Assembly (NCBI RefSeq): GCF_038025025.1
Contig: NW_027117345.1
Location: 1,798,001-1,862,000 of the forward strand
Source of the DNA: Phyllosticta citribraziliensis
Lineage: Eukaryota
Reading direction: 5' to 3'
DNA: 64,000 bases
Of this stretch, positions 1 to 64,000 are shown one piece after another (position 1 is the stretch's first letter; each line of letters opens with the position of its first letter). The notes below the pieces were generated by a model. That model had not been told where the DNA came from. It worked only from the letters and a program-made list of their open reading frames with translations, and ran no database searches. The position numbers were made by a program, and so were the translations under genes.

Positions 1-2012
1 GGGCTCGTACGGCATCGTAGCTATGGAATTGTGAAAGTCAGATTCATATCTTCTTGAATGTGGCTCAGGGTTGTGGGGCGTCGACAAACCTGACGTGGAG
101 CTCGTAGTACCCCCTGTAGTATGAATCCTGCCACTGAAGTTCTCGATTGTCTCTGATGAGCAACTCGCTGATGTTTTTGGCCTCCCTCATTGTGACGTTC
201 TGTCCGACAGGAGAGGGGCTGCTAACAGCAGTGCCAGAAAATTCGACGCCAATGGCACCGGCGCCGGTCTTTTGGTTGTAGTCGTGCTCATCCAGCCACA
301 CAAGATCGCTTGCCCACGACATGTGACTATCACCGGCCATTACAATGTTGTTGTTGATCCCATGCTCGTAGAGATGAGCAAACGTCCGATTTCTATTTGC
401 TTGGTAGCCGTCCCAGGCGTCGTAGTCCATTGGATTCTCCGGGCTCTGAGTCACCGACTCGTTGATTCGAGAAAAGATGGTTTGGGAACCGATCAATCGC
501 CAAGCAGCTCCCCTGGCGTGGGACGCGCTGAGCTTTCTGTAGAACCAATTCTCCTGACGACTGCCCATCATCGTCCTACCGACGTCATTTGAGATTTCGT
601 GGATATAATCGGTGTTCCAGTAGAGATCTGTTATCGATCTGTCGTATTGACGGGTGTCCAGCATGAATATATCCATGAGGGAACCGATCGAAAAACTTCG
701 CCAAATGCGCAGATTGTCGTCCATTTCGACCTGACGAATAGGCATCCACTCGAAGTACTTTGTCCGCGATAAGAAAGACTGCACTTTTGATCCTGTGGTG
801 TATACTTACAGCTCTTACGGCGTTCATCTTTCGCTGATCGAAGGCAATACCGTCACCTCCAAAGCCGGTAGAAATGTCGTTCATGTGGAAAGATGCCCGG
901 GTGTTGTTCTGGTCGGCCATGCCGTCTCGGTACGTATTGTCTCCGACCTCTGTCGGAATGAGTCAGTGCATCTTTGCCTGAAGATGAGCATGGTCTGAGG
1001 CTCACCGTGGTCGTCCCAAACAGGAATCCAAGGAAATTTGGCAAAGCTCTCAATGGCATCAAGATCCGATCTGTACAGTGAGTGGCGCTTTCGGTAGTCA
1101 TAAAGGGTCCGGATTTCCTTGTCTGGTTCCGACTTGCGGTCAATTTTCCATCCGTAGCCGTAACCACCCTCCGCATACTCGTAGAGGAAGTCACCCAGAT
1201 GAAGGACGTAGTCCACAGAATCTTTCCTGGCAACATTCCCGAAGGCGGTAAAGTAGCCAAAAGCTGCCGTGCAGGTCAGATCATGGTGAATTGACAGTCA
1301 CTGGTTGACAACATACGGTAGTTCGAACAGGAGTAGACCGCCAAGGCTATGTCGGGCACTTCGTCATTGGCAGCTGGTGTTGTCTTGGTTCTACCGATGG
1401 GACTGGTGTAGTCTGTTCCGCAAACGCGAAACTGGTAGTAGTAGCGAGTGAAAGGTTCTAAACCACATGCCTCGACCTGAGGATGTCAGAGCAAGCATCC
1501 TAATCCCCGCGGTATTCTCACCTTGACTGTGTAGTCGATATCTGAAGACGTGTACGCAGTTCCCGTGCTCACCACGTTCTCAATGTTTTCATCTGTAGAG
1601 ACTCTGTATTCGACGCAGATTGGAGCAGTGGTGACGGGGATGGTCTCTTGCTGGTGGTGATCATAGAGCCTGGTGAAACCGGGGGCGGTGTCTGAGTTTC
1701 CTGTCAATTAGCTGCTCACAATCTGGTCTCGTGACACTCGCCTTTGGCCTTCGCATTATCATACTTGGGCGAAATTCGAGTCCACAAAATCACGGAATTT
1801 GGGTATGGGTCTCCTGAGGCGACACTGTGTGTCCAATTGAGATATTCTGCAGCAACAAACCTGACGCTTGGGTTGTGTCGCTTTACGATTTTGTAGATGG
1901 GCAGGCCAAGAAATGGATGGTTCCCGGATGGGCCGCCATAGATCAGGTTGTTCATGTACGAGGCTGACGAACAGCCGACGGCGACAGCAAGTGTGACAGC
2001 AGAGAGCTTCAT
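1..2012 (-). CDS. phoD: Secreted alkaline phosphatase D (PhoD family), multi-exon, 3' end lies outside the window
   Basis: Signal peptide MKLSAVTLAVAVG (ATG 2012); PhoD motifs HSVASGDPYPNSVILWTR, VLHLGDFLYEY, WDDHE across a splice, MLDTRQYDR, DAWDGY, GDSH. The last visible intron (~22-87) is followed by coding sequence that continues past base 1. Confidence 0.93.
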
Positions 2013-4533
2013 CGTGTCAAAGGCAATCTCATTCCAGTCCAAGAGGAGACAGAGATGTCGGGTACCGTCGATGATATTTATGTAGTTTGACTGCCTGAGT
2101 GTCTTGCTACGAAGGCGGCTGAACAGAGCGGGTGAGAGGGCGCGCCCGCGATGGGCTAAGCAAGGTTCAAGGGCATCCGACCCGACAGCAAGCGAATGAG
2201 ACGATGGGAATTTGACACGCCCACGAGCAGAGCGGCTAGTTGTACTCGCTATCCCAGTTGGTGTCTTCAATGGTGTCAAATTTTGGGCAGGTCGAAGACG
2301 CGGGGTCGGCAACCAGTGCTAGTGTCTACCAGGAAGTCGATGTATACGCGGGCCATACAGCGGAGGTCGAATCATCACGCCAAACAATACTGGCTAGCAA
2401 TTGAGGCATGCACGTTTGGTGTCCCTCGCATGCGATTGAACGACTGTAGTCGCGAGTACGAGCCGCTGACAACACCTTCACTGCGAGTGGCTCTTCGGCG
2501 TCCGCGGTAAAGGTTTGACAGACGATACGCTCACATCATGCCGCCCGTTGCGCCTTTCCGCGCAGTATTTCCCCTCTGCGACACTCGCTCCGGTGGTTTT
2601 GTGGGTGAGAAAGAGACTTTCGGCGATAGCAAATCCGGGAGTACGTCTCCCCGACAGAACTTCAAAAAAGCCGGCGATGTGACCACGCTGGGGTCCAGCC
2701 GTCTCTTGTCCAGTTGGCCAATAGTGGGCGGCTAGGTCCCCGGTCCCAGCATGGGCGACGACGGCCGTTGGGATCCACGATGATGGACTTCATGGGCGAC
2801 GCTGGTTGAGCGTATCTTTTCGCGCTGACTGACTGGTAAAGAAAGAGTGAGGATAGGGTGAAGAAGAAAGACGGCTCAAGGGCGTGTTGTTGGCAGGCAG
2901 CGGACAATTAGGTGATGAAGTGGATTCGCGACTGACAAGTGCGGAGAAGACCCGAAGTTTTACCTGACCCGCCGTCGCGTCGCCCAGCCAGGCCGCGGCA
3001 CCGGTTCGGCTCCGACCCACGGGGGCACCCCCGCCCGCGTCGTCTCCCCCCGGCCGCCTCCACCACGTCGTCTTCTCGTCCACCACTCACGCCCACCAGT
3101 CGCCAGCAACGATGCGCTTGTCTCTCGATTCTTCCAATTCCAGCGCTCAGGAAATTGCGGCTGTCGAATGCAGAGCTACGCCGACTCAAGTGGGCAGAAA
3201 TGACACTATCTTGACAGCCGTTCGGGTCACATCAGTCGCGCACAAAGTTGACTTTGCCCCTGATCGCTCGATTCTCGAACACCTCGCAATTGCCGCTGAA
3301 TTCATGACGTCCAGGAACATTCGTCAAAGTTGCTTCATCAAGACAAGCGCAACGTGATTGGGCAGCAAAACGCTCTTTCTGCTCTATTCTTAGCCGCCTC
3401 TAGTCCCCAAGCTCGAAATCCCCGGAACAGCCATGCTTCATCCAAACCTCACGCGCTCGTCTGCAAAGCCTGGGCATGCACCTCAAGGATTGTTGAAAGG
3501 TGTGGCTGTCCCGTTCCGTGTCAGGTCAGCTCCAGCCATTCAGCCCGGAGGCACTTCCCGGACCACTGAACTGGTCGTTCTCCGCCAACCCTTAATCATG
3601 CTTCACAACAACTCAGGAGCAATCCACCCGTCCATGGACCTGTTCCTTGAATCTCCTCACTTTGGACTGGGATGCTCCTGGATATCCAGGGCGTTCATGC
3701 ACGCGTTCAGAATGCTTCAAGATCGTCGCCGTTGCATAGGAAGCTTCTGGAGCAACGAGGGAGAATCAGCACAGCTCTGAAAAAGCACATTTGCGTCGCT
3801 CTCACTCTGCCATGTCAATGTCGCTGCCATGTAGAGTCGTGTTGTCGTTGGGCACTACCAAGATATACACGCATGAGCTTGTTCCACTGCCGCATCGTTG
3901 CCCCGACCCTTCTCTACCACGGCAGGACGCCGCCTGGCTTCTGGAAGCTTTTCATCAGGCACCGTCCTTTCTGGATTACCGGTTTTGCAAGCCCTTCAAA
4001 TCTTCGCTCAACATGTGAAACTGTTCCCAACCTTGCGGACATGCTTATTGCCGCCTGTGAGGCAGGAGAGTGATTCTCCCTCAAAGCAGAATGAAGGTGT
4101 CGCAGACAAGGTCGATGTTCTCTGGTTTCGGCAAGGTTCCAAATAGTCTCACGCAAATTCTGTTACCGGTCATCATGAGCGCGTAGGGCTGTCGCTTTTT
4201 GGCCTTTGACCCTGCCTTCATCAAGCGTCTTAGTCACCAGCTCTACGTGAGCAGCGACCACTTTATGAGCTTACTCAAACTCAGCCTACGAATGAGAGGG
4301 TACGATGCCAGTGTTGCCTTTCCACAATGACAGCGATGGCTTACGCTCCACGCCGTTGATTCTTTTAAGGAGAATAAGGTTATTGTAACCGAGAATTCCG
4401 GAAGTCGAACCTTGACACCCCGAGAACAATGTCTAGTCTTCACCCTACCTAACGCCTCTCCAGCCGTCTCTGTCATCGCCCTCTCCTGCTTCTGGACGGT
4501 CGCCATCTGTTGAGCGTCGTTGGCGACGCAACC

Positions 4534-6187
4534 ATGCCTTGGCCGGAGAACTTGGAGGAGACATATCGGTCCCGACCGCCCAATTATGACAATCCTCCGA
4601 CGCGAACGGGCTTGCTAATGGGCGTCCTCATACCTTTCGCGGTGTTGATGACTCTCGCCCTAGCAGGTCGATTCTACAGCCGCGGATATATCAAGCGCAT
4701 ATTGGGGCTCGACGACTGGCTAATGTTGGGCGCGTGGGTAAGTGCCGTCATCGCTGGCTTTTGGCTTTGGCTCTGCGGATATCTAACACCGTTTGCGACA
4801 AAGTTCCTCACGCTAGCTTGGATGATAACCGTCCTGGTTTGCACAAGGTATGGGTTTGGGAGACATTTGTGGGACGTCAAGCCAAACTGGTTTGACATCG
4901 TCACGAAGGTACGTCTCTTTGCAAAAGGGCCCATGGCTTTGACTCTATCATGTGCACTGCTAACCACTTGGGTCAGATAAAATTCAGTTTCGAAATCTTT
5001 TTCGCACTAGGTGTTGGCCTTACCAAAATCTCAGTCTGCCTGGGTTACCTCCGCGTATTTCCCCCGGAAAAAGGAAACCTCTGGTTCTGTCGATGCGCAA
5101 TCGCCTATACAGTCTTATGGGTAGTTTCAGTCGTGGCTGTGATGATTCTCCAATTCATCTTGTGTGTTTCCACACACAGCCCGCATACTCCACCCATCAG
5201 GCTCAATACGTGCGTCAAGCATTACGAATTCATCCTCGCCTCAGGCGCCCTCAACACTCTGAGCGACCTCTTCATTTTCTTATGGCCTTTGAGATTTGTT
5301 TTGGGTCTGAGGCTGTCAAGGGACAAGCGGGTCGGACTCATGATCCTCTTCGCACTCGGGACAATGTAAGTGGCTCGTTTTGTAGCGAATGCCTACATCT
5401 ATCCCTCCCTCTGGACCAACTGACAGATATATGCAGGGTCAGTGTCGCAGGCGCCTGCCGATTGTGGTACTTCACCAAGTACTTCAAGACTCAAGACATC
5501 TTCTGGACCGGTGTCTACAACTACGTCATCGTATCAATCGAAACGACTCTGGGCGTCATATGTGGATGTCTTCCTTGTTGCCATCCAATCTTGGTCAACA
5601 TCTGCCCTCGGTTCCGTTGGTTTCACAGTCAGGGATCTCAGCCTGAATCAACGGACGACATTGACGGTACCACCCAAGAAGGGACCAACAGCTCACTTGC
5701 CGGTCGGAAGACTGCCGACACACCGTTTGGCTGGTCCTCGACTGGGAGCAAAACCTTGACGTCGCAGCGCGAGGGAGACTACATTGAATTGGACTCGTTG
5801 AAGGGAAGAGCTCCAGGAGACAGGTCCTCAACAGCCACCTCTCCAATTCATGAGACACCGGAGCCGATTGCAGAGCCATCCACCAGGCCGATGCCCAGAA
5901 GGTTCGACACGACAGATTCGGCATATTTTGAAAGGGTTTATGGTTTGAACAGAGGGTCGAGTCTCCGCCAACACTATTTCGACATGGGACGGCCATCGGT
6001 ACAAAGGGGACTCAGCATGCAGAGCGTCCAAGAGCGACTCCAACTGAATCGAGGGATGAGTTCGAACAGCGCGAACTACAGCGTCGGAAGGGCACCGAGC
6101 ATTCGAAGGTCCTCATGGGAGACGAAAGAGGTGGATTTTGGTTACAGTTGGGATGACCCTCATCCGGGAAGGAAAGTAATCATTTGA
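4534..6187 (+). CDS. Pth11-like / fungal rhodopsin-domain integral membrane protein (no CFEM domain)
   Basis: Hydrophobic helices with family motifs RFYSR..LGLDDWLM, YGFGRHLWDV, LTKISVCLGYLRVF, SDLFIFLWP, IETTLGVICGCLP; introns about 4738-4803, 4909-4976, 5366-5436; long S/T-rich tail. Confidence 0.88.
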
Positions 6188-7340
6188 TATATACCCCATT
6201 GGCGTGTGCTTTTGATCGGTTTTACAGGCTCCAGGCGTCTTCCTCATCTCGCGAGGGCATTTGGGTAGGGAGTTTTGAGGCTCCGCGGCATGAGACGACT
6301 TTCACGAGCACGAAAAGCACTTTGCCGAGCGTTTTGATTTTTGAGATATCCATTCAAATGTTTATACTGATACCCGAGATTTTGCGTGTAGCTTAACTTG
6401 CAGTTTGCTTTCGATTCTTGTTCCGTACAGCTCGCCTGGGCTTCATCAGTCCTTGTTAACCGGGCAGCCACAAATGTGCCATGGATGCTCCTGCTGGCAC
6501 GTCTCCGGCGTTTTTGTTTGTTTATATTGCACGAACAGCATTTTGTATCATAATCTACTCGAGAGTCCTGGAATTGTTCAACATGGGTCTGATACAAAAA
6601 ATTCATGCTGATTGCGAGGGATTTAACATCTCTCGTTCCAATTCTTACGCTGGCAGAGACTCGTGTATCACTTAATCGACCACCAGTCAACAATTCCTAG
6701 CGCTTCCTCCAGTCGCAACCCGGACCGGATGACTAGACAGCAATATCTCCGGTCTTCGCGGCCCGATCCGGCGGTCAAACGTCAGTGGTGCCAACTTTCG
6801 AGCGACGGGAAGCAAAGCCTCAACAACACTCCAGAAGCCGCGTACAGCTGATGATGCGACCAGTACATCGCCATCGTCACAAAGCGCTCCACATGCCGAC
6901 TCCCAAGACCAGGACGATGGGATGCTGCTTAGTCGTCGTTCCCAAACCCGAAAGCGCTCAAGATTCGTCTCAGGGCAGCGTCGGTCGAAACCAATGCATG
7001 TCACACTTCCTGCTTTGAACCAACCCTTCCAGTTAGACTCCGAGCCTGACCAGACAACGGGTGTTCACCGCTTGGATGGCGTCGAAGAGGATTTGAGCCC
7101 AGCTACCGTGCTGGGATAGTACTTGCAGCTACCGGCGCGGCGAACACGTCAACCCCTCTTCCCGCCCAGCTTGGGAGTATTCGCTCAGCTCTGTGTTTGT
7201 TTATTTGGTCCTTTTCATCGCCCCCACGACATACTGAAGCTCGCGACATAAGTAGTTGTATTTTCTTCAGAACAACCGCAACTTCTAGTGGTTCAACTTC
7301 ATCGCTGCGCGCAGAAGAAGAGACCTTTCCTTCGTCGCCA

Positions 7341-8350
7341 ATGACGTCATCTCAGTCCCTCTCTCCCCTCAGCAAGACCCTGAGCGGCAAAGTTGCTATC
7401 GGTACGTACCGTCAAGGATATATAATTCTCATGTTCTTTGATGTACACTTTCAACTACGACAATCAGCGCCTGCTCCAGTCCTCAAACCGCAACTGACTC
7501 TTTTATCCAGTCACCGGCTCAAGCCGTGGCATTGGCGCCAGCATAGCTCTGCGTCTCGCCCAGCACGGCGCCTCAGTCGCCATCAACTACGTCTCATCCG
7601 CCGGGCGTGCCGAGGAAGTCGCACAGACAGCGCATTCGCTCGGAGTCAAGGCGATCACCGTCCAGGCCGATGTCTCCAAGAAAGACGAGCTGACGCAGCT
7701 ATTCGAACGCACGAAGAAGGAGCTCGGCAGAGTCGATGTGGTAATGAGCAACTCGGGCATCGAGCACTTTGGCAGCTTGAACGAAGTCAAGGAGGAGGAG
7801 ATCGATGCCGTGTTCGCCATCAACGTCAAGGCGCAGTACTTTGTCGCGCAGATGGCCGAGAAGTACATGGAGGACGGCGGGAGACTGATGCTCATCAGCA
7901 GTGTTTCGGCTGTCATGGTGGGTTTGTCCTTTGTTCTATTGCAATCACCCTCGCTCTGGGCGCTTCCGGCGTTTTCTCGACCTATACTGACCCACTGATA
8001 CACAGGGCGTCCCTCGCCATGCCATATACGCCGCCAGCAAAGCCGCCGTCATCGGAATGACCAAGTGTCTCGCATGGGATTTCGGTCGCCGCGGCATCAC
8101 CGTCAACTGCATCGCGCCAGGCGGCGTCAAGTCAGACATGTACGCAGAAGCGTCCAAGAACTACATCCCCGGGGGTGCAGACCTGACGATGGACGAAATC
8201 GACGCGCGCCTTTCAAAGTGGAGCCCGCTCGGTCGTGTGGGGCTTCCGGACGATGTGGCTGGTGTCGTTGCTTTGCTTGCCGGCCCTGAGGCTCAGTGGT
8301 TGACTGGGCAGACTTTCCATGTCAGCGGTGGCGCGCACATGGCGTCTTAG
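7341..8350 (+). CDS. Short-chain dehydrogenase/reductase, hydroxynaphthalene reductase (4HNR/Arp2/Ver-1)-like
   Basis: Spliced product (introns 7402-7510, 7918-8004) has TGSSRGIG, VVMSNSGIEHF, catalytic YAASK and TVNCIAPGGVKSDMY. SNSG plus IAPGGVK(S/T)DM is typical of the HN reductase subfamily. Confidence 0.88.
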
Positions 8351-11300
8351 GAAGCGAAACAACTCATGGGGAAAGTACCTTCGTCTGTGGGATGGGAATT
8401 TGGATTTTGGAGCAAAAAGTCATTCGTTCTGGCGGAGCTCAGCCTCGTCGCGTCGCCGTGGCCACATGCATCGACATGGATGTAGGAGTAACTGGAGCAA
8501 CAAACGCCACCGTGCCTTTTCCAAGTCAGACAATGTCATTCATTTAGGTTGGCCGCTCCATAAAAAGCTCAAAGTCCAGTCGGCACTTGTTTCTTACTTG
8601 CGGATGCGGATTGCGAATGTTTTGAATGCTGCACGTCGCTTGTTCAGAGTGATAAAGGAGTGCTACGCCGCAGCCCATCCGAAAGCACCTGGCAACGGTG
8701 GCCAGGGACGAATATCATAGGCAGAGACCAAGACCGGAGGACGATCTGCCACCCACCGAGCAATGGGAATACGGAAAACGCGAGGCCATCGCTCGTCGCC
8801 CAAGCCGGCTCACGGAACTGCTGACCGGCTGTCAAACTTGCGGGAGGACTTGACGTTGGGAGCGCGCGCCCCATGAACGACGGATCTGCGTACGCATGCA
8901 TGCCATATCGACGAATAACCATCTATCAGCCACAACAGAGACCCGGTTTTCCTAGCGTCGGGCATGAGTGCCGACAGCCTTGCGCGCGTACTCTTTTTCC
9001 AGTCTCCTCTGCTCTCCCTCGCTTTCGCGCCGCCGAGACGGTATGATTCTTCAACCCACCTTTCTGAACATGATTGGTTCCGCATCATTGATCCGTGTAG
9101 ATGACATCACGATTCCGTCGAAAAGTAGAATGTTTGCAGACTGGATTTGCATATACAGCGCGACTGGCCGCATGTATCTGCACTTGGACGCGTAAACCAA
9201 ACGCAGAGACGCTATGAAGGGACTGTGCCTCATGTTGCGTAAATGAGGAGACTTTATGCTCAGCGCAGTTGTGAGAAATTTCCCTTGGTGGGTATCACTG
9301 TTCTTCGCCGCCGTCCAGTTCCGCATTAAACGTCAATGCATGTCCGCGGTCTCCTCTGCCAGAAGCTTGAGTAGTTTTTCATTCACCCTCTCCATATCAT
9401 CATCAACAGAGAGAGAGTCGAGGACTTGATGGTGAGTGGCAAGACGTCGAGGAAATTCCGAAACACGAATTCAAGTGAAAGTCTCGACATGGGCATGGCA
9501 CGGAGACACGAGTGAGAAGCCAGAGTCGGAGCTGTTCCCAGCAGGGCTGAACGCAGTCTTGATAGTTGTACCGAAAGCTTTAATTCCTTGATTCCCCACA
9601 CTCTACTGCGGTAGCCTGAGGTTCTGCGAGCATGTTGAACCGCCAAAGTCTTTCTGAGGTAGAAGAAACCAACCATGAAACCCAAAGTGCATATCCGGTC
9701 TGATGGTCTTTGCCCGTCTGGAAGATGACTAGGTGTCGATGTGGAGGGACTGTTACACGTTCCGATCAAACGAGTGAAATGCGCATCTGGTGCCTTTGCT
9801 CTCGAAGGAAGCTTGATAACTTGAGTGCTCCATCCCACGGTATCTTGCTGATCCTGAGTCAAAGTATGTAGCCGTCTGGATTCTTCGTCGTCTGTGTAGC
9901 TGAATTTGTGGTTGAATAAGGGATCTGCATAGGGGCTCTTGCCGTTGTGGTGTGGACATGATCAAGAGGCCAGTACCACGTCCTTCAATCGTTTTAAAGC
10001 CCGCTGTGTGTATACTCCTTATGGAACAATGTATCCGCTCGGAAATCCGTTGTGAATGGCTTGGACAGGTGCCGTGTGTGCTATGCAGTGTTGTGCTCTT
10101 GATCCTCTTTGAGTGTCATGATCAGACTTATGGGAGGCGATTCGGTGGAGCTTCATGAAGTCTTCGAAGTGGCTTTGATACAGATCATTTCTTTAGTTTG
10201 TTGCTTCATCTCATGCAATTTTGCGGTTGAGAAAGGCTTACTGTTCATGTTTACTGGCCACCTGGATCCCGTGGCCACTCGCCAGCGGTGCCTTCTCCGG
10301 ATGAAGTCCCGTCTTGGTTTCTCATGATCAACTTGTGGATGTGTCCCCAGAGACCGCAAAGCATCATTTTTGGGGGAGAGCCGGCACGGATGATTTCCAA
10401 AGGATGCTGGGGGCAGGCTTCAGGAATGTAATCGGGCGTTCCGTGAACCGCAACGCAGTCTCGAGCGAAGCAGAGTCTTTGTGGCCGAAGTTGGATATAG
10501 TCCTAAGGTTGATCGATGAAGGCTTGTTGACTTGTAAATGTTCGTTTGTAATGGAGAGGAAGAGTATCGAAAGCTTCCATTTAAAGTCATCGAGAAAGCG
10601 GCTGCGGTCCAATCAGTCGACAAAAACAGCAGAGCCCAACGCAACACATCTCTGAGCCTTACTCCGAAGGGTAGATGCCACACATCCGCCAAAAGGTAAT
10701 CCTCTGGACTCTGACATCGGCTGTGATTGGAGATTCCATGGCGGCATAGGCTAGAGGGAGATATTTGCATGTTTGCTCCCGGTCAAGTTAGGTGCTGGAT
10801 GCACACGATGCACCAGCACACATCCCTCTGCTCGCTGTAAATAATGGTATTGGGCAAGAAGTGAGGACAATACGAATCAGTGGAATGGTCGCAGAAATGG
10901 CCAACCAGGCTCCAGTCTTTCTTCCAATGAAATGGGTGCATGGCGGCTAGTTCAGCATGGCAAGCTGCCAAAAGGCCGGCGGAGACTCGCAGTCACCTCG
11001 ACACGTAGTGGCCCTTAGCGGAAATGGAAAGGTCGACGCCACCAACACTGAGAGAGACAATGTGTATGAGCTATGCTGCAGCAGTCCTCCGCAGGGACCC
11101 ATGTCGGATCGACGTATTCCTCGCTTCAATAGGCAGCAAAGGGATTAGGAACCAGTTCTCAGACGCAGGCAAGATGATTACATAGCTTGTCGTGTGGAAG
11201 AACTAGGGCCTAGTCGGATTGTCAGTGAAGTGAACGTCTTTCATCCATCATGAGCGCCAGTTTGGGAGCAGGCCAGAAGAGGGCGTTGCCTGCAAGGCTG

Positions 11301-14115
11301 AATCGGGCTAAGAATTTGCTGAAGAAGAATCAGCTAGGTTGCCGAAAGCAGCAGGTGCGGGAGGAGAGGAATCCTTCGAGATCTCCGGAGCAGGGTCAGA
11401 CTGTCAAGGAGCGCCGTCAGAACAGAGATGGGGGGAAGTCTGACCGCCAAACATCCACAAGGTTTTCAAGACCACGCCGGCAAAGTCCCCAGAGGTGTGG
11501 CGCTGACTCCGAGTCCACGGACTTAACAAGGCATGTGTCGTGATTGGGCTCTTTCGATGCCCCGGCAGCAGTCCTCAAGGTGCTGGGGACGCGTAAGGCG
11601 GACAACCACCTTGCACTTCCGGGATGTGGGCGGCGGAGCGAAGACCATTCGTCCCTGCCCGAGTTAGACCTTGTATCAATACCTGGCGCTTGCTTCAGTG
11701 AAGCGAGCGGCAATGGTGCCTGCGTACTGCTCACAAGATTTGTTCCCTGAGGCAAGCCCGGAGATGCTACCGGAGACACCCCGTTTCCAGGCTCCGGTAC
11801 AAGATAGGACATTGCCCGGCCGGGTGGCTGTACACTGGAGGCGTCAGTAGCCATGTCACCGGTACACACCTCGAGACGGGCGGAATCCTTCCGAAATGTC
11901 TCGACGTACGTGTTTTCACACCACAGGTGGTTCCATGCCGAAGCAGAGAGCAATCGGGCATATTGGAGAGCGAGAGGCGTAGCGTCGGGGTTGTGTAGAG
12001 CGGTAGTGCAGCCTCCAAAGCTCCCGGAGCCTCTGCATCAATCAGGAGGCACCGCTTGACCGGGCGCTTAATCTTATGCAAAGGACGGAGCGCCTTTCTT
12101 CAAGTAGTCCTGGCCAAGGCCAAGTGCGACGCCTCGCGTCGTAGAAGTCGCTCCCTGGCCAAACTCCAAGTGTCGACCGTTCTGTCAAGTCTCAGTACCT
12201 TTTTCAATAGAGGGCTGGAAGGACTTTACTGTTTGTTTTTTTGATTCTTGATGCTCAGACAGCGATCTTTACCTTTCGAGTCAACACAATCAGCCCTAAG
12301 CGCTTGGGCAAGGCTGAAAAAAAAGGGGGACGTTCGTGAGGCAATTGAGAAAAAGCGCGATTGGGACAGGCGACGAGATGGCCGTTTTATACAACAAAAC
12401 GAACGCTTTGCTGTCTTTGCAGATGATGATACGCCTCATTCTGCCACAGAAGCACCAATATTTTCCGCGGAAGAGGATGTGGCATGCGATCCCCTGCAAA
12501 CCACGGAAAGGTTCTCAAAACCAGTGGTCTACCGGCAGATCAAGGAGCGAGGTTAGCGAACGCCCCCATTTTGCACAAGAGGCGTTGCTTCACTTCCTGG
12601 GCAAGGCCTCAAGCTAAGCGACAACATGTTAAAACGCCTTTCGAGATATCACAATTGACGACTTGTGGCAGGAGAATGCTCGCAGCTTGATTTTCCGGCT
12701 GGCTCACCACATGAAAGGCGAAACAAAACAAGAACCGAAACATTTTGTAAGCGAATGTCCACCGCCGTCGAAGTCGATCATTTACCAGTGACATTCCAAT
12801 CGCGCAGGGCCGAGGAGAAATCAGGCCGCAAAGCCTCGCATCACGAGATCGCGAAGGGGAGCAAATACGGCATGTCGGTTCTCGAAGTCACTCATCAGCC
12901 AAGTATTCGGAGCTCGCACACCTCCCAAGAACCTCAAGTTAGTATAGCCTTCGTTTTTGTGTCGAAGCACCAGGTAAGGCTGCACAAGTTTTGTGCTTGG
13001 ACAGCTCTGCTAGACTCGACGACTGCGGTAGAGACGAAGAAGCTCGATCCTTCGAATGACTGGAGGCCTATCAGCCATCACTCGGCCATCACTCGCTGCT
13101 CACCCACGTACTCTTTTGACTCTTTTGACCGTGGACTTCTCGTTGTCTCCAACCTGTGAGGAGTCTCGGGTATTCTGCCTGTGCCCAATCGAAGAGGGCT
13201 AAACACTTCTCATCCACGTTCCTCGACAAGACTCGGTAGCCTTCGTGTTGCACTTTGAGCCTCAAAGATCTTGATTAGCCCTCTTCCCATGTGATTCGCC
13301 TATTTTTGGTCCATCTTATCTCGCTATGGGCAGGACGAATTAGCGGTTGCACAATGCGCCAGTCGAGACGATCGGTAGCCTCATCACGTGATGACCCGCA
13401 TCTGCGAGTGACCAACAAGTTTTGTCGTCTTGCATAGGTCTCGATTCTAGTCGCAAGTCGGCGGCACAGGCGGAGCAGATGACAAGGCAAGGTATGCTGC
13501 TGGCCAAGGACGCAACGATAACTCGTCCTGGTGATGGACGCCTTGGTACCTGGGTGGACGGCTACTCGAGGTTCAAGAAGCCGCAGCAAACATGGCGATG
13601 GTGTATTTTGTCAGATGGATTCGTCAGCTGTGCGCAGCCGCAGGAAGACAATGGGCAGATGTCGGATGACTACCGGGTTGTACAATAAGGTAGTGTATGG
13701 AGAGCGGTGCAGTGCGGATGGTGGGGTAGCAGGAGTCGCTCGAGGCTTGCCCTGCCCTGCCCTGCCCTGTCCTGCCGTGGGCGTACGAGCGGGCCAGGCA
13801 GCGTAACCAATCCCCACGTTTCGCGATTTTTTTGCGGACTCTCCTCTATCTTCCGTCACCATGGTTTCTGCCACCAAGCCGACCGTCCTGTTCCAAACTC
13901 GTCCCATCTCAACCTCCCTCGACCGCTGGTCTTGAGCGATCCGGCCACCCACCACCCTCGCGACCTGAACACCTCACCTCACCTTTGTTCCTCGGTCGCC
14001 TACTGTCCGCCGGCGCTTCTCTCCAAAGCTGGCTGACCAGCTCCCGCTTCTGATTCCACTCCCGCCCAGACACCTCTCTCAGCTCGAGTCCAACAATTCT
14101 GCATCCGCCGCAGAG

Positions 14116-15690
14116 ATGGTGCGCAACCTGGTCGTCTTGGGCGGCAGCAGCCATCCCCAGCTGACCGAGACCATCTGCAATCACTTGGGCATACCTCCCT
14201 CCAAGATCCTCTTGAGCAAATTTGCGGTTGGCGAGACTCGTGTCGAGATTCAAGAGTCTGTCCGTGGCAAGGATGTCTTTCTCATACAATCCGGCGGCGG
14301 CAAGGTCAACGACCACTTGATGGAGGTATGCTGAAGGCCGCGCACGTGGGGGAATGCTGGACCGCTGACGCTGTGTCGCAGCTGCTCATCACCATCTCTG
14401 CCTGCAAGACTGCGTCGGCGCGGAGAGTCACGGCAGTCTTACCGCTCTTCCCGTACTCCCGCCAGAGCGACATTCCTTACGAGAAGCGCGGTGCCCCGCT
14501 GTCCAAGGGCCCGGGTTTTTCAAACACGCAGGGCTACAGCTTCGACAGCGTCCCTGCCACTCCGGCGCCCGGCAGACCCGAGAGTGTGGGCTTGCCGAAC
14601 GGCCAGGATGGCCTCAACAAGCAGCTTTCACGACTCCAGCTTGATGAGAAGCGCAATGGCGCGGGTCCCGAGTCGACCCCGGCAAAGGACGGAAGTAAGC
14701 GCAACCGAGACTATCAGGAAGAAACCTTCTGACCAGCAGACTACTTTGCGCGCGAACGTGGCACTTCGAACGCGTCTGTCAACGGCACCAATGGTGTCAA
14801 TGGCGCCATGGCGATGCCTCCCAAGTTCGAGCCGCAGCGTGGTTACAAGCAGTGGGTCGCTCAGGCTGGCACTCTGGGTATGCTCTGTGGTCCTCTGGAT
14901 GAACGACACGCTGACCCCATCAGTCGCGGACCTCTTGACCTGCGCCGGCGCAGACCACGTCATTACTATGGACCTGCACGACCCGCAATACCAGGGATTT
15001 TTCGACATTCCTGTTGACAACCTCTACGGCCGTCACCTGCTCCGCAAGTACATTCAATATCACATTCCCAACTATAAGGAGGCGGTAATTGTCAGTCCGG
15101 ATGCGGGTGGTGCGAAGCGTGCTACTGCCATTGCGGATGCTTTGAGCATGCCCTTTGCTCTGATTCACAAGGAGAGGCGCCCCACCCAGATTACCGACCG
15201 TCAGAATGCGACCATGATGCTGGTTGGAGATGTTGCTGAGAGGACGGCCATTCTTGTGGATGACTTGGCCGACACTTCAAACACGATTACGAGGGCCGCC
15301 AAGCTTCTTAAGAAGGAGGGCGCCACGCAGGTCATGGCCCTCGTCACGCACGGGATTCTCAGCGGCGACGCCATTGACCGAATCAACGCGAGCGCTCTTG
15401 ACAAGGTGAGAATCTTGAGAGAACAAAGCGGGCATGGCTGACCTTGATAGGTTGTCGTGACAAACAGCGTTGACCAGACTGAGCACCTCGAGCGGTGCAC
15501 AAAGTTGGAGGTTCTCGAAGTTGGCAAGTAAGTAAACCATACTCCCCTGAAAGACGAATGCTAATTGTTACAGTGTTTTCGCCGAGGTTGGTAGTTTGTC
15601 GAGCTTGGGGATGTACGTGCTAACTGCTTCCAGGCTATCCGCCGCGTCCACCACGGCGAGAGCATCAGCGTCCTATTCAACTACGACTGA
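14116..15690 (+). CDS. PRS5: Ribose-phosphate pyrophosphokinase, Prs5-type with N-half non-homologous insertion
   Basis: Motifs [83 protein letters not shown]. Six introns (14326-14380, 14695-14739, 14878-14923, 15406-15450, 15528-15573, 15587-15633). A low-complexity insertion follows YSRQ. Confidence 0.9.
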
Positions 15691-17594
15691 ACGACACACG
15701 ACGGCGGAAAGTAGGTCAAACCGACCAAGACGAGGTTTCTCTGTAAAATCTTTGTTTTGCATGACTAGAGGCGTTTCGGGTGGGGACGGCCAATCAACCA
15801 AGAGGCTTTTGAACACATTCAAACGGTGGCGGCAAGCACTGTTTGACCCAAGATACACCAAAACTCGTCGATATCAGCATGCGTCCAGCTGCTGCGGCGA
15901 TGAATTCGAGGAACACGAAGCCGTTTTAGGCAAAGAACGGTCACTGCTCTCCTGGCACCTTCTACTCTCACAGAACGAGACTAGTGAGGCAAGGAAAGTG
16001 AATTTCTTTGATCATTCAGTTTTTCCGTCTGCGCCGACAGTGAGAATCTCAGTGAATCTTGTCTTGTCGACAGTGTCTGCAATTTATGATTCTTGGCATC
16101 GACCCTGGGAAATACATGTCTGTCAAAGATGTGCGAGGCTCAACACCACCTGTTGAAGCATGTCTGTTTCATCGTCTCTGTGGGACTAGAGGATCCCCCT
16201 GCTTTGTTTGCTGACGGGACGCGCTTGACAAGGCGCGCTACTTTGGTTCCCGCTCATTCCTCACCGCTTGCGCGAGAGCTGCAGCAAAATGACAAGGCCA
16301 TCCTTGCCGTTAGCTCGAGGAAGATGACGTCTTTCTCACTCTTGCTCGTCTCGATCGTTTTCCTTTCGCCGTTGCATTTGGTCTTGCCTCGAGCCGTGAC
16401 CGGAATGTGACGGCCATTCCATTGGGCACGCAGTTGCTGTTTGCGTGGCTGTCTGACGGGTGCTGCGCGGAGAGATCGATATCTGCATCCCCAGCGCTAG
16501 CTCGATCAAGCTCCGCGAAGGCAACAGCTGCCACGTTACTGCAACGTCTGCAACACTTCATGGCGCCCGTACACCAGGCAGATCGTGTTTTTCTGCTTCC
16601 GCAATAAAGTCGCCAGTCGACACTCGAACGATTCTGCCTGCCGTTGCGGGGGAACCGTTGGTATGCCTGCTCGTCCGGCATGTGGATGGAGGCCGTGGTT
16701 GGCATGTGTGTGGATGGGGGGCAGCGTGCTGGCTTGAGATGCTCCCGTCATGGTTGGCAGTTTCCCATGTGCATTGGTTTCACTGGGATACATGTAGTCT
16801 GACGGGTGTTTTGTGCATGCGTGTTTCATCGCGCTGCTGCCTACACGGGTGACAAGTACAAAAGGCACAAGACACCAGGCATAGCCAGGCATGGAATCTT
16901 TGGCGGATTTGCTCTGGAATTTGTTTTTAGGGCGGGTGTCCTCCGCACTGGGGCTGGAATCGTTGAGATGGGCAGAGATGGAGGATGACGTCCGTAGCCT
17001 AGCCCTCTGCGAATCGTCAAGACCAAGCTATTCATGTTGCTACCATTTACGTCGATCGACGTAGACATCCGTATAGCCAAGACGGTGTTGACAGATGTTG
17101 TGCGTGCCATGACGATTCTTCGTGACGCAATGCGGGGATGCCGAGACCCGGATCCAAGTCATTCAGCGGGCGCCCCGGGCGATGCGGCTCGCCAATAGAG
17201 CACGGCCATGTGTGTCGTCGCAGTCTCGCCGTCGCGCCGTCTGAGGTGATGTCTGCTGCGGGCGTGCGGCGTGTCGTCGAATTGGTATGTAGTAACAGGT
17301 AGCCTCGTCGTCGTGTCTTCGCCGTCTCCTGTGCCTGACCTCCCTTCCACGTTCTTTCGGCGCTAGTCCCGTCCGGGATTAAGCGAGGTGTTGGCGTGCG
17401 GGCGACCCTTGTCGCCGGGATTTTACCAACCGACCGACCGCGACACTTTTCGACCTTTGGTTCCTTGACGCTCCTCGCGCTACCGCATTTCGCTCCCTCA
17501 TCATCACACCCCACCCTTCCATCGTCATTTCCATCCACCACGACTCAAGTCGCGACCCATCCATTTTGACTGCACCTCTTACACCTTTTTCATC

Positions 17595-20500
17595 ATGGCG
17601 CCTCGCAAGACGCAGCCAATCTCCCTGCCCAACGGCATCGACCCGCCCATGACACGTCTGCGTCCGCGTCGCACCGCCGCTGCTCAAGGCGCCTCCTCGC
17701 AAGAAACCGAACCGTCAACCCCCATGCCCGCCGCTACCACCACGCGCAAGCGCGCAGCGACGACCAAGCCCAAAGCCGAGCCCAAATCCAAGGCCGCTTC
17801 CAAGTCCACGTCCAAAGCCGCTTCCAAGTCCGCCGGCAGAGTCACAAAGTCGCGCAGCAAGGCTGCCCCCAAGAACAAGAAGGCCGTCGTTGAAGACGCG
17901 CCCAACGACGACACCGATCCCGACGACGACAACGAAGATGCGCTCGCCGAATCGCCCGTAAAGCCTGCCCCGAAGACCCCAGCCAAAACCCCAGCCAAGA
18001 CCCCCGCCAAGACTCCTGCCACCAAGAAGGCGAAAAAGCATTTCAGCCCCGAGCAGATGATGCTCCGCCGCACTCGCCGCAGTGAGGCAGCAGGTTGGAG
18101 GTCGCCCTTGTCGCAAGACGCGCAGAACATCATGGGAATCATCCCCCAGCGCCAGGCTGAGCAAGAGAGTACCCCACTGTCCATCGTCAAGGACAAGGAA
18201 GAGCACGAGGAAAAGAAGGATGAATGGTTCGCGCCAGCCCCGGCTACTCCATACAAGTCGGCGCAGAAGTCGGCACAAAAGTCGGCACAAAAGTCTGCGC
18301 AAAAGTCTGCAGCAAAAAGTGAGCACGACATTTCTTCGCCTGTTTTCTCTCAAGTTTCTACGCCTTTCAAGACCATCTCCATCGCCATTTTCCAGGGCGA
18401 TTCTTCTCCTTACTGTCCGCCCAGTGTCTCGCAGATTGCTTGCCTGGAGCCCGAGACCCCTGCCCTCGCCACGGTCGTTGAGGAGGTGGAGGTTTCTTCT
18501 GTTGTTGCTTCGGCGCGTCGGGAGCAGGTCCCGCCAACCTCCCCTGTTCCTCCGCCCTCTGCTCCCGCCCCGGTTTCCCCCGCTGCGGAGTCCTCTTCGG
18601 GGCTCCAAAGCCTCTTCGAAGAGCAGCCGGAGGCCTCGCCAGCCCCGGCTTCCTCGCCCCCCCGTGCCGATTCTCTCATGGAGGATCAGCCATCCCCGCC
18701 GCCTGCGGAGTCTCCGCCGACTCCGTATTACCCGTCCTCGTCTTTTTGTGTCTCTCCGGCGGCTCCTGTGCCGTCATCCCCTCCGCTGCCCTCATTCTCT
18801 GACGAGATGGAGGTTGACCCCGCCATCTTGGATGGGGAAGAGGTCGCGGAGGTGGTGCAGGATCTGGAGGCCCTGCGGGAGGCGGGGAACTCCTATGAGG
18901 TCTTGGTGCGGGAGGCGCACCGCTTGGGTAGAACGACGTTGGCGAACATTGTCGTTGCCCTGCTGAACAACCGTGCTGACTGGAGCGAAGAAACAGCAAC
19001 CACCGCCGCCGCCGCCGAGTCGCACCCCGTCGCCGCCGCCACCGACGACGAAACCGAAGACGAAGACGAGCTCCAGACGGCGCTGGAGCACCCCGCCGAC
19101 GACGACGAGGCCATGTCCGATGGCACCGAGGCTGACGACGGCCAAGACGACGAGATGGAGGAGGCCGCCGAGGCAGACGCGACGCGTCCCGAGACTCCTG
19201 GCCAAGAGCCTGCCCAGACCACCCCAACGTCCTCGTACTACCTCAGTGGTCTGTTTACCAAGGGCATCAGCACGGGCAAGAATCTCCTCAGCTTCATCAA
19301 CCCTTGGGCGCCCAGGCCACAATCCCCACAATCCCCCCAATCTCCCTCCCCCACGCCGATCCGCTCGCTGAACAGGACGGGCCCCGTCACTCCACGCATC
19401 AAGGACGCCGACAAGAGGGCCAGGATGGCAGCTGAAAGCAGGGCAAAGATTGAAGAGAAGCGCCGCGAGCAGGAAGAGCGCGAAGCGCGTGAAGCAGAAG
19501 CTCAAGAGGAGGCTCAAGAGGCCGCCGAGCAGGCTGCCGAGCACATTGCCGAACAGATTGCTGCACAGGAGCCTGGCAAGAAACGCAAGCGCTTCAGCAT
19601 CCCTGCCCACCTTCCCGGCGAGCGTGGCTATGGAATGGTCGACGAATACTTTGCCCTCAGCGACTCCGAGCTTGAGGAGCGCTTCCCCGCCAAAGACGAC
19701 GAGCAGACATCTCCCGAGCCCACTCCTGCCACGAAGCCCCAGTCAACTCCCGAGCTCACTCCCGCTTCGAAGCGCGCCAAGTTTTGGCACAATCTCGAGA
19801 GTGAGGACCCTCGCCTGAAGGAGCCCATCACACTCGAAGACAAGTCTGCTGGCGAGAAGAACGCAGGGCTTGATGGTTACGAGCAAACCTTGCACCGCCC
19901 CAGAAACGCTCTTCGTCGTGCCATCAGGAAGGAGACGGGCAAGGATCTTGCCGACAAGCACCACGAGACGAAGATCAAGCATCACGAAAACTCCTTCAGC
20001 CGCACGCCCCTCCGCGACAGCCAGTCCATCGTCAACAGGCGCCCTTCGAACGAGTTTCAGTCAGCTTCCTCTACTTCCTACACTGGCTCGGTCTTTGCTT
20101 TCCCTGGCGACTCTGGCTACAAGAGCAATGTTTTCAAGTCTTCGGACATGCAGGAGGAAACGGAGAAACGCGAGGAGTGGACGAAGGCCCAGAAGCTTGA
20201 GAAGTACAAGTCGCGGATGGCAGATGCGGAGATGAAAGCTCTGGCCGAGGCTCTTGTTCAGATGCCCGATGACCAACTTGATGAAAATGACAAGTGGTTC
20301 ATTGAGAGGGCCCAGAACAAGTTTGGCCACATCAAGGGCACTGGCAGCTTCCGTGTCCCCGGCAGTGACGACGGGAGTTTTGGCGACACTGAAACCGAAA
20401 CGGACTCTCAAACCACCGAGACCGACCTTGAAGAGGATCTCGTCGCTTCAACGGGCACCAAGCAGGCGGCTGACATGATTTCCACCACGAAACCCGCCGC

Positions 20501-21338
20501 CACTACTACGTCTGCTGCGACCACTACGTCTGCCCCGTCGGTCATTGCATCCGATCCTCCGACCAAGCATGCCCCCCCGCCTTCCTCCACCGCCAAGGAG
20601 CTGAAGAGCATTCTCAAGAAACCAGCCAACGGCATGGTTCCTCCACCCACTCCCAAGCCTGCCAATGCCCAGCTTCCTACTACGACTGAGGCCGTCGAGA
20701 CAGCCAATGCTGAGACTTTGACCGAGCAGCAGCCCGCTGTCACTTCTGACAAGCTGGCCAATCCCCTCGTTGACGACGCGTACCTTGACCGTCCCCGCAC
20801 TGGCGCTGATGCCAAGGAGTCTATTGCTCGCGCTCGCAGGAATGCGGAGAGGCACAGGCCTACGAAGCCCTCGAACCTTCAGTATGTGGAGCGTGTTGCT
20901 TCGTCTCCCATTAACCCCACTGGCGAGACCATCTCCAACCCCATGTCGGAATCCCTCATCACGCAGGGCATGGGTTCGCCCGCTGTGCAGAGCACGCCTT
21001 TCGGCAACACTAACAACGACCACCTGCCTTGGGAGACGCCCAGCAAGGCCAAATCGACTGAGCCTGTCGAGAGCCCACCTTCCAGCGGCAAGAGGAAGAG
21101 GGAGGAGATCGACACGTCCCTGGGCGACTTGTGGACTGTGAATAAAAAGGTGAGATTCGCTGTGGAGGAGATTTCTGAGCAGGTACCCAAGGCCCTGTGC
21201 GATTTCCTTATTTCATACAAGAACAGACTTACCGCATCTATTTCTTCAGACTTGAGTACCCCCATTTCTTCAAAGCGCCAGGCCTTTTGGGATAGCGAGT
21301 GGGCGGCTTTCCAGGCCCGTGGGCAATCACCCAATTGA
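17595..21338 (+). CDS. Hypothetical 1247-aa low-complexity, largely disordered protein (K/A-rich N-terminus, P/S-rich and acidic middle, coiled coil)
   Basis: Uninterrupted 3.7-kb ORF with good start context (CATCATGG), coding-like third-position bias, KTPA and KSAQ tandem repeats, basic NLS-like KKRKR and KRKR. No family recognised. Confidence 0.85.
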   Translation: MAPRKTQPISLPNGIDPPMTRLRPRRTAAAQGASSQETEPSTPMPAATTTRKRAATTKPKAEPKSKAASKSTSKAASKSAGRVTKSRSKAAPKNKKAVVEDAPNDDTDPDDDNEDALAESPVKPAPKTPAKTPAKTPAKTPATKKAKKHFSPEQMMLRRTRRSEAAGWRSPLSQDAQNIMGIIPQRQAEQESTPLSIVKDKEEHEEKKDEWFAPAPATPYKSAQKSAQKSAQKSAQKSAAKSEHDISSPVFSQVSTPFKTISIAIFQGDSSPYCPPSVSQIACLEPETPALATVVEEVEVSSVVASARREQVPPTSPVPPPSAPAPVSPAAESSSGLQSLFEEQPEASPAPASSPPRADSLMEDQPSPPPAESPPTPYYPSSSFCVSPAAPVPSSPPLPSFSDEMEVDPAILDGEEVAEVVQDLEALREAGNSYEVLVREAHRLGRTTLANIVVALLNNRADWSEETATTAAAAESHPVAAATDDETEDEDELQTALEHPADDDEAMSDGTEADDGQDDEMEEAAEADATRPETPGQEPAQTTPTSSYYLSGLFTKGISTGKNLLSFINPWAPRPQSPQSPQSPSPTPIRSLNRTGPVTPRIKDADKRARMAAESRAKIEEKRREQEEREAREAEAQEEAQEAAEQAAEHIAEQIAAQEPGKKRKRFSIPAHLPGERGYGMVDEYFALSDSELEERFPAKDDEQTSPEPTPATKPQSTPELTPASKRAKFWHNLESEDPRLKEPITLEDKSAGEKNAGLDGYEQTLHRPRNALRRAIRKETGKDLADKHHETKIKHHENSFSRTPLRDSQSIVNRRPSNEFQSASSTSYTGSVFAFPGDSGYKSNVFKSSDMQEETEKREEWTKAQKLEKYKSRMADAEMKALAEALVQMPDDQLDENDKWFIERAQNKFGHIKGTGSFRVPGSDDGSFGDTETETDSQTTETDLEEDLVASTGTKQAADMISTTKPAATTTSAATTTSAPSVIASDPPTKHAPPPSSTAKELKSILKKPANGMVPPPTPKPANAQLPTTTEAVETANAETLTEQQPAVTSDKLANPLVDDAYLDRPRTGADAKESIARARRNAERHRPTKPSNLQYVERVASSPINPTGETISNPMSESLITQGMGSPAVQSTPFGNTNNDHLPWETPSKAKSTEPVESPPSSGKRKREEIDTSLGDLWTVNKKVRFAVEEISEQVPKALCDFLISYKNRLTASISSDLSTPISSKRQAFWDSEWAAFQARGQSPN
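17973..18320 (+). repeat. Two coding 12-bp minisatellites: (KTPA)x4 at 17973-18020 and (KSAQ)x4+KSAAKS at 18255-18320
   Basis: Directly visible; units differ at synonymous positions (aagtcggcgcag / aagtcggcacaa / aagtctgcgcaa). Confidence 0.9.
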
Positions 21339-21484
21339 TTCCACGCCTGTTTCCTTTTCTTGATGCTTTCGCCTTTCATTACAGCATCCGGTGGCGTTCT
21401 CACTGCTCAACTCTCAAGGTCTGCATAAAAATACCCTCTTGTACGATAGCCTTTTCCCCTTTTTCTTGTTTTGAGGCATACAGC

Positions 21485-22150
21485 ATGGAGTTGGTGGCCG
21501 GCATTTGCCGGGTAACGGTTTACACGAGACTAGGTCATGAGTCTGTTTTTGCACTCCATCATCGGCGGCTGGTTGTTGCATTTGTTTTCACTGCTTTGCT
21601 TTCTGCTTTTCTGCTTTTCTGCTTTTTGCTTTTCGACTACACTTTTCGTTACTCGCAGATCGGGCTTTGTGGTTGGCCTTTGGAGTCTGTGTCTCGCTGG
21701 TTCATTTCGGAATGGTAAGTCTTGCAAACAGATGCGTCCGAGCGAAGCTGATTCACACAGTCTGCAAGCTTCTCGTTGGCCGACCACCTACCTACGCCCA
21801 GTCTTGGTTTCTGAAGGACGGGCCTTGGGCCTTGGCCTTGCTTGCTTTTTCACACTCATTCCGCTCCCTCGTCTCGCTATTCGTAAGTCTTGAGTCTTCG
21901 CGTACTGCTGCAGTGCTGACCGATCCAAACAGTCTATTCGCTGCTCGTCGACGCCAGATCTTGGTTTCTCAAAGACTGGCCCGCGGTTTCTCTGCGCACA
22001 CACTCCCGGTTTGGTCATGACCTACTTGCTTGGTTCTTCTCCCCTTGGTTCTACTGCAGTCTTGTTGCGTTCTATTCCTCTTTGTTTTTCTTTGACGTTT
22101 CACTTCGAGGTTCTCGGGTAATCGATGGTTGCGCTGGCGGCATCAGTTGA
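21485..22150 (+). other. Putative spliced cryptic ORF (189 aa, hydrophobic) or spliced 3' UTR/lncRNA
   Basis: Two consensus introns GTAAGT..GCTGA..CAG at 21715-21760 and 21883-21932. Removing both gives one open frame from ATG 21485 to TGA 22150. Confidence 0.35.
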
Positions 22151-23475
22151 TGTCGCCTGGTGATCTGCCTCGTGCTCTTGGGAACCGGTCTTTCGGATTA
22201 AATCATGGCTTAGGAGATTGGCAGCTTCGGCATACCTATCCAAAAAGGCCAGGTTTAGATCCTGATTGACTGGACTTTGTCCTTTACGCTTCTCTCGCGC
22301 TGTTTCTTGATATTCTTGGAGTGGCCGTGCTGAATTCGTCCATAAGTCGCTGCGGCGCTGGATCGTATTCGCTGGTGCTTTGGGGGATCAAGAGTACGTG
22401 CGCGGAAGGTCTCATGAAGGCGTCTCGAGTATTTGCACCACGAACCATAAGTCGCCGAGGCGCTGGAGTCTGCTGCATCTCCTCGACCGCTGGAGTGGGG
22501 CTGGCGTCAACGCCATGAAAGCTCCTTTGCGCGTACGTGCTCAGACCGGAAGTCGCTTTTGCGCTGGTTCTTTGCTGTTGCCTGGAGTGCTCCTTGTGGA
22601 CGTGCTTAGACCATAAGACGCATGCGCCGGTTCTAGCTGTTGCTCGGAGTGTGATTGGCGTTGGTTTGAGATTGCGTCGTGGACGGGCATCGTTGTGCGG
22701 CTGAAGGGGGAAGACGAAGGGGCGGCGAACAAGACGGGGCTCGGTGGCGTCGAGGGGGGCAAGCGCTGGGCTTGTCTGGTATCATGGCCATTTCATCCGG
22801 ATCATCATCAAAACACGCGCACCGCACAATCATCGACGCAGCAGCAGCGACCGAGCGAGCATCATACATACACCACCAGCTGGCCAGACGCACCACACCA
22901 CGCACGGCCTTCCTTTCCTCATCGCTCCGGCACCCACAACAACCCTTTTCTCGCTAATTTTCCTTCGGGACTCACAAACGACAAACAAAACTTTGTACAT
23001 CCATCGACGAGCGAGCCAGCCAGCCAGCCAGCAACAAAAGTCCGTAGCAATGAATGAACTACTACTACTACTTCCTAAGCGTGATTGTTACAGTGTATGC
23101 CATGCTCCTTGGACACAGCGGTGGCAATAGTAAACGAGTGAATGCTCCTTGAGTACGTACAGCTGTAGAAGTGAGTATGCTCCATGGAATGCTCTTATGG
23201 CCAGCAGATCTCATTTCTTTCGCCACCCCGCTATGCAGGTGTTTTTGGAAATCGTGTATTTTTGGGGGATTTCAGGTTAGCTTGTTTTACTTGGGAAAAG
23301 GCATTGCAAAATACTATCTACATTGTGTCTAATCTAGCATGTTTTCTCAACGGGATGCAGACAAGACCGGGAGAGACGACGTGCTAGGCAGGTAGACAGA
23401 TGCCTCATGCAGGTAGGTACATATCAAGATCCCTGTGCCACTCTATGGTCCGTGCCGCAACACCTCCATCCACCA

Positions 23476-23500
23476 CATCGCATCGCATCGCATCGCATCG
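23476..23500 (+). repeat. (CATCG)5 microsatellite upstream of the Rho-like gene
   Basis: Directly visible. Confidence 0.9.
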
Positions 23501-23554
23501 CAAACACCTACCTCAGCACAGCCCCTCTCACACACCACGCACGTCATACAGACC

Positions 23555-24402
23555 ATGGCAGAAGCCGACGACGTGCCAACCGTGACGGTGCTCGTCCTGG
23601 GCGAGCCGCGCGTCGGTAAGTCGACGTTTCTGTCGTACGTACAGCCAGCCAGCACCCCATCCCACCACACCATAGCAATGCTCTGGCGCAATGGGCGGAT
23701 TCGAGTAGCTATGCAGCTGGCTAACTTTGTGGCAGGCGATTGATGCAGAGCGCACACGCGGCGCCACTATCATCCCCTTCGCTCTCCTCCTCCGTCAGCA
23801 GCACCACAACTCTCGTGGACCCCTCACCCTCCTCGCCCTCCAACACCCTCCACATCCTCCCCTCCTCCGCCCAACCCCACGCCATCTCCCTTCACCTCTA
23901 CAACCGCCCGTACCGCCTCCTCTTCTACGACACCGACGCCCCGACGCCGTTCACGGCGCTGGCGCCCGACCTGCTGATCCTCGCGTTCGACGTCTCGCGC
24001 CGCGCGACGCTGCACGCGCTGCGCGACCGCTGGCTGCCGCTGGCGGACGTGGCGTTTAATCGTGATGAGAGGGTTGCGGTGTTGGTGCTGGGGTTGGGGA
24101 GGGACAGGAGGGATGGGGCGCGGTATAGGGATGAGAGCGAGGGGGGTGAGGGGAAAGGGGGTTATTGTGAGGAGAGGGAAAGGGACAGGGAGGCTGGAGA
24201 TGGAGAGGATGACGGGGGAGGCGTGGTCTCGCCGCACGAGGCGCTGGCCGTCGCGCAGGCTATGCGGTGCGATCGGTACGCCGAGTGCTCGGCGCTGACG
24301 GGCGAGCTGTGCGGGCTCGTCGTCGAGGACGTGGCGAAGATGGCGGTGGCGGCGGTGGGAGAGGGTGGAGGTAGGACTCAGGGGGGTTGTGTTGTTATGT
24401 GA
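23555..24402 (+). CDS. Atypical Rho/Ras-like small GTPase with C-terminal CaaX
   Basis: P-loop VLVLGEPRVGKST, intron 23635-23735, G3-like FYDTDAP, LILAFDVS, RWLP, G5 YAECSALTGE, C-terminal CVVM. Confidence 0.85.
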
Positions 24403-24771
24403 GTGAAGGATGGAGCGAGAGGAAGGGAAAGAAAAGAAGAGAAAAGAGATGGACAGGAAAAGGAATGAGGGGAGAGGGGGCGATGGCGCGGTGAGTTGGC
24501 ACACCCGCCGCTTCTTACTGCAGGCAGAGGAAGAGGACCGAGAAGCAAGCCAGCGAGTGCAAACCAGAGATGGGCGGCAGGAAAAGAGCTAGGAGTGCTG
24601 TTGAGCGTGGGTCGCAGCAGCAACACACACCCATCCGAGGAGCTGTCGAACTGATGACTCGAAGTCGACGCGCTGCTTATTCACCCTCTACCTTGCACCC
24701 GTCTGTCAACTCGCCACGAGACAGCCGGTGACGGGACTTCACCGGAGGGATTGAGTCACAAGCAAGACAGG

Positions 24772-24929
24772 CGTGCCATGGTCATCGTTTGGGCTCGAGG
24801 ACCCTTAGAGCGGCGAGCACGTCGACTTTTGCTTGCAACCGAACCTGAGGAGCGGCCTGTCTGGTCGATCACGTGCCGTGGTCATCGTTTGGGCGCGAGG
24901 ACCCTTAGAGCGGCGAATACGTTGACTTT
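24772..24929 (+). repeat. Intergenic 58-bp direct repeat, period 100 bp
   Basis: 24772-24829 and 24872-24929 match at 53/58 positions by manual alignment. Confidence 0.9.
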
Positions 24930-25490
24930 CGACTACGCCCGCACCTTGGGCTCTGCGTAGACTCGCTGTCCGTTACCTGGCTGCTGTTCCATGGCATGGT
25001 CAACATTTGCAATCGAAGGCCCTCAACGGAACGAACAGACTGCGCGCACCTCATCCGCCAGTTTCATTCGTGCTTGTAGGTGGGTTTTTACCGTGTTTGA
25101 TGCGGTGGTCACATACATATGACTTGGTCATCTTTTGGACTCGAAGATCACTTGAATTGTTGATGACGTATTTTCTCTTTTGATTCACCATCTTTCTTCT
25201 CCACTTATTATCTACGTCCGAAATAGACTAAGTTGCGCAATTAGTGCAACTGGTTGCATTGCTTACCACTCTGCGCTCGCTATCTGGTGGTGGCGCGCTC
25301 TCTTGCGCTGTCCACTCTGCGTTTTGTTCTTCAGAAAACTCTCGTCGTCATCCAATGTCCAGCCAGCCTGCGTTTTATTCTCCTTTGCACACCCCAGTCG
25401 GCCAGTCATTCATCTAGTGGCCGACTCGATTCCGTCTGTCCGTCTCAAAGTCCGGCCTGTACCGCTCGCATCTCAATAAACCGCTCCCTG

Positions 25491-25543
25491 CCTTTCTTTC
25501 TCTCTTTCTCTCTTTCTCTCTTTCTCTCTTTCTCTCTTTCTTT
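25491..25543 (+). repeat. CT-rich pure pyrimidine tract (TTTC/TC microsatellite)
   Basis: Directly visible run of C and T only. Confidence 0.85.
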
Positions 25544-25609
25544 CCGACGCAATCAAGCAGTGCGGCCGTGCTGGTAGTCCTTTGCCAGACAGCTCGGCCA
25601 GATCACTCC

Positions 25610-26932
25610 TCAGATGGCCCGGTTAGCTTTCATCCGCCTGACGCTGCGCTCCAAGCGCTCCAGCGGACTCGCGATGCGGCCCCTCTGCTTCTGCTTCGTC
25701 TTCTCCCTCGTAGGCGACGGTGACGGTGATGGCGGCTGCTGCAGTGTCGCTTCTCCGACTTCATCTTCGTCTTCCTGGCGTGCCATCATGCCACCGCGTC
25801 CAGCGTCCACCATCTCTTTATCCTTCCCCTTGCCCTTATCCTTGCTTTTTCCTTTTCCCTTACTCTTCCGTCCATCCCTGCCCTCCTCATCTTTCACTCT
25901 CTCCTCTTCCTCCTTCTGCTTCCTGCGCGCCGCCGCCTCAAGCATCTCCTCCTCATCCATAACCGCGTTCGCATACGCCCGCCTCGCCGCATCGTACGCC
26001 GCGCGCGCCTCGACGTACGCCGCCTTGACTGTGTGGTCCTCGGGCGCCGCGCACCGCGCCAGGCGCGCTGCTTCGTAGGTGGCGGCGGCGTGGGTGCGGT
26101 GAGAAAGGAGGGCTTGGGCACTGAAGTCCGAGTCGTCGTTGGGATGGTGTGTGGGAGCAGAGGCGTGCGTGTGGTTGGTTGTGCAATGGTGGTTGGGCGA
26201 GGAAGAAGAAGAAGAAGAAGAGGCAGTGGTGTGCATGTCGGCGTGCATACTGGTCGTCGACATTGACTCTTCGTCCTCGTCTTCATCTTGCTCCTGCTCT
26301 TGCTCCAGCACATCCTCCCTCTCCCCATCGCCACCTTCATCCTCATCATGTTCCTTGCGCGTCTCTTCCTCAAACCTCTCAATTCTCTCAAACAACCCGC
26401 CAAACCCGCGTCCCCGCAGCGCCTCCAGCTGCTCCTGCGTCGTCGGCCGCGCCGCCCCCCCGTGCACCGGCGACGGGTCCGTAAACGCCTTTTGCTTGGC
26501 CAGCGGGTTGCGCGGGCGCGGCGGCGGCGTTTGCGGTGGGAAGCGGTAGGCCAGCGCTGCGTGCGGCGAAGTTGGTGATGCTGAGGCAGGCTGTGGTGAT
26601 GGCTTTAACGGGTCTGTAGTAGCGGCGGCGCTGTCGTGGGTTTGACTGTGGTTGTTGCTGTTGTTGTTGTTGATGGTGAGGGAGGTGAGACGGCAGCTCG
26701 TCGAAGGACTTGCTGGAGGAGGCGGTGTCATGGTGCGGTGATTTGGGGATGGAGACTGAGATGGCGACGGCGATGGTGAGGGCGAAGGCGAGGGCGACGT
26801 GCGTCCGCCTGGCGGTATGCAGCGCAGCTTGGTCGAGTAGTGGTAGCTGTCTGGAGACTCAGATGCCGGGCTGGAGGTGCGGTCGCGGTGTTTGATGGGC
26901 GTGTTGGAGCTAGTCGTCGCCGGCTTGACCAT
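25610..26932 (-). CDS. Hypothetical 440-aa low-complexity protein
   Basis: Single ORF with CCATGG start context, SP repeats, acidic tract and an Ala/Arg-rich helical segment (AAYVEARAAYDAARRAYANA). No family recognised. Confidence 0.55.
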   Translation of the reverse strand: MVKPATTSSNTPIKHRDRTSSPASESPDSYHYSTKLRCIPPGGRTSPSPSPSPSPSPSQSPSPNHRTMTPPPPASPSTSCRLTSLTINNNNSNNHSQTHDSAAATTDPLKPSPQPASASPTSPHAALAYRFPPQTPPPRPRNPLAKQKAFTDPSPVHGGAARPTTQEQLEALRGRGFGGLFERIERFEEETRKEHDEDEGGDGEREDVLEQEQEQDEDEDEESMSTTSMHADMHTTASSSSSSSSPNHHCTTNHTHASAPTHHPNDDSDFSAQALLSHRTHAAATYEAARLARCAAPEDHTVKAAYVEARAAYDAARRAYANAVMDEEEMLEAAARRKQKEEEERVKDEEGRDGRKSKGKGKSKDKGKGKDKEMVDAGRGGMMARQEDEDEVGEATLQQPPSPSPSPTREKTKQKQRGRIASPLERLERSVRRMKANRAI

Positions 26933-27192
26933 GGCTGCGGTGGGCGTTGGCCGTCCGTCAGAAGATGGCTCAGGTGGGTCGAGTGTGGTTTTTTGGCTCC
27001 TGGTGGATCGCAGATTGGTGTATGATGTAACAGAGGAGTGGAGTGCTCAAGTGAATGGTCAATCAGAGGGACGCTTGCTGCGGCGATTGCCTGAGCCAGC
27101 GCGGAAAAGAGAGAGCGGGAGACAAGGTGAATGGGCAACAAGCAGCAATCTTTGTCTAAACAAGGCCTAGCAAATGACTTTTCTCCTCCCAC

Positions 27193-28890
27193 TCAGAGCT
27201 CCTGCTTCGCTTCTGCGATTCCGCCAACAACACACTTCCACCCGTCCATGTCGCTGCCGTCGCCGGAGCCGACATAGACGTTTCTCGCCGGGTACTTGCA
27301 GTGGGCCCTCTTGTAGTCAACGCCCGTGTCCGCCGTATCACCCTTCCACTTGGTGCCAATGAGCGTGGTGGGCGCAATGCCCTCCTCAACCCACCGCACC
27401 ATGGCCATGAGGGCATTCTCGTCCGGGTCGAGGCTCTCCAGGCTCTCCAGCTGGTTTCCAATGGCGTGGGCGCCGTCGCCGCCCGAGCAGTGCGACATGC
27501 CGCTGATGCGGAAGAAGCGGTAGAACTCGTCGAGCTCCTCGGTCGTCAGGCCCATGGTGCGCGACACGTGGTTGTAGTAGCGCGGCGAATTCTCCGAGCT
27601 GATGATGCCGTCCATGAGCCCGTGGTAGTGCAGCAGCTTGGAGCCGCGGTCACGCAGCCGGCTGAGGTCGCCCTCCCATGTCTGGATGTTCCAGGGGTTC
27701 TTGTTCGAAGCGTACACCATTTGCTCGGCGTCCAGGGTCGCCGGGTCCCAGCTGGGGTCGTTGTAGACGGCGTAGCGGAACCAGTCGTTGGTGTAGGGGA
27801 ACGGGCCGTCGTAGAGCAAGGAGGAGGCGGCAATCTCGGAGCCTGGCTGCATGCGTGGGTACACGATGGAGCCGTCGGTGCCGTAGACGGGGGTGAAGAC
27901 GAGGCGGACGGCGTCGGCTTGGGCAGGCGTGAGACAAGACGAAGTGTTCGTGGCGCCCGAAGCGCAGAGAAGACCCTCCGGCCGGTACTGGCAGAGCTCA
28001 GGGTCCTCAATGATGCCGTCAATGACACCGTCGATGCCATCGCATTGTTTGAGAACATCCTCGTGGACTACGGCCCAAAGGTCCGAAGAGACGTGTGATG
28101 GGCTGTCCTCGTCACCCAAAACCGTGTAAAAGTATCCAGACCAGCTCGTCAAGTTTACAAAGGCCGCAGCAGGTGCGCCAGCCACGATGCCATCAAAGTC
28201 GTCAGGGAAAGATTGGGCAGACTTGAGACCTTGGCGACCTCCGGTCGAGCAGCCTAGGTAATAGGACTTGTCGTGAGTTTTGCCGTAGAATGCCTCGCTG
28301 ATTTTCTTGCCAACAACGACACCCGTGTGCATGGAGCGCCAGGCGAAATCGGCAACAACGTCGTCGTTGTTGTAGAACGATGTTCCTCCAGTTCCATTGT
28401 GGCCATTGTTGGCGCTAACGGTGGAAAAGCCCAGGCCGGCAGTGTACGCCATGTCTTCGTACTGAATGCATCCAGAGACGCCGCCATTACCAGTGCTCAA
28501 GAAGCGACCAGTCCAATTGACGGGCAGCCATGCTTCCATGCTGATTTCACTGCGGTTGCTGGTGGGCACCCGAAGCGCAACCCTGCAAAGATCATTCGAA
28601 ACCACCTGAGAAGGACGGTTGCACCTAGTTGGAGTTAATTCGACTGTTTTAAAGAGGCCATGGGGGCCGAAGATAAGGACCACTCACGTCACATTGTTAT
28701 CGGGAAAGGTTAGGTTGGTTCCAGCAGTGACAAACTCGCTGAACCAAACAGTGGCATTCGGCACGACAGAGGCCAGGGAGGAGGGCAACGAGCCGCACTG
28801 CTGCTCAAAGGTTGCATTGGATGCGGCCTCAGCTGCCGCAACAAGCAATCCTGCGCCCAGCACCACACTGTTGGTGTTGGGAAACCTCAT
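27193..28890 (-). CDS. Tannase / feruloyl esterase (FaeB-like), secreted
   Basis: Signal peptide MRFPNTNSVVLGAGLLVAAAEA; intron about 28625-28687; WTGRFLSTGNGG, nucleophile GCSTGGRQG, FDGIVAGAPA, HYHGLMDGII, GMSHCSGG. Confidence 0.95.
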
Positions 28891-31672
28891 GGCTACCAGA
28901 TGGGAGGTTTGAGATTTGCAAACCCGGTGTCTGGAAGGAAGTCGAGAAGGGGATAGAGCTGCAACCAAGGCCTACCGGCAGGGTCTTTAAGTGATGAGGA
29001 GTGGAGCTCTCATCTTCCGTCTACCGGCGCCGGACTCAACAGGCCCCACTCCGGAAAAGCCATCTTCGCAGTGTGCTTCGGTGGGTTAGCCTCATCAGAC
29101 TGGAACTGTGCCTGCGCCAGGTCACCTGCTATTTCGCGTTCGCGGTCAGCGAGTAAACATGTGGGTGCGGTAGAGCAGCGGGCAAGAATGACTCCGGCGT
29201 CCAAGACACGGGTATGCAGGCGACGTCATCATGCCTCTTTTGTTCTACACACCTTCCACTTGCTCACGATGTCTTGTACGTTCCACCATGGTTTTTAAGA
29301 ACCCCTTTATGCCACGAGTCAGCGGTGTCGGCGAATTATGGCTTCGGCGAGATTCAGTCCTCAAACGAGGCCTTGGCTAGGTTCCTGATTCTTGGTACAG
29401 CACCAGAAAGTCCTTGGCTCGCTGCCGAGGATAATCCTCATCAGAGTCCACTTGAATCGCTTGGGATTTTCCTTTTTCATCTTTAGGCCGAAGATAAACT
29501 GACTTGGCACTTGGCAGGGGACGAGGGCTGCCGTGCGGGGAGAAGGGTGTGGGGTATAGGTTCCCCGCAATCTTGGAGCTTTATCACCATGACGAGAAGT
29601 TGGTTGGCTGTCGCGATTATTTTTGCGGGTCAAGCGGCTTATCCATATCATTTGGTACCATCACTCTGGCACCTGCGGTGATGACGAGCGAGCGGTGTCG
29701 GACTGTGATAGGGCAGGACTTGCCGGGTCCACATTGCGGGAAATCCGAGCTCGCTATCAGTGACGTTGATTTCGAAGGAATGGTAAAGGAAATAGCGCTA
29801 AAATTTCATGCTGAAGATTCGAAAAAAGATGCAAAACATCAAAGAGGGTTATCGACTTGGAAGTAGGCTCGCGGACAGCAGAAGTCAAAAGAAACGACAG
29901 CTCCTAGATGGAGCCGTTGTATCCCCGACGGCTTGCTTGATACGCGCGTCGATTTTTCTTTTGGTGCTTCTTCCTGTGCAGGCGAAGACGCGATTAAACA
30001 CCTGTGACTTCAAGTGTTGAGAAAAGCATTCAAAACAAAAATCAAAGCTTTTGACGGATACCCAGTGCTGCCGGGGTCTGTGTTGGTCTAGACTCGACCA
30101 GATTCAATGTCAAGAGTTGAAGATGCGGTGCGACGCTCCAATCTTCTTCATACATCAGACGCGTTAGCAGAGCATGATCAAGCAACCATCCGTCGAGGAG
30201 TATGCAAGCCTCGACACTGGATTTGTTGAATATGTCGTTGAGGCGACGCAACCGTCGTGAACAAATTGCCAGAGCGAAGGTATCAAGGCAAAGATCAGCA
30301 AAAAAGCCATGGTGTCTCCAAGAAAGTGGTCTGTCGCAACGAGTCGCAGAAATTCAAGGTTTCAGAATAAACCATGATAGAGTGAGGCCTAACATGAGAG
30401 AGCCACGAGCATGCCAAGCTTCAACGGCTTTTCAGAACCAGAAACCGGCGCCGACGCCACGAAGCAAAACTAACTTGACTTGGTAATTGCAATGGCATGG
30501 CCTCTTGGCGGTTTGCGATGCAAAGGAAGGCAGCCTGGTTGCAGCTTAGATGTGCGCCGAAAGTAGAGGACGTCCATGGCATGTGTTCACATGTGGTACG
30601 AGGACTCGAGCAGCTGGTACGAAGCGGCATTCACAAAGACGGATTCGAGGTTGCCGAGGCCGTGGTCCAGACATGAGCACCCGTCCCGGTTAGGAAACAA
30701 GGCGTGGATGAAGTGGTGCTGTTTTGGCCATGTTTGGTCAGAAAATGCGGGAAGACCCGCACCAATTAGGGACTACCTGGTTCGCTCCAGGATGGCCGTC
30801 GCTGTCAGACGTCTCTTCCAGACGTTTGGTACAGAGGGCAGGGTTGGCCGGTTGGGCAGAGATTGCGGCATTTTTGCATCTTTGCGAACGCGGACAAAGT
30901 GTCGAGAGGGGACTGGAAATGAGGACGATGGCTCTGGAGCCTACTCGGATGGTCGTGTCGTACCCAACGAACGGGGCGAAGAGCGGCTGGGTAGGGTAGC
31001 AATGGAAAAGGCCTCACCCCGGTGAAGCGATGCTGGAGCCCGGAAATGGAGGCGCAAAACATGAATAAACTTCAGCCTGGACTGCGCGTGCCCCAACCTG
31101 ACATCAGGCGGGCCGCCATCTGAAATGGGATCTGCAGCGGACGGCGTCTTACAGCAGAGCGAGGAGCATGAGATGGAGGTGCAAGCCGAGGCCCAGGTGA
31201 AGCAGTGGGACGCGAGAACCGGGGCGGTGGGTCGCGGTCGAGGTGGTGGATGGACGAGGAGGGATGGGTGAGAGGGAGAAAGGGAGAGGGAGAGGGAGGG
31301 TCAGGTCGGATGGGAACCGAATCACCAGAGAGAGACAGCGGCAGAACGTCGGAGACGTATGGTCTCTGCATGTTTCAAACATCACACTCTCACCTCGCCC
31401 TAACCCTGTCGTCGACATGGAAGCATTCAGCTCACCATGTCGTCGCCACCGTATCAGCACAGCGCAACGGCACTCGAAGCCGCAAGAGGCAGAACCGCTG
31501 TCAGCCTTGTCATCGAACCCTCAGCCACCGCCGTAACTCTTTCCTGAATAAGCTCACCATCGCAGCCCTGTCTCGCTTCCCTTCAAATATTTCTCTTCTG
31601 TACCTTGATTCTCTCTCATCCCAGGCCCGGCTACGCGCGCGCCAACTCCATGCCTTGCCCTTCCCATATGAC

Positions 31673-33098
31673 ATGCCACAGGAGCCACGCCCCAAAAACC
31701 TCCAGTGAGTCTTCTTCGTTGTCGAGTCCGCGCAGCTCTTGACCTTGCCGCAGTCATCTCAAGAGACCGTTCAGAATGTTCAAGTCACCTCCTCCTCACG
31801 TGACATCTCCTTCCCCACGCGTTCCGGCTCACTCTCTCTTCAAGCCCCTTGGACGAGCATCTCAGACCTCTCTACTGGACGTACCCACGGCCGAGGAACC
31901 CCTTCCCAGAGCCGCCGAGTGTGCTGTGCATCTGGAGTTGCTCGAGGTCCTCCACACCACCAAGTCGAGATGCACCAAGTCCCACATCGTTGCCCACGCC
32001 CTCAATCTCAGGCAGCCCTACAGCTTTGGGGTCGTCACCAAACGCAAGCGGAGTGCCAGGGCCCAAGCTGCCTGGAATACCTATCTCACCCTGGCCGTTT
32101 TGAGATTCGGCAAGTGGTGGGATGCGGTCGTCAAAATCCTCGATGCCCCCGACGGAGCAGTTCCCCAAATCACAAAAAAGACGCTCCCGCCGCTGGACGT
32201 GTTGATGGTCTGGCACACGTACTTGCTCACGCCGCAAAAATACCAGGCCCTGTGTCGCGACGGGCACGAATCGCTACTGCAAATGGAGTTTCCTTGGAAA
32301 GCCGTCCACCGAGCCATAGACGCCTCCACCAACACGTACCAGCTCACGGCGGAAGCGCAGGACGTGTTCCAGCAAAAGACGGGGCTCGAGGCCGACCTGC
32401 TGTCGTCGCTGCAGCGAGACAAGATCCACGACACGCTGACGCGCACCTTTCTCGAGAAACTGGCGCAATCGCATCTCCCCGACGCGAATCGCCAGCAGCA
32501 GCAGCCCTTCAGCCTGTCCAGCCTCGGCGTGCAGCCATACGAATACACACCGCTGCCGCAGGCATACGAGGCGCACCACCACGCCCTCGCCTTCCTGCTG
32601 CCGGCCATCCACCGCCAGGAGACGTTCTGGGAGAAGATGGCGACGCAGAACTGGCTGCGCTCGCCCGCCGCCGCGCGCACCCTGCACCACGCCGTGCTGT
32701 GCTACCACCGCTTCCTGCTGCTCTTCGCCCTCCACCCGGCCGCCACGCTTGTCCCCACCCTGCTCATAGACGTCGCCTGGCACACGGCGCTGTGCTCGCC
32801 CGCGCGCTACGCCGCCACCTCGCGCGCCTTCGCCGGCCGCTTCATCAACCACGACGACGCCATCGACGACGACGCCCGCGGTGACGCCTGGCGCGACACG
32901 CAGGCGCTGTACAAGCAGGCGTTTGGCGACGACTACGACGTCTGCCGCTGCTGGTGGTGCGAGGTGTGGCTCGAGGAGAAGGAGGCCGCAACCCCCGACG
33001 CGGACGACGACGACGACAGGATCTCGGAGCGGGCGGCTGTGCGCATGGAGAGGGCTATGCAGGCAGAGAAGGCGCGCATGAAGACTGCGAGGAGGTAG
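31673..33098 (+). CDS. DUF1399 / glycine-rich-domain-containing-like protein
   Basis: Duplicated motif LPPLDVLMVWHTYLLTP and LVPTLLIDVAWHTALCSP, plus FINHDD and CRCWWCE. A short first exon 31673-31704 splices in frame (intron 31705-31753) to ORF 31776-33098. Confidence 0.85.
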
Positions 33099-33400
33099 AG
33101 CGGCGTGGGGAACGTGGTAGAGGCTAGGTCTTGTCTTGTTTTTTTGATTTCGTGCTTGTGCTTGATATACCCCAGATACCAATCCATCGTTTCTTATAGC
33201 GTCGCTTCGATGTGGACAACGCCGTGCGGACCAACGCTTCGTAAGTCTTGAGACTGTCTCGGCCAGCAACTGCAGCATCACGAAAAGAGCACTCAATAGC
33301 GACTCAGTCGACAAGATGATATAAAGTGCCATGACAAGCTGCATCCCCTTTCCACTCACATCCAACGTCCTTGTTCTTCCCCAAGGCAAAGACCGCCACA

Positions 33401-34649
33401 ATGAGAAACTCACCATTCTCAATATCAATTCCTCTACTTTTCATCCTCCATGTTCTCACTCTCGCCGCGCTCCCACCAAGCCAAGCAGCCCACCTCGCCT
33501 TGTCGCCCCGACAGATCTTCTGCGCGCTGACCGGCGACAGCACCAGCGTCGACTGCGCGGCGTGCCTGGGGCCCGGCGCCCTCTACTGTGGCCGCACCGG
33601 CTGCTTCGACCCGAGCCAGAGCCAGACGTGCTGCGCCGACGGGTCGGCCTGCTCGGGCGGCGACGACTGCTGTGGGGATGTTGTATGTTTCTGTTCTCTG
33701 TCTCCCCTCATGAATACACACTCTCCCTCTCTGTTGTCGGTACAGAGGGACGCGAGACCGGTGCTGACAGCTGCTGCTGTGTATCTAGGGCCTCGGCGTA
33801 GTAGGGTCGTCCGATGGACCGGGAAAGACGACGACTTCGACGACCGCAGCAGCGAAGAAGGTGATGCCATCGACTTCGACCGCCGCCGCTGCTACCACGG
33901 CCAGTTGGACATGCGCCCAGTCTGACGATGGCGACGCGTGCTGCGCTCGGCGTGGGCAGGACGTCAGATACTGCGGCGGTGCGTGGCCGACGTACACATG
34001 CTACCGGCCCGCGGCGGGCGAGGTGTGCTGCATAGGCGGGAGTGCGAGGGCTTGCGCCGAATCAGGGACAGGGACAGGGGGAAGTGGGAAGGGGGGAAGC
34101 AATGGACAGGCGGCGTGCTGTGGGGACTTGGTGAGTCACAAAGATTTCTTACTCTCCTGCTGCTATTCGCGGCGGCGAGTGTGGGGGTGGTGTGACGAGG
34201 CGGAAGGGGTAAGTTGCGAGATGTGCGCCGTGGCTGACGAGAGACTCCCTGTGCTGGGGTCGGGTCCTGACAGGCTGCTGCTGCTGCTGCTGGCACCACC
34301 ACCGTGGCTGATGCCAGTGTTGAAAGTAACGCGTCGGCCGCAACTGGCGGTGGGAGGGAATTGCCGTTGGGGGCCATGGCCACAACTACGGCGGAGATGC
34401 CTGGCGCTGACGAGCTGAGCGCGACAGCAGCGCCATTGGTACGATCTTGCTGCCTTCAAAGATCACAGCCGTTTCTCATGCTGATTACTTTTCGTCGTCG
34501 GGCAGGATTCGAGTTCGGCAACATCAATCTCGCAAACACAGACGTCTGGGGCATTGGTACAAGTCACGGCAAGTCTCGCGTGGTTGCACGTTGTCTTTCT
34601 CGCTCTGCCGAGCATCGTGTTCGTACTTTTGGCGGCAGCCGCCATCTGA
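33401..34649 (+). CDS. Secreted, probably GPI-anchored Cys-rich protein with two repeated Cys modules (310 aa)
   Basis: Exons 33401-33682, 33789-34130, 34274-34438, 34506-34649, all phase-0 GT-AG; N-terminal signal peptide; S/T/A-rich stalk; C-terminus TSGALVQVTASLAWLHVVFLALPSIVFVLLAAAAI. Confidence 0.8.
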
Positions 34650-34996
34650 GACTTGTCAGCCATGCATTGGTAGAAATGGCTCGTCGAGAAACTGGGTATC
34701 AAGGTTTTGTCGACGCGGCCATCGGGGATGACTCTTGGGCGGTTATCAGAGCTATCAGGAGATCCGGGTCGGTGTGTGTAGATCATTGGTTGAGCGTCTG
34801 GAATTAAGCTGTCGGGTGTTTTGGTTTGCAGCGGTCGGACGGGTGCTGTGGACAGGGGACGACATGGAGATGAAGAGGTTGTGGGCCGAGCGGAAGGGAA
34901 GACGCGTCGCGCCCTCCCCTAGGTCAGGCTAAACCTCCCCCGACGTCATCGCCTGCTCGGCTCTCGTCCCGCAATCTCCGCCTTCGCACCACCATC

Positions 34997-36279
34997 ATGC
35001 CTCCACCTGTTGTGAGCACACTCCCATCTACAGTTGGTGAAGATGTGACTGACCTGAGCGAGCGCAGACGCCTTCGCCTCACCGATTCAAGCCGCTGCGT
35101 GACTCTAGATCTTCTCACAAGCCGCCGTCCTCTCTTCGCCAGGCACTTCCGCCTCCGTCTCCTCATACGCCGCATGACCGAGAACCTCGTCACAATGTGT
35201 CCAGCTCGCAATTCAAACCAACGCCGCGCTTCTCGGTTCCTGCATCCAGACATGATGCCGACGTGACGGGATCTCAATTCAGCAGAAATGCCGCTCCCGG
35301 AACACAACAGTTTGGCCCCAGTTTGGATACGACGGACAGCATTGAGGACTCGTCGCAACAGGATGTCGAAGCTGAAGAGCAAGGGGACCCAGCAGATGAG
35401 ATGTTGTGGGACTCCGAATCGCGAGTGGTCGTGGAGAGCGTCGAGCCTCGTCATGCTTCGATCGCTCACTCACACGGCGATATCCACATGCCGCAACGAC
35501 AAGGAAACGCCGATTTCTTCAACGAGAACCCGGCCAAGCGCCGAAGATTGTCTCTAAATGCCGACGCAGCGCGAGAAGCAAGTGTTGAAGCCGATCCAGG
35601 CCGCTCACTCGCACGACGACCGTCACATGGAGACACACATCCCAGACATGATCCGTCCACCGTGACCCAGCGAGCCGCATCACTATCCAACCCAACAAGC
35701 CCACCACGCACAGCACGGCCACCACGCTTCAAGCACAGCGAAGCAACGCCCCACCGCGCCTACTCACTCGACCCAACCACAGCAGACCCCCTACCACCGC
35801 CTTCAACAACATCATCTCGCCCACGCAACCCCTTCCGCCTCCCGCCCTCCTCCAGAAACGCCAACAACGCCGACTTCGCCGACGCAACCCCGCTGCCCGA
35901 GCACTTCTCCCCGCACCGCCGCAACCAAAAGTTCGTGCCGGGCGGCATGGCCGAGACGGTGCGCGGCTGGGTGCTGGGCGTCGGCCACGGGCCCGACAGC
36001 AGCCGCTCATCGTCGCAGCTGTCGCGCATGGTTGTTTCGCGCTCGACCGAGACGGTGGGCGCCAATCCGCTGCGTTTGCTTGCCGGAACGGCGGCGACGG
36101 GAGAGAGTGGCGAGGACGTGAGGGCGCTGTTGGTAGGACCGGCGAGGGGCGGGCGTGCGGGCGTTGCGGTGGGCGATGAGGTGAGCATTGCCGCGCCGAG
36201 TTGGGATGTCGATGTCGGGAGCGGAGCGGAGAGGCGGAGGTGGATTGTCGGTGTTGATTGGAGTGTGGACAAGAGATGA
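34997..36279 (+). CDS. Conserved-looking fungal hypothetical protein; disordered N-terminus, beta-rich (OB-like) C-terminal domain
   Basis: 15-nt first exon MPPPV (34997-35011), intron 35012-35067, then open frame to 36279; motifs FKPTPRF, FSPHRRNQKFVPGGMAETVRGWV, GDEVSIAAPSWDV, WIVGVDW; NLS-like PAKRRR. Confidence 0.8.
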
Positions 36280-36422
36280 GAGTTTAGAGGCTGGGAATGT
36301 CTTGATTGCCTGCGTCGGTTGCGTACATGCACTGTGCCTAGGTACGTATGCAACTTCGCGCTGTCCGTCATGCCAAACAGCAGCCCAAAAACACTGCCAC
36401 CATCAAACCTCTCAGATCCTCC

Positions 36423-36427
36423 AAAAA
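36423..36427 (-). terminator. RNA polymerase III terminator (T5) of the tRNA-like gene
   Basis: TTCTTTCTTTTT follows the discriminator base on the minus strand. Confidence 0.65.
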
Positions 36428-36438
36428 GAAAGAAGTGA

Positions 36439-36587
36439 CCCCGTCGCCGAGAATCGAACTCGGGTCTCCAGTCCTTCGCGGCGCTTTACCAGTGCTCGCG
36501 GCAGATCCGACAAGCCTTGCCTGCACGCCTACACAGTTGTTGAAACTGCTTGAAAGGTCTGGCGGGCTACCACTGCACCACGACAGA
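36439..36587 (-). tRNA. tRNA-like gene with ~75-nt insert/intron and non-canonical anticodon arm (anticodon ambiguous: TTC/Glu or TCA)
   Basis: Acceptor stem TCTGTCG/CGACGGG + G73; A box TGGTGCAGTGG; T arm CCGAG-TTCGATT-CTCGG (B box); variable loop AGAC; anticodon stem CCAGAC(C)/(G)GACTGG; T5 terminator 12-16 nt downstream. Confidence 0.8.
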
Positions 36588-37247
36588 TTTGTTTTACATG
36601 AGCTTCTGGGACTGTGGGTTATAAGGCAGCTGCTCAAGGGGTCTCGAACAGTCTAGTAATTTTTGGAGCAAATGTTGGATTGTAAATTATAGAGTAAACG
36701 ACTGGGCGAAAATGAACGACAGAAAGAAGTGCTCAGCCAGCAGACACTGAACGCAGAGTATATCACCGCGGTCGATGTGGTCGAGTCGGTACTGTACTTA
36801 CTCGCTGTCCGTCTCTCCGGCGTTTATTGCCTCGCATGGCTAGCCAAAACGAGCGAAGCCCATCACACTGTCTTCTGCATCGTGCTGCTCTCCGTGACCG
36901 TGAATACCGTATATCCGTGCGCAAGTGGAGAGAGGGGCGGATGAAGACAAGGCCTGCCTGCATGCGGCTCGCTTTGTCACTTGCGGGCGAAGACGGAGCG
37001 GTCGTAGCGTTCTTAATTAGATGTTGATTTGTGAAGGTTTTTACATGCTGTGCTACTGCTACTGCTGCTGGATAAAGTATGATACCGTTGGATACATGGG
37101 AAAAGAAAAGGTCTATCTATAGTCGTTTTGTCTGTCTGTCTGCTTCCTCATCTCTCATGCACGCCTGAATTAAGATTAAGTCGTGAGAACGGAAAAAGGG
37201 GAGAGGGACAAGTGAAAAGAGAGGAGAGGCATTAGCAGCGTCCCTCA

Positions 37248-39587
37248 TCAATTCTTCTCGCCCACCACCTCAGCTCCCGACGCCGCTCTCGACGCCCCCT
37301 GCGCCTCCAACTCCTTCTCTTTCGCCGCGGACGAAAGCACCGGCGCACCCTCCTCTCCGCCATGCCCGTCAACTCTGCTGCCCTCCCTCGTCGAATCCGG
37401 GTCGACCTTCTCAACCCCCTTTTCGTCCGCAGACGGATCATTTCCGCTCGTCTGCGCGTCGAGCGGCAGCTTCTCCTTCGCGTCGACGACGCCCGGCAGC
37501 GGCGCCGGCGCATCGCCAACCGGCGGCGGGCTCTTCAAGTCCGAATTGGCCGACTTGATACTCCGCCACTCGACAGCCGCGGAGCCAAGGATAGAGAGAC
37601 ACGCCATGGCCAAGCCGACCTGGAACGCCTGGACGAGCGCATCGTTATACGCGGCCAGGACCTGCGGCAGGATGTCAGCGGGGACGCGCTGCTGCAGCTC
37701 GGTAGCGCCGATGGCGGTGATTGAGCGCGGGTCCAGGTCCGTCAGGCCGGACACGCCGCGGATCAGGCCGTTGGTGAAGATGCTCTGACCGACGGCGACG
37801 AAGACGGCGCCGCCGAGCTGCTGCGAGAAGAAGAGGAGTGTTGTTCCCATCGGCACGTCGATGCGGCTGAGCACTGTTTGGATGGCGATGTTGCTTTGCT
37901 GGATGGTAATGGAGTCAGCAGTGCGCGAGGGTTGAGTGAGAGGACGGGGATGACATACCTGCATGCCGAGGCCAAGGCCGAAGCCCAGGAGGACTTGGTA
38001 CCCGATCCAGGCTGGGTGGCCGGTGTTTGTGCGGAACGTCGTAAGCATGCCGGCTCCGATTGAGACGATGACGCTCGAGGCGATCAGGAATGGGGTGTAG
38101 TAGCCCATTTTCGAGACGGTTATGCCGGTCAAGATGCTGGCGACGACGAGACTCAATACCAGTGGCAGCTTGTGACAAGTCAGTGGAGAAAAGCGGAGCG
38201 AAGTAAAGTCCATCTTTACTTACGTTCATGATGCCTGAATGAACAGCAGACGCGCCCTTGATGGCTTGGAACCAGATGGGGAGATAGTACACAAAAACAA
38301 ACATGCAACTTTTGCAGTGTTAGCCGGAATGGTAAGTTCATCAGAAAAGGCTGGCATACCTTGAGTTGCAAAAGGTGAACCAAAGAGTACCAGCCACCGT
38401 GCGGTTGGAGATGATCCGCGGAGCAATGGTGGCCGTGTCATTCTTGTTGCGCAATTGGAGCCCAATGAAGGAGAGGAAGAGCACTCCAAAGACGCAGAAG
38501 AGGAAGATGATGCGCCAGTCGTTCCAGGCGTATTCGTTGCCGCCCCACTGAAGAGCGAGTATCTAAAGAAAGGGTCAGATTTACACATTTGATCAATTTG
38601 GTCGGACGTACAAGACAAATAATTGAGGGCATAAACAGAACCTGCCCAAGAGGGTCAAGCTGGATGATTTTTTCCTTGAGCGTGAGGCCAGCATTACGTG
38701 GCGGAGGCGTATCCTTGAGCACAAAGAGAATCAACACGGCCGTGACTGCACCAATTGGCCTTTTACTCGTCAGCATGGATCTCAAAAGACGCGACGCACA
38801 TCTTACAGGTTCAAGTAAAAACACCAACGCCAGGTTGCAGAGCTGGACGCAAAGGCGCCGCCAATGAGGGGTCCCGTGACGGAAGCGATCCCAAAGATTG
38901 ACCCGGCGAGCCCTTGGATCAGAGCGCGCTTTTGGAGCGGCATCAGTGGGATTGCGAGTAAGACACCGCCTGTGAACATGCCTGCAGAGCCGAGCCCCGC
39001 GATGGCTCGGCCGAGGATGAAGGCGATGGAGTTGGGTGCGGCGCCGCAGACGGCTGATCCGACAGTGAACAAGAGCAGGTTGATCAAGTAGACCCATTTT
39101 GGGTTGTAGAAGGTGCTGTGGCGACTTGTTAGCAAGCGGGAGATATTGCGGAGCCGAGAGGCATACTATAGCTTCCCTATGACGAGTTGAATGGAACAGG
39201 CCGTGAGCTTTCACGTCATTAGCGTATGGAACGAGGTTGGAGTATTAGTCCGAATTCACCATGTATGCACTTCCATACCATCCCTAAATCCATTAGACAA
39301 CATTTGTAGACTTGATTTTGACAGTCGTAGCTTACAACGTCTCCGAGAGAATGGAATTCATCAGTAATACGCGGAATTGCCACACCAACAATTGTTCGAT
39401 CCAAAGCCACCAGGAAGATTCCTGCGTAAATGCCGAGAAGAATGGGAACGACGACTCGCGTTGGGGGATAAAGAGGCTGTGGAGAACCTTGGTGGTCTCC
39501 GGCTTCGACATCTGTCTTCTTGCACGGCGAATCATCGCAAGGGGCTTGCGCATCAACTGCACCATGTTCGGGCTTTTTGTCGATCAT
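37248..39587 (-). CDS. MFS drug/toxin:H+ antiporter (14-TMS DHA2, AflT-like efflux pump)
   Basis: [91 protein letters not shown]; about eight short introns. Confidence 0.95.
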
Positions 39588-39748
39588 TGCGGGCAGTTGG
39601 ACGTGCAAAAAGGAGCGGAAAAATCAGAGAATGGATGGAAATGGAGTCATCGGCCAGAGGAGAAGGAAAGCGAAGAAAGCAGTCAGACTTGAGGGAAAGA
39701 AAAGGGTGCTAGGCAGTGGTGTAACGAGGCTGACGCCGTGCATGCAGT

Positions 39749-39782
39749 CTTATAACTGGGGGCCGGAGTAGACGCGGAGTAG
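39749..39782 (-). promoter_or_regulatory. Putative TATA element plus CGGAGTAG direct repeat (CGG-N8-CGG) upstream of the MFS gene
   Basis: TTATAA at 39750-39755; CGGAGTAG at 39764-39771 and 39775-39782. CGG triplets are the canonical Zn2Cys6 half-site. Confidence 0.35.
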
Positions 39783-40259
39783 CGCGCGCCCGCGTGCATC
39801 GCGAATCTGGCACTGGTAGTAGTCTGCATCATGGAGAGAAGAGGTGGTTTGCCAATTAAAGGAAGGGAGGCTTTGTGGGCGCCGAGGCTTGCGGAGGCGT
39901 TGACGAGGCGGATGTGATTTGGCTGGTGGGTTTTCGGCATACCGGCAGATGGGAGAGATGACGTTGACGTTCTTGAGTGCAGAGGGACGACTTTCCGAGA
40001 CGGACGGACTCGGTGATGTAGAAGGGGACGGGATGACGAGATGAAGAAAGATCTGTAGTGAGGTGAGGAACAGAGGCCTGAGGCGCCCAGGAAGGAGCAT
40101 CTCGGAGGCGCGCTCTCGGGTCGGATGGATTGTCGGACTTCCCCGCCAGCGTCCGTCAGGTCGCGTCCTCATGGCCTGCCTCCCGCCCGTCTCCGTGCTC
40201 CAGCCCGCTCAGGTCGCTTTTCACCACACCCGACTCCTCTGCAATCAAGATCCAGCTTG

Positions 40260-42593
40260 ATGAGCAACACCAGCCCACCCGTCGCCGCGGACCCGCTGCG
40301 CAATCAACCGCAACTCAGCATGTCTCAGCACCCGCCCACTTCTGCCGTCCCCGTCAATCCCTCCCACGGCCAGGACCTCAAGCCCGCTGCAGCCAGTGCT
40401 CCCGATCACGGTCCCGTCGGAAGTCCAGCCAACCTCAAGCCCAACGCCTGCATCAGTTGCCAAAAGCGCAAGGTAAAGTGCGATCGCACCGAGCCCTGCT
40501 CGTCCTGTAAGAGGTACCGCGCCGTCTGCGAGTTTCGGGACCCGGCGCCCCGTCGCAAGCGCAAGCTGTCGGACGAGGACCTCCACGCCAAAATCGACCA
40601 CTATGAGCATCTACTCACCCAGTTTGGAGCCCGTGTCGATTCCAAGCCTTCTCCGGCCAAGACACCTGCTGCTCCGGCCTCGACTCAAACTTGGGCTCCT
40701 AGCTTCACTCCGCTCAATGCTCGGGGCCAGCCGAGACCGAGGGATCCCGCTGGGCCGCCTGGTACCGGAGAGTCCCCTGCTACTACCAAAACTCCCGACA
40801 ATGGCCGTCTAGTCTTTGAAAAGGGGAGCTCCAGATATCTCGAGAGCAACCTTTGGAAAGGCATCCACGACGAAATCAGGGATCCAAAGCAGCTGCTCCA
40901 TGACGCCCCAACTCCATCGAGCGCCAGGCCCTCGACTGTCAACCAATACGATCCCTACCACCTGGACGAGGGTCAGCTTGTCCTGGGCCTCATGCATGGC
41001 TACAAACTCGACCTCCGCAGCTTGCATCCCCAACTGCACCACATCTTCACTCTCTGGCAAGCCTACCTCGACAATGTTAACCCACTGGTCAAGCTGCTAC
41101 ACACGCCTACGGTCCAAAGGCAGGTCCTCAAAGCCGTTAACAACCTAGAGACCATCGACGCCGGGACGGAGCTCCTCATGTTTTCCATCTACCTCACGGC
41201 CGTCGTCTCCATGCCCAGCGAAGAGTGCCAGGCCTTGGGGGAAAGCAAGCAACAGCTGCTCACCAAGTTCCAGTACGCTACCAAGGTCGCTCTGTACAGA
41301 GCAGGCTTTCTTAGATCATCTGATCTGGTCGTGCTGCAAGCATTCATCCTCTTCTTGCTTGCCATGAGATCATATCATGATATCCACACGCAGTGGTCGC
41401 TGACTGGCCTTGCCATTCGCATGAGCCAGAGAATCGGGCTCCACAAGGACGGTTCCAAGCTCGGTCTTCCCCTGTTCGACATTGAGATGCGGAGACGAGT
41501 CTGGTGGCAGCTCACTCCCCTCGAGGTCCGCACGTCGGAGCTCGCAGGTGGTAGCATTTCACCACTCTTGCAAACGCACTGGGACACTTCCCTGCCTCTA
41601 AATGTTAACGACAGCGAGCTGAATCCCGACATGAAGCAGCTGCCTCCAGAACATAATGGACCAACAGAGATGTTCTTCTGTCTACTGCGCTACAATATGG
41701 GCAGATTCATGCGTCACCACAGACATCTCTTCTTTTCGGACTTCCAACTCGTGCCAGAGGGAGATGACTCCCTGGCCGAGAGGGATCGTGCCATTGACGA
41801 GTTTGAGCAAATGCTCGAGACAAAATTTCTCCGGCACTGCGATCCTTCTGTGCCCCTGCACTATCTCACTGCCATTGTCGCGCGATGCGCACTATGCATC
41901 GTACGACTTTTGGCACATCATCCGCGGCAATACACGGACAAGGGCAAGTCTTTGCCTCAATCAGAAAAAGACCTTTTGTTTGCAACTTCTCTCAAGACTA
42001 TCGAGCTTGACAACCTAGCACACGGGGATACATCTCTGCAGCGCTTCCTGTGGCACGTGGATGCATACTACCAGTGGGACGCTCTCATCTACCTCGTCAT
42101 TGCGCTGCGGTTCCGCAACCATGTCGACAACAAGGAAATCGAGAAGGCGTGGTTCCAGGTCAACAAGACGCTCGAATACCACAGCCAGATTGTGTCGGAC
42201 CCCAGCAACCCTCTGCACTCGGCAGTCGGGAACCTGGTCGCAAAGGCATGGAATTCGTATGCCAACGAACACGCCCGGCAAAACCGACCACCCCCTCCGA
42301 TTGAAGATTTCAAGGCCGTCGGCATGCTTGTCGTCAGAGCCAAGGACAAGTCAGTTGCCGAAAGCCGCGGGGCTTCGGGCGGACCGGAGGCTGAAGCCAG
42401 GAGCGCGGAAGCCTCCTGCCAGGCTGCACAGGCGCCCCAGCAGCAACAGACGACGCCACCCGTCAGTGCAAGCGGATGGAACACACCACTCAACAACACG
42501 GATGCGAGCCCCATTGACTGGGACGTATGGGACGGCTTGTTGCAAGAATTTGGGCCTCAGGCGGGTGGCTTTGCTGTTGACTTGGTGGGATAG
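40260..42593 (+). CDS. Zn(II)2Cys6 transcription factor with fungal-specific middle homology domain
   Basis: ACISCQKRKVKCDRTEPCSSCKRYRAVC; YLDNVNPLVKLLH, SDLVVLQAFILF, AIRMSQRIGLHKDG, EMRRRVWWQL, PLNVNDSEL; intronless; divergent from the MFS gene. Confidence 0.95.
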   Translation: MSNTSPPVAADPLRNQPQLSMSQHPPTSAVPVNPSHGQDLKPAAASAPDHGPVGSPANLKPNACISCQKRKVKCDRTEPCSSCKRYRAVCEFRDPAPRRKRKLSDEDLHAKIDHYEHLLTQFGARVDSKPSPAKTPAAPASTQTWAPSFTPLNARGQPRPRDPAGPPGTGESPATTKTPDNGRLVFEKGSSRYLESNLWKGIHDEIRDPKQLLHDAPTPSSARPSTVNQYDPYHLDEGQLVLGLMHGYKLDLRSLHPQLHHIFTLWQAYLDNVNPLVKLLHTPTVQRQVLKAVNNLETIDAGTELLMFSIYLTAVVSMPSEECQALGESKQQLLTKFQYATKVALYRAGFLRSSDLVVLQAFILFLLAMRSYHDIHTQWSLTGLAIRMSQRIGLHKDGSKLGLPLFDIEMRRRVWWQLTPLEVRTSELAGGSISPLLQTHWDTSLPLNVNDSELNPDMKQLPPEHNGPTEMFFCLLRYNMGRFMRHHRHLFFSDFQLVPEGDDSLAERDRAIDEFEQMLETKFLRHCDPSVPLHYLTAIVARCALCIVRLLAHHPRQYTDKGKSLPQSEKDLLFATSLKTIELDNLAHGDTSLQRFLWHVDAYYQWDALIYLVIALRFRNHVDNKEIEKAWFQVNKTLEYHSQIVSDPSNPLHSAVGNLVAKAWNSYANEHARQNRPPPPIEDFKAVGMLVVRAKDKSVAESRGASGGPEAEARSAEASCQAAQAPQQQQTTPPVSASGWNTPLNNTDASPIDWDVWDGLLQEFGPQAGGFAVDLVG

Positions 42594-43365
42594 AGTTGCC
42601 GTCACGTGTGCCCCAAAATTTTCCTTTTCATATTTTTAAAGGGCGGAAGGGTGTTTTTCTACGATACTGTGGTGTACATACAAGGATACGGCTCGTGGGA
42701 ATACCAATGGATTGACCGGCACTTTCATGCTTCTGTGCTGAGAAAATATCCACCGATGCTGCGGGCATTTTCATTCGCTCGGTGACCGCAGGAAAAGCAC
42801 CCGAGCATGAAGTCTCCCATCTTACAACGTAGGAGGGTGTTGACAGTGCACTTGACACCGTCCTCGAGTAGCACGCGACCTCGAATTGACCACAGGCATT
42901 TTTGGATTTGAATTCAATAGCTTCCTTAGCGGAGGGGGGGCGCACCTTATGGAAATACCTGCTGCAACCCGGACGGAAACGGGAATTGGTTGCGGGCCCG
43001 AGCGGCATGGATCACTCTGCGCGCGAGGCCCTGTTTACCTCACCTCCGAATCTTTGTGGACACTGGGCGTGGTCACGTCATACCATACCTGTCGACAGGG
43101 ACAATCTGAGTTGACCGGGTCATAACTCCTCCACTCTTTCTTGGTGAAGCAGCTTTGCAGGATCATTCGCGTGTGTTGACGAGCGCGACATTGATTGTTT
43201 TGCTTTGCATCGTCCAGCGGCTATTTTGCGAGCGATTGATTCAGCGCGTACCGCACGCTCGGCCTTGGGAATCCGGACGATTGATACGGCCCTCCAGTCC
43301 CACTCCACCTCACCTTTACCTTCCACGACTCCCATCACCACCGCTCCCGTCTCCATCCATCCACA

Positions 43366-44127
43366 ATGCCGCCCTCCACAGGTTCGCGCCTCATGCGCGC
43401 CGCGCGCCGCTTCGCGCTGTACACGACGACGGGTGCTGGCATCGGCTTCGCGGGGTGGAAGGTATACTCGCGCAACACGCAATTCCAGGACATCACCGAG
43501 TCGTCGCCAGCATACTCGAGCATCGCCGCGAGCGTGGAGCGCATCAACCCGCACAAGAACCGACCGGTGATGCTGGACCACTGCGAGCGGCGCGTGCCCC
43601 TCTCGCAGCTGCAGACGAACGACGTGGACGAGCTGACGCGCCGCTTCTGCGCCGGCGTGTGGAGCGGACCGGGCTTCGAGCTGCAGCGCCGCATCATGGA
43701 GCGCGCGTTCCGCCAGCTGGACGGCCGCGAGACGGATCTCTGGGAGAAGGCCGACTTGGACAAGAGCGCGTACAAGCTCGGCGAGCGCATTGCCGATCAC
43801 TTTGAGGTTGTGGACAGGGCGTCGGACAAGGTGAGCTGCTCCATCTATGCTTCCAGCTGTTTTCGTGCATGCGAGCTGACGGCTTGACAGGTTGTCGTCC
43901 GCTGCGGTGACTCGCCCCGTAAGCAGGGCCCGCGCAACAGCGACGGTATTTTCAGTATCGAGGTCCGCAAGGATGGCGACGATGCCGTGTTCGTCATGAA
44001 GAGCTTCTTCTTTGACAGCACCGAGGAGGGCGCCAACGCTTCGCCGCCGTCGGCGCTGTTTGACTTTTTGCACCGCGAGTACGCCAAGCTGTGGATGGAG
44101 ACGAGCGTGAGGAAGCTGTTGAAGTAA
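43366..44127 (+). CDS. Conserved-looking fungal hypothetical protein, possible mitochondrial presequence plus single TM anchor
   Basis: Arg-rich N-terminus then hydrophobic YTTTGAGIGFAGW; intron 43831-43890 joins to VVVRCGDSPR...LHREYAKLWMETSVRKLLK. Confidence 0.8.
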
Positions 44128-44690
44128 TGGATATGCTGAGGAGGGAAGGTAGAGCAGTGGAATAGAGACATTGGGATTCTCAGTCGACCCAGGCTTGCGT
44201 AGAAAAAAAGCATTTCAGCGATTTTCAATCAAAGACGGCAGGCAAACTTTCTCCAACAATTTTCCTTGAGCGACGACGAGCCATTGACATTCATGGCACA
44301 TCATGACACCAAATCTTCACACGCACACGAAATTGGAGTCCAAAGATTGGTGTCATGCTCGAGTCAAGACACCAGAGCATTTCTCATCTCCGTCTCAGAA
44401 AGGAAACGCACACGACGAAGCTACCCCGCACCGACGTCATGCGATTGGCGGGCGCAGGTACAGCACAAACAACACGGTATCTGTGTACCACACTACGCGA
44501 ACCAGCAAGGTGCAGACGCGGATTTAAACAGTAAACACGTTAATAAATCCACCACGATTTGTAATTCGGTCCTGGGCAGCGTCTAAAAGACTCAATCGCC
44601 CTCTCCCCGCAATAGCATCCGAATCCTCTCCGCACACGCACATCAGCACCAATTACACGCACAACGAGCAACCACGGAAAGAATCTCAAC

Positions 44691-45715
44691 ATGCCTGCCT
44701 CCGCTGTCTTCGCCTCCTCCAACACCGCCCTCATCACCGGCGGCGCATCCGGCATCGGCCTCGCGCTGGCCAAGCGCTGCGCCGCGCAGGGCATGCAGCT
44801 GGCCATTGTCGACATCGACCCGGACACGCTGGCGCGGGCCAAGGCAGAGCTGAGCAAAGACGGCGCGGCGGAGGTCCAGACGTACGCGGTGGACGTGGCG
44901 AAAGACGAGGAATGGGCGAAGCTGAAGGCGGACGTGCTGAAGCGATTCGGCAGCGTGGAGCTGCTGGCGCTGAACGCAGGGACGGCGGGCAAGGGTAGTC
45001 AGTGGGGAGAGAAGGCGGGCTTTGAAAAGGTGCGTTCAGCTACCATCACATCGATGATTTGCGGGAATGGCAATCGTGTGTCTATGGAATATGCTGACGA
45101 GACGACAGATTCTGGGGACCAATCTTTGGGGCGTCATTCACGGACTCAATGCCTTTGTTCCGGTCTTGCAGCAGCAGAAGAAGCAGGCTGCTATTGTCGT
45201 CACGGGGAGCAAGCAGGGCATCACGAATCCCCCGGGCAGCCCGGCGTATAATGCCAGTAAGGCGGCTGTCAAGACGCTGGCTGAGCATTTGGACTATGAT
45301 TTGCGCGACGACAAGAACCTCAGCGTGCACCTGCTCGTGCCGGGTTGGACTTTTACTGGCATGGTTCGTCTACCTGACTTATCCTCTCCAACCACCACAA
45401 CTCCACCACAAGACAAACGACTTCAGATGGCGAAGTGTGCTAACACAACCCCAGACCGGCGGCGGCCCCAGCGCAGCCCGCGAGAAGCCCGCCGGCGCAT
45501 GGTCGCCGGAACAAGTTGTCGGCTACCTCGTCGACAAGATGGAGCACGACAAGTTCTACGTCATCTGCCCGGACAACGACGTCGACGAGCAGACGGACAA
45601 GAAGCGCATGCTGTGGAGCGTCGGCGACATTCTGGAGGAGCGGCCGGCGCTGACGAGGTGGCGCGACGAGTATAAGGATGAGGCTAAGGCGTGGATGGAA
45701 AGGACGAAGGTTTGA
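44691..45715 (+). CDS. Short-chain dehydrogenase/reductase
   Basis: ALITGGASGIG, LALNAG, TNLWGVIHG, catalytic YNASK, HLLVPGWTFTGM; introns 45029-45108 and 45363-45454. Confidence 0.92.
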
Positions 45716-46241
45716 TGGTGTTTTTGTTTTGGGGAGAAGTTGGGTGGGGAGAAAAGTTGGGTGGAGAGAAAGGAGGCCGCTTTGAAAGGATTGAAGTGCT
45801 TGTGACTTTAGCTTCGTCGTACTCTGGGCTGCCAGCCCATATGTCCCTCCATCAGCTTGATACTTTTTGACTGGCATACACTGAGGAACAGGGTTGTTCT
45901 GTCAGTAGAGCATTCATCGGGATGAGGAAGGACCTGCACTGATTGGCTGCTTGTGCTGGCGCTAGCCGAAATTGGTAGCTCAACATGTATCCTCGGCGTA
46001 CACGATCCTTTTTCCTATGTGAGTACAGTATTTTGGCTGAATTTCCCAATGAAATTTCCACAAGATGACATTAGTGGTATTTGGTCAAGCAGGAGTGGCG
46101 TGAATAAAAATTCCAGGTCGACGGCCAACCAACCCGGAGAAAATTGGCCGGCCCCCGCAGACGCAACCTAAACATCGCGTCGCCCGCCGCTCCAACGCGA
46201 CCAGGTGTAAGCGCCGGCAGCAATGACAGAGCCCCACACCA

Positions 46242-49200
46242 ATGCCTCAGACCACAGAAGAACGCGTCGAGCACGCGCTATCCAAGCTCCTCGAGTACCT
46301 GCTGCCCCAGTATCCCGATGAGGACGAAGACACCGCGGATCAACGCCTCGATGATGCCTTCAACTACGCCCTGGACGCCATAGGCAGGCAAGAGCAAAAC
46401 ACCTCGATCGCGAACTCTGCTGACTCCCGCGCAGCTCAGGCGAGCCCAGCATAGCCTCCGACGTCAATCATGCCGCCGACCTCATCAAAAAGAAGCGTAA
46501 GTGCTGTCAGCGCAACGACCTGGACATGGCTGACCGTCACCAGTTGTGCGCGAGAGCAGCTCCCCGGAAAAGCCGCTCCACTTTGCCAACCTATACTCGA
46601 GGCTCCTCACCCAGCCGGTGCTGAACCAAAAATGGGCCATGCTCTACTTTCTGTACCGCCTGTCCGACTCGGACATGCCCGCCGCGCTGCAGGACCTCCG
46701 CTCCCCTCCTAGGTCTCCTGTCCGAAACGATGCCGCGTACCAGTCGCTCACCGCCCCCGAGAACCCGCTGTCGCCGACGCGATTCGCAAGAGAACGGCAG
46801 CTTGCCGAAAACCCTACATTCAACGAGGCCTTTGCGAACGAGGGGCTGCAGCGCTTGCCTCCTGCCGAGGAACCCAAACCAGCCAGGGCGTCGACGGAAC
46901 GGACAAAGCCATCAGAGAAGCAGAAAGGACATGAGAGGTCCAAGACGGCGTCGATTGATCGCAAGAGGACCAGCCTGCAAAAGAAGGACGAGGAAGCAGC
47001 GGCGGAAAAGGGCGGAGAGAAGAAATACACGTCGTTGACGTCCTACGAGCCCTCGGAGACTGCGTTGCTGCGCGACCTGCCCTTTACGCTACAAGGCCTC
47101 TCGTCGTCCAATCTCGTATTTGCCGCCCCGTCGACGCTCAAGATTCCCGCCTCGCTGCCGGCGCCCTTGGTGAGCCTTTTGCACACGTTGGCCGAGCCGT
47201 CCCTGCTGTATCGCAACCTGTCGGAATTCGTCGACTCGTCCGAAGGTGGGCTGGTCGGACAGAGTCTCCGCTCGGCTTTGGGCATCGAGCTGCGGGCCTA
47301 TCTGGGCCTGGTGGCTACCCTCGAAGGCCAGATACGGCGCGCGCTGTCCATGTTGGATGACTCGCAGCCTAGACAAGGAATTGGCAAGGCGGGCGTGACG
47401 TTGAAGCGATGCGTGATTTGGACACGAGAGGCCACCATGGGGCTGCGGCTGATGAGCTTGATTGTCGAAGAGTCCAAGGGTAGGTCTCCAAAGATTTGGA
47501 GTGATGATTGCTAACGAGACGCAGGCAAGAAAGGTGGCGAGCTGATTTCCCTTATTCATTCATTTTCCCTATCACACGGCGACCCATTTGTGGGCGCCTT
47601 TGCAGAACGGCTGCTTGCTCACGTTACACGACCTTTTTACGACATGCTACGACAATGGATTTATGACGGCGAGCTCTCGGATCCCTATCAAGAGTTTTTC
47701 GTGTCGGAACAATACGAAGACGCCAACGACGAGAATGCCGGCAAGGGCGCTGCGACAAGCGTGTGGGAAGACAAGTACAGGCTGAACGAGACGATGACTC
47801 CCACGATTGTGTCGCCCGAGTTCGCCAACAAGGTCTTTTTGATTGGCAAGACGCTCAACTTTATTCGGTACGGCTGCGGAGACGCAGCGTGGGTTGAGAG
47901 CTACTCCAAGGACGCATCGCGGGAGCTGCGCTACGGAGACACGGCCGCGTTGGAGCGCAACATTGGAGAGGCTTACAAGACGACCATGGCGAGACTGATT
48001 CATCTCATGGCCAACAAGTTCAAACTCTTTGATCATCTCCGGGCGCTCAAAAAGTACATTTTGCTCGGTGCTGGCGACTTTATTGCCGTGCTCATGGAGT
48101 CGCTGTCTTCGAATCTGGACCAACCGGCCAACACGCAGTATCGACACACGTTGACGGCGCAACTCGAGCACGCGGTGCGCAACTCGAATGCTCAGTACGA
48201 CTCTCCAGAGGTTCTACGCAGACTCGACTCGCGCATGCTCGAACTCAGCCACGGCGAGATTGGCTGGGACGTTTTCACGCTCGAATACAAGATTGACGCG
48301 CCGGTCGACGTCATAGTCACGCCCATGGGCAGCAAGCAATACCTCAAAATGTTCAATTTCCTGTGGCGCGTCAAGCGCGTCGAGTTTGCGCTGGGCAGCA
48401 CGTGGCGACGATGCATGACGGGGGCCCGGCAATTCCTTGGGGCCGTCGAAGACCGGGTGGGAGCCGACTGGAAAAAGGCGCGGTGCACCGTGGCCGAGAT
48501 GATTCACTTTGTCAACCAGCTGCAGTACTACATTCTGTTCGAGGTGATTGAGTCGTCGTGGAACGAGCTGCAAGAGAGGATGCGGCGGCCAGAAGCGACG
48601 CTCGACGACCTGATCCAGGCGCACGCGCAGTACCTCACAAACATCACGCGCAAGGGGCTGCTCAACTCGTCGGATCGCATGGACTTTACGGGGCAGCTGC
48701 ACGAGCTGCTCAAGATCATGCTGCGCTACAAGGACGCGGTCGACGGGCTGTACTCGTTCTCGACGGCCGAGTTTGCGCGGCGCCAGGAGCGCGCGGCGAA
48801 GATTGAGACGCGCACGGCGGCGGGCAAATGGGGTCTCTCTGATCGCGACTCGGGGGCGTTTGACTCGCCCGTCACGCGCAGCCGCAGCGGGACCAACAAC
48901 AGCGACGGCGACGGCTTCCCGGCGCCGCTGCTCCCCAATGCACCGCATGCCGGCGGTGGTGGTGCCGAAGACGACGACATCCTGGCCGGACTGCGCAACC
49001 GGCTCGGGCTGCTGAGCCGCGACTTTAAGCTCAAGGTCAATATGCTGCTGGGAGATTTGCTGCACCAGCCCGACGCCGACATGCGGTGGTTAGCCATGGT
49101 CATGAACTTCAACGACTCGTACACGCCGGTGCGGCGCAAGAAGACTGTCGGCGGTGGAGGCGGCAGCGCAGGGGCGTCGACGGGGAGGAGGAGCCGGGGC

Positions 49201-49257
49201 GAGGCGTTGGAGAGGGGAGGCAGTCGTCGGGGTGAGAGGGAGGAGACGCGGGCGTAG
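46242..49257 (+). CDS. SPC98: Gamma-tubulin complex component 3 (Spc98/Alp6/GCP3)
   Basis: LLRDLPFTLQG, KKGGELISLIH..HGDPFV, WIYDGELSDPYQEFFV, IGKTLNFIR, HLRALKKYILLGAGDF, GWDVFTLEYKIDAP, YLKMFNFLWRVKR, EVIESSW; introns 46388-46434 (GC-AG), 46497-46543, 47480-47524. Confidence 0.92.
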
Positions 49258-50228
49258 AGATGATGATTTGTTTTGCATGGTGTTTGGTTGCTCCATTCGT
49301 GTAGATGGATGGTGGGTTGGCGGCAGGGCGCAGTTCTGGTGCGATACCATTCGACTTGTCTTTTTTCTCCTTCGTCTTCGAGCATCAAGTTAGATTTGTA
49401 GTTGGACGAAGGATTCTCTGCTTATATGGGCGGTTGCAGACAACGGGCGGGTGCATGCATACATAATGTGCCCTCTCAGGAGATTTGCGCAAGGGTTTTG
49501 GATGTGACAGGTCTGGGCCCCGGCAGCGTGCAACGAGACGACCGGCGGCCGGGTTTCTGTGGAAGCGGAATGGCCTCGCATGGACAAACGCCAGGTCAGG
49601 ACATCCAACAGAAGCAATTGTTGTTGAAGGCGGGCATGCCCGTTGCAATCCTTGCAGCGAGGCCTAAGAACAACGAACAAGGGAAGGGGTCTCCAGGCCA
49701 ACGACACGACGGATGGAGGACACTAACCAACGGCCATCAGCAACGGGCCGCAGCGGCAGCCAACCTAGCTTAGACAAACCTTGGACCGAAAGCTTGTGCG
49801 CCAGCTTAAAGGGACCTAGCCTGATGGAGCCGGAGAAGTGGAAGTGGGAGGATACCAGGGCATGTAGCCCGGCTCCTCCCCAGTACCGTGCCATCCATCC
49901 CATTGTGCAACTGCCCTGCTTGCTGTCTCTCTCGATTAAAATCCCCCACCCGCGACGGCCACGGCGCCGCTTTCCTTCGCTCCCTCTCCTCGTCATCCTC
50001 GCTCTTTGACAGCTTCCGTCAATCGTTGAGTCAGTCGTCAGCACGACTTCAATCGCTCCAGTCGTTCTTTTCCCCGGCAGCGCGTCTTCAATCGCTTTGT
50101 ATCGCCAGACCACCACCTACGCTCCTCCGCGACGCGTCAGCGTCCCCGTCTCCAGTCTCCGCACCACCCACAGCACCTGGAGTAGTTGTTTAGATTGCCA
50201 ATAATCTCACAATTTCCCCCGCAAAACC

Positions 50229-51676
50229 ATGCGCTCGTCGTTCTTCGCCGCTGCTGGCTTGGCCACCGTTGCCAATGCCATCGCTACCATTGAGGTCAAG
50301 GGAAACAAGTTCTTCACTAGTGATGGCGATCAGTTCTTTCTCAAGGGTGAGCATTTGACACGCGCAAGGAGCATCTTTTGGTTGTGACTGACATGAATTT
50401 CTGTAGGCATTGCGTACCAATTGCTGCCTGAGGACCCGCTGCTCAATGCCACCCAGTGCAAGCTGGACGCAGAATTGATGTCCGAGCTTGGAGCCAACTC
50501 CATCCGCGTTTACCACGTCGATGCCGGCAGCTCTCACGAGGACTGCATGACCACGTTCGCCGACAATGGTCAGTCCTACGTCTACATGTCCAAACAATGC
50601 CAACGCTAACGCGGCGTAGGAATCTACCTCTGGGTCGACCTCGACACCTTCACCACGGCCATTGACCAAACCGCGCCGCAATGGAACCAATCGCAGCTGT
50701 CTGCTTTCCAGGCCGTCATGGACGAGTTCCAGAATTACGACAACACAGCCGGCTTCTTCGTCGGCAACGAGGTGTTGACTACGGGCAATGGCTCCGTGGC
50801 CGCGCCGTATGTCAAGGCTGCTGCCCGCGACGTCAAGGCCTACCGCGAGAAGAAGGGCTATCGCGAGATTCCCGTTGGCTACTCGGCCGCCGACATTTCG
50901 ACGCTGCGCCCCATGCTGCAAAACTACATGGCGTGCAGCAGCAACTCGTCCGAGAACCTCGACTTCTTCTCGCTCAATGCCTACGAGTGGTGTGGCGACT
51001 CGACCTATTCCGTCAGCGGCTACGAGCAACTCCAGCAGAACGCGAGCTCGTACAACATCCCCATCTTCTTCTCCGAGGTACATTTCCTTCCCAGCATATC
51101 CAAAATCATGCTAACAGCAAGTAGACCGGTTGCAACACGGTCAAGCCGCGCACCTTTGGCGACCAAGCCGCCATCTTCTCCTCGCCCATGGTAAACACGT
51201 GGTCCGGCGCCATCATCTACGAGTGGATCGAAGAAGCCAACAACTACGGCATCGTGTCGTACGGGCCCAAAGTCGACGCCACGGCCTCGGGCGCCCCGCA
51301 AGACGGCTACCCGCGCTCGGGCACGCCCACGCCCGTCTCGCCCGACTTCTCCAACCTCAAGAAGCAGTGGGCCACGCTGACGCCCGCGGGTGTCAAGAAA
51401 TCGGCCTACACGCCCTCGCTCGACGCCCCCGTCTGCCCCGGCTTCACGAGTGACGTCTGGGAGGTCAACGGCGCCGTCGCGCTGCCGACGCTCGGCGCCA
51501 CGTTCGACGCTGCTGTTCGCTCTAGCATCACGGCGGGCGCGACGGGCTCGCGGACCGGCACGGCGGCTGCGGCCAGCGCGACGAAGACAGGTGCTGCGGC
51601 CAGCCCTGGCAGCGATGTCAGGCGCATGGGCGTCGGGCTGGCGGGTGTCATGGTTGGCGCTTTTGTTTACTTGTAG
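50229..51676 (+). CDS. gel2: GH72 1,3-beta-glucanosyltransferase (Gel2-like, no X8 domain), GPI-anchored
   Basis: Signal peptide; FFLKGIAYQ, LGANSIRVYHVD, catalytic FFVGNEV and PIFFSE, IPVGYSAAD, NAYEWCG, WSGAIIYEW; hydrophobic C-terminus; introns 50347-50406, 50568-50619, 51078-51124. Subfamily name is an inference. Confidence 0.9.
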
Positions 51677-51748
51677 GGGGCCGTTGGCTGGCTGGTTGGT
51701 AGTGTTCGTCGGTCCGTCGGTCTGACGGTCTGATGGTCTAGCTGGCTA

Positions 51749-51780
51749 GACTGACTGACTGACTGACTGACTGACTGACT
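51749..51780 (+). repeat. (GACT)8 microsatellite in the 3' region of the GH72 gene
   Basis: Directly visible perfect repeat. Confidence 0.95.
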
Positions 51781-52123
51781 GATTGACCGGACTCTAGTGG
51801 CTGCTAACTGTCGCATCCTACTTTTTCTTTGCAGTTTGTTGGTCCTTTTTTTCCATAAAAGTCGGGCTCTCTCTCTCTCTCTTTCTTACGACGTCGACGT
51901 GTGTACGCTAGCGATATTATACGGGGGTAGATATCTAGGGAGGTAGCTGTAGGTAGATTGGGGTACCGGTAGTCAAGGTAGTCAGTTCCCCTTACTGAGG
52001 TAGTTTTGGTGTCTATGCTATGCTTTGTGTGAAATGGAGGTTGAATTTCCTTTCTCTCTCTCTATCTATCTAACTATTTTTACAACTACAAACCCCATAT
52101 CAAAACAACCACAGCTCAACCAC

Positions 52124-54000
52124 TCAACGCAGCGAGTCACCCGGGTGCTCCAGCGCCTCATCCTCATCACCATCCTCATCATCACCAACACCAAAAGCAT
52201 CACCCCCCTCACTCCCCTCCCCATCCTCCAAATCGCCAGAAAAGCGCTTAAACTTCTCATCCTTCCACTCGCGGCCCCACTCCACGACAAAGCCATCCTG
52301 GACCTCACACCCCTTGAGCACCGTGCGCTCATCGCCGCGCGCCGGGCCGCCCTCGACGCGGCACCGCCGGCCGAGGATGCAGTCGGAGAGCTGCGCATTG
52401 TCGCCGACCTCGGCGCCGTCCATGAGCAGGCAGCGCTGCAGGCGCGCGCCGCTGCCGACGCGGCAGCCGGCGCCGATGACGCTCTCCTTGATGTTGGCCT
52501 TCTCGCCGACGCTCACGTTGTCCGCCAGCAGGCTGTTGTCCGCCTCGACGCGGCATTTGAGCGGGATGCGGTCCGGGTGCGCGATTTTGGCCGCGTGCGC
52601 GAAGGGGGACGCGGCGCTGCGGATGTCGACTTCGTCGAGGGCGGGCAGTTTGGCGAGGCGCAGCGAGGTGGTGAGGAGCAGGGCCGCTGTGTCGACGCGC
52701 CGGATCAGCGGCGCGCTGGGCGTTTTGGGCTGCACGTAGGCCAGGATGCGCGGGACGTGGAGCGGTTCTTTGCGGTCGGTGATGGCCGTGACCTCGACGG
52801 TTGGGCCCGACGCGTTTTGCACGCGAGAGGCGAGGGGGAGCGTCCCCGACGAGTCGGTGCTCTCCGGGTTGCTTGGGTCGGCGTGGTGCGGCGTCTTGGA
52901 CGTGCTGGACAGACTGGCAATGTCGACTTCTTCGGTCAGGACGCCGGCTGCGGCGCCGCTCCCAGCGACGACGCTCTCTTCCAAACTGGCCGCAGGAGGG
53001 GGGTGGAAGATTTCGCGGAGTCCCAGTTTCTCGCCCAGCCCGTGCTGCCAGCCGGCTTTGGCCCACCAGCCGAGCGCGTCCGACACGCTGTCGAATCGCT
53101 CGTTCTTCTTGATCATGTCCAAGACCCAGTAGGGGAAGAAGTAGACAAAGGCGTCGCGGGTGGTCGTCATCATCTTGACGCGGCCGTGCTTGACCAGCAG
53201 CGAGTGACGGATGGGAAGGCCCTTGCTCTCGTCGACAATGTCATTCAAAACGTCCTTGGGGATGGCGTAGACGAGGTTGGCAAGGTCCGGACGCAGCGAG
53301 CCCGTGTTTGGCGGCACGACAGACTTGGCCAGCGGCGTGGTTGCGATAAAGTCCGTCTCTTCGCCCTTGACGGCGTCCTCGCCCTTGGTTTGGAACCACA
53401 CTCCCAGACCTCCTCTTCTACCGCTTTTTTCACCCCCGATGCTGAGGGGGAGGGGTCGGTTGTTCTCCTTGCCGCCCGTTGCTCCTCCTAGACCGCCCTC
53501 TTCAATCATCCACGACTCAACGAGGCGCTGGCCGTTGAGCTCGCAGACCAAGTCGCACGGCAAGACGACGAAATCTCCGGTAATGACATCTTGAACTTCC
53601 TTGAGCCTGAAGATTTCGCCCGTGCCTGTCGTCTGGGTAAGGTCCTCGGGAGCAATGATGTCGGGCTTTGGCGACGGAAGAGACGTGAGGTGTGGGTTTT
53701 GCGAGAGGGCAGCGTCGAGCGCTTCGACCGATTCCGGGGGCGTGACGAGTGATATGTCTGGCGGGTATCAATGTCAGAAATTCCAAGAACAACTCCACGA
53801 AAACATACAAGTCGCTACATACTTGTGATTCCCATGCGGTAGCACCACTCCAGAGGGTACCAGACCATGGGGCGGTTGGCGATTGGGACGAGCGCTTTGG
53901 GAAAGTCCTTTGGATTCGACGTAAAAGTGTCGAGAGAGACTCCGGGGCCGCACAGGATTAGGGCCTGGAAGCCCGTCGTGGGCTGGGTTGCATGAGGCAT
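52124..54000 (-). CDS. GCD1: Translation initiation factor eIF2B gamma subunit
   Basis: FQALILCGPG, PKALVPIANRPMVWYPL, DFVVLPCDL (pyrophosphorylase-like domain) and C-terminal hexapeptide beta-helix (VGEKANIKESVIGAGCRVG); one intron about 53758-53822. Confidence 0.93.
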
Positions 54001-54347
54001 GTTGCGGTGGTGGTTGTGTAATTTCGAAAAGGGTCGGTCAGACGGTCAAGTCGAAGACGGCGGCAGAGGCAGTGGACCCAGGTCTCCAGTCTACGGCAGT
54101 CCTGGAGCGTGAGTCGAGTCGGCGCAAGGGTGGTGGTGTTGTTGGAGGTGTGGACGGGAAAAATGCTGGAGCTCTGACGCATCCCGGCGACGTCGATCGG
54201 CTTTGCGCACGGCCCAAGACTTTGGGGGGGCCTAAGGTCCGGTAGCTCTCCACCATTCAAGTGGAGGTAAACGCCCAGCCACCTCTTTCTCAACCGCCAA
54301 AACACCCTCTGGCGCTGGACCATCGGTAGCGATGACCTGCTGCCACC

Positions 54348-55668
54348 ATGTCCTTTTCATACGACCGCTATGACCGCCGTCAACAGAGCTCGCGTCGCTC
54401 CACCCTCGGCTACTGGGTCCCTCTGATTGTGACTGTCACCATTGCGACGGCCGGCGTCGCTGCGTGGATCTGGAGCGAGCGCAGCGAGGGCGACGACGAC
54501 GACGACGACGACCATGCCGACTGGGACGACCCGCGGCCACAGGTCCACGATGACGACTCTGAATCCGCCAGTTTGAGAGCGGCCGAGGACGAGGGTTTCG
54601 TGGCGCGCATGTCGGGCGCCATTCGTCGCACACCCAGTCCGCAGCAGGTCTTTGACAACGCTAGCAAGAAGCTAGCCGCGGGCGTGTCCGCCGCTGGGAC
54701 GGCCTTTGGCGCAGCCCTGGCTTCAATCCGCGAAGAGGAGCGCGACGACTACGCCGACCATTCGAGATGGTCGGAAGAAGCTGCGCGCCAGGTCGAGGCG
54801 CAATCTTCAGAGAGTGCTGCCGCCGTTCGCACCCACACCGAGGCCTTTGCTGAATCTGCGCGACTGCCCTCGGGCCCTGACAACAGGAAGAAGGTTGCCA
54901 TTGTGCTCTCCGCTGATGCTGCTGCGCATGAGGAAGAGCAGGGCGCATATCACGAGCAGGCAGTGCGTATCAAGGTCTATTAAACGTAGCCAATTCTGAC
55001 GTCTCCAGTCCATTCTCTCTCACCTACCCCAAATCGACCACTCCACCACCAATCTCCTCATTCTCATTTACGCACCGCATCTCAAGCCCGGCTCCAGCTC
55101 TAGTAACAAGGATCTTTCGCCGGGCAGCACAGGAAATCCCATGGCTGCGTCCCTCGGATCCTCCTACTCCGCCATCTCTGCCACCTCTGCCGACCAGCCT
55201 CTCACCACTGTGGATCCGCAGCCGCACGACACCGGCGACTCGGATAGCAACAATGCCCTCTACAGCACCATTCACGCCGCCGCCCGCCGTCTCGTCCCGC
55301 GCTCGACGAATATCCTGCCCTTTTCCAGCTCAACCGGCCACGTCCACATGCTCAAACACCTTGCCCCGCGCCTCGTCTACATGACGGATGACCTGACGGG
55401 TCCGCGCGGGGAAAACGTTGTTGCGCTCAAGCCGCCTGGGAACAAGCACTGGGTCGGGCAGATCATGGTGGTTGTCGGCTCCCAAGGCGCTGGCACGGCC
55501 GGGCTGGTGGACACGGAGGACGACGAGGGCGACCAACCGGCAAGTGGCAAGGAGGCCAGGAAGTGGTGGGAGGAGAGCCACATGGTCGGCTTGGGTAAAG
55601 GCGTGGAGATTGTAGACGCCGATCGACTGGTGGACGATTTTGAGAGAAGAGCATGCGGGAAGGAGTGA
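54348..55668 (+). CDS. Peroxin Pex22-like protein of filamentous ascomycetes
   Basis: N-terminal basic stretch plus single TM (RRSTLGYWVPLIVTVTIATAGVAAWIWSER), acidic tract, C-terminal domain GHVHMLKHLAP..VVVVG..KWW..GLGK; intron 54964-55008. Family recalled from memory. Confidence 0.7.
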
Positions 55669-56469
55669 AATGACGCGGAAAAGCCGTCGCATTGGTTGCT
55701 TCATCTTCCGGCGTCGTTGGTCTTGTCCCTCTGCATACTTCCCTCCCTTTCTTTCCGCACATGACTGCGTCGATGAAGCGCTTGATACCAGCAGGAGAAA
55801 CCAAAAGGCCGTTTGCCTACATGCCTTACGTTTGGAGCCGCCATCTGTCTTACCCTTTCTTTCGGTACGAGAATACATCAAAGTATTCAGGCGATACTGC
55901 CGCATCAACACGTTCTTTGCCTCCTCCCGATTTGCCCACGTACTGTGCTCTCTCCTGCGCAACTACTGAGAACATGAGGTGGACTCTGGCTGTTTTGTCC
56001 AGCCGGTCCTCTTTGGCCGCAGGCCCCTATTGTGGCCATTGAGCTGGCTCCGTGTCGGCCTCGTCCGCGTTAGAAAGGTGAGGCTCTCGGCTCGCCGAAT
56101 CTACGATGGAAATGGCAGTCCTGGGTCTATCCGCGGTGGCGGATGACTGCTCCCACGACGCAGCTGTAACAGTGAACGACGGCTCCCCAGCCCCATCCAC
56201 AGCAGACGAATTCTCCCAAGACGCAGCAGCCGCTGTACCCAAAGTCATCATTCCCATCGACAGCGGCCGTGCCAGGAAGCGTTCACGGGGCGAACTGAGC
56301 CGAAGACTGGGCGGGGTATCTCAAGTGTCTCAAGTATTCTAACGTATTCTAACGCCTCGCTCTCTCAACGCAGTTCAGCTCTTACGGCAATTCTGCACGC
56401 CCTCTCCATCAATTCAAGCGTCCTTCTCACGCCTTGGGTATCTCGTCCCCTCGCACCAACACTAAACTC

Positions 56470-58738
56470 TCACAACTTGTCCATCCCAGCAGCCCTCACA
56501 TCCTCGACCACAGCAACGCCCTCCCCCTTCTCCTTCTCACTCGCCCCCAGCGACGCCGGCGCCGCCGCAGCCGCCGCCGCCGCCGCTTCCAACCCCACCG
56601 CCACGCCCGGCGGCAAATGCATCAGCACCCTCTCGCCCGTAAACAGCAGATCAATCTGCTCCAGCGACAGGTTCTTCGTCTCAGGGTAGAAAAAGTAGAT
56701 GACGGGCGCGAAGGCGAGGTTGAAGATGGCGAAGTAGAGGTACGTGCGCCACTGGATGCTGGCGATGCTGACGGGCACCACTTCGACGACGAGGAACGTG
56801 AAGATCCAGTTGGAGGCGGTGGCGAGCGACGCCGCTTTGGTGCGGATGGCCAGGGGCGCGTATTCGGCGGGGAGAAGCCACGGGATCGCGAGGAGCCCGA
56901 CGGCGAAGAAGAAATTGAACGCTGTGCGTGAATAAGTCCAGCTGCCCTCTGATACACCCGCCTTACAAGCTCGATATGGACCCCCGGGGGTGGGGAGGGG
57001 TTTGGCCTCACCAAAGAGCATAACAGCAGCAACGATGCCAGCAGCCTTCGACCCATCGGCGACAGTGCCAGCCAGCACAGCCATGCAGGCGGCCTGGCCG
57101 AAGACGGCGAACAGCATGAGCGGCCGCCGCCCGATGCGGTCGAGCAGCCACACGACGGGGAACGTCGACAGGAAGTAGGCGATGCCGTTGAAGCCGGCCA
57201 GCAGGAGTGCCGTGTTCTTGGACATGCCGATGCTGGTTTCGAAGATGACGGCCGCGTAGTACGTTATGAGGTTGACTCCTGGGAGGACGGGTTAGTGTTC
57301 AGGGGTTCAGGGGGTCGATGTTTTTTGGTGTTTGGGGAACTTACCGGAGAGCTGTTGGATGAATTGGCCGCCGATGCCGACTGCGAGAGTTGTTAGATGA
57401 GAGCTTTGTCAAGGAGTGGGATGCAAGGCTTGGTTACAAAAGTCGTGGCGCACACAAGAGTCGTCAGTCTCGCCCACAGGGAGCGTTCATCTGCTCCAAC
57501 AGAGAATCAACAGGGAGCATTCAAGCGCCAAGTGTCGTGATGGTGAGGAAATTGTGTGTGCCACGACCTTTGCTACCAAGCCTTGGTGTCTGGACTTACG
57601 CAGCACGCGGTATCGAAACTTCTGGGGCCCATTCTTGAAGAGCGCCTTGAACGACGTGCCGCCGGCAATCTCCTTCTCCTCGTACAGCGCGTGCTGGATG
57701 ATGTCGACCTCGGCGCGGATTATTTCGGGGTTGGCTTTGGGTTGAAGTGCTTCGAGCACGCGGAGGGCCTCTTCTTCGTGGCCGTGATTCAACAGCCAGC
57801 GAGGGGATTCGGGGAGGAAGACTATCATGCCCAGCGTTACGAGGGCGAAGAGGATTTGGAACGCGATGGGCGCCCTGAATTGCGACTCGTTTTCGACGAA
57901 GCTGAAGCCTGGAAGGAGTGTTAGAGGCCGGAGGAACGCAACTGGTTGGGCAAGAGGAAGAGGATGAAGAAAAGGAAAACTTGCCGTAGTCGACCCAGTA
58001 CGCAGTTGCGACACCTGCAATGTTCAAGACAAACTAAGACATGATTAACAACAGATCTGTCACCCTCTGCTTAAATCTCACCTCGATTGCAAGCCCCTTG
58101 CCACGTTTGTGGGCCTTCATCAATTCGGCGTGCCAGACGGCTACCAGCAAGGTCAGTGCCAGATTCCAAAAATTCCAGACGGGGGAACTCACGAATTGCA
58201 GAAGTGTTGATTCCGTTACCAAGGCCAGCAACCTGCGTGTGCAGAGTCAGCACTCACTCGAATCCGACAGACCAACTTGAACATACAATTCTCCCCACAA
58301 TCAGCTGCGGAATACCATAGGCAGAGCACTGAATCACAGCTCCAACAGTAAGGACGCTGCAGCCAATCATGATGGATCTACGCCGTCCCAAAACCTCGCC
58401 CGTGCAAAAGGCAAAGATGGCGCCGAAGAAGCATCCGATTTCGTAAATGGCCACGACGGTGCCTTGGAGGCTGGAACTGCCCGGATTCTTGACCGTGTCG
58501 ATTTCGGGGAAGCGAGTAGTGAAAGAGGAGCCCGTGAGCAGACCGGACATGACGCCCTGGTCGTACCCTGATTCACATCAGCGTCGACTCTCCGTTGGAC
58601 GACGGAGGATGGCACAAACCAAAGAGCAAGAAGCAGAAGCCAGCACACAAGGTGATGGCATTATCGAGCGCCTGTTCGAGTTTAGTGCTTGCACTGCAGA
58701 GAGTGGAAGATGTCGACCCGTACCTTTCCCGTCAACAT
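56470..58738 (-). CDS. MFS sugar porter (Stl1-like hexose/polyol transporter)
   Basis: LFGYDQGVMSG, YEIGCFFGA, GRRRSI, GRIVAGLGNG, PESPRWL, QQLSGVNLITYY, DRIGRRPL, PWLLPAEY, YPETKNLSLEQID; about nine introns including a 15-nt first exon (58724-58738). Confidence 0.95.
57424..57585. repeat. 34-bp imperfect inverted repeat inside a 219-nt intron
   Basis: Arms 57424-57457 and 57552-57585 are reverse complements at 30/34 positions. Confidence 0.9.
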
Positions 58739-59720
58739 CTTGCCTATAGTGGACGCCAAGGGGCTACGGAGAGGAAAAATTGACGAGGGTCAGGGCGGTT
58801 GGAGATCCATGGCCGGTGATGTTGCGCAGGCCCAATATATAAGAAGCCAGTGGTTTTCTTGTTGGACGTGGCTGCCAGCATGCAAGGGGGCGCGACAGGA
58901 CGGCGGTACCCTGACTTGGGTCAATCCAGACTTCTCTCCGCATTCGGGACACCGGGGTTGTGGGGGTGCATGTGGGCCGGCATGCGGCGATGGTCTGGTT
59001 GTGTGGAGTTGACCCGGATTGGTAGCCCGAATCACCCACGCAGTGATGGCCAGGCGCGTGGTGCGATGGAGAGGTTCTTCAATCGCTTATCGTGATTGAG
59101 TTTGATTCGGCTGAAGAGCTTCATGCATTCTTTAGAGACGCCCGAGTAGGTACATGTAGGTAGGTACTAGCTAAGAAGCCATGGCACGAGAACGCGGGGT
59201 AGGCGCGTGCGACGTCAGGCAAACAGGCGACGATGAGGTGACATGCAAAGTAGTAAGCCGGGGCAGGGCGCTTGATGCTGCCGCATGTGGTCACGGTTCT
59301 CGGTTCTCGATGCAAAGGGCAGTTACGAAGGAAGGCCTTGTGTTGTGCAGAGACGGGACGGTTCTGTTCATCGTTATCTTGCCATCCACCGGGCCGTCCT
59401 TAGATTGCCAGTTCGGACAGATTGGTCTTGTCGGGAGCAGGTTTTGCCCGGCAGACCAAGGCTCGAAAGCCAAAACGGGGCAGAGTCAGTGGGAGCATTC
59501 AAGAAGTCATACCACTAGACCAAAGTTTCCCAGGAGCATCCAAGCAGCCATAGGGGATAGGGGTTAGCCAAGCGCAGAGCCTCAGGATGACGGCCCAACC
59601 GCGGCGGGTGGAGAAGAGAAGAGGTGGTGGGAAGGTTTCGGCTCGTCGAAAACAGCAAAGCCGGCCCGGTCGCTTGCTTGCTTCCGTTGTCTGTCTACTC
59701 CATCGCTTTCCCCACGCGGC

Positions 59721-59762
59721 GGGGGCGGGGACGGGGACGGGGACGGGGACGGGGACGGGGAC
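59721..59762 (+). repeat. GGGGGC(GGGGAC)6 hexamer repeat, G-quadruplex capable
   Basis: Seven G-runs of 4 or more with 1-2 nt loops, directly visible. Confidence 0.9.
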
Positions 59763-59856
59763 GTGGTCTTGGACCCAGCTCCACCGCCGCCGTCAGCCAT
59801 GGCCTGCTTTGCTTCTTTTGCACCTCAGTGGCCTTTTGGCGCGCAACGCTGTCAAA

Positions 59857-62369
59857 ATGCGTCAACCCCCCGACCAGCATTCTCCCTCGTCCGTCACCTC
59901 CTCTGCTCGCGTGGATTCCACTTCGCGCCATGCGAGTCCAACCGATTCCACCCAGTCCCCGTCCTCGCTGGCAAACGCCGCCGACTCGGGCTTGAAGAGG
60001 AGGAGAGGAAGACATGGCTGTCTGACCTGTAGGCGGAAGCGCAAGAAATGTACGCCACAACGCATCCTTACCCTTGATTCTCTGACCAGTTTGCGTCAAA
60101 GGCGACGAGCTAAAGCCAAAATGCACTCGCTGTACAAAACACGCCGACGCGTGCGAGTGGGACAACCGCATCATCTTTCGCCATAGTGGCTTAAACGGCG
60201 ACCATCAGGCTATGAGGATGGGCAGTCAGGCTACACCGCCCGTGGGCGACTTGACTGTACGACATGGCATTGCCCTGCCTTTATTTGCACGTGGCTCATC
60301 ATCACCAGATTATCAATGTCACATCTGCCGTTTCACAAACATGCCGTCGCGACGGGCCATCTCCCCAAGACCACCAGCCATCCAGCCAACATCAAAACAC
60401 CTGGAAACAACATGAATCCGCGGCCGAGACCTTGTCACCGTACCAGTCAAGGTCGAGCGATGGAACATCCCCTCGAAGCCACGCCCCCCTCGCCAATCTC
60501 CCCTTCCCACCAGCAACGGCTCTTCCAGACGCTCAGCGCTTGTCATATATTTCGCCGGCCGCTACCGAGACGCCATCTTCGGTACGGATGAAGAGACAGG
60601 CTAGCGACATCAACACAATTTTGAATGGGGAAAACCGCCAGTTGCCTCGTCCCGAGCGTATGCCACCGACCGATCATTTCAGCACCGGTAATTCTTTGTA
60701 CACGACACCTATGCCCACCCCCTTACCTTCCGAGGACGCGCATCAGCCGTCCATTGACTTCATTTCGCCCCTTTCCGCCGGGGAGCTTGCTGCTCTCGAC
60801 TTTCTCACTTCACAGCCTCAGACTGCCCTTCATGAACACCCACTCTCGGACCAGGACAAGACGTGGATGTCCCCCGACGTGAGCCAAGAAGCATCTTCAG
60901 CCTTTTCTGAGCAACTCGTGGTCGAATCTCCAAGTGGATTGTACTACCCCAGTTCGGCATATCGTGACCTGCAGCAGGACCTGCATACCCACATTGTCGA
61001 GACGGCTCGCAACAGTGGACTTACGAGGCACGCCACGCCCGAGGCTAGTGCCGAAGCCCACCTGGACCATTCACGCGCACCACCACACGCAGAAACCGTC
61101 TCTGGTGCCACTGATAGACTCGAGTCACTGGCAAGACATTCGCGGGCGACAGGACTCGCAGATCAGCGCGAGATTGAGCTCTGGCAGAATTATCTCAACG
61201 AGATAGCACCGTGGCTGGACAAGTTCGACAACCAGAGACATTTTCAATTTACAATTCCCATCTTGGCCAAGACGTGCACTCATCTCAGATATTCGGCCTT
61301 GGCCCTGTCTGCCCGACAACAGGAACGAAAGAATCCATCGAGGCCTTATACCGAGAGTCTGGGACTGTATCAAGAAGCCATCAGGAACCTTGTGCCAGAG
61401 CTCCAGACGATGAGCACAGCCGTTGTTGCGTCAAGCGTCTTGTTATGTGTATTGGAAATGATTATTGTCTCGCCCAAAGATTGGGGAAGGCATCTCGGCG
61501 GTTGTGCCATTCTACTTCAAGCTGCCAACATCACTGGTGTCTCAGGAGGCGTGAACCAAGCGCTCTTCTGGTGCTTTGCCCGCATGGACGTCTGGTCCGG
61601 GTACCTTTCTGACTGCTGCACCAAGGTCCCTATGGATCGATGGCTGTCGTCCAACGTACCCATGTCGACTGCGGTCAACGTCTTCAAAAATGAGTGCAAG
61701 GGTTTTGATGCGTATGCCAATTATGCCGTGTTTCTATCAGCATCAGTCGTCAACGTCATCAACGGGCGTGGTGACATTTTCACCAACCACGAAAAACGGG
61801 CCGAGTACATTGCTCGCTGGAGAGCCTTGTTTGACCTTGTCGAGGACTGGTTCTCCAGTCGACCTGTTGGTAAGGTTTCTACTAGCCTCCCCGACGACTC
61901 GTATTGACGTTTAAGAAATGCTCCCCCTCCTTTCATATCCCGCGGCCTTTGACAACTACGAATTTCCTTTTCCCAAGGTCCTGTACGGGAATGCTCCCGC
62001 CACGAATGGCAATCAGCTATACCACTTTTGCGCCATACGACTGCTGCAGGAGAAACCAAAGGAAATCCGTCTTGGCAAAAAGACGGGCAAGAGTATCATT
62101 TGGCATGCAAGGCAGATTTGTGGCATTGCGGCCAGCAACTCTCATCACGGCGCATGGGTGCGTATCACTAGCCCAACAGCATATTCGGCAACTAACTCAA
62201 CCACTAGATCAATGGAATCCAGCCACTGTTCGTAGCAGGCAAGTTAATGAGCCATCCAAGCGAGCACCGCGCCATTCTCAAAGTCCTCAAACGCATCGAA
62301 GAAGAGTGCGGCTGGGCGACAAAATGGAGAGCGGAGGAACTCCAAGAGCACTGGGGAACGGAGATGTGA
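59857..62369 (+). CDS. Zn(II)2Cys6 transcription factor with C-terminal fungal-specific TF domain (Fungal_trans_2-like)
   Basis: GCLTCRRKRKKC|DELKPKCTRCTKHADACEW (intron 60050-60101 splits the cluster); IAPWLDKFD, ALFWCFARMDV, HARQICGI, INGIQPLFVAG, GWATKWR; four introns. Confidence 0.92.
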
Positions 62370-63523
62370 TCTCGAGGGGTAGGTTTGGTTCCTGCAGACG
62401 AGAGTACGCCTATATGAAGTAGACTTTAACTGCGGAGGCCAATACGAGCGCCACGGGGAACCACGAGCGACCAAGAAAACGGGACAGTGGTTGGCATTGC
62501 CAAACCAGACTTTCGGTATCACTCTCGAATGGCGCTGTTCGAATTTTCTTCTTCAGCCCTGCGACGCTGATGTCGACCCTGGCGATGCGAAATGCCTGCA
62601 AGTCTCAGATGAATTCCGCGTAGGGCTCAGGGGCACTAATGCAAGACATACGCCGAGCAAAAGCCTAAGCAGAACAGAGGCTTGGTAGCAAAAGCCACGG
62701 CACACACAACCTCCCAATCATACCACTCATGGACGCTTGAATGCTCCATATCACTACTCTCTTAGACTGTTGAATACTCCTGAGCACATGCTCATTCTAG
62801 AGCGGCTTGAATGCATCCTGAGGGCGAGACTGATTCCCTGCTCTTATGTGTGCCACGAATTTTGTCACCAAGCCTCGAACTCTTTCAGCCGCAAGCTCAT
62901 GCCCCAAATCTTACCGCTTTAGTGCGGTCGCCTCCAACGGGCTCCCACTCGAAAGATTTCAAGCGGCAAACACGTCGTCTGATCCACTCGCCCCGACATT
63001 TCGGGTCTTGAGCCGAGGTCTGTCTTGAAATTACTGCGACGAGCAAATAGTTTGCCCGCCAAAATTTAGCAACAATTTGAACCTTATACCGACATCCGAC
63101 TCCCACTCTCCCCCGTCGCTGCCGGGCTTCCGTATGCTTAACCTCTCCGCAGTCCCGGTCAAAAATGTACCGGTTTCTTCTTTCGTCGCTACCATGATCC
63201 TCTATGGTGCTCTCCTTCCGACTTAGTTACCAAACCGCTGTTCGCACGCGGACTCGTGCGCCGTTTCCCAGGCATCTCTCCAGAAAGTCGATTCTTCACT
63301 ACCGGATCTCGTCGGATATACCCGCCGCTGAGTCCGTCCCGAGCCGCGTCGACTTCCACCTCTTCCAGAAGGCGCCTTGGCCTTTTGCTGGCACAGGCAA
63401 ACCGCGTTGTTTCGTTTCGTCGACGAGAAAATAGTCCACAGCCGCTTTCCTTCCTTGTCGCTGCAGCTCATTGGCACTACCCGACCAAACTCACCACCCA
63501 CAATCACGCTCCTTACCGTCATT

Positions 63524-64000
63524 ATGCGCTCAAATCCGCTCTTTCACTTGCTCGTCCTCTTCGTCATCGTCACCCTTGCGACTGCACTCAAACCGCCTCA
63601 CCTCCGCGCTTCCAGACAAAAAGTGCGTCGCGCTGTTCCCCCTCAAACACCGCGCGACAATGTAAAGCGCGGCGTTCACCTCAACGAAAAGACTGAGCGA
63701 TTTAGAGTCGACGGGTCTGCTTTTCCAAATGTCACTGTTGGCTTCCCAGAGAGCTATGCCGGGCTGTTGCCCATTGACAAAGAGGATGGCCCAAAGCTTT
63801 TCTTTTGGTATGTGCCAAGTGAAAACACTGCCGCGACGGATGAGATTGTCATTTGGTTAAGTGTGAGTTTTCAAGCTGTCGAGGGCTCAAAGGTCAGCTG
63901 TTTGACAAGACGCTTAGGGTGGTCCGGGATGTTCTTCGCTGGCTGGCTGTAAGTGTTTTGATCTCGTTGCGTAAATCGGAATATGGGTCTTGGCATTGCC
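63524..64000 (+). CDS. Serine carboxypeptidase (S10 family), 5' part only
   Basis: Signal peptide MRSNPLFHLLVLFVIVTLATA; ESYAGLLPI, LFFWYVPS, IVIWL followed after an intron (~63861-63918) by GGPGCSSL. Confidence 0.9.

Follow-up and report, generated by a model that had tools for sequence, protein, structure and literature searches.

At 36439..36587 on the minus strand of the window, which is the whole 64,000-nt stretch of Phyllosticta citribraziliensis DNA analysed here, lies a 149-nt tRNA-shaped gene (C8:1834439-1834587), one of 11 complete copies of a gene family and referred to below as the window copy. The features described for it in the first-pass annotation, including the acceptor stem, the D and T arms, an A.A mismatch and a T5 run, were all found in place. 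A TATA element (36620..36623, -) is located about 33-36 nt upstream, and a T5 sequence motif of the Pol III terminator (36423..36427, -) follows the gene. The predicted 5' exon (36551..36587, -; 37 nt) holds the 5' strand of the acceptor, the A box and D arm, G26, the 5' strand of a 6-bp anticodon stem (36557..36562, -) and the loop C-U-UUC-A, whose letters occupy positions 32-37 of the 6-bp register (36551..36556, -), namely C32, U33, the triplet UUC and A37. It is followed by a predicted TSEN-type intron of 76 nt (36475..36550, -), present as a single copy in the genome, in which G36477 (intron position -3) can pair with C32. The predicted 3' exon (36439..36474, -; 36 nt) carries G38, the 3' strand of the stem, a 4-nt variable loop, the T arm with the B box, the 3' strand of the acceptor and the discriminator G73. 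The acceptor (36587-36581/36446-36440) includes the pairs U1-G72 and U3-G70, the D stem carries U11.C24, the T arm is free of mismatches, and the anticodon stem, CCAGAC/GACTGG, contains the A.A mismatch (A36558 opposite A36472). In the unspliced form, this stem lengthens to 10 positions (9 pairs).

The Rfam tRNA model RF00005 scored the window copy at 32.9 bits (E 4e-4), above the gathering score of 29, and the tRNA-model scoring proposed in the first pass was thus positive. ARAGORN missed the gene by default and, at a relaxed threshold, reported it as Glu(ttc) with a 76-nt intron. Because a free fold of the 149 nt was not better than that of shuffled sequences (z -0.37), the support for the window copy comes from the model score and from its paralogues. 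On one side, the gene converges with an open frame of 408 codons without a Pfam match (35053-36279, +); on the other, a same-strand frame ending at 37248 appears, by eye, to be MFS-transporter-like (the piece tested had no Pfam match). A Zn2Cys6 factor and a tannase are also encoded nearby, in keeping with a filamentous fungus. Two related species conserve the 408-codon frame. RNA-library contigs extend from it across the window copy, which is on the opposite strand, so that an antisense overlap between the 3' end of the frame and the tRNA-like gene is possible. Two such contigs, X5 and X7, enter the window copy from this neighbouring gene and cannot show the window copy's own expression. The window copy is solitary, and the T-runs of its terminator mimic a purine tract on the other strand.

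The first pass had missed that this is one gene out of a family of 11 copies whose triplets vary. A DNA search of the genome (31.4 Mb, 22 contigs), combined with two independent patterns, one for each half of the gene (5' and 3'), returned 11 complete copies on six contigs: C3, C4 (three), C5 (two), C7 (two), C8 and C11 (two). Reversed-pattern controls gave no matches, and the remaining three pattern matches comprised a Gly tRNA, a site without relation to the family and second matches to loci already counted. This count rests on DNA and pattern searches, and more diverged copies may be missed. Two further copies are broken. At C5:1748884 (L049, -), an internal deletion has fused the 5' strand of the acceptor directly to the variable loop and T arm, with the TATA and terminator kept. 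At C11:1118856 (L062, -), which sits between both complete C11 copies, only the 5' half is left; its loop position 37 is G and the start of its insert resembles the C4/C5 subfamily.

The complete copies are 149-215 nt long and consist of nearly identical shells with inserts of 83-149 nt between the stem strands. Inserts could be aligned in 6 of 55 copy pairs, giving about seven insert lineages, and flanks are unrelated between copies except inside tandem pairs. An upstream TATA was found for 7 of the 11 copies, compared to 27 of 59 canonical tRNA genes and 1.6% of random stretches of the window. Runs of T4 or longer occur within 30 nt downstream of 10 of the 11 copies (51 of 59 canonical genes; 8.4% background).

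Over 22 pairs in the 11 copies, 95.4% of shell cells were paired, against 31-51% in slid controls, and the covariation score of the shell, which the kinship of the copies can inflate, was reached by none of 500 column shuffles. Two-sided changes were observed in eight shell cells, six of them within the 6-bp stem, where three of the six pairs carry such changes and 93.8% of cells are paired across copies. Judged from this alignment, a 6-bp stem characterises the family as a whole and does not result from damage to one copy. The family covariation, like the RF00005 score, agrees with the initial description of a Pol III-type gene that derives from a tRNA and has an elongated anticodon stem. The shell itself is a mosaic: the acceptor is Glu-like (scores of 8.7 and 8.2 for Glu, next type 1.8), the 3' part resembles Gly(UCC), and the D and anticodon arms resemble those of Val(AAC), Arg(UCU) or Gln(UUG). 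A single parent tRNA was not nameable, the ungapped shell identity being 29-32 of 52 for seven anticodon types.

A dispersed multicopy family with tandem pairs and internal A and B boxes could represent a tRNA-derived mobile element, either a SINE, as the first pass had suggested among other options, or the solo LTR of a Helenus-type TRIM. With criteria taken from the accessible parts of PMC10886601 and PMC5063351, flanking direct repeats of at least 8 nt were found at 0 of 11 copies (canonical genes, 2 of 35), a result on which the SINE-like proposal fell. TG..CA ends with a 5-bp duplication were found at 1 of 11 copies (canonical genes, 3 of 35), which is not the window copy. Additionally, the cloverleaf is intact, a 3' body or tail is absent, the TATA lies outside the unit, which closes with its terminator, and the insert separates the A box from the B box. 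Helenus TRIMs (PMC10886601) and AfuSINE2 (PMC5063351), as far as the accessible text of these papers describes them, also derive from tRNAs, carry A and B boxes and occur in fungi in low to multiple copy numbers, whereas the family has no LTR ends, target-site duplications or 3' tail and keeps a full cloverleaf under pairing constraint. The mobile-element reading is largely refuted, and the chance that it holds appears very small.

Of 79 tRNA loci gathered from the same genome for comparison, nine did not parse and 11 Ser/Leu genes with a long arm were excluded, so that 59 type-I genes entered the set. It is not exhaustive, the Rfam search having scored 63 of 714 candidates. Ordinary genes were found for Glu (eight; six CUC, two UUC), Asp (six), Gln (five; four CUG, one UUG) and Val-AAC (five). 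The possibility that the family substitutes for a missing Glu, Asp, Gln or Val gene was ruled out, since ordinary genes exist for all four.

The reading of the family depends on the register in which the anticodon loop is placed. In a 5-bp register, U33 and a purine at position 37 occur together in none of the 11 copies, compared to all 59 canonical genes, and the anticodon-intron pair is present in 2 of 11. The latter count had first suggested an unspliceable family, an idea that was dropped once the 6-bp register showed splice marks. In the alignment, an invariant A (A37) lies six bases beyond the 6-bp stem in all 11 copies, and the 6-bp register was picked after this A was noticed. In that register, position 32 forms a Watson-Crick pair with intron position -3 across a 3-nt bulge in 9 of 11 copies (C-G in seven, U-A in one, G-C in one), including the window copy (C36556:G36477), and in six of the approximately seven insert lineages. 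This cell tops a 7x10 register grid (nine copies; next best, seven), and the canonical genes peak at the same cell (35 of 53). The binomial p value is 1.6e-4, or about 0.01 after 70 cells, and a column-preserving permutation gave p 0.029. Of the models offered by the first-pass annotation, the 6-bp stem with a 76-nt intron, labelled Glu, therefore holds the right frame, which the whole family conserves through A37 and the 32:-3 pair.

According to the accessible portions of PMC10485636 and PMC6614914, eukaryotic TSEN requires a proximal anticodon-intron pair and a 3-nt bulge. An extra stem pair could disturb the TSEN ruler, as the part of PMC4090602 that was available indicates, and the distance from the tRNA body to the splice sites is one pair longer than usual if the variable loop is counted as 4 nt. 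We infer that this distance would be canonical if the top pair were 26:44 with a bulged G and a 5-nt variable region. The thermodynamic probability of the anticodon-intron pair was non-informative, with a median of 0.0008 in 54 canonical genes. Insert ends were also compared with the intron ends of Glu genes (539 comparisons, at best 8 of 9 letters alike), but in the 5-bp register, and this likeness carries no weight here.

The loop residues associated with decoding behave differently from those associated with splicing. Position 33 in the 6-bp register is A in five copies, G in four, C in one and U in the window copy only, compared to U in 59 of 59 canonical genes. The triplets are AAC (three copies), CAC (two), TAC, CAT, AAT, AAG, TTG and TTC, read as Val, Ile, Met, Leu, Gln and Glu. 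On the evidence of these aligned positions, the family keeps splice marks and not the decoding mark. Splicing at the 6-bp register would yield RNAs of 72-75 nt and introns of 76-142 nt; the 53 canonical introns measure 8-71 nt.

Some of these observations could also be expected if the copies were atypical decoding tRNAs with a 6-bp stem. A 73-nt tRNA-Glu(UUC) would come from the window copy, and the other copies would decode Val, Ile, Met, Leu or Gln weakly, with identity set by the anticodon. The spliced length is consistent with this, as are the absence of G34 from all 11 copies and the presence of A35 in nine, and the window copy unites U33, A37, the 32:-3 pair, UUC and the Glu-type acceptor. 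Six-pair anticodon stems occur in tRNA-Sec and tRNA-Pyl, and a tRNA with G33 is functional in Candida. However, U33 is absent from 10 of the 11 copies, the eight ordinary Glu genes are already present, and the window copy would have to decode while bearing C32-G38, U11.C24, the A.A mismatch and two G-U pairs. Compared with a canonical tRNA-Glu(UUC), the window copy has a Glu-type acceptor, with two pairs as G-U, the UUC triplet and the same six loop letters, but its 5-bp register gives C33 and C37 in place of U33 and a purine, and its positions 32 and 38 are not left unpaired. Furthermore, about 2.8 windows of the form Y-U-N-N-N-R would be expected by chance in 11 copies and four registers with even base use, and two were found, both in the window copy. 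Decoding is thus a rather improbable role for the family, and the window copy is unlikely to be a working Glu tRNA.

The window Y-U-UCA-R at register +2 and the discriminator G73 are what speaks for a UGA-reading suppressor or selenocysteine-like tRNA with a 7-bp stem and a 74-nt intron, another model of the first-pass annotation. At register +2 the 32:-3 pair is missing, with U32 facing C at intron position -3, and none of the other 10 copies supports this register or has a Y-U-N-N-N-R loop in registers -1 to +2. The 7/5 fold and 4-nt variable loop, as opposed to a 9/4 fold with a long arm, and the Rfam call of a plain tRNA also argue against it and bear out the earlier statement that the gene is not a tRNA-Sec. 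The probability of this reading is close to negligible, and stop-codon reading by the window copy is unlikely. Applied to fungi, general tRNA finders produce many Sec calls that are false, according to the accessible part of PMC5330540, and no more than three dikaryan genomes retained such calls in a kingdom-wide survey, with introns not mentioned in the accessible part of that paper (PMC8826637). Such finders can mislabel genes of this kind as Glu, Val, suppressor or Sec tRNAs.

The window copy differs from its paralogues around the splice site. Its G38, which is unique in the family and found in 0 of 59 canonical type-I genes, pairs with C32; positions 32 and 38 pair in 2 of the 59 canonical genes. 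In a constrained fold, C32-G38 and three more pairs, formed by three loop U residues, zip onto the 3' bulge and bury it (P=1.0), and the probability of 32-38 pairing exceeded 0.5 in only 2 of 54 canonical precursors. The extension of the helix comprises five pairs in the window copy, two in one other copy and 0-1 in the remaining nine. The 10-bp extension noted in the first pass is present in the unspliced window copy but private to it, and the covariation among the 11 copies concerns the 6-bp stem. Because only the window copy can zip its loop onto the 3' bulge, the fold suggests that this copy may be spliced poorly.

These properties bring in the possibility of a natural tRNA-scaffold RNA that remains unspliced, with the shell providing promoter, end trimming and stability and the insert staying in place as a displayed domain. 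Engineered tRNA-scaffold RNAs reportedly consist of a tRNA body in which a folded domain replaces the anticodon loop; the family differs in being natural, eukaryotic and multicopy and in keeping splice signals around the insert. The 10-position helix that hides the 3' bulge, the covariation of the lengthened stem and the lack of a spliced contig in four runs all fit a scaffold. However, an unspliced RNA needs neither an invariant A37 nor a covarying 32:-3 pair across exactly 3 nt, and the five-pair extension occurs in one copy of the 11. A scaffold is unlikely as the explanation of the family, and among the copies it is most plausible for the window copy.

Seven sequencing runs from five studies cover part of the region, and the contigs of four were compared. 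No intron-skipping contig (joint across 36550-36475) was found in these four runs, two of which are probably DNA; contigs drop rare forms, and mRNA libraries miss small RNAs. Synteny of the window copy holds in two related fungi, and the neighbouring spacers are not alignable at 80%. In related species B, one contig aligns to 35600-36603 through the whole window copy (88 other letters, 19 gaps), followed by 232 unaligned bases. The five indels inside the window copy in this species all lie in the predicted intron (among 12 of 21 indels listed), and species B also has family paralogues. In a third species, 36443-36500 aligns with six differences and a 163-base spacer does not align; a loose contig end matches the intron, by eye, at 23 of 27 letters after a 3-base insertion.

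The conservation data also bear on whether the copies are old, long-intron tRNA-like genes that have stopped yielding a useful RNA and are in decay, or that persist only as binding sites for TFIIIC, with the splice marks as leftovers. This would be in line with the two broken copies, with the two private changes that created G-U pairs in the window copy (positions 3 and 72) next to its A.A mismatch, and with inserts that are mostly unrelated among copies, and transcription of the genes is a prediction from sequence. Binding at the DNA level needs the A and B boxes only, yet two-sided changes occur in the acceptor and in the 6-bp stem, and there is covariation in the splice pair. Moreover, the shells have remained nearly identical while inserts and flanks diverged beyond alignment, and the window copy outlasts the adjoining spacers in two other species. 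Decay or TFIIIC binding is not a probable account of the family.

We tentatively favour the view that the 11 genes, as their sequences suggest, are non-decoding tRNA-shaped hosts that release their insert as a structured small RNA. In this view, transcripts made by Pol III would have their ends trimmed by RNase P and RNase Z, and TSEN would cut after A37 and before position 38, which in the window copy would free the 76-nt intron 36550-36475. The ligated 72-75-nt shell would be a by-product. Release of the insert is the role toward which we lean for the family because the decoding base U33 is missing in 10 of the 11 copies. The freed intron would survive, aided by a hairpin at its extreme 5' end; Xrn1 requires a single-stranded 5' end, and such a hairpin could slow it. 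The intron would then act as a regulator in the manner of the free tRNA introns of yeast, which regulate complementary mRNAs and one of which circularises, according to the accessible part of 10.1101/2025.11.19.689297.

A helix that starts at position 1-2 was predicted for 10 of the 11 family introns (5.0 expected; p 0.002) and for 13 of 30 canonical introns of at least 25 nt (10.1 expected). The family introns folded only slightly better than shuffles (mean z -0.8; window copy, -0.67). No motif common to the family was found among the predicted introns, no Rfam match was obtained in the intron of the window copy or in eight family loci, and the window copy's intron had no other match in the genome and no target was found for it. 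C/D or H/ACA guide RNAs were considered as the intron's content and set aside, with no Rfam match and no shared box motifs or ACA tail seen by eye.

The mild folding and the lack of a shared motif, Rfam match or target weigh against the release of an insert RNA, as does the lack of intron-skipping contigs in the four runs. The register was chosen post hoc, with the 5-bp register giving the pair in 2 of 11 copies, the 11 copies amount to about seven lineages, the additional stem pair could upset the TSEN ruler (PMC4090602, accessible part), and the bulge of the window copy is predicted to be buried.

Comparison with known systems places the family closest to intron-containing tRNA genes. TSEN-spliced tRNA genes and yeast fitRNAs, in the accessible parts of PMC10485636, PMC6614914, PMC4090602 and 10.1101/2025.11.19.689297, have in common with the family an intron after purine 37, the proximal pair, the 3-nt bulge, A and B boxes and a T-run. 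The family departs from TSEN-spliced tRNA genes in its 6-bp stem, the loss of U33 in 10 of 11 copies, its variable triplet and introns of 76-142 nt that differ by copy. The tRNA-Glu(UUC/CUC) genes of the same genome (L093-L100) have nearly the same acceptor and gave the best canonical score on the family model, 41.6 bits (window copy, 113 bits, a value high by construction), whereas the D and anticodon arms of the family are nearer to Val(AAC), Arg(UCU) and Gln(UUG), its 3' part is nearer to Gly(UCC), and its stem has one pair more. Neurospora milR-4, located 3' of a tRNA-Ala and released by RNase Z and Dicer according to the accessible part of PMC3547838, is likewise a fungal Pol III unit from which tRNA-processing enzymes free a small RNA, but the family carries its cargo within the anticodon loop, and this cargo does not form a long perfect hairpin. 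By its sequence characters, the family looks like a TSEN substrate and stands outside canonical tRNA-Glu, tRNA-Sec, SINEs and Helenus elements.

Searches beyond the genome, in collections in which fungal genomes are few, returned few candidates. The tight 3' pattern matched no loci in JGI metagenomes and none in viral contigs, and one locus in GTDB genomes, which was taken as a chance match, being no tRNA by ARAGORN and having no family D arm. A looser D-loop/T-loop pattern matched at least 120 loci, mostly prokaryotic tandem tRNAs, with the family signature in 0 of 120 among the matches listed; three single-shell candidates among those matches scored at most 22 bits. Searches of a literature collection lacking most subscription papers turned up no account of a comparable family.

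More doubtful than insert release itself is the broader proposal that a fungal lineage made tRNA genes into dedicated hosts, with decoding off and the stem longer, from which TSEN frees structured regulatory RNAs of 76-142 nt, one per copy. If true, the family would be a tRNA counterpart of snoRNA host genes, and the window copy might switch between being spliced and remaining unspliced in its zipped form. If confirmed, these would be natural genes selected for tRNA splicing and not for translation, which bears on why eukaryotes retain tRNA introns, and their 6-bp stems would offer natural substrates with which to probe the strictness of the TSEN ruler.

The comparison set also yielded observations on other Pol III-like loci of this genome. 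Introns are present in 53 of the 59 parsed type-I tRNA genes, and unusually long ones (54-71 nt) occur in the ordinary tRNA genes L031, L077, L093 and L088/L089. C5:1025495 (L101), C8:1271361 (L102) and C9:667336 have a common B-box-like 3' motif, and the two related sites examined among them have an upstream TATA and an A-box-like start without a tRNA call or Rfam match. C5:1857905 (L103) and C8:444439 (L104) are near-identical units of about 150 nt with a TATA, a hairpin, a B box and a T-run, which are not tRNAs and have no Rfam match. Three of the six tRNA-Asp(GUC) genes, C1:1705458 (L108, -), C7:2056991 (L117, -) and C11:151031 (L124, +), carry a second, mRNA-type insert in the T loop, with a GT start, a branch-site motif and an AG end, which splits the B box in genes where the normal intron is also present.
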